DNA of 63,996 nt, the filler included, from Pelomyxa schiedti (lineage: Eukaryota > Protista > Evosea), in assembly GCA_020536535.1 (NCBI GenBank). It is 10 parts of 10 records of this genome, joined end to end, with 100 filler letters (N's around TTAATTAATTAA, not from the genome) between each part and the next. Parts side by side here need not be neighbours in the genome. Positions count along the whole stretch, not along the records: positions 54,657 to 57,979 come from JAHLWZ010001767.1; 9 more parts are not named here. One strand, given 5' to 3'. Position numbers and translations under genes: made by a program. Positions within the stretch are counted from its first letter, which is position 1. Each line of letters opens with the position of its first letter. Below, in pieces: positions 1 to 63,996 of this stretch. The notes under the pieces are model-generated. The model did no database searches. It saw nothing but the letters and a program-made list of their open reading frames with translations, and was not told the DNA's origin.

Positions 1-549
1 ATTCTACTGTATGACCCACCTGATTCCAGGCACACAGCAGAACGTGTGAACTCTCATGTGCTGTCTTTCTTGAGCTCATTTTTGTCCTAACAAACAACAC
101 AAACCCATTATCCTCTATATACCGGCAGTCTGGCGTTTTTTTCGGTATCTTACTTTGTTGATCTAAATTTATGGGTTCTTTTTTGTCACGTCTCACAGGC
201 AGCACCTTTCATCCACCATCCCAAAGGGAGTGGAAGCTCAAAAAGACCTGGCGAGTTAAGCCGTGACATCATATCTCGGGACCCCATGGCCACCATCGCT
301 ATTATCGAAACTCGGTGGTCGCACAGACTTGGAATTTGCATGCAATGCTATCGGGTCAGATCGATTGCGGTTGGGTCAGATTGTGTCACAACAGCACTGT
401 GGCAGTAACAACAATGCAACCATTCATCCTCGTCATCAGCGGCAAACCGCCAATTTCCTCATCATCGCTGCGACATCTGCGGAAAGGGGCAGAAAAAACA
501 ACCGCAAAAAAGTGCAACCACGAGTGGGAGAGAAACCAATGGTGTGCTT

Positions 550-575
550 CCCCCCCCCCCCCCCCCCCCCCCCCC
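550..575. repeat. Poly(C)26 homopolymer
   Basis: 26 consecutive C; produces the spurious poly-Pro/poly-Gly ORFs in the track. Confidence 0.95.
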
Positions 576-1937
576 TTGCCTTACATAACTCCCTCTTGGG
601 GAGTGGAACCTATTTCTCTTTCCGAAATGAATGAGAAGTCTCTTCAATCATCCAATCTCAGGCCTATCTCTTACTTGTGGCAACTGATGATTACCATATT
701 CGCGGATTCGTGGCACACTGGTGATGTCCAAAATGGCACACCAACAAGGAATATGCGCATTGTTATGCTGCACCCCAAAAGTTACAGATTACTTCAAAGA
801 GATATTTTCCACCCTTGGTGTAGATATTCGTGGTATATCCAGCTGCAGAGGATGCGTGTGTAAGTTGCTGCCTTTGTGGAGATGGAGGAGGAATGTTTCT
901 GAGCACAGTGCCACCTGATATTGCATTCCAAAGAGCACAGTGTAGCTTCTTTCCCATTCACAGGGTTTGTGCAATAGCCATCAACCAAAGATGTAATGTG
1001 TTTGCACCACATACAAGCTCATTTCACCTTTGGCCAAGAACAAGTATCAGGGATGCATACCTGGGATGTTGTATTGGCTTTCATTTGAGGAGGAGCAAGT
1101 GCTAGACAAACACAAGACAAATTATTATTCTCAAGAGAACGACAGATACTACATCAACCTTTTGGGTATGAGAACACTTAACGGGGCTGCTGACTTCCCC
1201 CTAATATTAAATCAATAAACAACACAACTTTCAGTCACCACTTTGTTGATGGCATCCATGGCACTGTAAGCTTATGGTTTTTCAAAAGGAAAAAAAAAAG
1301 AGCAGATTTCTGATAACCTCCAATCTCTGGAGGGTCAGTGCTTAGCGCACTACTCAAGAGTAGGTTGGTTGTTTGAGACTGTGCAGGTACCCATTGGATA
1401 TTCCAAGCAGTAAGTTACTTATTTCCCAATCTTACTGACCTGACATGAAGCATTCCTGATTCTCCCCCATCCCCTTCAAGCCAAGCCAGTTTGTATGTTG
1501 TGTAAAAAGCTTGTCTTCTAATTTTTATGAAAGTATGGTGGAATGACACCCTGAGCAAGGCAAAGCTTGTGCACAATAGACTACCCTTTCACGGATGATG
1601 TAACTTAACGACTTTATTGCATCTTTAAAACTTGTAGGCTTTTGGTACCTTTCTCCACAAGGCCGGGCAGCTGGTTGTGCGAACCCACCCATCCAGAACA
1701 CGTAAACTCTGGGCTCCACTTACCGAGTGGTGTTTTGACTACGCTGAGCGCTGTTTGTTGTTCAACGGTGCCGGGGCACCGCCGCCCGTTCCGTTCAAGA
1801 GGTTCTTTAAGATGCACACCTCAAACTCGCACGGGAGTCCCCTCCCTGGCCCTACTACACCCCAGCTCTCCTGCCTCCAGGACTGTGACAAGTGTTGAGC
1901 ACCGTTGTTGGCTCAAGAAACCCCTCAATTACAGAAA

Positions 1938-3255
1938 ATGAAGACGGGGGTGATGACTGGGTGTCCCGTGGGGGCGTTCGCGCCGGGAGACGACGAAGGC
2001 GTGGAGTCGGAGGACGAGCCACCAGGAGGAGGCGGCGGCGGGGCGGGGTCGTCGGCACGAAGCGACTCGGCGGCGGGAGGCAAGGCCAGGGCACCAAGTT
2101 GGCTCGGTGGGCACGGCAGCGGCAGGAGAAGGAGGAGAGGCAGCACGACGAGGAGGAGGAAGAGCACGACTAGGACGAGTACTAGTAGTAGTAGTGGTGG
2201 CACTACTAGGAGCGGTGGTTGTGGGGTACAACTGGGAGTGGAAGGTGGTCTCGACGGCGACGTACAGCAGCAAACGCCTTCGTTTTCTTACTGTTGAGTG
2301 GCTTGGCTTTTTTTTGTCTTTTTTATTTATTTAAATTAAAACAAAGGGGATAAGCAATAAATGGGGTTGGATAACATTGTTAGTGTCAGTCACTGACATT
2401 TGTTTTAAGCATCTTATGAGTCTTCTGATGAGGAACTGTTTAGCTCTGACATATATTTTGATGGGGAAACTGTTGCTGAACAAGCGGAGGAGGCTTTGTA
2501 TTCCCTTCACACTAGCAGTACTGGGTGCCCCCGTTCGGTGTTATTGCAGGATGAACACAGGGGGCTACAGAGCCGGGACTTATGTGTACCTAATATATAA
2601 AGAAGCAATTGTCTGCCAAAATATGAACCAAGCCATAATTTTGCAGCAACAGTACAATGACAATGACCCTGACTTGATCCGAGGAGATAGCACGCATTCA
2701 CATGAAGGGAGTGGGGATTGGATCTCAAGTGGAAGTAGCACCCTTTTGATGGGAAATATTGTTGAGTGCGAGTGTGGTGTCTATGATGATTTCGATGTTC
2801 ATTTATCAGAATGCCCAACTGCTGATACTTCTCTTTTGGCTCTTCCACGAATAGGTCAGTGTTTCATCTTGTGGTATTGTAGTTCTCACCAGACTAAAAA
2901 GTTGCAACATCTCAAAATACCTCCTCCAGCACAAATAACACTAGCGGAATGTACACCGTATCCAGACCGCCTCCAAGTGGCATTGTCAATAAAATGACAG
3001 AAGTTCACGGCTCCAACAATGGCAACCATGAGCCACCATTGTGCAGGTATCTATTAACTAATTTCCACCAAAACTGAAAGAAACCTCTAAGGTTGTTTGG
3101 AACGGCATCTGGATGTAAATACGGCAACAAGTGCCGCTTCGCGCACCACTTACCACGAGAGTGATAAAACAACTCCAATCCAGCAACAAACAACTACACA
3201 CCCAACACAGCCATCAATGTCTCTTTTGTTCAAGGAATTTCCCTTTCATTTTTGA
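1938..3255 (+). CDS. Hypothetical spliced protein with low-complexity Gly/Arg/acidic N-terminus
   Basis: ATG 1938 opens GC-rich MKTGVMTG...GDDEGVESEDEPPGGGGG. Downstream exon-like blocks (SYESSDEELFSSDIYFDG; VECECGVYDDFDVHLSECP) are separated by GT..AG segments. No family recognised; the end is uncertain. Confidence 0.35.
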
Positions 3256-3262
3256 ATCACCT

Positions 3263-4092
3263 ATGATGCCTTTTCGTGTTGTTTGCCTCTCGGACACCCA
3301 TAACCACCACCGCGAAATAACAGTCCCTGACGGAGACCTGTTGATTCACGCTGGTTTTTTTTTACTCTTTGGATAGGGAATTCCGAAAATAAAACAACAC
3401 ATAGGAGACTTCACGTGGTTCTCGTCATTACAACACCTGGCTAGTTTCAATACTTGGCTGGGAGCACTTCCACACCCACACAAACTCGTCGTTTCAGGGA
3501 ACCACGAAAAACCAATTCACGTGAATAGCTCCTCCCAAAATACAGTCCATTGAACATTCCTTCACTCTTTGACAAGTATCTTCCAGACTCAGCTGCAGAG
3601 TCAATTGAGCCAAGCAACATTGCTGTGTGATACGTCAGCCACTCTCCGTGATACTTCTGTTGGTGATGTTGTAGTCACGGGCCTGTCATACTTTGAGCCA
3701 AGTGATGACTATCAAGGGCTTTCCAAGCTCACGTGTATCAAGCCCCAAACCGATATTCTCATCAGCCATGTGCCACCCAGAGGTAAGCATCAATTTTAGA
3801 ATTGTTGCTTATATTCTAATTGCCGAATTCAGGCCCTTTTTCGGACTGTGGCTCAGGGCCTCTCACAATGAAGATAGAGAGGCACAGTAGGCTGGCATTG
3901 CATGTTTTTGGCCACGAGCACAACAGAAGGGGGGTTTCAATAATGACCACCGATCCAGATTATGGGCCAGTTAATGAGGTCCTTGTGGTGAATGCTGCAA
4001 TGTGTTATCCATCATATGCACCCAGAAAGGAAACCCCTTTTGTATGTAGAAGATTCCGTGCTATAAACTCTGAGGGAGGCATACTGACATGA
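3263..4092 (+). CDS. Calcineurin-like metallophosphoesterase (MPPED1/2-like)
   Basis: Spliced motifs in canonical order: VCLSDTH, LLIHAG/DFT, VVSGNHE, DILISHVPP, HVFGHEH, VVNAAM. Confidence 0.9.
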
Positions 4093-4279
4093 AAACAAAC
4101 CTTCAGGTTGTGGACCTCACAAGACAACCAAATGGGAGATTGTTGGCTAAAAACGTAGAAACGGGTTTGTAGCAATGCAGGGAAAAAAGTTTTATTGAGT
4201 ACACGAGGAAGTGGGAATAACACTGTACAGTCCCACCCCATTTAAAAAAGAAACAAAAAGAAAAACAAACAAATCTCCC

Positions 4280-5840
4280 TCAGTGCCCCCCAAGATGAGA
4301 AGCAAGCTCAATGAACTCTCGAACTTCCGGCAATTGCAGGAATGTGTTGTCTAACACCAATTCCTTCATGTAGAGTTCTAGTTGCTCTCTCCGCTCTTTG
4401 ATGACAGAGGGAGAATTCTTTCCCGTAAGCTTTTTGTTTGGCAGATGTAACCGTCTCAGCTGGCTTTCATTAATGTCTTTGGATTTCTTGATCTAAAAAA
4501 AGAAGTCAATTTTTACATAAAATACAGCTTTTTTTCCTCTACAAACCTTTACATGCAAGGAGTAGAATGCATTGTACCGGCGTTGTATGTTCCAGGTAGT
4601 AACACCAAACTGTAGGCAAACGACGTACTCAACATGATCCTCCACCTTGACTGTCTCAATGATTTTCACTGAGCGAATAGAGTAGGACAATGCATCTAGT
4701 AGTGTAGGACTTGCTGGAAAGTTCGTGGGAACAGTATCAGGTGGCGAGGGGGGTGATGGAGAGGGAGGTGACATGCTAGGGGAGCGAGGAGAATAGTTCT
4801 CTTTCCACTTGGTGGAAGGCATGACCATCACCGGGGGTGTGACTGGCGGAGCCCCTGGCTCATTGGTCTTTGGAGATAATGGTTGAGAAGACTTGGACAT
4901 GGGCTGTGGTGCTAATGAGGGAGAGGTAGGATTATCTCTTGATGGCTGAGCAAGTGCTTCGGCGAGGGCACTCGAGCTTTGCTGAGGTGTTTGTTGTGCA
5001 TTAGCCGCTTGGTTATGGCGCATCAGAGAGAGGGTGAGTTGGGAGCAAGGAGTGGAATTTGGTGGAACTAAGGGTGCTGAATGTGGGGAGTGAGGAGACA
5101 AAGGTGAGTGCGAATAGTGTGGGTAGTGCTGGGTCAAACAAAAATCTATGAACTGTTAGGAAGTCCCTCATTTTGGAGATGTTACCAGAAGGTGAGGATC
5201 CCAGTTCTGGATGGACCTAATAAAATATAAGAACCATAGATAAAATAATTCTTACCCCTGGTATGGAACTTGCAAGAAGAGCAAGGTCCTCAGTGGCCTC
5301 CGATCTTCGCAAACAATGAACCTGTAAAACCATTAAAGGTAAAAACATCCAGAAAGTTAGTACTGGGTGTCCATCCATTGTCTGTTGGTTCTCTAAAAAA
5401 CTAAGCAAAGTTAATCACGCACCATGATATATTCTAGATATTAATTCAGGGGAAAAAACCTGTCAGCTTGGCTTACTCCACCACAAAAATCAATAGCATC
5501 ACTTAGCACTGACTCTGAGCACTGAGGAAATTTGGTCATCAAAAATTGAATGTCCCTGTAGATCATATAAGTATGTGAGAAAGTTATGCCAGAGAAGTAA
5601 AAAAATAACGGTCAAATTTTGTATAAAAAATTTTTTGTAATTGTCTCAAACGAGAATTATCCCATTCCCTTGACAGTTATATTCCGATATGAAAATAAAG
5701 TGGAAGAAGCATACATTCGAGTGGTTGTAGGAGCTGGTTAACACCGAAAAAGAAAAATGTTAGTTAGGGCAAGTTAAATCGGTTGGAAACAAACTGTCTG
5801 GTACAATTTGCCTGTTAAGAGGCGGCGTTGTGTGATCCAT
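4280..5840 (-). CDS. PX (phox homology) domain protein with Ser/Pro-rich linker
   Basis: C-terminal HVEYVV...WNIQRRYNAFYSLH / LPNKKL...IKERREQLELYMKEL...EVREFI is a PX fold; stop TGA at 4280-4282. Start ATG 5840 (MDHTTPP) is tentative. Confidence 0.8.
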
Positions 5841-6427
5841 ACGGTTTTTTTTCTTAATTTTTGTTTGTTCTGTTCGGTTTTCTTGTCGTTTTATTAATCA
5901 ACGCTTCGTGGTATTACATTAAATGCTGACATCTGTTAGCCCTGCCCAACCCACACCGGAACTTAGGCATTGGAATCTCGAAACTTACACACGGGTGTTT
6001 AACTAGTTTGTGCCAATCACTTCGGCAAGTTGTTGGGATCTCGACTGAACACAAAAAGCCCAAATGAAACCACCGGAGCAAGTTGGGACCGGCACAAGTT
6101 GCGTTGGAAATATCCAGTACGCAGAAGGTGCAGTACTTGGTACCAGAAACTTGCTGAAGAAAATCGTAAGCTCACTGTAACTTCAACTTTTTTTCCCCCT
6201 CCTCTTTCTTTGCAGTCCATTCCGGGGCCCCGGAGATTTGAAGCTCAGTTTTTTACTTGATTTCCTGGAAGTCGTGCATCTCCCACATTTCGTTTCGTCA
6301 AAAAGAACGTTCGTTTTCCTTTTGGGTTTTCTCTTTGCCAACCGGGTGATCACATCTTTCCATACAAGAAAAAAAAACAAACAAAACTACAAAACATTTA
6401 AAACAGAACAACAAAACTGACCACGAC

Positions 6428-7156
6428 ATGGAGTGCGGTAGTGCCGAGATCCACGCAGACACACACAGATCCCACAGAGAACAAAAACAAAGGAGACACT
6501 CAGTCGCCACTGCGCTTACTTTGCTGCTCAATAGTCTTATCCGCTGGAACAACAATCGTAAAACCAAGGTGCCCACTATTACTAGTGACGCTTGTTTTCG
6601 TGGGACTACCGGGAGCCCTCCCGCCATCCAGTTGGAAGACTACATTGAAAGGTTACTTCGAATATCTTTTTTTTATATACCCGGTACTGAAATTACTTCA
6701 GAATCGAGAAACACTCGGGTTGCTCTGAAGCGGTACTAATTGCTGCACTCGTCTATATCGACAGGTTGATAGTAGCCCGCGTTCTGACTCTCACCGAAAT
6801 GAATGTGCACAGGGTCCTTTGGTCCTGGTGAGTATTCAATTGATAATACAACATGTTTCTTACTCACAAACAGTATCGTCGTAGCTCACAAGTTCTTTGA
6901 AGACGAGTACTTCACCAATAAGTACTACAGTGCAGTTGGCGGCATACCAGTCCCGGAAATGAACCTCTTGGAGCGTAATGTTTTGACGCTGCTTCACCAT
7001 GAACTCTTCGTTTCTGAAGAGACCTTCGCTCAGTACTCCACTGTGTTGCAGTCATCCATTGGTATCCCTCTTACTTTCATGATGTGATTTAACATTTGCT
7101 TCAATGCAGTCTACTGCCAGGATGTATCTGGCCCAGAGAAGGAAGACCGCAATTGA
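6428..7156 (+). CDS. PHO80/cyclin-U(P)-like cyclin
   Basis: PPAIQLEDYIER / GCSEAVLIAALVYIDRL / NVHR / VAHKFFEDEYFTNKYYSAVGGIPVPEMNLLE, the signature of the Pho80 family; three introns. Confidence 0.9.
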
Positions 7157-7474
7157 ACGATAAGCATTTCTCCTTCCCTACAATAAAGCTGTAAGCGGCG
7201 CCAAGCTTGTAGCTGCAGGCTCCGATTTTGATTGGCAGTTTTGACTTTCACCTGTTGTGGGCTGTAGAAATAAACAGTAAAACAATATAGCTATTATTTA
7301 TTCCATTCCCTCTTGTTCCGTACTTTCATGTTCGGGCCAAGTTGCGATTTCAGGCAGACGCCGTTCTTTGAAATTTCTTTTTCCCGCTTTCAGATTCGAA
7401 AGAAAAGAAAAAACTGCTGGAGTTGCAACAAAGTTTCATAAAATAAAATAAAACACAAGAGTTAGACACACAAC

Positions 7475-8199
7475 ATGCAAGCGATCAAGTGCGTCGTCGT
7501 AGGCGATGGTGCCGTTGGCAAGACTTGCCTTTTGATCAGTTATACAACTAACGCGTTCCCAACGGAGTACATTCCGGTGAGTTTTTGTTTTGTTTTTTTG
7601 TTTGTGTTCTGGTGGCGACGTTTGCTTACCAACGTATTTATGTGCAGACCGTTTTCGACAATTACAGCGCCAATGTTATGGTCGATGGCAAACCCGTCAA
7701 CCTTGGCTTGTGGGATACTGCCGGCCAGGAAGATTACGATAGATTGGTACGTACCTCTTTTTATCAACTGTAAAATATCACTTTTTTTGTTGTACATAAT
7801 CTTACTCCATAACCCCAGAGGCCCCTGAGCTACCCCCAAACTGATGTATTCCTTGTCGCATTCTCAGTCATCAGCCCACCTTCGTACGAGAACGTGAGCA
7901 GCAAGTGGTACCCTGAGATTTCCCATCATTGCCCCAAGACCCCATGCCTCTTGGTCGGAACCAAGACCGACTTGAGGGACGACCGCGAGGCCCGCGAGCG
8001 AGCAAAGATCAAGGCCACTCCCATAACTTACGAGCAGGGGCTGGCTAAGGCCAAGGAGATCAACGCCGTCAAGTACATGGAGTGCAGCGCCCTGACTCAG
8101 AAGGGACTCAAGGAAGTCTTTGACGAAGCCATCAGGTGCGTCATTGCTCCCCCCGTCAAGGCCGCCGCCAAGAAGAAGGGTGGTTGCAATCTCTTATAA
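7475..8199 (+). CDS. rac1: Rho-family GTPase Rac1-like
   Basis: [65 protein letters not shown], polybasic KKKGGCNLL CaaX; two introns. Confidence 0.97.
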
Positions 8200-8267
8200 A
8201 ATATGACTTTCTTCGAAATCGGAAGTCTTTAGTCAGAACTTCTTTTTCAGATATTGAGAAAAAAAGG

Positions 8268-9043
8268 ATGCAAGGAGACAACACTACCACGACTACGACA
8301 ATCGAAGAATTGAGGGAGTTGGTACAGAGCAAGGTAGTCTGATTGTTATTCATTCCCCCTTATGCGTTTGTGTCAGTTGGCGAGCATGGCGGTGCCGGAG
8401 TATTCTTTGAGGGGGAATGCTGGGTGTAGATATCTGAACTCGAGCGCCGTTTCGCTTATGTCACTTCACAAATTCCTCGCAGCAGAAACAAGTTCGAGCA
8501 AAAAGATGTTGTACGAAATGGGTGAAATGCAGTTGGAGAGAGATAAGGAAGCTCGCCGCATTGAAAGGGAAAGGGAGAGAGAAGACAGGCAAATTGCCAG
8601 AGAAAGGGAGAGAGAAGCAAGGCAAATTGCTAGAGAAAAGGAGAGGGATACAGAACAACAAGAAAGGATTATTGGTATCATGGTCCACCGTTGTAGCTGT
8701 TAACTGACTGTTGGGGGGTTAACAAGTTATCAGGACACTTAGGCAACGCCAATCAAGACCAAGCAGCACCCTTGTTACAGCAAATGGAACCAATTTCAAC
8801 TTTTCATGGAGCACCAATGGCGAATGTTGTCAAGGAAGCTCTTTCGACACACACTCTTCCTGTGTGAGGCACCGAGATATTGACCAATTTAACGCTATTC
8901 AGGCATCAGACGCTTACATAGGCCAGCTGGACTTTGCGCTCTCCCAGCATACAGTTCATCTGACAAAGAAATATGCAATCATGGGAATACTCATTACAGT
9001 AGCCTCAATGATTCTGGGCATTGCTTTGAGCAAGAAGTGGTAA
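8268..9043 (+). CDS. Hypothetical coiled-coil protein with C-terminal transmembrane anchor
   Basis: Repeated ERERE..RQIA helix. Last exon reads KKYAIMGILITVASMILGIALSKKW* (tail-anchor pattern). Confidence 0.55.
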
Positions 9044-9238
9044 ACCAGCAGTGGGGCTCCAGACTTTGTGGAACACTTGGAATTACTACCATAGTGGGCG
9101 CGTGCATGAAGTGGCCACTGGGAAGCCAGGTGGCCTTTCAGCAATCCTCAGAGAAAAAAAACTTGTGAATAGGCATTCAAACATTGAACTTCCATGTCAT
9201 TTGAGTTCATTTTTTCGGCTTTTTCGGCGAACTCTTTG

Positions 9239-12131
9239 ATGGACACGGCTGCCGCTAGCCTCGTGCCGGCGGCGCGAAACGCGAAATGCAGACACCAATC
9301 CCCGGCTGCAAGTGGCAATGCACAGGGTGGGCGACAGGGATCTCCGCACCAAACAGGGCAACTTAATGAGGTGGTAGTGGTGAGGGACGGCAGCAACGGC
9401 GGTGGTGGCGTAGGTGCGATCTCGAAAGACGATACCAACAGTAACGGCAAAGTCAAAACCAGGAGGAAAAAGGGAAGTCCTCCGCAGCAGACACGGCGCC
9501 TACCCACTCGCGAAATGGACGAGGTTTTTTTTTTCGGTTTTTCAAAGCGTTTTTTGAGTTTAACCTTTTGTTTGTGTGTAGATAGATATGTCCGCGGAAT
9601 GTGCTGAATTATGTGACTGCGATCCGATGTGCAGACTCGTATCTGTCATCACTTTGCCCATTGCTGGTCAGATGCTTTACGGTATGCTTCTCAGTTTGAT
9701 CTCTATCAAATTCTGACCGTGATAAGTGTCCTCACTTATTGGTGGAAACGCTGGTGACCCGGTGAGGTTTATCCCTTTTATACCTTGGATTGCTTTTGTT
9801 TTGATTTACCAAATACTTGTAGGAAGAATGGTTGCAATCGAATCTACCGTTGTTAATCATTCTGGTCTTTTTCTCTTCCGTTCTCTTCACAGCTGCAATC
9901 ATTTTTGCATCATGGGAGAAGAATATATCTCGATGTTGCGGGATGTTGGGTTGGTGTGCCTTTTGCATGACTTCAGTACTCTTTTGGACAAATCACGACT
10001 CCACTGTGGAAGTTTGTTTCAATTTTAACTATTTGGAATATAATTGCTTTAAAGAGACATGGGGCCTACAATCTACTCGGATTTTGTTGCTTTCTTGCTC
10101 CACAATTGCTTTTTGTAGTATGCATTAGAACATGCATCACACAGTCATGCCAACTGCGGTTTGACCCTCTATTTCTCTGGTAACAAAAGATAAGAAACAT
10201 AACATACAATTTTTAAGATGCAAATGGCCCTCTCTTCTTATAATTCTGATAGCTGGTTTTTGGATGCTCCTAGCCATGGGAAGAAGTAATGATCATTGGA
10301 CCGATGGCCTATTTGGCAAAAAGCTTGAACTCATTCATGAGGTTAACATATTTCAATTATATTTAGGGAGTGGAGGGTCTGTAATTGCAGTCAAGAAACT
10401 AATTCCTTTCTTGTTCAACGGAACTACAGGGGTGCACAATTCACCAACCATCTATTTCCTGGTGTGTAAGACGACTGGCATTGATTATTATATTAACACC
10501 TCAATTTAAATAGGGACCAACTATACGAAGTTAGTTACTCCTTCTCCCGTCACATTCTTTTTAAGAAGGGAAATTAAATGCAGTCCAACAGGATACAGTA
10601 ACCAAGGCGTACTCTGTGTGGGCTTGGCGCCCTTGCCCTTTGAACAAAAATTTCAGTTTTCTTGATGCCCGATCTGGCACAGTTACTATCAACTGCCCGG
10701 ATGCCAATGCACAGTATGAAACTCTTCCTGATCTCCAAGGCCAGTTGGGACTCTATATGGTTCGTTATGTGCAAGATAAGACTACTGTCACAAACTACAC
10801 TGCCCCTTTTGTGATGCCAACCGAAGCAGTTGTGGCGATTTGTGGATCACATAGACAATTGCACATTACTGTTCAGCCTAAACAGTCTGCAATCGACAGA
10901 GTCCATGCATGGCGGAACCATTCATACAACACAAGTATCCCTTTCTCTTCTGTATCCGCTGTGTCTGGTGATGTGCAAGGGAACGTCTCTTATTTGGAAC
11001 CAATTAAATATCCACCAGCACCCAATATTGTATTCATTTTCCTTGATGCAATATCACGTGCTGGATGGCATCGAAAATTCCCTGAAACCCTGTCGGTGCT
11101 GCAGGATTTGCATACCAGAAATGAAGATTTAGAGGTGTTTCAATTCCTTCGATACCATGCTGTTGGGCATACCACAAGAAAGAATGCCAGAGCGATGTTC
11201 ACTGGGGAATCTGATGCAAATCGTCATAAAACTTTGTGGGAACTGATTGAGCACAAATATGTCACTGGTATTGTAGATAATACATGCACTGAGTGGTCAG
11301 CAAAGTATGCGTAACCGTTTACTCTTAGTGACTCAGACTTCTAGATATCTCTATGACCGCTCAGCTATTGCGGACCATCGGCTCAATTCGCCGTGGTGTT
11401 TGCCGGAGTATGTTGGTACTGGCAGAACAGAGAACTTTGATCTTCTGAGAGGGCCTTGGAGCCTCCAACGCCGTTGCATTACTGGGATATTTGTTCATGA
11501 CTGGGTTCTTCAGTACGCCCAGCTCTTTCTGAAAAGTTATCAAGATCAACCAAAATTCCTCTTGGTGAAGGTAAACGTAACCAATTCTTACCGGTATTCA
11601 TGACATCATCAGTTCACAGAAGGCCACGAACCATCAGGTTCAGTACTGGGAATGCTTGACAATTCTATTGCTGCATTTGTACGATCACTCGACTTGAATG
11701 AGACGGCTGTTTTCCTGGTGTCTGACCACGGTCTACACATGGGGCCACTGTGGTCAATGAATGCAGCTAGCACAAGGCTGGAAAACAAACTTCCTGGCTG
11801 GTTTATGATACTGCCAAAGTGGTGGACAACGGCACGTAACGCATCCTCCACTCTAAGGTATGTTCACACTGTAGTAAAAGCTTGTTCCTCACCGAACTCA
11901 GGGGAAATGAGCAGAGTTTAGTTACTCCCTACAGTTTGTTTCCTACTAGGATTGCTTTCCTCCTTCTTACATTACCATGTAGATATTTACGCCACTGTGT
12001 TGGATGTTGCTAGTGAACACGTAGACCCTCATTTTGGGAAACATGTTGACAGTGCATTCAGACCCATTCCCTTTAGAAATTGTACCGAAGCCAGAATACC
12101 GCAAAAATTCTGCAAGTGCAAAAATTTTTGA
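9239..12131 (+). CDS. Multi-pass membrane protein with C-terminal DUF229-like / alkaline phosphatase-sulfatase superfamily domain
   Basis: N-terminal hydrophobic exons, then NIVFIFLDAISR, VFQFLRYHAVGHTTRKNARAMFTG, EGHE, VFLVSDHGLHMG, RLENKLP, LVTP-Y/DIYATVLD and terminal RNCTEARIPQKFCKC. Confidence 0.8.
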
Positions 12132-12145
12132 GTTTATTTCATTCT

Positions 12146-13665
12146 CTATACTTTATTTGTTTTTATCAACACTGTCTTGTTGTAGAACTCCTGTTTTGGT
12201 TTAGTAGGGCCTCACAGGCACATAAAAAAAGTATGAACAAACATACATCACTGTGCCAGTCTTTCTCTGCAGTAATGATAATTTGAGGAACCTGCAGATA
12301 CACGTCCAGCATTCTGCATGATGCCTCTGGTGGTTTACCTCAGTTACTGTGTTATTGACCAGGGGGACAACCTTCTAGCTCGGCAGTGGTTAGGCCAAAT
12401 GCCTCCCACCAGTGCCCAGTCGCGAAAGCGGGTAGGCTGTAGTTGCTAAGTAGAGCGGCAACATTGAGAGCAGCTGCGGCAAGAACGTGAGGTGCATGTT
12501 TGGTCATAAGGGGGAAGTACAGGCTATGAGTTGTGCTGTTAGTGTTGAACACATATTTGTGGAATACCAGTCGTTGACAATGTTCCACGATAGCTGAGCA
12601 AGTGGTGCATCCAGTGAAACTGTTTTTGTTTGAGACATGGAATATAAAGAGTATGGGTTCACACATGTCACAGCTTTCACAAACTGAAGAAGGTATTTAT
12701 AGGGCTGTTCAACAGAGAGGTCAAATGAGAGTGTTCGCAAAACTTCTTGCTCGGTCTTGATTAGGAGTTCCTTAAGCTCTGTATACTCCTGATGGGGGTG
12801 TGTTCCCCACAAATATATTCACACCATGAGTCAGCCTGGTTGTTATACAACGATATGATGGGAACAAAGGGAGTTTTATTAAATTTAGGATGTTTGGTTT
12901 TTTTTTTTTTGGAATGAAGTCAGGCCACAGACAAAAAAAACAAAAAAACCAAATACAACAAAGTGAAAAGCACCTTTCCTATTTGTAGGATTTGATCGTT
13001 AAGAAGAGCATAAGACACGTTGAGTACATCACGCAACTTTCGGGGAGTCTCCTCAGCTTTTCCAGCAATATAAATACACGCTGCAGCAACTAGCTGAACA
13101 TTTCACAATTTGTCAGGTAGAATATAAATGATTCCAAGGGAACACACAAATCTATCATATGTTCCAACAGCATGCCTCTCAAAAAACCCATGGAAGAAGT
13201 ACAATGAAGTTGCTGTAGTATGCTGTTGTCTGCAGGAATTGTAAATACATATGCAAAAAGTAGAGGAGAGGGAAAAAAAAAAAAAAAGAAGAAGCAAAAA
13301 AAGGAAACCCACAATTGCAGCAAAGAGGCGACGTGTTTGATGAAAAAGGCGGTGGTGACTCTGCTCCTGTCCTCCACCTCCCTCGTTACTCGTCCTCCAC
13401 CTTCGCCCTCCTCGCACTCGCACGACGGCGAGGCCGCGCCCCCGCCCCGCCCCCGAGCCGCGCCCGTTGTCGTACTGGGCGCCGTGGTGTTGGACGCAGG
13501 GGCGACCGAAGGCACGACGACGGACACTGGGGCCAGGAAAAACCCCCCAGTGCCCCCTGCCAGGCTGTACTTGGTCGTGTGCTGCTGGACACTCCTATTC
13601 TTGCTCGTGGTGTCCGACGGCGGGTGGGTAGGCGCCGGTGCCGTGGGCCCGCGATCTGTGTTCAT
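12146..13665 (-). CDS. Transcriptional-type cyclin (cyclin K/T/L/M group)
   Basis: TATSLYFFHGFF / LVAAACIYIAGKAEETPRKLRDVLN / EQEVLRTLSFDLSVEQPYKYL / AQLSWNIVND / WWEAFG. Confidence 0.88.
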
Positions 13666-14384
13666 GTGGCAGAATAAAAAACACCGGTGTGATGTTTTAT
13701 ATCACGATACAGAGGGGGTTTATAAGGTGGGTCGGTTCGCTGGTGTCTGGTAGCTTGAACTCGCTGGTTCCCGTGAAGGGCCATTTTAGTTGGCCGACTT
13801 GGCCCCCAATCATCACACCGGGATTCCCTTAATCCACAACTCGATTGGGCTGAACCGGATGCCCAAGGCGCGACACACAACCAACCAACCAACCATTGAT
13901 TGTAAGGAACAACAACAACAAAAAAAAAAAAAACAATTTGTCATACCCTCGGAGGGTGTCGGACCCACTCATTGTGCTTGGTATCATTTTTGCCTTGATT
14001 CCACTTTGGTGCATCAGCGGCTCCCCATTTTTGTTGTTGAGAAGTATCATACGAGTTACCCCAAAGTATCAATTCACAACGCCATCCGATGGCGAGGGTA
14101 ATCTTCTTTTCCCCCAGGCACCTTGAAAAAAACAAAGAAACTCCTGTGTGATTCATTATGGGATGCTTCAGGAATTTTCCTGTTGGGGTTTTTGAAAAAC
14201 GAAGGTGCCCAGCTCCTCCGGGAGTACTTCCAGCTGCAGTGTGGGTTTGGTTCGTTTTCTTCTAAGGTGTGAGACTTTGCACTCAATCAAAACACTAGGT
14301 GCAGGTCTTTTCTGAGGGACCCTTTGAGAGCTCTGAGGCGACATTGGAAAGAGTTTTAATCAGGAACACAATGGGGATTCATAA

Positions 14385-17300
14385 TCACAGAGTGATTGTG
14401 TATGTGTACCAGGAGCCACCTGTTACAACCTCGTGGATTCCAGGGAGGATAACTTCTGCTGTTGTGCCGGCGGGAGATATAAATTGGTAAGTGGCTTGCT
14501 GGCTGCTGGATTTGTTCCATTGGGCCTGGATGATGCCTTGGGGCGAGGGAACTACGGCTGAGGCGGAACTGACAGTGGGGTCAAATGTAGGCATCACTTT
14601 GATGGATTTCCATCCGGGACCTGATTGCCAAATTCCTGGTTTGGTTTTTTTTTTGTTACTGAGAAGGAAGGTATTGAGCATTAACTCGTACCGGTTAAAA
14701 TTTGAACAAGGTGGAATGAGGGATGTGCGGTCCAGGCATGCGTGGCAGAGTTTCCGCTGTGCTCATCCCAATAATAGTCCTCCCAAGTTGTGTTTGTTGT
14801 TAACATTGGCTCCCAATTGGTTCTGTGGGATTTTGAGGGAAAAAAACAAAGGGAAATCAGGGAAACCGATAGAAATTGAGGCAATCAGTGCAGTTACCTT
14901 CAGCCCCCATCACATCTAGAGCATAACTAGACCAAAAAGCTGATGGTGTTGCACCGTCAACATATTCTCCACGCAGGAATGGTGTTATCTTGGTGCTTGG
15001 GACAGTGAGAAAAAAAATACAAAGGAATCCGTTGTATACCTGATCATTACTTGTTTAGCTTCAGGGACCAATCCTAAAAGTATGGCTAGTACTTGATCAT
15101 GCACAGACGATCCTGTATCTGGAATGCCATTGTCATCAAGCCCATTGATGAACAGTTGTTGCTCGGAATCATATAGATATTCTATTACAAGCCCTTTGTG
15201 GGTCTCCGCCTTCTCACTTATTTCTTGAGCTTCTGTTTGCATTCCTAATTTGTGTAAGGAGCTCGAGAAAATCTCCAGGCAAAGATTTTTACCTGCTGCT
15301 GTCAATACTTCTCCAAGGTATTGCAGGGTTAGGAGATACCACAGATTCAAGAATGTCGGTATTTTCCCCTTGTACCTGTTGTGAGTGGTTGGAGAACGCG
15401 CACTTCACTTTTTGGGGAAAAAAAGTAGAGTTACAATGTAGACCAATCTTCAAATAACCAGAATCTATTGTCATTTGCTAAGAGATTGTAGGGACCTCGG
15501 GCTGGGGCTGTATCAAAGTACGATAGTACACTCTTCACACGTTCCCATTGATATGTTATAATAGTGGGGTCTCCAGTTTGCCAATATAAGTCCCTATTCT
15601 TTAATGCATGAATATTACATAAGACTTGAAGTTAATTACAGTCATAATCCAAGTGAGGGAAAAGTCTGGAAGTATGCAATTGTATGCAACTGTAGGCTAA
15701 CAAAAATTATCACAAAGGTAAAGCGCAAAGGCACTAACAGCATGTCCGTATGTTAGGCCATGGTATGCAAACTCACGGGAAAGAAGAGTGATGCCTAAGA
15801 TGACATCAGCTCTAATAATGTGAACGCATTCAAACACACCATACTGAAGGAGTCTAGTGTCACCATCCAAATAGAATGTATTCATTGATTGAATTCTGGA
15901 GAGTGGGAAGTTCCCAACAAAAAAACCATTGGAGTTCACTTACCGTGCATCCCCAAACCACATTGCCTTAAACGGTCATTAATGTCTCGGATGAAATGCA
16001 ACCTGATACCTGCTCTCTCCAAGCAGTATCTACATAGGTATCCATACTGCACAGCTGTTGGGTATTTCTTGCTGCCACATAGATGCTTCAAATCAAGTGA
16101 CTACAAAATCAACACAGATTGTAGGATGTACTTGGAGAGAAGCTTGTCACTCGAATTGAAAGTTCCTTGTAGAGTAAAAGGATACTCGACTACTCTAACC
16201 TTTTAGAATTATTACTTGTGCAAACTTTGGATGAGTTTAACCTTCATTTTCAGAGTCAGAGCTGTTTCCACATCACGTGCTATTACAGTAACATGTCTGA
16301 ATAAAAGTAAATGATAAAATTCGTGCTCTGTGGTTCCTGTATTCAAGAAAAGCCTATCCAAGGTAACCGTAAAGTGCTTGATGGAGAAATTTCTTACCGA
16401 TTGGCTAAAGCGAGCCATGAAGCATCTCCAGGTGTGATAAACATGGGATATCCTGAACGGAGGCACTGGTCGTGCTGGAAATCAAGTATCTGGTTGATAA
16501 GTCAGCTTTGTAGACTCACTTAATTCGGGCGGATTTTGTACCTCCCCACCTTGACTCCCATCTACTTGTACGATGAGATTTCCGACAACGATCATGCCGA
16601 CATCAACAGTGATTGACTGCCAGTGGCCAATTCCTTTACAAAGGTAAGCATGAGGAACAAAAATAGTCATTTTACCTGTGGCGGGGATTGTAATTTGGAG
16701 CCAACCATCAACAATTTTGGAAATAATTGACGTTCCATCGCCCCACTGAGTAACGGTGGATCCTTCTGCATTCCAACCCCAAGAAATATTGTCCCACTCA
16801 CGATAACCATCACCACAAGTTCCTGGGTTATTCCATAACTTCTCTTAACAGTTGGATATGATAGAAAATATGTACCACTTCCATCTGAACTCACTGAGGT
16901 CGGTGTGATCAGCTCTTCAATTAGAATTGGGGTCATTCTAGAAAATGAGATAAAATACAAAAAGGGGGGTACTATACCTTGGTTCAAGAGTATTCCAAGG
17001 CGGCCTTCCAAATGGACTGGACAAAAAGGCTTGAGCAGGAGAAGGGTACATCTCAGGGACCCACTCTTGTACAATAAATTAATTGTCGGCCTACAGAGGC
17101 AATCTAGTATATTATTATAAATACCCACCTTGTACCTATTGGAGGGATGGAGCTTGTTATCCACGACCTATCGGCCTGTGCACCGTTCACAATCTCCTGT
17201 AACATAGTATTGGAAGAACATCGTTGATAGGGAACACAACTTCAAAGTCCATTTGGAGAGATAAGCGGGCTGCTTGGGGAATATTTGCCGGTGATCTTCG

Positions 17301-17982
17301 GTACGAAAAGGTTGACTAGGAGGTAGTTTGAGTAACAGTGACAATACTTCCCTCTAACCTGTGAGGAATATAAAGAAAACGAGCCCCATTCGCAGCCAAC
17401 AAGTAAACCAGCTTGCGTCTGTGTGATGTACTTGAATGTACTTATTCCAGGATTGTATGCCTCCACAGAAATCCAGTTGTGTGAGAGAGGTTGAAGAGCA
17501 CTGGATACGTCATGAACTTCATATGGCCAATGCTTCTGAAATCCCCTGCCAGGACCGCGTCCAATATCTGTAGGTATTTATTTGGCCTGAATAGGCCAAA
17601 GGAAAATTCGTGTACATATCCCATTCACCCACAGCTTATATGAAGCATCAGCAGTGATGTAGAGATTGGCTGGGGAGGGTATAGTCACAGGTAAAAAGAA
17701 GTCAGCTCTTCAAACAAGCAGTTGTTAACATTCCAAGAAGAAGAAGAAGAAAAAAAAAAAAAACCTGAACTGGGCCCTATCATTGTACAGGTACATGTAC
17801 ATCTCAGGCCATATCCACGACGCCTTGTCCAGAGGGGTCCCTGTCGTCCCATCATGGTCCCAAGCGGCTGCCCCCATGATGTTGATGTTGGTGTGGCCCT
17901 GCTGCAACGACGCTGGCGAGCAGGAGCAGAATCCCACAATTGTCACAACTGCTACTGCAAGCAGCAACACCTCCAATCTCAT
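14385..17982 (-). CDS. Secreted GH78 alpha-L-rhamnosidase
   Basis: Signal peptide; ASWIW; HITADASYKLWVNG..GRGPGRG; ILPDFSLTWI..YWQTGD; WLFEDW; NWEPML..TTWEDY..SATHAWTAHPS; GPGWKSIKVMP; VPSPQGIIQAQW. Many introns. Confidence 0.88.
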
Positions 17983-18146
17983 TTTCAGTTCCCAAACGAC
18001 ACGTCAAGCTGTTGTCACTCGCTGTGTTGATATCAACTTAACTCCCTGGTTTTTGACCCTCCCGAACGAGTCAACTTGGTCACTTTTCCGCGAACTTGTT
18101 CAACAAAAGAATCCAACGTTCCTGTCTCACATAATCAACCAACCAA

Positions 18147-19464
18147 ATGGCAACTACAACAGGGGCGACGATGCTCATCGACAGCAGTGAGTGCACCAAG
18201 TACTTCTTTTTCCCACGGGACAGCAACCCCTACGCGGACATTGCGCCGGGGATCAAGGGTAGGTGCACGGTCAAGGACGTGGCGTGCGCCAACGGCGTCG
18301 TGTGCAAGTGCACGATGGTGCAAGCTGAGGTCCCCTGTGGCTATACCATAATTCACTTCCATGGGAACGGCGAGCTGGTGGAGAGCTACCTCGAGGTGTG
18401 TTGTGTTTTTTGCGTAGTCTTGCATTATTACCAACAACCAAAAATTTATTTTAAAAAACCTTTTTTTTTTTTTGATTTATTTTGGTGGGATACAAGAACA
18501 AAAACTTCCACCAGGAACCTCCACCAGCGTGCTTGCATCAATTCTTCAACTCCATTGGCTTAACAACTGTTTTCTTTGAGTATCGTGGGTATGGACCCAA
18601 CCGTAGTAGCCGAGATAAAGTATGGCAATCCTACAAATACCCCTTTTTCTTCTGTTAATGAACAACAGTTGGCTATAACTCCCGCGTTAGAAGATATTAC
18701 AAACTTACTTTCCACGTTTCATCTCCAAGAAGACAAAGTATAACATTTATTGTACTAAGTAATCTTACTGGCACCAGGTCATCGTTTTTGGACGATCACT
18801 AGGATCACTGTTTGCTCTAAAACTTGTATCCAAGCACCCCAAAATTGCTGGTTTGATCCTAGACAGTGGTGTTGCGTCTGTTTGCAGGTTCGCATTTATT
18901 GATTTTCCCACTTGCTCAAAACTATTTTGAACAGTGTTTGGGGAGAGGCCTTCGAAGGCCATGTTGACGTTGCACAACTAAAAGAGGAAGAAGCTCGTCA
19001 CTTGGGTCAAATATCTTCCATATCTGCCTACCAAGGTAACCTAAAAACCCACCGCTCCTGTCTTTCAGTGTTCCCACCAAAGTTCCTTTTTAGGCCCGGC
19101 ACTTATAATGCAGGCTGTTGATGACAGGCTTGTTCCATTTGAACAAAACGCAAGAGTACTGTTCAAATCCCACGCAGAAAGCGGAGTTGCATCGGGCACG
19201 CCGGTGCCTCCACCAACACAAAATACCTCACCAGGAGTCACCCTCACCACATCCACACCACCAAGCCCCACAACACAGCTGGCCGCCTTTGACAAAGGTG
19301 ACCACAACTATATCTACCTCGCCAATGTGGAATCCTATCACTCCATAATCAAGGACTTCGTGACCACTCACTGTGGTGTTGTGATTCCCGCTACTGAGTC
19401 ACCAACCTCTTCCTCCTCAACAACTCCTCAGTCTCGCTCTGAAGGAGGGTGCCTGTTGTGTTGA
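18147..19464 (+). CDS. Alpha/beta hydrolase (ABHD13/17-like fold) with C-terminal CaaX-like CLLC
   Basis: IIHFHGNGE, FEYRGYG, nucleophile elbow FGRSLGS, GLILDSG, AVDDRLVP, GDHN. Confidence 0.9.
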
Positions 19465-19499
19465 AATGAAATTTTAGATGAATTTTATTTGACAAAAAA

Positions 19500-20300
19500 G
19501 TACGTGACGTGGAATGCCCAACCGCTCTCGAGGTGCAAACAGTCAGCTGCATCCTACATCATGGAACGCTGATGTGTAGAGGTCATTGATCACCCCCACC
19601 GCCCACAGGCTCACTCTGCTCGTATGGTCTCTCCCACACAGGACAATCTCGAAGGGTTTCCTGGGCGAAGTTCAGTCGCACAAGGAAGGCACTGGAATAC
19701 TAGACAGAGTGTTTTTGGGAACAAACAAAACAAGTACTGTTTCTTGTAAAAAGAAAATTTATTCGACAACCACCCCGTGTTTGGGGTGTCGGGGGGGACG
19801 ATGTGGGAGCAGGAGAGTGCATTCATTTGCGCTCTTGGATGTTCCTGTGCGAAGCGTGTGTCGATGTTGTTGTTGTTGTTCCTTGAGGTGTGTGAGTGAC
19901 TCCATTGCCGGGCTGTGTGTTAGCTGTTTGTCAAAAGCATGTACCTTAAGGTGTGGTAAGCGGTGCAAACAGTGAAACCCACCAGAGGGAGGATTACCTT
20001 CGCCATCTGAAGTCTATTCTTCTTCAATCATCTTCTTTGCTGCCTACTTACATTCCGCAAAATTTTCTACCTACTAAAAAATGTTAATGGGTGGTTTTTC
20101 TTGCGGAAGTGAAAGACCTTTTTTAGCCTTCGTATTTTCCAAGGTTCCACTGGCACACGTGTGACTCCATGGAGACCCCTCCTGATGACAATGCCGATGA
20201 CATCACAGTCGCTGGATGGGATATGGTTACTTAACCCAAAATTGATAGAAAATTTCAACCTCATATTAGTCTGCAACTGTGCACCGCACCCACAGAGAAC
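19500..20300 (-). pseudogene. Degenerate spliced gene remnant of unknown family
   Basis: Exon-like blocks with GT-AG boundaries but in-frame TAG stops (ENFAECK*AAKKMIEEE*TSDGE). Confidence 0.3.
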
Positions 20301-20416
20301 TTAATCATGTGAAGAATGGGGGGATAAAATATGTAATAAGCGATATCGGATGAAAATCAGCTTATTGGTAATAAAGGGGTGTGCTATTATTTTGTTTAGT
20401 AGTGAGATTGCGGGCA

Positions 20417-21937
20417 TTTGATACTGCTTTGTTTCGAGTGATGGCGACTCGACTCCACTCCACTCCACAGTGACTGTGAGAGAAACCCAAGAGAGACCCC
20501 TTTGAGTTCTAGCACTGGGTGTATCTGATGGATGGGTGCATGCTGCGGGCGAAAAGGGGGGAGAGCCCAACACAGCCATGCCGCCGCTGCAGATCGAGCA
20601 CACGGCACGAAGGTGGCTGTGATGAGCCCAAGGGGGAGCCCGCAGAATGCACCGCCATCAGCCCACGCTATGGGGGTCCTCAAGGATGGGAAGGGGGAAA
20701 TGAAATCTATTTTTAATGATGAAAACAAAATTGAGAAGGAAATGCCCCAATAGTATTCGAGCCTTCGTTGAGAGAAGTCGGGAATTTGTATCTCACGGAA
20801 CAGTTAGTAAAACTGTATGAAGGAATTTGGATATACTGCCGGCAATATATAGATATGTATTGTGACAAGTCCTCATAAATATACGAGTGCCCAAGGTGTG
20901 TGAAAATCATCATAGCCACAGCCAAAGAGAGAGAGTGTACGCGGCGGACAGCCAAGTCTTCACCGCCACCCTCAAAAACGACCACTGTCCTTGTTCCCCA
21001 AGGCAAAGGGACTCCTCGGTGAGTAGTCTCCAAGTCAGTGCCAGTGCCAGTCCCAGTACCACTGTCAGAGTGAGTGGCATGCATTGCATTGCCGGGGAGT
21101 TTGAGTTTTTTGGCGGGGGACAGAACTGTCCCACCGCCCTCCCCCGAGAAAAACGACAAAGAGCACGGAGTCTGCTTCAGATATTAAAGTACAATCCTCG
21201 TCACGTCATGTAATGTCATGTAATATAATATCTCTATCTCTGAACCTATATCGTTTTTAGTAACGAGATGGATTGGATTTGATACTGCTTTGTTTTGAGA
21301 CTCTAGACTCCACAGTGAGACCCAAGAGAGACCCCTTTGAGTTCTAGCACTGGGTGTATCTGATGGATGGGTGCATCCTGCGGGCGAAAAGGGGGGGGAG
21401 CCCAACACAGCCATGCCGCCGCTGCAGATCGAGCACACGACACTGAAGGTGGCTGTGATGAGCCCAAGGGGGAGCCCGCAGAATGCACCGCCATCAGCCC
21501 ACGCTATGGGGGTCCTCAAGGGAAAAAGCACCTATTGGGAAAAAATGAATATATGTTTAAAACGGGAATGAAATGCCCCAATAGTATTCGAGCTTCGCGA
21601 AAGGTCGGGAATTTGTATCTCACGGAACAGTTAGTAAAACTGCACGAAGGGATTGGATATAGATGTGTATTGTGACAAGTCCTCATTCCTGTACGAAGTG
21701 CCCAAGGTGTGCGTAAATTATCGCAGGTAGGTAGTCCCATATAGCCCATTGCTGCATTGCGGGGAAGAGAGTGTACGCGGCGGACAGCCAAGTCTTCACC
21801 GCCACCCTCAAAAGCGACCACTTCCCTTGCTCCCCAAAGCAAAGTGACTCCTCAGTGAGTAGTCTCCAAGTCAGTGCCAGTGCCAGGGAGTTTGAGTTTT
21901 TTGGCGGGGGACAGAACTGTCCCACCACCCTCCCCAG
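20417..21937. repeat. Diverged tandem duplication (~20417-21148 and ~21277-21937) of a decayed minus-strand coding segment
   Basis: Long shared blocks (cccaagagagacccctttgagttctagcac..., gtcgggaatttgtatctcacggaacagttag..., gccaagtcttcaccgccaccctcaaaa) with indels; matching peptide fragments such as RTPIAWADGGAFCGLPLG in both copies. Confidence 0.85.
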
Positions 21938-22150
21938 AGTCTATGCTTCCTTCCGCGAGGTGCAATAGTCTTTCTTCCACTGGGACATTGTCACTTCGAA
22001 GGATCTTGGAAATAGTTACACAGCACGCCGGTTGGTGTGTTTTCGACGAGGAGTTTGTGTTTGCGTTACGGGGTTGGGTTGGTGTTGGGTTTGTGTTGCG
22101 TACCGGGTTGTTTGCCGCGACGCGTGTCAGCCGGGGCGATTAATTTGTAA

Positions 22151-22250
22151 NNNNNNNNNNNNNNNNNNNNNNNNNNNNNNNNNNNNNNNNNNNNTTAATT
22201 AATTAANNNNNNNNNNNNNNNNNNNNNNNNNNNNNNNNNNNNNNNNNNNN
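22151..22250. other. Artificial contig linker N44-TTAATTAATTAA-N44; also at 43263-43362, 44633-44732, 48967-49066, 54557-54656, 57980-58079, 59145-59244, 60651-60750, 62890-62989
   Basis: Identical 100-nt spacer carrying stops in all six frames. Confidence 0.98.
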
Positions 22251-22400
22251 CCTATTTTCAGTGTTCCTGGAGCCCAGATAGTGGCGACACCTATTCTCTA
22301 CAGACAAGGCGTGATTGCTCTGCACACTGCTCCAGATCAACTTGTGATAGTAGACGCAGCAACCGGTTTAAATCTGGCCACGCTTTTCCTCTCGGGTTGA
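22251..22400 (+). CDS. 3' fragment of a hypothetical protein, truncated by contig start
   Basis: Open frame ...QGVIALHTAPDQLVIVDAATGLNLATLFLSG* (beta-propeller-like terminus). Confidence 0.45.
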   Translation, partial: PIFSVPGAQIVATPILYRQGVIALHTAPDQLVIVDAATGLNLATLFLSG

Positions 22401-22675
22401 TTGATCCTTCTTCTTGAAGTTCAATCAACCCACTCTTCCAAACACGAGGAGGTGCTCAGATTCTTCCTTACCGTATTCAGATCCTCGGGTTCAATTCCGT
22501 TCTCCTAACATCACAACTTTCTGGCCGGGGATGTAAAAAATGGACACGGCAAGAGAAAAAAAAGGGAAAACTTCTTTCCCCCTTTTTAACGTCAAACGAA
22601 GGCCTTCGTTTTAACCCACGGGTGGTTGTAATAATCACAAAAACAAATACAACAAAAGCAAGAACGCGCGTCGGT

Positions 22676-25136
22676 ATGCAAGGATCAATTTTTGGTGGGC
22701 ATGTGGGTGTTTTTGCCGTTGTGGCAGTAGTGCTGGGGATGGCGATTATGGGAACGCAGGGGCTGCATTATTCAGTAATGCTTGATGGTGGATCAACAAG
22801 CACAAAGGCCTATGTTTATACTTTCCCTGATTTTGGAAAGGATGCCATTCCTACGGTAGTTTTTTATATTGCTTTTTTGTACTTGCCTTGTTTTTGCGAC
22901 ATAGTTCCAAGAGTTTAACCTGGGTATCTAGATTTCGCAGTTGATAACAAAGAAGTTCTCGCCAGGGCTGTCATCCTATGCAAGGTCGTGAATAAGGTTG
23001 GCTTGTTTTACTTTTCCTTACCGGCCTCACAGTAACTTGACCGCTGCGAGAGTTTATGCTCAGAACATAAATCAGTGGGCTGCCAAGCAGGTACCTGTTG
23101 ATTCACAGCCCGCGACGCCACTGTATTATCTGTGCACTGCCGGAGTGAGAGCTCTCAGTGTAGACAGCCAGATAGCACTTATTAATGCCGTGTATGATGA
23201 GCTTTCAGCGGGCCCCTTCCTTTACCTCAGCACCGATCAGGTAACCCAGTACCAGAGGTAAAGAGAAAGTAAGGAGTAATACAGGTTGCCGTTCTACCAG
23301 GGAGCCAGGAAGGAATTTTTGCTTGGTTTTCTTTGAACTATTTATTGGGAACCTTGCCACCAGTGAAATCTGAAGGAATTTTTGACATGGGAGGAGCTTC
23401 AACACAAGTAAGTTACTTCGTGCAAGGAAGCTAGACTCACCTCCATTTCGCAAAGATATCTTATCAACCATCTGAAACTATTCTTGAGAGCTCCTTCAAT
23501 TTGACGTTAGGGCCATACAGCTATTATGCTTATTCTTATAGTTATCCCCTTGGAGATGTTGCCATGATGCAAAAGGTGAAGTCGACATGATATACACTCT
23601 GACACTCTGACTCTGTTTCAGGTCAACGAGGCGGCTGTTGCTTTGCAAGATATTGCTGCGACTGAAATTCCTCAGCCTTGCTTCTTAAAAGGTCTGCCCA
23701 AGCCGCTCCTCCCACAAATAACATGTTGGCAACAGGCTACAATGAATCGTTCACCTACAACAGTCGGTCACTGAAGTTAGTAGGAATTGGAGACTACAAC
23801 CAATGCCTAGCCCTAATTTTCGGCATCCTGGCTCCAAATAGAACTTGCTCAACGGTCTCTCCTTGCACAGTGAACGGCACTTATCAACCAAGCGTTGTCG
23901 GTAACACCTTAGCTTTTCCTATTACACACCGCATATGGTGTCATATTTGTTACTTACTTGTGTGTCAATCGCAGACCACTCGTTCTACGCGATCAACGGA
24001 TTCTACTACACCGTTGATTTCTTCAAACTTGCACTTACGGGAACATCACCCCGAGAGCTCCAAGATGCCGGGAAAGCGTTTTGCAACCTGACGTGGACAG
24101 AGGCGCAGGCGAAATACCCATCAACAGCGGCGTCGTACCTCAAGACTTATTGCTATAGTCCTCTCTACTTCTCGTCACTGATACTCGACTATGGGATCCC
24201 GATGTATTCTGTCAATGAAATAAATGCATATGTAACTAACATACGGTATTTATTTCAGTGACAATGACACTCAAGTTATTTACGCTACAACAATAAACGG
24301 AACGACTCTTGGGTGGCCTCTTGGCGCTGCTGTGTATTTATCCACCTTTTTTCTAAAGATAATTTTTAATGAGAAATCAGGTATTACGCGTGTTATGTCA
24401 ATGGACTTGCTTCTTTCTCGAGCTCTCAGTCGACATCTTCCAGCTCAGTGTCCTCCAGCTCACAATCAATATCTTCAAGCTCCCAGTCTTCTCATTCCTC
24501 GTCGGAGTCTTTAAGCTCTTCCCATAGCATTTCGGAGAGCTCACATTCTGTCTCCATGTCAACTTCCACATCAACATCTACTTCCTTGTCTTCATCTCAC
24601 TCCATTTCCAAATCTGAATCTGAGTCTAAATCCGACTCCGACTCCGACTCCGAATCCCAATCCCAATCCCAATCCCAATCTGAATCCAACTCAGACTCGC
24701 AGTCCACATCCGGCTCAGCATCGGAATCAACCTCCACTTCAGCCTCCCAATCAAAGTCTACTTCGGCATCAACTTCCGCATCAACCTCCAATTCAATATC
24801 AACTTCCCATTCACAATCCCGGTCTACCTCTGTGTCCCACTCTGACTCCCGGTCGACATCTAGATCAATGTCACACTCACATTCCTTCTCTGAGTCAGAG
24901 TCAGCATCCGAATCCGAGAGTGAATCAGAATCAGAATCAGAGTCTGAATCTGAATCTGAATCAGAGGAGCAGAGTTCTTCAGAAGAATCCGAAGACCAAT
25001 CCACATCCATTTCCGGCGCCGCTACAACTCACCAAGGGTACGCATACATTGACTCGCGTACTTCTCATCTAACCACTCACCACACAGGCTTCTTTTTGCT
25101 TTGTTCTCAGCTGTGCTTGCTGTACTGGCATGTTAA
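22676..25136 (+). CDS. GDA1/CD39-family ecto-NTPDase (apyrase) with Ser-rich stalk and putative GPI signal
   Basis: All five apyrase conserved regions: MLDGGSTSTK, LCTAGVR, GSQEGIFAWFSLNYLLG, DMGGASTQ, GWPLGAA. Then ~200 aa Ser-X repeats and spliced end GLLFALFSAVLAVLAC*. Confidence 0.92.
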
Positions 25137-25470
25137 TTTAATCACCACCCAAAGACCACCACACATTTGTCCATAAGAGCTTGAAAAATATTTCATTTTC
25201 CTTCCTGCACTGGCCCACAGACAAACAGCCACAAAAACATCCTCACAAAAAAACACCTTCCCTGGATTTATGAGCAGCTCACGCTCACTACAGATCAACT
25301 GTTCATCAGCGCTCTTAGCTCACCTTCAAAGAAAAATCCTGGATTGGATTTACAATAATAATCAACGGACCGGAACAGCGCTTTTTTCATGATACAACAA
25401 TAAAGTAATAGTCGGCAAACGGGGCGGTCTGTGTTTATTTTATTCTGAAGTACCGAGTGCAGGGGTATTA

Positions 25471-28400
25471 ATGCTGGAAGAGGGGTGGCATGGCACCTCT
25501 ACATCGAAATCGGCATCGGGATCCCCCGTCGATGATTGGATAGCGTCGACAAACCTGACTTCCCCTGACGAACCCGTTGTCTGCTGTATCGCCAGTTGCG
25601 TTGGTTTGTTTGTTTGGGGGGGGAGTTTGTGCTTGACAGTTGTGGTTCTTATATGTATGAACACATAGATAGTGGATTGGGTGACGCGGACGTGCTGGGA
25701 CTGTGTGGTGTCATACGTGACAAAACCCATGTAACGGCAATAATTTTGAGAGGTGAGAACATGTTTTAAAAAAAGCTAAATCACCAGGTCGTATAATATT
25801 ATGTGAAGGAAATTCAATTGGATCGGCTGGTGTTAGCTTCCTGTCTGATATGTTGGCTGAAAACCACTCAATCACTGAACTAGACCTTGCCAGTAAGTCT
25901 CTTGTCTTGCAATTATTCATAATAAGGACTTGTGTGGGGACAGAGAACGCCATTGGAGATATTGGTGTTACCTTCCTTGGATCGTCACTTTCTCTCCACC
26001 GAGGTCTCACTTCATTAAACCTTTCGAGTTTGTTTCCAGCATGTGGAGTGTTGTCATTAACTCCAAGAAAGGAACCACCTTTGGAGACCCTGGATTATGG
26101 AAACTGAGTGAGGGTCTGCAGAATAACTTTTTCCTTACTGAGATAGACCTAAGTGGTAGAACTGAATTCCAAGTGGTGTTCGTCTTTACTTGACAAGGAA
26201 ATTTGATATCCGACGATGGTTCTATTTCCCTTGTAAAGACATTAAAGGTCAACAAGTCACTCACTTATTTGAATCTTGCTGGTATCTCTGAGCTTTAGTA
26301 CTTTTACTGATCCCTACAGGAAATTGTATTTCCAATTACGGTGCAAGAGAACTCATCCAATCTCTGAGTTTTAATTATTCACTCACTGCACTAGATCTTA
26401 AGGGTGAGTTTTTTTTTTATTTATTGGATTGTCGTCCCACTTTCGAAGGAAACAAGGTCTCCGATTACCCCGACATTGCAGGCATAATGAACAATAATCC
26501 TTTTCTTGTGGATATGACTGATGAAGGTTGCGGATTTAATTTACTCCATTGACTCAACTTAGACGAGAAGATTTGCCACCTGCTTCAGGCCAATAAACAA
26601 GTCTATCAAGGTACAACAAGTGAAGGAAAAAACATAGGAATTAAGAACCATAAGAGATTTCCCTCGAACTAGAGCATGAGGGCATTCACTCCCCGGTTAT
26701 GAAATATATTCACCAAGAGAATCTTCTGAATCTTGATCTGTTAAATATATTTATCACGGCATCAGCTCATAACAGAAGGCGGCTATGTGTTTGCTGCAAT
26801 AATCCATTGCATCCCTGCTGCTTGTTTCTGTCATTCGACTCTGTAATAAGCGTTACCCAGGCTTGCCTGTCACCAATTGCTTTCAGTGTCCTTCTTAACA
26901 GAGGCTGCCTCCATATTGACTGCATGATGCCGTGGCAAGCTCGGGATTTCCTTCACTCAATTATCAGCATTCCAATACACTCAAATTCCGCGGGGCATGA
27001 CCCCCTCTTAATTCAGGAGGCACTTGAAATTATTCTTCGACACTGGGCAGCCATTGGCAACTGGAAAGCTGCAGCGTCGTTCTTCCTATTTGGAGTTCTT
27101 CCAAATGTCAATCTCTCACACCTCAAAATATCCGACCTGCCAACAGAGTTTTGTGAAGCACTTGTTGCATCACGGACAACTCGGAAAAACTTCTGCTTAG
27201 ATATTTCCTACAACAGGCTTGACTATTTGCCGAGTTGCTTATACAAGCTGGAGACTGTTATATTTCGAGGAAACCCTCTCAGTACCATTCCTCAGAGATT
27301 TGTCAATGACCAAGACACAAATTCGTGGGAAGTTCTGTCATCCTTTCTGCGCTACAATGGATCTTGCACAAGGTGGACTCTGAAAAAACTTCTCCTAGTA
27401 GGAGAGGAGGCATCCGGAAAAACTACTCTTCTTAGGGTACATCTACTATATTTTACCGTCTTTTGATTGAAGAACAGTGCTTGAAAGCCCATGGATACCC
27501 AAGACATTCTTTCACAGGCAGTGTTGCAACGGATGGTATTTCCATTCATCCTTCATTCAAAATGAAGATGGGAGGAAATGATTTTGTTGCTTGGGACCTG
27601 GGAGGACAGGAGGTGCTCTACCCTTCACACCAGTAAGTTCATATCCACATTCTCACCTAATAAATTGGCAGGTTTTTCCTTGGTTCAGATTCTGTATTCT
27701 TTGTTCTCTTCAATCTCCATCACGTTGCTGAGTGGCTTTCAAATTCCAATCTCACTTCATCAGAACCACTACCCAGTACCCCTGCAAACACTTCCCTTCC
27801 CAGCACTCATAAGGTGAACCCTATCTGCCCGGATATAAAGAGATTAATTTACTGGGCAAAACAGCTGCGCGCCTCACATACCAAGCGTGAAATAGAAACA
27901 AGAAACATTCAGGACACCTACACAATAGTAATTGGTTCACACGTCGACAAGATTGCAGAAAAGCAGCTCGCCATTGCGGCTCTTATTCTTGCCTCCAAAG
28001 AGTTCAGTGAGCCCCTCACTGGTTCTTCTCTAAAACTTTCATCAGCCTATGGCTTGAGTGGCAAGACTGGCAGTGGATTTCAATGCCGATATGGTGGGAC
28101 CTCTCCCAATATAGGTAAATGGCACAAAAGAAGAGCCATAAAGTGCCTTATAGATGAACTGGAGGATGTTTGCCTCAAATCAAATGTACATGTCTCGGAG
28201 AAATGGATAACGCTCTACAGGCAGTTAACACAACCTGACAGGAAGAGTACTTTTGAATTGAACGGGATACCTATCACATCCTGGACTAGATTTGCCGAGT
28301 GTGCAACACAATGTGGAATAGGCTTGGGAAGTAGCCCTGAAGTAAGGAGTGGCTCCCAAGTAGACATGCTGGAAATACGAATGTGTGCAGATTTCCTGTA

Positions 28401-30848
28401 TGACTCTGGTGCGATTATCTACTTCCGTTCCAGTTTTGGTGTGGATCCAGACCGCTCTTCTATCTTATGCTCCTCGAGTTCTGTAGCTTTGCTACCAAAG
28501 AACCTTGAAGATTTAGTTATACTCAAGCCTGAATGGCTATCGACAGTTATGAAATCAGTTGTCTCTATCTCAGGGAACGAGAGGTGGGTGAACAACGGTT
28601 GCCTGTCACCTATAAATATCCCCAAGATTTTTTCCGAGTTCCCTTCAGCACTGCAAGAAACTCTCCTTGAATTATTTCAAAGGTTTGAAATTGCCCACAG
28701 AAGATCAGATTCCTCTTACCTTATTCCGTGTCTTATGACAAAGAAATTACCAGAGAGTGTGTTTCTCTTTTCTCACCAGCCCGTTTCTTCATCGAGAAGT
28801 TCCTACTTATTTGCATCTTCACCATTGCAGTCTTCTTCACCGTTGCAACGCTCCCTCGTGGTCAGAGAATTTTCAACCGCATCCAAGGAACCTCTGGAAT
28901 GGATCAAAATGCTTCCGGGTTGGTGTCCTCTGAGAGCCTTATCTTGTCCTTGTATTCATGGATATAATTCCCCGCAAGTGTTTCTACTCACTGGCCGCGT
29001 TTTCCAGCTAGACTTCATTCCCCTTGGTCTCTTTGCACGCTTCGTTACTCGTGTTCTTGGCTTTGCTAACACTGAGATACTTCTGATTTGGAGTACTGGT
29101 GCCATTTTGAATTTTCGAGCTAGGCACCAGCCCTCAGATATGGTTGTCACACTTCTCATTACCTGCTCGGAGCGCACTGACACGATTTGTGTGCAGCTCT
29201 GCCTGCACACCTGCAACGGTTCTGTGTCACACTTGCATGCTACGCAACTCTTTGCTCTTTACGCAGGCAAATTTTACGCCAAAGTATTACATTCCATGAC
29301 ATCTCTTCTGAGATTGCATTATCAACACTTGTACGATAAACTTATTCAACATTTCCCCTGTCCTTTCCTTCTTTCTGACCTCCATGCCTCCCTGTGCAAT
29401 CTGTGCGTACATCATAGGCAGACTTTTGAGCCAACTCTTGAGAACGCTGAAAATACTGAAAGGGGTGTTTTTACCCTCACGGAATGTATACATGCAGTTA
29501 AGAATGACAGGGGCATACTCCAGTGCACAAAGTCCACAGGTTGTGGCTTAGGGCATGGTCACATTTCTGTCACAGTTGTGGCACCGGACCTTGCTCTCGA
29601 TCTTTTCCCGATAATCAGCCCGGATACCCTCAAAATCAATTATGCAATCGGCAAAGGAGGAAACGGAACTGTGCATAGAGGAGAACTACGTGGTGGCATT
29701 CCTGTAGCAATCAAAGAACTACATAATAACCAACAAACAGACTTGTCGGAATTCATGTATGAAGCAAGTGTAATGCAGTCTATGCGGCCACACCCTAATT
29801 TGGTGAGATTCTTTGGTGTATGTCCTGAACCAAATATGAGCTTAGTTATGGAGTTGTGTGTCCCCGTCCCTCTTCCTTCCAATCCTAAAAGTGAGGATGC
29901 TGGGTGTCCTTGGATTAAGTTTCTCCTTGAATTTGGGCCTCTAAAAAAACCAGACGTTTCTTGTTTGTTGGAACTGATACAACATGCCGCGGAAAAGGCA
30001 TCTGCAAGGAGAACCTTTCCAGAAAATGGCGTTTCCAAGTTTGAGCTACATCAGCAAGAGCTGCAAGAAAAGAGACAATTTGTCTCCAAAGTGCTCCCAT
30101 TGAATCTTATGCAACATCTCTTCCATGATATCCTACAAGGTCTCCACCATCTTCACAGTGGAACGCCTCCTTTGGTGCACCGGGACTTACACGCAAGTAA
30201 CATTCACCTTTCGCGATTCAACCCTTACCTGCACTAGGAAACATTTTTATTGTAAGTCTTGATCCAACAGGCCCTGGTCCATGGGCCAAGGTATGCAAAA
30301 CTACGAAAGATGAATTTGTAATGTGCTTGAATTAGATCGCGGATTTTGGACTCTCTGAATATCTTCTGACCGGACCAACTGAGGGTTCCAGGAGCGAAAT
30401 TAACATATTTCCACCGGAAGTACTTCAAGGCGGAAAAAGTGACAGTAAAGCGGATATCTGGTGCTTTGGTTTCTACATGCCTAATTGTTTCCGCACTTGA
30501 TGACATTCTCGCAGGAATGATTGCCGGCCTTTTCCTCGACCCGTTTTCCTCCCCTTTTGATCACCTTTTATCCGACCCGCTCTACAGCAAAGCCGTCAAA
30601 GGAAACTATGTACTGAACACAGCCAAAGTCCGCGAGGCCCTGATTGACGGCCTGGTGTCACCAAGGTTCTGCACCCCTACACCCGGTAAGCAAATGACAT
30701 TCCGATATACACTAAAGAGAGTGCAGGCTCAGATATAATCCCTCCATCTACCTCCGGCTGGGGTCTATCACTTATAGAGGAGTGCCTCCACAGGAATCCT
30801 GAGGACCGGCCCTCAGCCAGCACACTGCTGACAAGATATTTCGCATGA
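25471..30848 (+). CDS. Roco protein (LRR-Roc GTPase-COR-kinase)
   Basis: RI-type LRRs; Roc LLLVGEEASGKTTL, ATDGI, WDLGGQEV; COR VILKPEWLS; kinase IGKGGNG, VAIKEL, HRDLH, IADFGLS, PPE, ADIWCFG, EDRPSA. Confidence 0.93.
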
Positions 30849-31008
30849 TCATTATACCCAAGGGCACCACTCTCTGTGTATTCAATTCTCCCTGAGAAGG
30901 GGCAAGACCCATAATCATTACACGCCGCCACCACACCGTCATCCTCGCTCTCGGTCTGTTTCTAGTAAATTTTTTGTCTGTTGTTTTTTTGATCAGGCAA
31001 TTTATTTG

Positions 31009-33063
31009 ATGGCGGGACTTAGCGCCACGGGGCGGCTCCGTGACGAGCTGTCTGACAAAAATGCGGAAATAGATGCACTAAAGGTCATTCTTCATTCTCC
31101 CCTAATTTACTCGAGTGTGTAACAAATGCAACGCCGGTGTGAGCATGGAGTTTTCGGCTTTTTTTTTCCTAATGCAGTGTGTGTAGCTGCAAGTTAAGCT
31201 GTTACGAGAAACACAGGGACCAAATGGAGTACAGGGAGATGCACCTGATATAAAGGAGCTTCTATTGGGTGTGAATTATGGGCCTTAGTTTGGTTTTATT
31301 TTATTTTATTTTTACTTAGCCTCTTCTTTAGCCAAACAAAAACTCAGTGCTGAAATTGAACAGATGAAGTTTGAGCTGGAACAAGAGAGGGCTAATAATG
31401 CTAAAAATAAACGGCACATAAGGGACTTGAATGCAACCATTGAGGTGACAACAACAACAAAAAAAAGAAGCCTAACTTACTTGGCTGTAGCGATGTCGCT
31501 CATCCTCTAGTCAACTTCCCCCCACTTCTTCAAGTCACACCAATATCCCATCATCAACCTCTACCCAGAATACTATCTCCCCAGAACTACTTTCACAGAT
31601 TTCGCAGTTATCTTCCACCATTTCCACTGCTCTCACTGACTCTCCACTACTCAAGAATATCCCAGCATCCCCAATGATTGACCTGGGAACTCCAACCCCA
31701 CCTACTTCCCCACAGCCACCACTATCTCCGCCACCCACAACCCCATTACCTTCAGTATCTACACTACAAAATGTAACTCACCCACTCACTGTGGCTACCA
31801 ATACACCAAGCGCACAACCCTCTCCGGCATTAAAGCAACCACCTACACTGGCGCCTACAACCCCAATGAACGATGCCCTTCTAGAAGCACAAAGAAAGTG
31901 CCAGAAACTGGAACAAGACATGCAACACCTGCAGACTCAATATGAATTGCAGACCAACTCTCTTAATTCGCAGAGTGCGTTATGTGTGGAACAGCTTAGA
32001 AATGTGCAGACCACTCTTTCAGCAAGGGAATTACTGCTTGATCAAACAACCGCATCACTCAAGGCAACCAACTCGGCACTTGAAAATGCCAAGCACCAGT
32101 TAAGTTCCTGTTTGGAGGAATTGGAACGAGTCAAAGCTGAATTAGTGCCTAAAGAACAGCTTGAATCCCGTAAGTTAGTGTGCAATTGTCTATTACTTAC
32201 TTGGCTTTGTAGGACTTCGAGTTATGGAGGTGGACCGTGAAGCCCTAGAGAAGCAACTTGAAAGTGCTCAGCTCCAACAAAAGCAGCTGACTGCAGAACT
32301 CACTGAAGCACAGACGAATATAGCGACACTTACAGAACAGAATGAGCAATTCAACGCCGAAGTTGTTGGCCTCAGGTCGAAGCTCGAAGAAACCCATACC
32401 ATGGTACAGAGTACGAGATCTAAAAAGGATCTATCACGTGACAAGGTAGGGAAGTTCTTTCCGCAGTACTCTAACCCAATCCTTAGGATTTCCACGACCG
32501 TTTCCCTGATCTCCCCGCCACTGAGTTGCTTATTGAATGTATGCCATTTCTGCCTTATCCTTCCACTAAGTGCTCTTTTGATATCAGATTATTATTGCTC
32601 CTACGGGAAGACCCTCGGGTATTTATATCTGAGTCAAAGTGTGCTGTTTTTTTTCTTAAAGTTCCCTAAGATAGATAACATAAAGATTACGTTTGCTTTG
32701 AATCAATGACCGGTGGGTCCCGATGCATGTTTCCTCTCAAGTCCATTCTGTCAGTGAATCAAGTACACCCTTCTCCGCGAATGTAATTACCCCTATAATG
32801 ACATGCACCCCATTCCAGGCCAAAGGGCTCATACCCGGCAAAAGTGCACTACAAATAAGTCTGGATGACACCAAGGTTGTTTCCGAAACCCAACCCACAA
32901 CTATCTCACCAACACATCAAAGGTGCACGGGTTCTTCGGCCTCTCCAACGTGAGCCGGATCATCAAGACCATCGTGGTTCAGGGCCGCAACGGCTCCCAC
33001 ATCATCATCCCACTCAAGGACGGCAAAGAGGTAGACATCTCAACACTCATTGACGCACCATAA
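31009..33063 (+). CDS. Coiled-coil protein with C-terminal GRAM-like (PH-fold) domain
   Basis: Heptad-rich exons and a Pro/Thr linker, then DFHDRFPDLPATELLIE / YYCSY..GYLYLSQSVLFF / SALQISLDDTK / VHGFFGL. Confidence 0.75.
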
Positions 33064-33182
33064 CAACCCCCGAACGTCCCACACACAACCACTCTCTATG
33101 CACTCTGTTGATGCGCTTTTATCTTGTTCGCGCAGCACCTCAAATACTTTTTTTCCCTGAAAAACGAAAGTTTCGTTTGGTG

Positions 33183-33366
33183 ATGAACAGCCGAAACAAC
33201 AAAAAGCAAGCGACACCAAACAACAACAACAACCCGATGACGACTACGACGAGGGGAGGACTGGGCGGGGGGGGCAGTAGCAGTAGTAGGCCATGGGGAA
33301 TGGGAACCACCACCACCACCAACCCCAACCACCAACCAATGATGATGTCCATGTCGATTTCCATGC

Positions 33367-33400
<34 letters not shown>

Positions 33401-34301
33401 CCCCCACGGCGGCCACAACCAACAGCAGCAGGGCGGGGGCGGTAGGGGCCCAAGGGGGGGCAGGGGCCAGCTGCTGGGTAGAGACCACGGCATCAACAAC
33501 GCGGCCCCCCCACAACAACAACAACCACCACCACCACACGTGCTGGTGGTTAATCAGCAGCAGCAGCAACCAGACGGCAACCGGGGTTCCAGTGGTGTGA
33601 CCGTGGCCGCTGTCCCATCATCTGACGTGAGGAACTACGACCGCCAGATGTCCATGCTAATCCAGCCCCAGCACCAACAGGAATACAACCCAAACACGGT
33701 CTCCAGCAACACCCCTGATCCAACACAACCACAGCCACTACAACAGTCTTCATCATCACCCCCACCCAGCACCCACACTGACACGCAATTACTACCACAG
33801 CCACAACAACCGCAACAGGTGGTACTAGTGGGCCCACAGCAAGGTGTATCAGTCCAAAGCACACCAACACCAACACAACCAGCCCCAGTAGCACTACTGG
33901 TGGTGGTATCACAACCCCAATACACGGTCACACCAGTAGTACCAGTACAGCAGCAGCAGGCACTCGGTGGTGATTCTGGTTTGTACCCACACCCTGAGGC
34001 TCAATCACCATCACCACCATTCGCACAGCTGCCACAACAGCAGCCAAGTATACTGGGCATGGTTGCAGTGGATCAGAACCAGCAGCTCAACTGGAACCAT
34101 CATGCTGATGGTGGTGTATCTGCTGCAATGTCCCCGAACGAGGAAATGAGGCTGTTGCTAAAGGAGAGGTATGATGCTGCCTGTGTCAATCCTGCCGTTA
34201 TGGTTCACAAGTCAACTGGGAATGTTGCGGCAAAGCCTGATCCCTTTTTATTCCTAAGGCAACTGGAGGAGGCCAGAATAACCTTTTTGCAACACCACTG
34301 A
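33183..34301 (+). CDS. Intronless Asn/Gln/Gly/Pro-rich low-complexity protein
   Basis: ~372-aa open frame with N11 and Q runs and a short helical C-terminus (KPDPFLFLRQLEEAR). Confidence 0.6.
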
Positions 34302-34373
34302 TATATTGAGAGGGTTTGAGTTATTTAATTATTATTTATCACCTTGGAGACTTTTTTTTTTTTTGGTAGTACA

Positions 34374-35811
34374 TCATAGAGGCACACAGTGCCCTTCAGA
34401 GTCACATGTCCCACCTTTTTTTAAATAAGTTCAACGAGAATGCGGAACTAATTGCGCACCATCGTTACACGTTATAGTGGGGTCACAATAAACATTACAA
34501 ATGGAATCGGCTGTTTCTCCACAGAGTGGATACCACCCGGCCTCACATTCACAATTTGTTCTTCCAAACTCGTCATATGCAAAGTGCTGATCTAAAATAT
34601 GTGAGGCAGAAAGAAAGTAGTGCAGAGCACAAACCTTGGGTTCCACCACAATCACAACCGCCGGTGAAGAGACAATTGCCTACATTGTTGCAGTTGAACT
34701 CAGGCCCGCACTTTGCATAAAAGTCCTTGTTCAAGCACTCGAACACCACTTGGAACCATATCTCTTCTGCAATTTTTTTTGCCGACTCTCTCACATACTC
34801 CGGGCAGAAGGATTGTTCAAAGTCAGCTTCTGTAAGTGACGTCACACAAGTGTGAAGAAGATAGCCACATTCACAGTCCAGGGCCGGCTCAACTGTGACA
34901 CACCAATCGTGCATCTTTATGGGTTAATTAAACGGTAATTGTACTTCTAATTATTTCGACACCTGGCAACAGATATCAAGTGCATCGCAAGGTTGAGCCC
35001 CAAGACAACCGTAATAATGGTCACCACAGAATTTCCCGTATCTAGAATAGTTACTACTCCGGTATGATAATGACGTGCATACTGCTGGAAGAAGCCACCT
35101 TTTTCACAGACACATTCCTTTGAGCATCCAGTATCATTTGCCTGCATTGGGTCCTGATCTTTCCAGTTCATTAATAAGTCATCAAAACAAGGGGAGGAAA
35201 ACAAAAGCAGGACCCCTACCTGCTTGGTAGAGACATGAACTGTCATCCGTCGTTGCACGAAAGTTGTAGTTCCAAGCATTGAGATTAGTGCACCCTGTCC
35301 CATACCTAACCCAACCAACCACAGTCAGTCACTCAGTCAGTCTCAGGGTTACAGTCAAACAGCTAGTTAGCTAGCTAGCTAGGCGAGGTGGGGGATGGCA
35401 GATGCCGCCGGTGCTACTAGTACTAGTACTAGTACTACTAAGTAACAACACAACAGCAACAACAACAACGACATACAGGGAGCACGGGGGCGGGGCGTCG
35501 AGCAGGGAGCAGTCGTCGGGGTCGCGGGTCCACACGTCCGGGCACGACACGTACACGCTGGACTTGGACTTGCAGTCGCGCGTGGCCTCGCACCAGTCGC
35601 ACCCGTCCACGATCCCGCTGCCGTGGCACGCCCCGCACGACGTGTTGGTCAAGTCCCCGCACGCCAGCGACCGCGGCACGGCCCCCCCCGCCCCCACGCC
35701 GGCCTGCGCCCGCGCCGTGCCGACGATCGGTTGCGGCCGCGGCGGGAGGCAAGTGGCGCCGGTGACCATCACCACAACCACCACCACAATGGAGAGTCGC
35801 ATCTGCGTCAT
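34374..35811 (-). CDS. Secreted phospholipase A2 (plant group XI-like) with PSI-like and EGF-like modules, paralog A
   Basis: Signal peptide; PSI-like C..C..CH..GCDWC..C; GCTNLNAWNYNFRATTDDSSC; Ca loop and active site YGKFCGDHYYGCLGAQPCDALDICCQ|MHDWC; C-terminal EGF-like repeats. Confidence 0.88.
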
Positions 35812-35935
35812 GTTATGTCGTCGGTGTTGTATTGTGGGAGAGTGTCCCTTCAGCAGCCGCCAAGTTTCGGGTAAAGAATTGTTTGTTTTTTTTTCTGATC
35901 ATGTGATGGAGTGGAGGCTTTTTTGTCCCAGGAAT

Positions 35936-38900
35936 CTAAAAGGTGTTGACAGATTTTGGACTTGGGGGTATGAGGGTGGGATCAGTGTAGAGTATAGTGT
36001 ACTTCATGGGCCAGTAGCTCCAGTCCCGGCTATGGTGGGGTTAAGTTCCAGTTTGTTTTGAGTGCAGATAACCTTAGGCAGAGAATGGCTGGATTTAGTA
36101 ATGTTCTAATTACAAACGTGTCCAGAAGCACTGCGACAGCCAGTAAAAACCTGGAAAAGGGATTAAAGGAGAGCACAACTGCGTGATGTCCATTACCCGC
36201 ACTGCACAAGTAACATTTCTGAGGACAGCATTAGGCCGGCAAATGAAACGGCCATAATAAGCCCTGCAAAAGTGATAACGTGTCCTGTCTTCTGTACACC
36301 TTTGATGATGGCGGACCGGTAGTCATAGCTGAAATGGTTAGGGCACCACTATAGATGAACAAGGAATATGTACCCCTGCTTCCGGTATTCAACAATCCTG
36401 GAAAACAAGAAAATATCATAGTCAAGTCCTAACCCCACAATGACAGAAAAACACATTATAGGACCGATCCAGTACATTCCCTCGTTTGACCTGGTTTGGT
36501 GTGAATTGATGTTGAAAAGGTAAGGAGAAGTTGAATGATTACGCCATCATGGTTCCAATCCAATCAAACCAAGAAGTGCAAAAAAACATAGACGCCAAAC
36601 CATAAACTGACCCCAGGGTTAAAATAAGGGTTATCACAATTCTCACTGGCAAAAATGCACTCCGGAACACGATCACAAGCTATTTCAGCTGTATTAGTAT
36701 GATAAAAAAATTAACCCAAATTTACCAAGAGAACAATCACAGCAAATGTTCCCAAGATCATGTAAGGGAAAAGGTCTATAGTAGCTTCCACAGCGTCATA
36801 TTCATCCACAATTTCTGATGCTTGTGAGAAAATTGCTTCTTAAGAGTAAGACTCACGATTTCGCAAATAGAATGTAAAGGTATTTTCGTTATTATATTTA
36901 TCCAGAACTGCCCGAATCCCGTTGCACGTTTCAGCAACAAGAATGGCGGGGTTAAAGTCCGGAATGAGAATCATATGATTTGCAGTTTTATTTACATTAG
37001 TCAGTACAGAAAAAAGGGCGCTATAAACCTTTTTGAAGAAAAAGAAAGGAAACCTGTGAGCCACGGAATTAAAAAAAAGGAAGAACGCTCTTACAATCTC
37101 TCCTTTATCCAGTAGAAGCCGTGCGAACCCGTAGTTAATATCAATTGTGCCAACTTTGGAAATAGCAAGTTCGTTTTCTTCAGGAAATCCATACCTTAGG
37201 AAATTTGAGTTGCAAGCTAGTTCTTAAAATTATGTAACGTGGTGTTAGATATTTCGGCTAAGACAATCTGTGATATATTGTAAAACTCCGGCGACTCAAT
37301 GGAATAGGGTTCACTTGCAATAGTCAAAATTTGGTATGGATAAATGTACGTTGTATTAAGGATAACAATATAATCAGGGGAAAATGAAGAATTAAGGATA
37401 TCTCTCCTTCTGGCCAATCAGTATTTATTGCATCTAGGGCTTCCATTGCCGGACAACCACTAGGAATGACTTGCATATTATCAAGGGACCATTCAAAGTA
37501 CTAAACCGCAAAGAGCATAAATACTCACTAATCAAAAAAGATAACATACTATTAGCATTACACAAAGGGGCGTCAACAGAATAAATGTAACTAAAATTAT
37601 GATCACCGACCACTTGGTAGTCGTTGAAAATGATGCTGACATGTACCAAAAAGTTTTCTGCTCCCTGTCGTTTGTTACACTCCGGATAGTGGACATGATA
37701 CCTTAAAACTCTCTCTTCAGGAGGAAGCACTTCAACAGTGCGGCAAGACTTCTTGCATGGCAGTACTCTAGACTGTAGTTAATGGAAAAAACAATTTTGT
37801 CCCAGCCTACCCAGGTATACTGAAGAACTTCCCGAAAGTTAACAGTAATGCTGGGGTTAGCGTTAAATTGAGGAGGATAGTAAATAGCAATGCCAAGCCT
37901 CCGGCAACCTTTGAAACTTAGGGATAAAGAAGTTAACGGGGAAGATAATCAGTACCCCTTCAGACGCCAATAGAGCAACAGGGAAAACGGCAATGGAAAA
38001 TATTGTAATTAAAAGAATACTGCCACTAGTAGCGACTATTCGACCTGCATGCCTGGGGTTCATTATTCCCTTCCTCCTCAACCCCAGTTTGATACCGAAG
38101 AGAATTGGATACAGATTCGTAGTTCGTATGCCCATAGCCCAACTCTTCTCGATAGCGAGTCAAAAGGAAGAGAGAGTAATCTATGTTCATCGCTATAATT
38201 ATCGACATCATCAAAGATGTTGAGAAGGTGGCAACGTCTTCAAGGGTTCATTAACGTAACTCATAAGGCGATAACACTTACCCCAAACCATAGCTATTGG
38301 ATACATGAGAGCAAATGAGTAAACCACAGCAAGGGACACGTTTATCACAGGGATGATCATAAGTGTAATGGCACGTATGACGGAGAGCAATATCAAAAGT
38401 GCAGCTGGCAAAGCAATGACATCCATCATTTCTAGATCATGAACACTCCTATTGGCCGTGAGTATTTTTTTTAGCCAAGGACTGGAATACTCTGTTTGAA
38501 CATCAGCCAAGAGTGCATCGTACCCACAAACCCATATGGAATAGTTACCCCCTTGTGTGTCTAGTTTTTTCACCTTTTCTCGGAAGTAGTGGGGTGCAGT
38601 TAAGGAAAAGTGAGAACCACAGTTAAAGTAGGAGTGGTAGGATATATTATTGAAATCGAAGGCCTTCATGGTAGCAGTTTCAGTTGTTGATACAAATACG
38701 AGCGTCGATCTTGTGCTCTCACTTACAAACAGAATCCTCAAAGCCAACTCAGTGAAAATAGGTTCGCTTGAATTGCGTGGAGCAAGATAGTAGCCAAGGA
38801 CTCCTCCCACCATTTCCTCGTCTTCGTATGAATATGCAATATCCCGCAGTGCTATGGTTGTATTTTCTGCCCAATCCCCATATATACTTGCATTCCGTTC

Positions 38901-39420
38901 GTTCATCAACATTGCAACGAGCATCCCTTGGTCGTACGAATCTGGGAAATATTCTTTTTCAAGAGCATTTGCCTGAGATAGGGTTAGTTGGGAAAGACAG
39001 TGATATTGGGAACCTGCCCCGCCAGAGAAGATGCTGGGGGTGTAAAAGAAATAGTCTGTAAGAGGGGAAAATGAAAGGAGAGGCATTAACCAAAGAATTG
39101 TGATCTCCAGACAAAATGGGGTAACACACAGTAACAGTCATAAACTGGAGTGCGAAATAAGCACAGGTGATGGCACCCACAGCCCAGCCCAATATAACTC
39201 CAATTCGAATCTTGTGGAACACAGCGAACGCCTTGTCAAACAAGTCAGGGGTTTTTCTCCCACAAGTGGGGTTATCCTTCCCCAGCAATGTCTTGTTCTC
39301 TGCATCGCCAGCATGGTCGTCGCCGTTCTCCCCGCCGCTTCTACCCTGAGACGAACCTCCAAAGGAGGAGGTATCAACAACAGGCGGAGTGGAACCACTC
39401 ATAGCCACGTGTGACGCCAT
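35936..39420 (-). CDS. MMPL/RND-family lipid transporter
   Basis: Two MMPL halves: AMNIDYSLFLLTRYREEL / AGRIVATSGSIL and VGLGLDYDIFLFSRIVEYR / AGLIMAVSFAGL / AVAVLLDTFVIRTLLNPAIL..WSYWP. Confidence 0.92.
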
Positions 39421-39673
39421 CGTGCGTGTGTCACCACAAGAACAATAAGATCAGATCCACTTGGGCGGGTCGAGGCACTAACCTCGAGTTTATTGTTTTT
39501 TTATTTGATTTCGTTCTGTGATTGTAGATTTTCGAGTCGATGGCAGGCAACTTCTGTCAAGACAGCCAAAATGAAAGAGAGGAATTCTAGTTCAACGAAC
39601 AACAGTTTTCTTTTAGTGACTCCAGACAGACACATAATTTGGTTCACATAATTTAAAATAAAGGACTCTGGGG

Positions 39674-40994
39674 CTATCCTTTGATGGAACAATCCACCCC
39701 AGTGTACCCTGCAAAACAGGAGCAAGTCCCGTCGGGGCTGCATTCTCCTACTGAAGAGCGCTTCAGTATGGAGCATTATAAGGACTGGGAAAATACCGTT
39801 GTTACAGGTGGTGGCTGGATCGCAGTACACGTTGCATATGGTGTCCGCCGTTTCACCACAGAGTGGGTACCACCCGGGTTCGCACTTGCAGTTTGTTCTG
39901 CCAAATTGGTCATACGCAAAGTGTTGAGCTAAAACGGGGGTCAGCTGGTAAGCATTAATTGATGTCAGCACCAACCTGATGTTCCTCCACAATCGCAACC
40001 GCCGTTGAAAAGACATTCGCCAACGTTATTGCAGTTCTCTGTTGGTCCGCACTTGGAATAGAACTGGTGATCCCAGCATTCCACCAGTATTTGTGCTTTT
40101 GTCTCCACTTTGATAGTTTCAGCAGTTACTTTCATTCCTTCTGGGCAGAAGGAAGCAGCAAAATCTTCATCAGTCAACGCTGCTACACAACTGTGGAGCA
40201 TGTAGCCGCATTCGCAGTCCAGATTGCTTTCTACAGTTACACACCAGTCGTGCATCTGTTTTTAGTCAGTACCGGAGAACAAAATAAGTAGGTTACCTGG
40301 CAGCACAAGTCCAGAGCATCACAGGGCTGATCACCGTGGCAACCATAGTAGTTGTTGCTGCAAAACTTTCCGTATCTTGATAGCAATCAGAAATACAAGG
40401 GTTTACTTTGTGACTTACGGTCTTAAAAGGCCCCCTGACCCGCATACACATTGTCCAGAACACCCGGTGTCATTATAGGGCATAGGATCCAACCCTAATG
40501 AAGGGTAAACAAAAGATTCCTTGCGTGATTGGTTATCTTACTATTTTCATAGACACAAGAACCATCATCCTCCTGTGCATGAAAGTCATAGTTCCAAGCA
40601 TTCAAATTGGTGCATCCCAAACCATCCCTTTTCGCCATAAGAAACCAATCAATCACTTTCAAATACCTATACTCTATATAATATACTATATATAAAGGAG
40701 ATCGTACTGAGTACAAGGAGGTGGTGTGTTCAACAAATCGCAGTCAGCCTCCTCCCTGACCCAAGTTATGGGACACGATACAAAAACGCTGCCTTTAGAC
40801 TTGCACTCCTTGGTTGTATCGCACCAATCGCAGCCGTCCACAATGCCAGCACCGTGGCATCGCGTGCAGGATGTGTTGGTAAGATCTTCGCACACGATAG
40901 AAGTAGCAGCCGACGCATAAGCGAGCAACAGCGAAGCTACTACTACGGCGACCAAGCACAGCAGGTACAGTGACGATGTGAACGTTAGTGACAT
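39674..40994 (-). CDS. Secreted phospholipase A2 (plant group XI-like) with PSI-like and EGF-like modules, paralog B
   Basis: Same architecture and intron positions as paralog A; GCTNLNAWNYDFHAQEDDGSC; YGKFCSNNYYGCHGDQPCDALDLCCQ|MHDWC; ends CSCFAGYTGVDCSIKG*. Confidence 0.88.
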
Positions 40995-42347
40995 GGTGTA
41001 CAGCCCAGATGGTATAGTATTATTTGAGTTGTGAAGTTCAGATGTTTTGTGGTAATTTTTGTGGGAGTTGTTGACAGCTTGTCCGGGTGTTGCTCACGGT
41101 TTACACGTGTGACTTTGCCTCTTTTTTTTTTTCCTTCTGTTAAGAACGGAAAGATCGGTTTTAAACCAATCTCTTTTGGGAAGGTTCTTTTTGCCCCTTC
41201 GGGGATTAGAGTAACCGGCGGCACTGAAAAGTCAACAGAATTTGGAGTTTACTTTAAGCGAAATCAGTGATGGTGGTGATTCCCCCCTTGACGGGTGAGG
41301 TTTATAAATTTATTCTTGTTCTTGAGGAGAGTACAGAACTCTTCCAGCTTTAGGCTGGTGCCACAACCAACAGCCAGTTACTGCATCAACGGTCATCTGT
41401 TTTGTTGTTTAGTCTAAATGAAATTCTAAGGGCAGACCTCAAAAGTAGGAATCATGCCATTGTGTGATGAGAGTGGGGCCGTGAAAGGACGGTGGGGTGG
41501 CATTTGCCCAATGTCGTTTTTCAATGAAGCGGGCCGTGGTGGCGTGAGGGCACCGACGTGAACTCCCGGCCCAGTGAGAATTACTTTGTGGTAATTATAC
41601 CTATTATGCTATGCGGCTCCAGTTTGTGGCTGTGGCTTCTAATGTGCTTTGAATTGGCTTGCTTGTTTTCGGCAGGAATCCCTTTTATTGGAGTAAGTCC
41701 GCCACCTTTATCGGAGTTAGTTATTTTGCCCACCAAGGAGGGGATGGCAACCTTGAATGGAGAACCTTGGTGAAAATAGAAAAATATTCATTTGAAGTGC
41801 ACAGAGAAAAGTATTAATCCTCTGAGATATCTCCGTTGGTGGTTTTTGGATAACATAAGATAAGTAAGTAAGTATACCTGCTGGAAAGTAATAGTTTGTC
41901 CAACATGAACAAATCATTGACAAAGCTGGAAAAAGAAATCTGAGCAATTAATTGCTGTGGTTTGTTTGGTTTTTTTTTTTTTTTGGCAGAAAGAGTCACG
42001 TAAAATGAGGAAGTACCGAAATAATCTGTGCGGAGGTGTTGGGAGTGAATATTCGTAGGATTTGCTTCTGCAGATACCAAGAACCTATTAACGGAGAAAT
42101 AAGAAAGAGAAGTCTCTCAAGAGAATTTACCAAAATCACTCCCCCAGCAGAGAGACAAGTTGGGCAAATAAACTCCAAATACTTTGCGTTGAGTCTCCTC
42201 CTCCTCACACACACACACACAGACCCAGCGAAGTTTGTTTGGTTCACNNNNNNNNNNNNNNNNNNNNNNNNNNNNNNNNNNNNNNNNNNNNNNNNNNNNN
42301 NNNNNNNNNNNNNNNNNNNNNNNNNNNNNNNNNNNNNNNNNNNNNNN

Positions 42348-43262
42348 CGATAGAAGTAGCAGCCGACGCATAAGCGAGCAACAGCGAAGCTACTACTACG
42401 GCGACCAAGCACAGCAGGTACAGTGACGATGTGAACGTTAGTGACATGGTGTACAGCCCAGATGGTATTATTTGAGTTGTGAAGTTCAGATGTTTTGTGG
42501 TAATTTTTGTGGGAGTTGTTGACAGCTTGTCCGGGTGTTGCTCACGGTTGACACGTGTGACTTTGCCTCTTTTTTTTTTTCCTTCTGTTAAGAACGGAAA
42601 GATCGGTTTTAAACCATCTCTTTTGGGAAGGTTCTTTTTGCCCCTTCGGGGATTAGAGTAACCGGCGGCACTGAAAAGTCAACAGAATTTGGAGTTTACT
42701 TTAAGCGAAATCAGTGATGATGGTGATTCCCCCCCTTGACGGGTGAGGTAATAAAGTTATTCTCGTTCTTGAGGAGAGTACAGAACTCTTCCAGCTTTAG
42801 GCTGGTGCCGCAACCAACAGCCAGTTACTGCATCAACGGTCATCTGTTTTGTTGTTTAGTCTAAATGAAATTCTCAGGGCAAGACCTCAAAAGTAGGAAT
42901 CATGCCATTGTGTGATGAAAGTGGGGCCGTTATAGGACGGTGGGGTGGCATTTGCCCCAATGTCGTTTTTCAATGCAGCGGGCCGTGGTGGCGTGAGGGC
43001 ACCGACGTGAACTCCCGGCCCAGTGAGAATTACTTTGTGGTAATTATACCTATTATGCTATGCGGCTCCAGTTTGTGGCTGTGGCTTTTAATGTGCTTTG
43101 AATTGGTTTGCTTGTTTTCGGCAGGAATCCCTTTTCTTGGCGTAAGTCCGCCACCTTTATCGGAGTTAGTTATTTTGCCCACCAAGGAGGGGATGGCAAC
43201 CTTGAATGGAGAACCTTGGTGAAAATAGAAAAATATTCATTTGAAGTGCACAGAGAAAAGTA
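42348..43262. repeat. Near-identical second copy of 40895-41813 (5' end and upstream region of PLA2 paralog B); probable uncollapsed allele
   Basis: Colinear with scattered SNPs and small indels; begins at the N100 gap 42248-42347. Confidence 0.9.
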
Positions 43263-43468
43263 NNNNNNNNNNNNNNNNNNNNNNNNNNNNNNNNNNNNNN
43301 NNNNNNTTAATTAATTAANNNNNNNNNNNNNNNNNNNNNNNNNNNNNNNNNNNNNNNNNNNNCAGCTGAAATGCACTTCGGGCTTCTTGAACCGCTATTT
43401 TTCGAAAAGGCAACAACCATCACGCCACATTCACCCCCTACCTCAAAACAGTCGGTCGGCCCTTCAAA

Positions 43469-43870
43469 ATGTCAACAGACAACAACAAGAACACCAGCAA
43501 CAACAAATTGCTTGAAGGTGAAATGCACTACGTGGAGCCGCCCGAGGGCGACCACTGGGCGTGTGTGGACTGGGCTCCAACGGAGTGCATGGACTGTGGG
43601 GAGCCCTTCACCCTGCTGTTCCGCCACCGGCACCACTGCCGTTCCTGCGGCGGGCTGTTCTGCGACAAGTGCTGCCCCATGCGCCCGGTGCCGGTTGTCG
43701 TGGCCCCGCCGACGCCAAGCACGGGCTCGTGCGCCAGCACGACAACCACCACCACCGCGCAGCAGCAGAGGCAGTGCCGGCGGTGCCACGAGGGCCTACC
43801 TCCCCTCCCTCTGCCCCACCTCTCCTCCTGCTGTTGCAGCAACCACTCCAAGTCGGGTGGCGGCAACTGA
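43469..43870 (+). CDS. Small stand-alone FYVE zinc-finger protein, copy 1
   Basis: CMDC..FTLLFRHRHHCRSCGGLFCDKCC...RQCRRC; intronless. Confidence 0.85.
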   Translation: MSTDNNKNTSNNKLLEGEMHYVEPPEGDHWACVDWAPTECMDCGEPFTLLFRHRHHCRSCGGLFCDKCCPMRPVPVVVAPPTPSTGSCASTTTTTTAQQQRQCRRCHEGLPPLPLPHLSSCCCSNHSKSGGGN

Positions 43871-44007
43871 TAGAGTGGCACACACCCGCGTATCACCCCC
43901 CGACGAATCCAATTACATTTCAGCTGAGATGCAAATGCACTTCGGGCTTCTTGAACCGCCATTTTTAAAAAAGGCAACAACAACAAACAGTCGGTTGGCC
44001 CTTCAAA

Positions 44008-44361
44008 ATGTCAACAGACAACAACAAGAACACCAGCAACAACAAACTGGTTGAGGAGCCGCCCAAGTGGTCGTGTACGGAGGTAACGGAGTGCATGGAC
44101 TGTGGGGAGCCCTTCACCCTGCTGTTCCGCCACCGCCACCACTGCCGTTCCTGCGGCGGGCTGTTCTGCGACAAGTGCTGCCCCGTGCGCCCAGTGGCAG
44201 CTGTGGCCACGCCGGCATCAAGCACGGGCTCGTGCGCCAGCACGACAACCACCACCACGCAGCAGCAGAGGCAGTGCCGACGGTGCCACGACGGCCTCCC
44301 TCTGCCTCACCACTCCTCCTGTTGTTGCAGCAACCACTCCCAGTCGGGTGGTGGAAACTGA
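44008..44361 (+). CDS. Small stand-alone FYVE zinc-finger protein, copy 2
   Basis: Tandem paralog with the same FYVE core; upstream sequence also duplicated. Confidence 0.85.
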   Translation: MSTDNNKNTSNNKLVEEPPKWSCTEVTECMDCGEPFTLLFRHRHHCRSCGGLFCDKCCPVRPVAAVATPASSTGSCASTTTTTTQQQRQCRRCHDGLPLPHHSSCCCSNHSQSGGGN

Positions 44362-44459
44362 TAAGCCTCCCTCAGAGACACACCGGCGACAACTGCGAAT
44401 CAAATTAGCCGAAAACCAAAAAAAAAAAAAACAACAGCGAGGCTGATCGACAGGGGACG

Positions 44460-44632
44460 ATGTCGCGACTGGGGACGGAAGACACGACCAACGCGGACCC
44501 GCAGCCGCAGCCGGACGACGAGGGTGGGTCGGTGACAGTGGTGGAGTCGGAGCCGATGGGCACGCGCCGTGCGCCCCCGGTACAGTCCACACGGACCGGG
44601 TCATCGGCCAACAGGGGAGGCCCCAAGTCCGT
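44460..44632 (+). CDS. 5' fragment of a hypothetical protein
   Basis: ATG-led GC-rich frame MSRLGTEDTTNADPQPQPDDEGG running into the linker. Confidence 0.45.
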
Positions 44633-45189
44633 NNNNNNNNNNNNNNNNNNNNNNNNNNNNNNNNNNNNNNNNNNNNTTAATTAATTAANNNNNNNNNNNN
44701 NNNNNNNNNNNNNNNNNNNNNNNNNNNNNNNNAGCCCCCCGACAGCCGTGCCCTGTGCCCTGTGCTCTGTGCCCTGTGCTTCTAGGGCGGCCGCCGGGCC
44801 CGCCCCCGCCCCCGCCCGCCAGCAGTGCCGCCGTTTCCACCGTGCCGTGCCTCGTGGGACCACCCTCTATGCGCGGTCGTAGTCGGTGGGTGCACTGGGT
44901 ACAGTGCCTTGTTGTTTAATTTATTTTTTTCCTTTATCGTTTTTTCAAACACAGGATGACTGAGGACAAAATCTCTTCGCAGCCTGATCGGCTGCTACGG
45001 GGAGAACAAGCACAGGTGCGGCAAGGGATCATGGGAAAACCCAACGTTCCTTCCCGCAAGGAGGGCCCAGGTCCTCGGATCTGTTAACAGAAAACAAAAA
45101 AAATGCAATCCTGGGTGATAATAAAGGACAGGGCGTCGTTCACAGGTGCATTGTGTTGGGAAAGTGTGGCTCGTGTTGTTGGTTTTAAC

Positions 45190-46637
45190 ATTGTGGGACC
45201 ACAGCAATACTGGAGACTGTGTCGTTTTCGCCGCGCATTGACATTTCGTTTGGCTGCGCAGCGACTCTGGTGTCGGCGCGCGGTGGGGCTTCTGGTGCGA
45301 GTGGTGGTGGTGGCGGCCTTGGTCATTATTGCTCTGGTGCTCTGGTGGGCCAAATCAGCTGTGCCAGCCAGTTTCTCCATGGTGTGGTGGCCTGGCTTTC
45401 AGCCGGCGGGGCCGCGGCCCTGGCCAGTACCACTGCAGCATCCTCAGCCTCGCCCTCGCCCTTGCCCACAGCAGCAACAGCAGCAACTCTGGGGCTCCCG
45501 CCGCTTCCTAGGCTCTGCTACGCGGCGCCCCCAGCAGAAACGGGGCTGAGCCGCACGCAATCTCTGTTGATACGTCTTGTTGGTGAGGTAATGGACGCTA
45601 TTGCTAAGAAGGAAGGGGGCGACACACCAGGAGTGGGGGATGGCGATGCTGAGCATGTGTTGCTGGGGGATTTTCAAATGATTGGATGCTCTACTGATGA
45701 TTGTGATCAGGTTTGTATTGTTTGTTGTATCCTGGTTTGGTTTAGTGCTTGACCCTTTTCTTCCTTGTGTTTTGTTTGTTTGTTTGTTTGTTTCTGGCTC
45801 CAATTAACAAGTTATTCACTAGGTGAGTCAAATGTCTGTAATAGAAAAAACCTGCTCCAGTGTGGATGTACAGCGATTTTCGCTGGAGAAGGCAGGGACT
45901 GAGGCCAAACGTGCACTCGAGCGCTCTTCAACATACGCCTGACTTCCACGCCAGTTGCACAAATTACCCAGTTCCGAGAGCACTGCTGTGCTTTTCAAGA
46001 AGAAATTGACAGGGTACTTGGAAAATACAAGGTTGCAGTGGCCAATTCTATGAAGCTCAAGCAATTACTCTCAACCACCCTCAGCAACACATAAGTACTC
46101 ATTCTAAAATAAAAAAGTTCTTTTCCACAACCAGCTGGAACCGAGTGACTTGTGCAATCGAATGAGTGACACTCTCTAACAAAGTTGTTGGGGCTTGATG
46201 TGCACAAGATACACAACAAAAACACTATCAAGTGTCTCTTGCTTGCAGATAGCAGCGAAGTCAAGGTTTGCAAATGTGATGGGTGCAACAACGAGGCCGG
46301 AAAACGGCTCAACAAGGTTCATCTGTGTCAGTCACAAGGAAATTGAATACCAGCTGCAATCTTTGACGTGGATTTCATCGCGAGTGCTCGTTCAACACTG
46401 AGCCCCCTCACCACTGTGTGGGGGAAAGCCGCATTTGGTTGTGCTCAACACTTCACTTGGTCGTTTCCACATCAAAAACGAGCAGTAGGTTGTGTGTCCG
46501 TCTTTGCTGTTCGAGATCGGCACTCCCTGTGTTGGGATGCACCATCACTCAGGTTGAGATTAAACAGAAGAATCTTGTGGAGGGGTAACAACATCATCCT
46601 GGATGGCACAGCCTCACGTGGTGGCGCCGTTGTCGTT

Positions 46638-46672
<35 letters not shown>

Positions 46673-47420
46673 GCTGGTGCTGTTGTTCGTCATTCTCGGT
46701 CTCTTTGCGATTGGTGCAGGCGGCTATTTGTTGTGGTTACATCTTCGGCTTGTTTTTTTGTGCCCAATCGCCTCTTACAATCCCCTCCCATAATCCTAGC
46801 TGGTGGATCGTCATCGTGGCACAGTGGTTGTCGCCGTAGTGAGGTGTCGTCCTCGGGCTTTCGGTGATTGGTGATTGATTGATCTGATCAACAGCAGGGA
46901 ACAGGGCCCAACAAACAAACCACCAACCCCCCAGCGGTCGCCATACCCGCAGTGCCCAATGGGACACTGACTGATGGGTGTGATGCCATGCCAGAGTGAT
47001 GACCGCCACCAGTATTATGTTGTGTTCACAGTGGTGATGGATGCCTATTATGCAGTCGGGTTGCCAAGCGAGTCTCAGGATACAGATGGGACAGTGCCAT
47101 GCTGTCATGCGTTTGTCCATGGATTCATGAAGCTGGAGTGCGTTGAGTCGAATTGTTGTTGTGGTGCATTAACATACCCTTTTTGTTGCTCATTGCTGAG
47201 GGGTATATATCCAAAAGAATGGACAAGGCTGGCCTTCAATTGATCAGATTCTGTAGCAATCAACATACATTTGCCGGAAGAGCCGGCTCACCTGACAAAT
47301 AATGGAGTGTTCAGTTTGAAGTAAGAAGGACGGCTTACTACACTCTTGCTATGCTCCTCTGATTTGACTATATAATGCTCTCATTCTCCTTCTCATAACA
47401 GACAAGCTGCAACTGCCTCC
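45190..47420 (+). pseudogene. Decayed spliced coding region of unknown family
   Basis: Long exon (..LIRLVGEVMDAIAKKEGG..) and a clear intron ~45711-45822, followed by frames interrupted by stops and frameshifts. Confidence 0.3.
46638..46670. repeat. (GTC)n microsatellite, ~11 units
   Basis: Directly visible. Confidence 0.9.
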
Positions 47421-47699
47421 AACACATCCACCAAGATCAGATCACATATCTTCATTTTGGTGTTTATTTGCATGTAAATATGAAGGTTTTACACAACCTG
47501 CTCATTGCTCCATTTGAGATCAAATGAACTTTGTGCTTGTAGAAATTCAGAGTAGGGGATATTTGCCTATTTCCATCGGTGTCAAAGAACGTGAATGCTT
47601 GTAGTATGGAATTAAGTACCGTTTATTCGTTTTGGAAAAAGGTCAGTGGGTTTGGGTTGCTTCAGCAAAATGACTCGCCCCGGTGATCGTTAAGCTCGA

Positions 47700-48330
47700 G
47701 TTCAAATTGGTTTCACTGACTGGATACCGCCATGCAACACACAAACACTTTGTCATCGATCACGGTGCAGAGTGGGTGAGAGTTGAAGGGGTGGGGTTGG
47801 TTGGGGTTGTAGCACTCCACTGTCTTAGTGATTGTGATGTGACAATATGCCCCCACAACAGTGTCAAAAGAAGAAGCTCCTGGGCAGAAGCAAACAACAC
47901 CACAGTGACACAGTGACAGTGGACACAACAGTGTCTTGAAAACGAGAGCGAATTCTTTCTTCGTAATGTAATTAATTGCCAAGCAGCAAGAGAGCAGCCC
48001 CAGAGAAAATTTCTGGGGGAGAAAAGTTGGTATTACGAAAACAGGGTACAGGAACAAACTGGGGCGACGCTGACATCCAAAAGGTACTGCGACGGAGCCA
48101 CCAGTTGCGGCGGGGCATGATTTGCACGGACGTCACAAGGGGGCATACTCGCCGCCTGCACTGTCCGAACCGACCACCCCCGAGGGTGGCGGTGGGACCC
48201 ATCAGGTCGTAGTCGGTTATACTACACAGAGATAACCGACACAACAGCGGGGGGAGTGTTTTATGCCATGTGCACCTTGGACGTCCGGAAACCCGACACC
48301 CCGTCAGTGATGCACACTCCCGATACCCGA
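47700..48330 (-). pseudogene. Possible protein-kinase pseudogene fragment
   Basis: ITDYDLMGPTATLGGGRFGQC resembles a kinase Gly-loop start; no intact HRD/DFG found. Confidence 0.25.
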
Positions 48331-49066
48331 TCCCAGCAGATCTTGGGTTTTTCTGCTTGTGTGTACTTTTTTTTTGGAAGAGGCACTGCTGCCTGTGGTC
48401 GTCAGGTTGATGTACAAAAGGGGGTATTATAAGAGGAGGAACAAAATTGGGAAGTGCCAAGTTCGATTCTTCTAACAACACCATCCTCAAAACCATCAGC
48501 AGATGTCTCCTCGGGAGTACTGCAAAAAAACGTGGCTGTTCTTTGCTCCTTGTCCACATTGAGGCCTTTCCTTGTGGGGCACAATCAGTCGTTGGTGGGA
48601 ATTGAGTGATTGTTGGCGAAGTAGACGCTACATGACGATTGGCCTGAATGTCTGTCGAACTTCTTTGTACTGAATTACCAAGGTAGCCAAGGCCGGCTAG
48701 TGTCCATCACTTAATCCTTTTTTTTCCTGCTGTTGATCACAAGAAGCAAAGGAAACATAAGAGAGCCCCTTGTAAATGCACAAAACACAACTACATTTTG
48801 ATGAGCCGCAATTGTGTCAACACGTCATTGGTGGGTGCAGAAATTCTCGGCTGGCAGAGACTTACAGAAGTGGGGGAAGAGAACAGGCTCATGTCGTCAC
48901 TCTCCTCCTGTGCGCCAAGGGAGTCAGCCTGATTCCACCAGCCATGTGTAAACACAGATCACGATGNNNNNNNNNNNNNNNNNNNNNNNNNNNNNNNNNN
49001 NNNNNNNNNNTTAATTAATTAANNNNNNNNNNNNNNNNNNNNNNNNNNNNNNNNNNNNNNNNNNNN

Positions 49067-49649
49067 TCCTTATGGAAACTTAAAAAGTTGTGTTGAGGGG
49101 TTCCAGTGATTAGAACCCCCCATTTTTTGTAGTTTTGGTCATCGATGTAACGATTAACAGTATGTATGAATGACTGGCTGCTTCATCGGGCAGAATTCTA
49201 GGGGTGGTTGTACCTGTTTTTGGTACAATCATTGCATGCAGTCGTGAGCAGGTTTCTTTGTGGATTTTTTTCTATGCCTGCCTGGTGATGGTGTTGGGAC
49301 AATCTTGTCACACAGAGTTGGGACAATTGCACACTTTTGCTTTGTTCAGTGGTTTTCTTTCAAAAAAAGAAAACAAGTTATTCTCCATTGTGTGTTATTT
49401 GGTGTTGCCTTTGAGGCCTTTGTTGCAGTTGGGTTGGGTAAATGAGTGACAAGTCCACACTAGGGCAGCAGTGTACAACTTTCTCACAGGCTTGTGTGAA
49501 CGTCATGTGTGTCGTATCCATCAAGTATGCAATGGCTATAGCAGCAGACCGGGACCGGCCGTGAAGAAGTACCAGAACTCTCTCACCTCGGCGTGCTGCC
49601 TCAGAGATAAAGGGGATGGCTGAATCCCAAAGAGGGGCCATATTCTGGG
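49067..49649 (-). repeat. Second copy of 51999-52576 (3' end of the pseudophosphatase gene); probable uncollapsed allele
   Basis: The coding differences I found are synonymous (CTG/CTT, GCA/GCG); the 3' flank has indels; ends at the N100 gap. Confidence 0.9.
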
Positions 49650-49791
49650 NNNNNNNNNNNNNNNNNNNNNNNNNNNNNNNNNNNNNNNNNNNNNNNNNNN
49701 NNNNNNNNNNNNNNNNNNNNNNNNNNNNNNNNNNNNNNNNNNNNNNNNNGCGCCGGCCAGGTGGGGCGCGGGGCGGGGTGCCGGCGCGGGC

Positions 49792-51896
49792 ATGAGGACG
49801 CCGGGGGGCCGGCCCATACGCATGGGAATGGGCGCGGGCGCCGGGGCCAGGGGGAGGGCCGGGTCGAGGAGCGGGAAGAGGGGAGGGCGCCAGGCGAGCA
49901 AGGAGGACGGATGGAGGAAGTGGCACCACAAGGAGCTGACCCCCAGGGAGCTCGAGACCAAGAGGCTCTACAACCGCCTGCGCCACAAGCGGGCCCACCA
50001 GCGCAAGGCGGCTACCAAAGCCCAGCAAACTACCCAGGGTGCCGGCACTCCTCCCGCCGCCCCTGTTAGTTCAGCTCCCAGGTCCGCATCCCGGTCGCCT
50101 TCACGATCAAAAACAAACCCACGCCAAAACTCAAAACCACAACGGAAACCTACACCAAAATCTTCTACAACCTCGAACACTGCTTCTGCATCGGCGTCGA
50201 AGCCTCCCAAAAAGAATTCCTCAAAAGCGAAGCCAGAACCAGCCATTCCATCGGATCCATCGGCATCGACACCAGCATCAGAATCAACATCAACATCCGC
50301 ACCAACACCAACTCAGAAGGGGGGTAGCTCGAAGTCACGGAAATCTGCTACCAAAGAAAAAGTGGCTGCCGTGATTCCTGAGGTGGAAGTGGAACACCCT
50401 GATGAGCAGGAGGAGGAACAAGTGGAAGAGCAGCTAGAGGAGCGGTTTGGAGAGAAGTGCACAGCATCGCACTCGTTGAACTTTGATGCAACCCGTACTG
50501 GTGGCAGTGCCAAATCTGGCGGGAGTACCTACGTTTGGGGGTTGGTGGCACCCATTGACATATCTACACCAACCGTCGCGGGTATAGGAAGTAACCGGGT
50601 AGTCAAAGTTTTCAATGTGGAGACTGGTGCCGTTTTACACGAACTACCTGGCATGTATCTGATGTTAACATGTTTACCGTCTGACTTCTTTTCGTAGGAG
50701 CAACCCAACGTATAAATCAAATTGTATTTAGCCACATTCAACCAGACCTACTGTACTCAGCTTCTGATGATTCCACACTGAGACTATATGACCTTAGATG
50801 TTCTGACGGGCCCTCAGAATGCCCACAGCTTTGTCACAAAATTTCGGTCAAAGGCAAAGCAGAACTGTGGACTGTTGCTGAAAACTTGGATGGCTCACAA
50901 TTTGCAGCTGGTGGGAGTAACAATCAAGTCAATTTGTGGGATTCACGAAAGCTGGGTGAAGACATGAATCCACTTGTGCTGCCATATCATACCGAATCCA
51001 TTTCACATGTAGGTCGCGTTCTTAATTCACATTACTCAATTGGAATTCCAGCTTGAATTCGTAGCACAAGACAAGTTGGTGAGCGGAAGCTGGGATGGAA
51101 ACATTTATGTTACAGACACTTCCATTACAGACCAAAAAAATGATGATGCACTTATTGCAGGTAAAGCCTACTGAATTAAACTGTCCATCAGAAACAATAG
51201 TAACTTCAGTCAGGATTCAACGTAGAATCCCAAGTGGAAACCTTTGGTACATATGGTTCGAACATCTGGTGCATCACTGCAATCCAAGACCTTTACCTCT
51301 CATCAATAGAACCAGTTAGCTTCATTTCGGTACATCAAGTCCCTTACTTACACACAGTACAGGATAGCAGCTTTCTTTTACACAAAGATTTACTTAATCG
51401 GTTGTCAACTCCCACAGTGAGTGTGTATGGACATGTTGGCTGCTACAACGACCCAAGCACCAATAACCTATACCTATTATCTACAACAAGAAGGTATTGA
51501 ATAGAATTTTCAAGAAAGAATCTCATCATTTACACAGAGGATCACTTGTTATCTCGCTCATGAATGAGACTGGGGCACAACCTGTAAGTGTGCTATGCCA
51601 ATCACATAAGTCTACAATTTCCTCTGCAGTTGTTTCTGGCGGGAAGGTTGACCATTTCTCATTCTTGAGATTGATCCTAATGCAACTTTCTTTCTATTAT
51701 CCCTGAACTTCTGCATGCAGATAATCACATCTGCTGATGAACCCACAATTTATGTGTGGTCAATGCCACAGTCACTTCAGGGTGTACAGGTAATTAGTAA
51801 CTCGTAACATCTGAAAACATTAAACCCAGTTACCACCAGACACGCTCTCCAAAAAAACGTAGAGTCAACTTTCAAAAAAAACAAGCAACTGAATAG
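49792..51896 (+). CDS. WDR89: WD40-repeat protein, WDR89-like, with long basic/disordered N-terminus (true start may lie in the gap)
   Basis: LLYSASDDSTLRLYDLR, FAAGG..VNLWDSRK, YHTESISH/LEF, LVSGSWDGNI..DDALIA/GFNVESQV; basic C-terminus PKKRR. Confidence 0.7.
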
Positions 51897-52304
51897 GCTA
51901 CCAAAAATAGAACATTCCACTACTTTAGCAACCTCCCACAAAATACAAGCCACCTTCCTGTCAAGAATTTAATTTTGGTAAAACAAACATGAGGTAGCTC
52001 CTTATGGAAACTTAAAAAGTTGTGTGTTGAGGGGTTGCAGTGATTAGAACCCCCGTTTTTTGTCGTTTTGGTCATCGATGTAACGATTAACAGTAAGTAT
52101 GAATGACTGTCGGGCAGAATTCTAGGGTGGTTGTGCTTGTTTTTTGGTACAATCATGCATGCAGTGGTGAGCAGGTTTCTTTGTGGATTTTTTTCTGAAA
52201 TGCCTGCCTTGTGATGGTGTTGGGACAAAAGAGTCACACGGAGTTGGGACAATTGCACACTTTTGCTTTGTTCAGTGGTTTTTCTTTCAAAAAAAGAAAA
52301 CAAG

Positions 52305-53717
52305 TTATTCTCCATTGTGTGTTATTTGGTGTTGCCTTTGAGGCCTTTGTTGAAGTTGGGTTGGGTAAATGAGTGACAAGTCCACACTAGGGCAGCAGTG
52401 TACAACTTTCTCACAGGCTTGTGTGAACGTCATGTGTGTCGTATCCATCAAGTACGCAATGGCTATAGCAGCAGACCGGGACCGGCCGTGAAGAAGTACC
52501 AGAACTCTCTCACCTCGGCGTGCTGCCTCAGAGATAAAGGGGATGGCTGAATCCCAAAGAGGGGCCATATTCTGGGCATCGGAGTCCATGACCTGGCACC
52601 TGAGGAAGTTGATGCCAACTTCAATTTCGGCAGCCGGGAAGTCATCAGCACACACTACATTCTTTATGTGTAATCCAGAAAGGAGCTTTGCATCAACCTA
52701 AGAAGGATTAGCACTAACTTGTTGATGCTTTGGCTTTGCAAACATTCATGGCGCGGGACCCAATGAATAGTTCCGGGCAAATGTGGTGTGGTGTTGGTAC
52801 TTGTTCAGCTTCTTCTGTACCACTTTCAGCCAGTAAAGGATACTGTTCAAGGAATGTCTCGACTCCTCCTTTTAGAATCCACACCTCCTTAGTAAGAGCG
52901 CAGAACCGACCACAAGTTTCTTGCAGGAGTTCCCTGATTTGCTATTGTTTAGTTTGCTCCCATTGGTAAATGAGTAAATAAAAACAAACACTGCATACTG
53001 CAGGTTATTCTCTGGTCCAGAGTAATGTACCGGCAGTGTCTCAAACAAATTTCTCTCTAGAGAGTAATCAGAACACACAGAAAACCCAAAAAGAAGCCCA
53101 GATAACAAACTGTCAGACTGCAAAGCCACTTGGTGCAAAGTGTTGGCCAGCCAACTGCTAAATGCGGCAACTGTGTCATACCCGCACGACCCCACTCTTC
53201 CCGGAACGTTTCCGCAGCACTCCCCGCACGTGCACCGCGACGGCCCGCACACCACGACCGGCGAGTAGCGCTCCGGCGCCCCATAATCCACAACCGAGCA
53301 CATGATCCTGGCCAGCACATTCCACATCACGCGGTCGTCATTTCTCCGCTCAGCACCCTGTGTTGGTGATGGAACGGCGGCGCTGGGTGTTGATGTTGAT
53401 GACGATGACGACGGCGTCGATGGGGCTGGTGATGGTGACGAGAAGACTGATGAGACTGACCTGAGGGAGCGCATTTCCTCAGGGGACAGAGAAAAGGCCC
53501 TCGAGGAGGCTATTCGTCGCGAAGCATGTGCTTCGTGTCCTTTGAAAAAGTCATTTTTCGCCACACTACATTGTGGGGTGCGAGCTGCCGATTGGGGGGT
53601 TTATTGTGGGATACCTCGAGTGTCGAGGACCAAATAGCCTTCAAATAGGGGCAAATTGAAGACATCTTGTGATTCGGCACTTCTCACAACGCAACAGTGC
53701 GTTTCAATACCCTGCAT
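52305..53717 (-). CDS. Rhodanese-like plus catalytically dead dual-specificity phosphatase (MK-STYX/STYXL1-like architecture)
   Basis: N-terminal VFNL..YLVLDTR / DFFKGH; DSP PHHICPELFIGS, FISEAARRGERVLV-LLHGRSRSAAIAIAYLM lacking the HC of HCxxGxxR. Confidence 0.75.
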
Positions 53718-54206
53718 TCAACCAACTTGGAAACGCTTTTCGCGTTGTTGAAGATTCCATTAACGGTGCAGAATCTCCTCCCGTTCGGCAACAGGCACCA
53801 GTGGTCACTCGGTGAAAGTGTATTTAGGACCCGGGCTGCTTTTCTAAAACCTGCTATTCAGCTTGTGATTATTGCAGTCCTGAAAGTAAATTATGTGTCT
53901 ACAACAACAGACTCGTAAGAACAACTAAGGAGGGCAGGAGCCGGAGAAGAGGCCGGAGCTGGGGGCTAATTTGGGAACAAATAATAGATCTTTGGGGTTG
54001 CCGAACTGTGTCATTTCATCAAACAATCGTTTCTCATCAGTTTCATTTGTTGTTTGTTGTGTAGTGCGGGCGTAGAAGCTGGGCCGGGACTTCCGCGTCT
54101 GAGATACTGCGTGAGATCTTGTTGTACAACACACGAAGGAAGGCTGGATCTGGGAGGGGAGTGAAGTGTGCAGTGTTTCCGCCGCAAACGTTTGTACTAC
54201 ACCGAC

Positions 54207-54556
54207 ATGTCGGGGGATGATTACGAAAAACCCAGCGGGGAGAACACTCCCTTGCTTTCCGATGAATACGCGGCACCTGTTACAATGTGCCCCGCCGACT
54301 CCAATGCTCCTCGCGTAATGGAACTTCAAAATTCGAGGAATGGAGAGCAGTCGAGTGCTGAGAAGACTCGTTCGTATTTCTTCTTCGTTTCTTTTTCGTA
54401 TTCCCCTGTGTGAAGTAGAAAATACTGATTGGAACACCTACCACAAAAACGCCAGATTCGGTGGAAACATCGTGGATGCATCTGCCTAGTGGAGAAATGG
54501 AGGATTTTACCACTCTGGAACCTGTCTATGAAAGAAAGTTTTCTTCTGTTAGGCTT
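54207..54556 (+). CDS. 5' fragment of a probable endolysosomal membrane protein
   Basis: MSGDDYEKPSGENTPLLS carries an acidic dileucine ExxPLL motif; truncated by the linker. Confidence 0.45.
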
Positions 54557-54656
54557 NNNNNNNNNNNNNNNNNNNNNNNNNNNNNNNNNNNNNNNNNNNN
54601 TTAATTAATTAANNNNNNNNNNNNNNNNNNNNNNNNNNNNNNNNNNNNNNNNNNNN

Positions 54657-55296
54657 GCCGGTATCCGTGTTTGTGGCAGTGTCATATTAAAAAAAAAGTC
54701 TGCCGATGCTTCAGTTAATACTGGGATGCCCTGCTTTTTGCAGCTGGTCACAAAGTCGCAGATTGGTGCCGCAAACCACCGGTGATTTCCGTCAAAACAG
54801 AGGTAAGTCCTGGTAGCATTGTCCACTGTCAGTGTACTACACAGATCAGAAGTAACGACTGGTCAACTCCAGTTTTCAACATCGTTTCGACGGATCTGAA
54901 ACACATGTGTGATCTAAGTAGTTTTAGAGATTTTTACTGTAACCTTCGCTCAACCTGTGGAAACTGGAGATACTCCACCTCCTCTGTCCAAGTGACATGC
55001 ATACTGCAGGGAGACTTTGTATATAGTTGCTTTGTGGAACTAGCTTCACTGCAAAAACAGAAAGGAAATAATCCATTTCGAATTAGTGTTGTTGTAGATA
55101 AGGCAATAAACAAGAACCAATAATTATAAAAAGTACAGGAGCTTACCCACGACACATACAGCCTCATAAAAGTGTCCCATTCTGGTACACTAAAATATGG
55201 ATTAACCTGCTTCGTGTTGGTCATTGGTATAAAGGTCTTTCGGAGGACTCTGTGTACTGGGACTTCTGGCCCAGTGAGTCGTTTCTCTCTGTCCAT
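54657..55296 (-). pseudogene. ParB/sulfiredoxin-like N-terminal domain gene, disrupted and truncated by contig end
   Basis: Spliced MDREKR...EYLQFPQ|IRRND..., an in-frame TGA or frameshift, then TYLCFDGNHRWFAA (DGNHR at 54779-54793). Confidence 0.55.
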
Positions 55297-55374
55297 TGGT
55301 TTTTGTTGTTTGTTTTCAAAAAAAACTTGTGTGCAGTGAATACAAAGGCTGTTCCTCAGTGTTTCGCAGTTTGA

Positions 55375-55752
55375 GGGATACGTATCCGAAACTGACTTTC
55401 GGAGATGTGTCCTGAACATTTCCTGTGGGACACATCTCCGAAAGTCAGTTTCGGAGATGTGTCCTGAACATTTCCGGGGGACACATCTCAGAAACTGACT
55501 TTCGGAGATGTGTCCTGCACATTTCTTGTGGGATACATCTCCGAAACTGACTTTCAGAGATGTGTCCTGAACATTTCCGGGGGACACATGTCTGGAACCC
55601 AAATCGGATTTGTGTCCTGCACATTTCCTGTGGGACATGTATCCGAAACTGACTTTCGGCTATGTGTCCTGCACATTTCCTGTGGGACACATATCCAGAA
55701 CAAAAAAAGGGAGTTGTGTCCGGTGCCTTCCCTGTGGGACACGTATCCGGAA
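55375..55752. repeat. Tandem array of ~7.5 x 51-52 bp palindromic units
   Basis: Units start at 55375, 55427, 55478, 55530, 55581, 55632, 55684, 55736. Consensus gGGACACATCTCCGAAA-ctgac-TTTCGGAGATGTGTCC-tgmacatttcctgt. Confidence 0.95.
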
Positions 55753-55792
55753 CCCAAAAAAAAAAAAAACAAAAAACTTTGCTTCCTCCCCT

Positions 55793-57654
55793 ATGAGTAC
55801 CACTCTTCCTGCGGACTGGTGCACCAACATTGATCTATGGAGTGACAGTGCCTATGAGTTGCCACAAAGGAATTTTGGTGGCTTGGTTGGTCCTGTGAAA
55901 CTCTATTCTGGTTAGCAGCACGTCTAACACAGTGTTTTTGCTAAATGTTCTCAGAGCAACTTTTATGCTACGATTTCTGGCGGGAAATATTTGATGAGAC
56001 TTTTTTGCCCATGTAGCAGAGGAGACAAACCGGTGTGGCTAAACGTTTGTTCTTTCATTTGTGCTCTATAAGGTACACACACGAAAATGTTGATGGGTGC
56101 GAGGGATTCACTACTTCTCCAGCTGAAATCGAACGTCTGTGTGGGTTTTTTCTTGCAGGTACCTTTGGCAGTTCGTTGTGTTGTTTTTTTTTTTTTTGAC
56201 GATTGTTACAGCTGGTGTTGTTTTTTCTTTTTTTGACGATTGTTACAGCTGGTGTTTATAATCAAAAAGGATCATGGGGTGAGAACTGGAGTAGCAGTGG
56301 GTCTCCTTGGCCTCGCAGTCTAATTTCCACTCACTCCTTTTTAGGGAGAAATGTTACAATTGATGAAGGAATTATCCCTTTCAAAGGCTTGGTTGGTTTT
56401 TGAGTTTGTATGAGGGACAAACCTCAGGGAACTGGGATTAAAGTATATTTACTTGTGGATGAGTACTCTGCCATAGTTAAGTTCGTAATGTATGACGGTG
56501 ATAACCCCTATGGTACTTTCAATTGTTTCCTTAATTCTTATTTATTTTCACATGGGAAAAAAGGCAACTTAGATTGGAATAAAACTCTGAGGTCTCCTTT
56601 TTTTCAGCATTTGAATTTGACTCATGTACATTTTTTTCTACAGCCCACTTCTTGTCTCACTTTCTGATTTTAGGAATCCCTGCATCCAACAGAAGCAACT
56701 GTGTACTCGCTGTTGAGTGCTGTCCATTGGTGCCAAGCAACTAGACTTTGTATGGACCGGTATTTCCCGATGGCAAACCTGATGAGGAATCTGCATAACT
56801 CTGGTTTCGAGTTTGTAGTTATCATCCAAAGCAGCAGGGCTGGCAAGGTTTGTGTTCTTAATGCATTCACTGTATTCACAAGTCCCACAGATTTTTTCAC
56901 ACATTGTTGTTCAGCCCGATCCAGAAGTGGAATGGGATAAGTGTGAATTTCATTTTTCTATGATGAAACAGCATCCAGTTGGACTTGAATATAGACCTAG
57001 TGTGGTATACAACTACCACTTCAACTATCACAATGTTGACTGGGTCAACCAGTTGCGTAGGTACTACAGCTTTGTCATACTAACATTCTTCCAAAAAAAC
57101 CAAAAACACAAGATGTGTGGCCCGTTATTCCGTTGACCAGCAGCAACACAAGTGGACAACAAAGTGTTCCTGGTTGTTTTTGTTGTGGGGAACGCACCAA
57201 GCCCGACTGTTGTATTGTGCAGTCAATCACTGTCGAATTAGTATGAGGGAGTTTGTGAAGGCAGTATGTTATTGCTTGTGTTTGTAATTTCTTTCTTACA
57301 TCTTGACCACAGGTTGTCACAGTTATTGCTTCCAAGTTTATTTGTCCAATGATTCTTTTACTGGACCCTTTCTCTCTATTCAATGACCGGGCTCCGTTAT
57401 TGAAGCCAGTGCAGATTACACCGGATAATTGCTATCACAGGTTTAAGGTGTCCATTTCTTTCCATGCCCATTGCAAAAACAGAGGGAAAGTACAGCATTG
57501 TATGCTTTGCTGGTTGAATGCCCACCGGTCTAATACTTATTATTACTCGTGGCAACACTCCTCTGCTAAGCTGTGTTGCTGGGAAAGTGGCACGACAGAA
57601 CACACCTGTCTTCTACACAAACTGAAAGTTGGTGGCAGGCTCCCACAAGTATAA
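55793..57654 (+). mobile_element. piggyBac-like (DDE_Tnp_1_7) transposase gene, intron-containing and internally deleted
   Basis: HVAEETNR/Y, EIERLCGFFL, NVTIDEGIIPFKG, MRDKPQGTGIKVYLLVD, CMDRYF, RPSVVYNY..YHNVDWVNQLRRYY, Cys/His-rich C-terminus (HCMLC..LCC..TCLLH). Confidence 0.85.
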
Positions 57655-58079
57655 ATCCCACAAAACAAACGAGTTAAAAAAGAAACGAGCCGGAGTTCAT
57701 TGGTGGCTTGAGTAACTTGGGGTGCACCGATAGGGGGCATCAGTGTGAAAAACATGAAAAAACATCCAAATTTCATCCCCGTTAGGAGCCCCGGCAACGA
57801 GCGGAGTGTGCCGTACAACGCAAAGAGATATGCAACGAGTGAAAATAACACCGTTCTGGTCCAGTGATTATTTTATGCAGGCATTTAAGTTCCTGTTAAT
57901 AACTAACTCTCAGCAGTCAGTGTTTGTCCCTGAGGCTCTCTTTCACACAACTCACCAACTTTGAGTCTCAGTCACTCTCNNNNNNNNNNNNNNNNNNNNN
58001 NNNNNNNNNNNNNNNNNNNNNNNTTAATTAATTAANNNNNNNNNNNNNNNNNNNNNNNNNNNNNNNNNNNNNNNNNNNN

Positions 58080-58467
58080 AGTGTGTGTTCGAGCCCTGCT
58101 GGCAAACGGCCTGTGTTGGGGTGCATGAAGCCGTTGCATTACCGCAAATGTTGGCCCAGTATGTGCTCCCCTTGGAATCGTCGATAACGTAGCTGTTTCT
58201 GTGTATTACGGTTTGTTACTATCTAGTAAAAAAAAACGAGATAAAGGAGAATACCCATTGGTCAATGTCAATGGTGACAGATCATATTTTAGAGTTTGTC
58301 CATTAGTTCCAGTGGTGGTATATGTGCACGACTAATTATTTTTTGGAGTACAAGAAGGAAGGCATTAGTATTATGAACCAGAGCATCGCGAAAGGATGAA
58401 GAAAACAAACCTGTTGGGCAACAACCAGTGTCAATCCCACCAATAACAACCCAATAATTGCCTTCAT
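58080..58467 (-). CDS. Secreted/type-I protein with mannose-6-phosphate-receptor homology (MRH/ATG27-like) domain, 5' part
   Basis: MKAIIGLLLVGLTLVVAQQ / SCTYT..G..LKYDLSPL / SYVIDD..TYWANICG..C....AVCQ. Confidence 0.8.
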
Positions 58468-58471
58468 GTTT

Positions 58472-59144
58472 TTATAATGGAAAGTTGGTTTCTTTTTGGT
58501 TTTTGGTTTTTGGTTTTTTTGCAGGCCCTTTAAGCCCACCCAAAAAGAAAAAACCCCAACGACATGTCACGTTAACGCACCCCCGACTAACTTCACCCCA
58601 AAACTGTTTTTGGGGCAGCTGATGGCTTCCGTGAATGACACTCAGCTTGTTCTTTTCACGCTGCAGCAGGAACCCCGACCTGGCAACAACTTGGTTCACA
58701 CCCTTCCAGCCAAAGTTATCTCGCTCCTCCACGTCGCCAAGATCAGCGAACGTGATGATCCTGAGTGGCTTCGCGACGTTGTTGCAGTCCCAGATCTCAG
58801 CAAACTCCCCTGAGATGCAAAACAGAGACTCGCTCAGCTGTGACACGTCGCACAGTGTCTCGCTCTTCAGCTTGGTGTCGATGTGAATGGCGGAGGAACT
58901 CTCAGAAACCACACTGACGGATACATATGGAGAGGTTTTCACAACGAAGCAGTGCTCCCCGTTCTTCATCACAAGAGAAAGAACGGTACCCTTGTAGATT
59001 AAATCTTATGGTCGGGCAGTAAACCTTTGAGTGAAAACCGGGTTGAAGACACCACTGCCAAGCTGCCTGTGGAGCTTGATATCTCCAGGTTCACAGCAAC
59101 AAGTAAGTAGGTATGAAATATGTCTTTCTGGTGCAGAACCACCA
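58472..59144 (-). CDS. 3' fragment of a lineage-specific beta-rich protein, possibly a pseudogene
   Basis: Open frame VSQLSESLFCI..EIWDCNNVAKPLRII..VVARSGFLL..LSVI; upstream part is interrupted. Confidence 0.45.
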
Positions 59145-59244
59145 NNNNNNNNNNNNNNNNNNNNNNNNNNNNNNNNNNNNNNNNNNNNTTAATTAATTAA
59201 NNNNNNNNNNNNNNNNNNNNNNNNNNNNNNNNNNNNNNNNNNNN

Positions 59245-59814
59245 CTTTTCGGCGGGCTTCTTCTTTTCCCTGTCGCTGCCGCTCCCGTCGGTGTCCTCGC
59301 GGTACTCGCTCCCGCTGGATTCCTCTTCATACGGGGACTCTGAGTCGTCGTCGTCGTCGTCGTCGGACAGCAGTGTCCTGCCTCCCCTGCCCCTGCCCTT
59401 CCCCTTCCCCTTCCCCTTCCCTTTGCCCCGGCCCTTGCCTGGCTTCTCCCCCTTCTTCTTTTTCGTTGGTTGCACGGGGTCCCCGCCGCCGTCTCCAGGG
59501 TGCTCGGTTTGGTCGTCGAGTACCACTACCGCGGCCTCCTCCTCCTCCTCCTCCTGTTCCTCCTTGTGGTGGTGGTGGTGGCCTCCTTTGTTGCCTCGGT
59601 GTCTCCCCGCCGCATTGGCCTTGCTGCCCACCACCTCCTCCTCTTGCTCCTCCTTGCTCGCTCCTCCCTCTCCCTCTCCGTCTACTTCGACTTCGTCTTC
59701 GTCGGGGGCAACAAACGCCACTGGTCCCGACGATGATGAGTCTTGTTGTTGTTGTTGTGTCGTCGGGCGTCGTCGGTGCCTGACGTGCTGCGTTGCCGTC
59801 TCCTTGTTGCTCAT
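59245..59814 (-). CDS. 5' fragment of an acidic/Lys-Gly low-complexity protein, probably nuclear
   Basis: ATG 59814; E/D runs, (KG)n and KKKK; runs into the linker. Confidence 0.55.
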
Positions 59815-60234
59815 CTTTGTGTTAGGTGAAATCTGCCCGTTGGCAGGCCTTGGTTTTTTTCATTTGCGAGGCAGTGGCAGCAAAGAATGTCTGGTAACGC
59901 GTCAGTTTCTGGGCACTGAAGGGTACTCAGGGGCACGGCGCCACATTCTTTCTTCGCGGAATTTCGGCCCTAATCACCCCGATTGTGGGGGTGGAACTAG
60001 TTGTGGGGTCACATTCAGCTGAATTAGGACACCGGGACTGCCGGGCAGAAGCCAGATAATCCCCAAGCATTAGATTCCCCAAATGTTGCCTGTTCTCCAG
60101 AAGTTCTGGGCTTGCCCCAAAAAATGAGATTTGTTCATGTTTTGGCCATTTAAAGACTGAATTTCTTTTCCATTTTCCCAAACGAATAGAAAAACAACAA
60201 AGAAACAAATAAACAACAAAGAAACAAGCAAGAC

Positions 60235-60650
60235 ATGAAAGCAGTTTTTGTTCTCGTTCTGTTGGCAACAGTTGTTCTTGCCGACCAGCAATTTGATCGC
60301 TTCCTGTCAAAGTAACCCACACTTTCCTTCTTTTTTGCACCACTGTCATGGAAGAGTTAACAACAAAAAGGTATGGGAAGCACTACGAGGGTGCCGAGTA
60401 TATGCACAGGCTCAAGGTTTACAAGTCAAACATGCGCAAGGCTGCTCAGCTCAATCAGATCAACAACGTGCATGGTGAGACACAGTTCTCTGACATCACT
60501 GATGAGGAGTGAGTGTTTCCCCTTCCGCGTTATTAACTTCTCACCTTTCGGTTTAGGTTCAGGAGCCAATACTTGATGCCGGCGGCTGATCCAACATACT
60601 TTGCCAAGTCATGCCTCATCATGGCTGATTATCTTCCAACCCCCGCACAA
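60235..60650 (+). CDS. Papain-family (C1A) cysteine protease, signal peptide and I29 propeptide only
   Basis: MKAVFVLVLLATVVLA-DQQFDRF..YGKHY..EYMHRLKVYKSNMRKAAQLN (ERFNIN-like)..HGETQFSDITDEE/F. Confidence 0.85.
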
Positions 60651-60750
60651 NNNNNNNNNNNNNNNNNNNNNNNNNNNNNNNNNNNNNNNNNNNNTTAATT
60701 AATTAANNNNNNNNNNNNNNNNNNNNNNNNNNNNNNNNNNNNNNNNNNNN

Positions 60751-62889
60751 TTTCGGACCGTTAACGCTAATCGGACCTCTCGGAGCGGGAAAAAAAAGAT
60801 GTTTTCCACGAACTTGTGATCGGTTTCTCAGCATTGTGGGATCAAAAACTTGTGTGATTAGTGGCGGTGGTTGTTGTTTAGCCTCACGTTGACGTAGTCA
60901 CGTCGTTTTTGGCCTCATTATGTTCATACTGCACGAGACCGTTGAATGTATTGTTTGTTTTTTGGTTTTTTGTTTTTTTTCGGATTTTTTTTTTTTTGGG
61001 TGCCAATGTGGTCAATTTGCCTGTTGTTGTCATCTCTCAACAAATTACCATGGCCTTAAACGTTGTCGTGCGTTGAGACGGTGTTATGTTGGTGCCGCCA
61101 AGAGAGCCCTTTGATATGTGCAGTGCGCACAAGAAGGGGTAGCATGGAAAGCATATTGCGATTCTATGTGCGGTCTTGAGTTGTTGCAGCGACAGGCTGG
61201 GTTTAATCCATCAAATTCCCCGAAGGTTTTTCCCGATCTATCTAACCAGTGACCAGATACAAGTGAAAATAGATAGACGGTTTTTTCCCACCTTCAGGGC
61301 TGTTGATGTCCGTTCGCGAAAATCCAAAAACCAAAGTCGCGAAAACAATGACACCGCGATTCCCGATGACGGTGGTGCACACCGGGGGACACTCAGGTAC
61401 GAATGTGTTTGGGAGTGTCCTCCCTTGGTGTTGGCACCCGTTGTTGTTGTGCTGCACCACAAAACAACAAAAACGAAAAAAAAAACACAACACACACAAC
61501 GGTCCACAAAAAACGACCAACACGCGTCATCACCACCATGACTACAACTGACACGCACCACAAACACATAAAAATAGCTTGGTCGACACCCCAAGGTCAT
61601 TACCGACTCAGGGATGACAACAGGGCTGGGAACACCGACACAACACCACTCAACAACACCCAGGCAACACAGTGGCGCCACACAAATCAAAAACTGTTGT
61701 GTGTCCCGACACCATCCCCCTCGGAATCTTTCCCTTCGGACACGGCTAGCGTGCTTTGTCCCTCGGAAATCGTTTGAAACAGCGTGTCCGACAGGACTGC
61801 CGTGTCAGATGTGGGTAGAAAGTCCGACACGTACGCTCGGAAAAGACATCAGCCGTGTCCGATTCTGGAACGGCTTCCGAGAAAGTACGTTTGCCGCGGT
61901 ACCGATCGGGAATTCCGAAACTGCAGATCGGGGGATTTCCGTGTCGTGGAACCATCAAAGTGACATCAAATCTTTGGGTTTGGTTTTTGCGTGGTGTTGC
62001 TCTCCGATGCGGTGCATCGTCATCATGCACCCCAAAAAAATGCTTGGTTGTTGTTTTGAATCGTTTTTCTTTCGTTTTTGTGGGTGTTGGTCCACTCGAC
62101 AACCAATGTGTCATTTTCCCCCAAAAAATTCTACGTCTCCTTGGACTTGGGTATTTTTTTGTTGTACTTTGCGTGTAGACGGGAAATGGCCTCGTTTCAA
62201 CCACGAGGCACCCTTTTTTTCTTGGGAGGTCATTCGTTTTTTTTTTCACCCGCAACACACCACCGACAAGCAACCAACGTTGTAGAACGTCGTTGTGGTG
62301 TTCTCTCGCGAATTTGATGCGTGCCGATCGCGCAGGGCCTCAATGACCATTGAAACACACTTTGCGGTTTTTTCCGATCGATCTACAATCTAAACCACTA
62401 GTTAGGTAAAAAGAGGAAAATCAGGTGTGATACGCCCGAAATTGGGCCTGATAAGGCGCAACCGAACCAGTGGTTGGTTAAGCCCTGGCGGGATCGTTTT
62501 TTTTTTTTTTTTGGAATGGCTCAGTTGTTGTCCAGCGTGTGCCCCGCGAGTCCAACAACACAACACCGCTGGCATAAAGTGGTTTTGTTGACCACACAGC
62601 CCACAGCGACAGCAAAGACATGTGGGTTTGCTTTGCTCAAAAACCCGATAAATATTTATCAACATAAACAGCGACACCTTACGCACAAAGAAGAGACCAA
62701 AAACAACAAGAACAGGCCAGGGCTACGATGTTTTGTTCCCGCCGTTGCGTGTCGCAACAAAAAAAAGTACCACCGCCACTAATCACACAAGTTTTTGATC
62801 CCACAATGCTGAGAAACCGATCACAAGTTCGTGGAAAACATCTTTTTTTTCCCGCTCCGAGAGGTCCGATTAGCGTTAACGGTCCGAAA
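60751..62889. mobile_element. Non-autonomous DNA-transposon-like element with long terminal inverted repeats
   Basis: 60751-60871 is the exact reverse complement of 62769-62889 (121 bp); no intact internal ORF. Confidence 0.75.
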
Positions 62890-63131
62890 NNNNNNNNNNN
62901 NNNNNNNNNNNNNNNNNNNNNNNNNNNNNNNNNTTAATTAATTAANNNNNNNNNNNNNNNNNNNNNNNNNNNNNNNNNNNNNNNNNNNNTAGAAACGGCC
63001 AATTCTTGTTTTGTCCACATTACATTTTGGGCCAACAGTTCACCCCCGGCCAACTTGTCCTTGTGTCTCTAGAGTCAACGATGTTGTGCGTCCTTTTGGT
63101 GCTAAGGTGACTCTTGCGTGCCACTCATAAA

Positions 63132-63341
63132 TCACCTAGCGTTTTTTCTTTGGATCAGCAGACGGTCCGGAAACTGCCAGGTACACCCAAACAAGCTGGG
63201 ACGGAGAATTGTCGTTGAGGAAAAAAACTTTTGAAGGCAGCGACTAGGAATACACACAAAAGCGAGAACGTGGAGGGAAACCAGCACCGCGATTATGTAA
63301 AAAACGGTGGTCCTCGCTGTCGATACTTCCTCTCCCTGCAT
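63132..63341 (-). CDS. Small (~48 aa) single-pass membrane protein
   Basis: Removing one GT-AG intron gives MQGEEVSTARTTVFYIIAVLVSLHVLAF|LVWVYLAVSGPSADPKKNAR*. Confidence 0.5.
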   Translation of the reverse strand: MQGEEVSTARTTVFYIIAVLVSLHVLAFVCIPSRCLQKFFSSTTILRPSLFGCTWQFPDRLLIQRKNAR

Positions 63342-63558
63342 CCCGTAATTCTATTTTGCTGCTACATTGTTAAAAAAGCAAAACAAAGCGACTCTTTTCT
63401 TCTCCATGTCTACCTTATTTGTGTGTATTGGAGTGCAGCGACGCCTCGCTGATCAAATGATTCACAAAGGGAAAAAAAAACAAGATTGATGACAAGGAGT
63501 AGCGAAAAAAAAGAAGGATCTGCTGAACAAAAAACAAAAAAAAAACAAGGGCGAGGTG

Positions 63559-63996
63559 ATGATGACATCGAGCGGTGGAGACAGCGAGGACACAGGACAG
63601 CCACGACGTCCCATTCCTGTTGCGGCAACGGCTAGCAGCACTACCACGTCGTCGGTGCCGCCGCTGCAGCCTCAGACGGACGCGGGGGAGGGACGACATT
63701 ATGGGAGCGGAGGGAGCGGGGGGTTGGTGGTCAACAATTCGTTGGCGAGGTACAAGATGGTTTTTTTGGGTAGGTGATTTGCACATTACTTTTTTTTCCT
63801 GTAAGTGTGTGGGCTAACACTTGTACGTGAAGGTGATTCTTACGTTGGGAAGACAAGGTACATTCCTGCACCGTTTTTTTTTTATTGCCTCTCCACTTTC
63901 CCTCACCCACTGTTTCGCTTTCTAGTATTATTACTCGATTCATGTATGACACATTCGACAACACATACCAGGTGGGCATGGCTTTTCTCACGTTCT
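63559..63996 (+). CDS. rab6: Rab6 GTPase, 5' part, with long N-terminal extension
   Basis: LARYKMVFL|GDSYVGKT|SIITRFMYDTFDNTYQ matches the Rab6 G1 and effector region. Confidence 0.9.

Follow-up and report, generated by a model that had tools for sequence, protein, structure and literature searches.

Two genes transcribed away from one another, on either side of an array of palindromes, lie on one contig of the archamoeba Pelomyxa schiedti (JAHLWZ010001767.1, 54,657 to 57,979 of the window, by which I mean the whole stretch of DNA that was analysed, 63,996 nucleotides with filler included). The minus strand carries an accessory gene, called here the DGNHR gene, and the plus strand carries a piggyBac-like transposase gene. 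What the segment holds is one decayed copy of a repeat, with sister copies at 94-97% identity in the same assembly (GCA_020536535.1). The candidate start codons, at 55296 on the minus strand and 55793 on the plus strand, leave 496 bp between them, 379 bp of which belong to the array, and this divergent interval (55297..55792), a putative control region, is 96-97% conserved in a second contig, L002. The sequence-only reading from which this analysis set out had placed the array in a gap of about 500 bp between two diverging genes, both interrupted by spliceosomal introns and both decayed, and in these respects it was borne out: GT-AG borders are found in each gene, in agreement with the 7.4 introns per gene reported for the P. 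schiedti genome, and both genes carry lesions when compared with the sister copies.

The array is real and far above chance. It occupies 55375..55753 and is made of eight 52-bp units, each consisting of a 37-bp palindrome (a 16-nt arm, a 5-nt centre and the inverted arm) and a 15-nt spacer, as judged from Tandem Repeats Finder (period 52 nt, 6.1-7.3 copies, about 7-8 units overall), half-site counts and folding. When up to 3 mismatches are allowed, the half-site GGACACATCTCCGAAA is found 13 times, compared to 0.04 occurrences expected, and every one of these lies inside the array, while two neighbouring units folded as single-stranded DNA reach -42.8 kcal/mol (z = -13). Well-formed units are 1-4 and 6; towards the transposase gene, units 5, 7 and 8 are either degenerate or rich in A. 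The units are phased, each spanning about five helical turns. In the window 79 bp separate the array from the candidate start codon of the DGNHR gene, which the array also adjoins in L002. Neither metagenome collections nor those of prokaryotic genomes contained the exact palindrome pattern, and the array together with the exon-1 frame of the DGNHR gene gave no candidate in a word-index search. An RNA gene was also considered and dismissed, since Rfam returned only sub-threshold look-alikes of miRNA hairpins in the array and none in the 194-bp end block described below.

On the plus strand, a broken gene (55793..57654) can be read from an ATG at 55793 to a stop at 57652-57654 through about eight exons with GT-AG borders, whose approximate positions (55793-55910, 55955-56032, 56073-56158, 56249-56512, ~56645-56846, 56915-~57060, 57113-57263 and 57313-57654) come from reading against the annotated sister model P0001 and the frames of L002. 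Its product would be a piggyBac-type DDD transposase whose tail is rich in Cys, as suggested by the order of its blocks (ETNR..., F.G...G, IDE..PFKG, KP..GIK, Y.G, MDRYF, P..V.NY....VD...Q, KW, C-x2-C...) and by the spacing of three candidate catalytic aspartates, read in TIDEG (~56355-56369), CMDRYF (~56746-56763) and NVDWVNQ (~57034-57054). With a third copy, L001, supplying the part that is deleted in the window, these residues lie ~80-90 and ~103 positions apart, compared to 78 and 101 in the piggyBac of T. ni, whose catalytic D positions are 268/346/447/450 (PMC5381638); at the position corresponding to D450, all three P. schiedti copies have N. The Cys/His-rich tail (~57430-57620), read within 57307-57651 as ...QHCMLC-x12-S-x2-H-x4-LCC-x9-C-x2-H, fits by eye a decayed C-x2-C...C-x2-C...C pattern. 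The earlier claim of a piggyBac DDD transposase finds support in block order and D spacing, and the assignment is one made by reading because no single exon matched a piggyBac HMM: each stop-free piece of exon size taken from the window, from L001 or from L002, scanned separately, was without a match in Pfam at E<=10 (including DDE_Tnp_1_7), the exon pieces taken one by one did not match piggyBac structures in a phmmer search of the PDB, and an atlas search with a transposase exon produced no usable match. These blanks are uninformative, since the scanned pieces hold only 20-60 coding residues and cannot reach significance alone. A 105-aa piece put through the word-index search recovered P0001 as its sole match.

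On the minus strand, the 5' part of the DGNHR gene (54657..55296) is truncated by the contig edge at 54657 and was delineated from its frames and by comparison with the sister protein P0002 (Pelo_18026, 461 aa), the annotated model of which has GT-AG introns. Exon 3 (54913-54657) carries the FQIR ... YLCFDGNHRWFAA core, intron 2 (54954-54914) is a 41-nt GT-AG intron, exon 2 (~55048-54955) was placed by frame reading, and a candidate exon 1 (55296-55147), with its ATG at 55296 and a GTAAGC donor, clashes in phase with exon 2; an alternative ATG is present at 55002. The stop-free frame at 54659-54862 reads ...TRTYLCFDGNHRWFAAPICDF... with ...VFQIRRNDV... directly upstream, and P0002, which carries QIRH...(48 aa)...YLCFDGNHRRFAA, is 93% identical over the DGNHR core. 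In the public entry Pelo_18026 it is the palindrome array, in translation, that makes up the N-terminus of the protein, which users of that entry should take as a warning about its annotation. The accessory protein, of ~400 aa, is without detectable relatives: P0002 belongs to no Pfam family anywhere along its length and has no detected enzymatic domain, it found no relatives in JGI metagenomes or IMG/VR, its residues 66-400 matched only themselves in the word-index search, and tblastn against phages and plasmids gave nothing significant.

What kind of protein this might be depends on how much can be read from its N-terminus, where a strand, Q-x-R, a helix, a second strand and h-h-D-G-N-H-R-x-x-A-A follow one another. 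The motif-level signature D-G-x-(H/Q)-R past a hydrophobic strand, with Q-R upstream, is present, and published signatures of the ParB/Srx fold include DGQHR, DGQQR and F(G/S)GCHR, with QR upstream (PMC4619093), so that a ParB-like fold may be proposed for the accessory protein. The ParB likeness is nevertheless that of a short motif, and the DGxHR pentapeptide is weak alone because about 0.5 chance occurrences are expected (an estimate) in the six frames of 58 kb of sequence. The protein could instead be an orphan ORF unrelated to ParB/Srx within a two-gene unit that is itself real, and the array a minisatellite or bidirectional promoter bound by the transposase (through its N-terminal or Cys-rich domain), by host factors or by nothing, an account that I regard as tentative and that draws on profile and structure tests for ParB/Srx that were all negative or unusable. 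Neither the core of P0002 nor the whole protein matched the ParB clan at E<=10 in Pfam, NCBIfam, PHROGs or PADLOC, and phmmer found no ParB/Srx protein in the PDB, so the ParB/Srx box gene named by the sequence-only reading went unsupported in these searches and in tblastn. Two single-sequence AlphaFold2 models had mean pLDDT values of 37.2 and 37.8 and were unusable, the fold matches that Foldseek returned with them (E>2) were meaningless, and the word-index, representative-library, JGI metagenome and IMG/VR searches yielded no homologues from which an alignment of the protein could be built. With the decayed 68-aa motif piece as query, the representative library held one true relative, P0002, and the sole distant motif matches, six weaker ones to beta-propeller repeat proteins, were rejected as spurious because CFDGTHVWVAN repeats push their score up. 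Nor is an HTH, a GxxRxxA CTP-binding box or a ParA partner evident with the gene. The array speaks in the same direction: its unit number differs between copies (8 in the window vs 6 in L002, a 102-bp difference of two units), a variation also seen in ordinary minisatellites, and the arms of the palindromes decay independently of one another, with zero compensatory changes. Against an orphan ORF stand the N-terminal order given above, which fits the published ParB/Srx signatures, the ParB_N clusters that make up 3 of the 30 protein-language-model neighbours (the sole search hint at ParB_N), and the reported co-occurrence, in algal transposons, of a palindrome array with a ParB-like gene.

The sister copies bear on whether the two genes belong together at all. 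In L002, the transposase gene, the array and the DGNHR gene occur in the same order and orientation as in the window (there, transposase <- array -> DGNHR gene), colinear and with 96-97% identity in the aligned blocks, which, for the co-occurrence check proposed at the outset, speaks in favour of a unit; L001 is uninformative on the array and the DGNHR gene, since it is unrelated to the window upstream of 56790. The two-gene layout is therefore seen in two copies only, each with one end. Both of these are in decay. Measured against its sisters, the DGNHR gene of the window is missing 32 nt after 54890 and a single nt after 54833, which leaves the ParB-like core out of frame between these lesions, and the transposase gene lacks 1 nt at 56000, has a TGA at 56401-56403 where L002 has CGA, and has suffered deletions of ~227 bp at 56329 and ~220 bp at 56979. 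Window and L002 each have different indels, and the codon differences between copies, at ~5 synonymous to 10 non-synonymous, are as expected of dead transposon copies undergoing neutral decay.

Just beyond the transposase gene lies a 194-bp block, B (57638..57831), that begins 14 nt before the transposase stop, ends in ...CGCAAAGAGATAT and recurs with sharp borders and 96% identity in L002, where it is inverted (3726-3919) and placed 15 nt past the stop of the DGNHR gene. The position of this putative long terminal inverted repeat, next to both stop codons and on their outer side, speaks for a single mobile unit with two genes rather than for a chance adjacency, and together with the shared order in L002 it indicates that the DGNHR gene, the array and the transposase gene probably form one repeat of ~5-5.5 kb with long inverted ends. 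Chance adjacency would mean that a piggyBac-like element came to rest beside an unrelated gene or a second transposon, that window and L002 represent a single locus, as two haplotypes or as versions of the assembly, and that the inverted B is a chimera, which I consider improbable, even though the assembly was made from single cells amplified by MDA (GenomiPhi), so that amplification might have produced the inverted block of L002 as a chimera, and even though only two contigs, each missing one end, show the layout and L001 is mute on the array and the DGNHR gene. Window and L002 are 3-4% apart, with more than 10 indels of up to ~450 bp, a distance similar to that from L001; a random chimera breakpoint is unlikely because the B junction past the DGNHR stop mirrors the start of B at the transposase stop; and the two contigs do not share the sequence outside B, the stretch at 57832..57979, taken as host flank, being unrelated to the flank in L002. 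The end blocks remain similar as far as ...AAAGAGATAT, after which the window continues with GCAAC and L002 with CTGGA. The boundary bases are ATAT, and these may represent either a target-site duplication or sequence of the repeat itself, an ambiguity that arises because each copy offers one end. No short terminal repeat or TTAA was found outside block B in the flanks of the window and L002. Of the proposal of a two-gene element bounded by TIRs and TTAA, then, the inverted block of ~194 bp at the ends stands, with one end seen per copy, and the TTAA does not appear at the single boundary of either.

Taken together, I favour, at a probability of roughly 0.55, a dead two-gene piggyBac-type transposon with an accessory ParB/Srx-like protein and a palindrome array that serves both genes for control or docking. 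Such a DNA-transposon family of ~5-5.5 kb would carry two intron-bearing genes transcribed apart, of which the window holds a dead copy; the inverted blocks of ~194 bp abutting both stop codons would be the ends of the unit, and the transposase would move the whole of it. The array would act as a shared bidirectional control region for both genes and as a docking site for a dimeric DNA-binding protein encoded by the element, most plausibly the accessory protein, which, once bound, might regulate both genes or mark the element, comparable to the action of KorB/ParB proteins at palindromic operators and to what has been proposed for the algal protein PAG3. Protein binding to the array is suggested here by analogy. 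A more specific version, in which an archamoebal piggyBac-superfamily transposon acquired a true ParB/Srx-fold protein along with its own parS-like, phased 37-bp array and uses it to bind, regulate or mark its own DNA, is one that I would hold only loosely.

Canonical piggyBac elements encode the transposase alone. If the favoured reading is true, the known cargo of a widely used transposon family would grow by an accessory protein that binds its own element, carried in a two-gene piggyBac, and the pairing of a ParB-like gene with an inverted-repeat array, described in 2025 for giant algal transposons, would extend to Amoebozoa and to a small element; with a true ParB/Srx fold, neither piggyBac nor Amoebozoa would have an earlier example. 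Such a case would suggest that unrelated superfamilies of eukaryotic transposons have repeatedly, and each on its own, gained a module made of a ParB-like protein and a palindrome array. Since the element is compact (one palindrome, two genes, ~5 kb), the proposed self-recognition is directly testable. If the ParB reading fails, what is left is an ordinary, previously undescribed family of two-ORF transposons in a poorly studied genome.

Among known systems, bacterial ParB/KorB, DndB (DGQHR) and GmrS/DUF262 (DGQQR) share with the accessory gene the D-G-x-H/Q-R past a hydrophobic strand and the Q-R upstream, and ParB/KorB with their parS or OB sites also share the clustering of palindromes beside the gene. 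KorB-type proteins bind palindromic operators and thereby repress divergent promoters. In sequence and profile searches the accessory protein showed no significant similarity to these systems, and its palindrome is 37 bp with a 5-nt centre, whereas parS is 16 bp.

The piggyBac-like elements (PBLE), a superfamily already known in Archamoebae from Entamoeba invadens (PMC5381638), have the order of blocks, the spacing of three D and the C-terminal Cys/His-rich domain that can be read in the P. schiedti copies, and they are of the cut-and-paste type bounded by inverted repeats, as the P. schiedti element would be. They differ in having one ORF rather than two genes with several introns each, in repeats that are subterminal rather than a central palindrome array, in inverted ends of 12-19 bp compared to ~190 bp (PMC5381638), and in a TTAA boundary where P. 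schiedti has ATAT; the P. schiedti copies also have N for D450, and their single exons have no HMM-level match to PBLE.

The sequence-only reading had taken the arrangement to be undescribed, but work from 2025 describes algal transposons in which ParB-like accessory genes stand next to tandem arrays of inverted repeats. In red-algal Plavaka elements, PAG3 (Plavaka accessory gene 3) adjoins such arrays (bioRxiv 10.1101/2025.02.11.637652), and Ectocarpus Sola1-1 carries a ParB-like plus DNA methyltransferase gene on the strand opposite to its transposase (PMC12477816); both accessory proteins are proposed to bind the element's own DNA (bioRxiv 10.1101/2025.02.11.637652; PMC12477816). The algal elements are giant and belong to other superfamilies (Plavaka/KDZ, Sola1, Zisupton, Mutator), whereas the P. 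schiedti element is small, piggyBac-like and amoebozoan. In the algal proteins a 2OG-oxygenase or methyltransferase is fused to the ParB-like domain, and Pfam finds neither in P0002. What they have in common with the P. schiedti element is a eukaryotic DNA transposon whose accessory gene has a weakly ParB-like N-terminal domain and, for PAG3, a tandem inverted-repeat array beside that gene inside the transposon, so the P. schiedti element is at most a variant on this algal pairing of a ParB-like gene with an array.

The element piece in the window (54657-57979; 3,323 bp, 42.8% G+C) carries the layout that the sequence-only reading had described, a minus-strand gene and a plus-strand transposase gene diverging from a palindrome array, and we estimate a probability of roughly three in four that this accessory gene (the DGNHR gene, cut by the contig edge at 54657), the array and the transposase gene make up one two-gene unit. 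Whether the three parts recur in the same order elsewhere was a question raised by that reading, and one further case came to light when a 68-aa motif piece of the accessory protein matched Pelo_18026 (P0002; 461 aa, 93% identical), encoded on a second Pelomyxa schiedti contig, L002 (4,414 bp). Its colinearity with the window begins at the DGNHR gene's edge and continues across the array into the transposase, in the same divergent orientation and at 96-97% identity in the aligned blocks, with lesions that differ by copy. A 105-aa transposase piece matched a single protein, Pelo_18996 (P0001), also of P. schiedti, whose contig, L001, shares 94% identity with window 56790-57516; since L001 bears no relation to the other copies upstream of 56790 in the window, it is uninformative on the layout, which is seen in two contigs only (window and L002), with one element end per contig. 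Positions 1-659 of L001 lie outside the family and include a GTT/GTG-rich low-complexity stretch at about 60-190, and the contig is either a 5'-truncated copy or chimeric.

Decay of both genes is likewise upheld by comparison with L002 and L001. The window lacks 1 nt after 54833, 32 nt after 54890, 1 nt at 56000 and about 227 bp at 56329, against L001 a further 220 bp or so at 56979, and its TGA at 56401 is CGA in L002; L002 in turn has lost 102 bp of array, equal to two units, some 450 bp of transposase sequence, and 2 nt and 5 nt from the candidate first exon. Where exon blocks are clean, the codon differences between the window and L002 number about 5 (synonymous) and 10 (non-synonymous); this is neutral decay, such as dead transposon copies should show.

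The feature that speaks most tellingly for a two-gene unit is the placement of block B, a 194-bp end block and putative long terminal inverted repeat, which in the window (57638-57831) begins 14 nt before the transposase stop. The L002 copy of the block, 96% identical, starts 15 nt beyond the stop of the DGNHR gene and has the opposite orientation to the remainder of the element. This inverted block could be an MDA chimera, and amplification chimeras are a real caveat in an assembly made from GenomiPhi-amplified single cells (PMC8887013), but its breakpoint in L002 neatly mirrors the other element end, which speaks against such an origin. The putative unit, as assembled, reads inverted B, leftward DGNHR gene, array, rightward transposase gene and B, and measures about 5-5.5 kb after allowing for deletions. 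Similarity between the window and L002 stops sharply at ...CGCAAAGAGATAT, beyond which the sequences are unrelated; the shared sequence closes with ATAT, TTAA is absent at this observed border, and the TTAA target-site duplication looked for earlier is not borne out there. The palindromic ATAT closes both borders (window 57828-57831, L002 3916-3919) and is preceded by CGCAAAGAG, the border reading from outside as ATAT and then CTCTTTGCG; it may be a target duplication in place of TTAA, or it may belong to the repeat. The L002 flank beyond block B (4130-4260) holds repeated G-rich motifs, GGGGCGAAATTTTT... and GGGCGGGGCAAAGGGCAAAAA.

The claim of a palindromic array in the gap between the diverging genes stood up to Tandem Repeats Finder (55375-55753; 52-nt period, 6.1-7.3 copies, nested 103-nt period), a half-site count and a unit-by-unit write-out. 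The array fills about three quarters of the 0.5-kb region and comprises eight units in the window. In each, a 16-nt arm (GGACACATCTCCGAAA) and its inverted copy flank a 5-nt centre, which reads CTGAC or GTCAG, and a spacer of 15 nt follows (TGAACATTTCCTGTG, with variants). The palindrome is well formed in units 1-4 and 6, and units 5, 7 and 8, towards the transposase gene, are degenerate with many A's. Within the element piece the half-site occurs 13 times at ≤3 mismatches against 0.04 expected, and never outside the array, element ends included. The array is retained in the window and L002 with different unit numbers, and because 52 bp is about five helical turns, its palindromes would follow one another on one helix face. 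As single-stranded DNA, two neighbouring units fold at -42.8 kcal/mol (z = -13); comparison of units shows arms decaying independently, with compensatory changes absent, which disfavours a hairpin RNA or cruciform kept by selection and agrees with either protein half-sites or neutral decay.

On the accessory protein, the minus-strand stop-free frame 54659-54862 reads ...LTVDNATRTYLCFDGNHRWFAAPICDFVTSCKKQGIPVL..., with ...ITHVFQIRRNDV... just upstream in the same frame, and P0002 gives a fuller reading, ...VEYLQFPQITHGFQIRHLEQGAMGHLVDTMLKTGVDQSLLPICVVPLTADDATRTYLCFDGNHRRFAAPICDFVTSCKKQGIPVL.... The succession of strand, Q-x-R, helix, strand, h-h-DGxHR-xxAA and strand agrees with the published ParB/Srx signatures DGQHR, DGQQR and F(G/S)GCHR with their upstream QR (PMC4619093), a DGxHR pentapeptide being expected by chance an estimated 0.5 times or so in six frames of 58 kb of sequence. 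The ParB/Srx box proposed earlier holds at the level of the motif, but not in wider searches: the protein has no ParB-clan match in Pfam, PHROGs, PADLOC or NCBIfam at E≤10 nor in the PDB, no significant tblastn match in phages and plasmids, and no relatives for alignment among protein collections, metagenomes and viral contigs. Two single-sequence AlphaFold2 models reached a pLDDT of about 37 and gave meaningless Foldseek output, and the sole positive lead came from language-model neighbours (ParB_N clusters 3 of 30, DUF3723 1 of 30); we regard a ParB/Srx fold as tentative, somewhat short of probable. Six distant matches to the 68-aa piece were beta-propeller repeat proteins (CFDGTHVWVAN) and were discarded as spurious.

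At the start of this gene, the phase of a candidate 50-codon exon (ATG 55296, donor GTAAGC) conflicts with that of exon 2 in the window and L002 alike, and ATG 55002 is an alternative start. Residues 1-61 of Pelo_18026 (L002:1520-1702) are translated palindrome array, linked across a questionable intron to a piece in the wrong frame; this N-terminus is an annotation artefact and, coming from the array, places array and gene side by side in L002. In the C-terminal region (L002:2930-3130) a short tandem duplication encodes RHLPSNPLRRTYHPVS twice, and the tail is rich in S, T and K and acidic at its end.

The transposase gene, on the plus strand, opens with ATG 55793, closes with a stop codon at 57652-57654 and has about eight exons bordered by GT-AG, its many short introns fitting the 7.4 introns per gene of P. 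schiedti (PMC8887013). Exon-sized pieces from all copies had no Pfam match at E≤10, their 20-60 coding residues being too short for significance in a 24,736-model scan; similar pieces, each short, matched no PDB chain, and an atlas search with one exon came back blank. By reading, the blocks are ...FWxEIFDETFFxHVAEETNR (intact in L002), F..SPAEIERL.GFFLAG, then RFWELNRVLHY (this and the block preceding IDE only in L002 657-883), NVTIDEGIIPFKG...RDKPQGTGIKVY...Y.G, then LCMDRYFPMANLMRNL..., YRPSVVYNY...NVDWVNQL, then HKWTTK...LLY, and a tail C-x2-C ... LC ... C-x2-H, an order that, by comparison with the T. ni protein, we take to be that of piggyBac. The three candidate aspartates, also by reading, are separated by about 80-90 and then about 103 residues, compared with 78 and 101 for piggyBac 268/346/447 (PMC5381638). 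By reading, the transposase is likely of piggyBac type; the element ends depart from piggyBac, in having no TTAA at the observed border and no short terminal repeat. Where piggyBac has D450, all three copies have N (as NVDWVNQ or NVDRVNQ; window ~57034-57054, L001 ~1123-1143, L002 ~400-420, minus strand), a residue that may be ancestral to this element family rather than a decay lesion. In the third intron a 37-bp unit, GTGTTGTTTTTT(T/C)TTTTTTTGACGATTGTTACAGCTG, stands in tandem duplicate (window 56178-56251), duplicating the acceptor site; this stretch is 22 bp shorter in L002.

As to how such an element might work, the promoters of both genes would have to be within the array or next to it, long palindromes in phase are the kind of target that dimeric DNA-binding proteins recognise, and an element-encoded protein on the array would control both genes together or mark the element. 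If ParB-like, the accessory protein would be the likelier one to bind, as with KorB operators and parS; the alternative is that the transposase's own DNA-binding domains occupy the array.

For this arrangement, which the sequence-only reading could not place among described families, there are close precedents. In red algae, Plavaka elements encode PAG3, a protein with a weakly ParB-like N-terminus (HHpred E = 0.29); its gene adjoins tandem inverted-repeat arrays, and PAG3 is proposed by the authors to bind the element that carries it (bioRxiv 10.1101/2025.02.11.637652). Ectocarpus Sola1-1 has a ParB-like plus methyltransferase gene on the strand opposite to its transposase (PMC12477816). However, these are giant elements of other superfamilies with the ParB-like domain fused to an enzyme, whereas the Pelomyxa element is small, piggyBac-like and from an amoebozoan host, with no enzymatic domain found in its accessory protein. 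PiggyBac-like elements are already known from Entamoeba invadens, and piggyBac terminal repeats measure 12-19 bp against about 190 bp here (PMC5381638). If the ParB reading is true, the Pelomyxa element joins the known transposons with ParB-like accessory proteins as a variant; if false, it represents an undescribed two-ORF piggyBac-like family.
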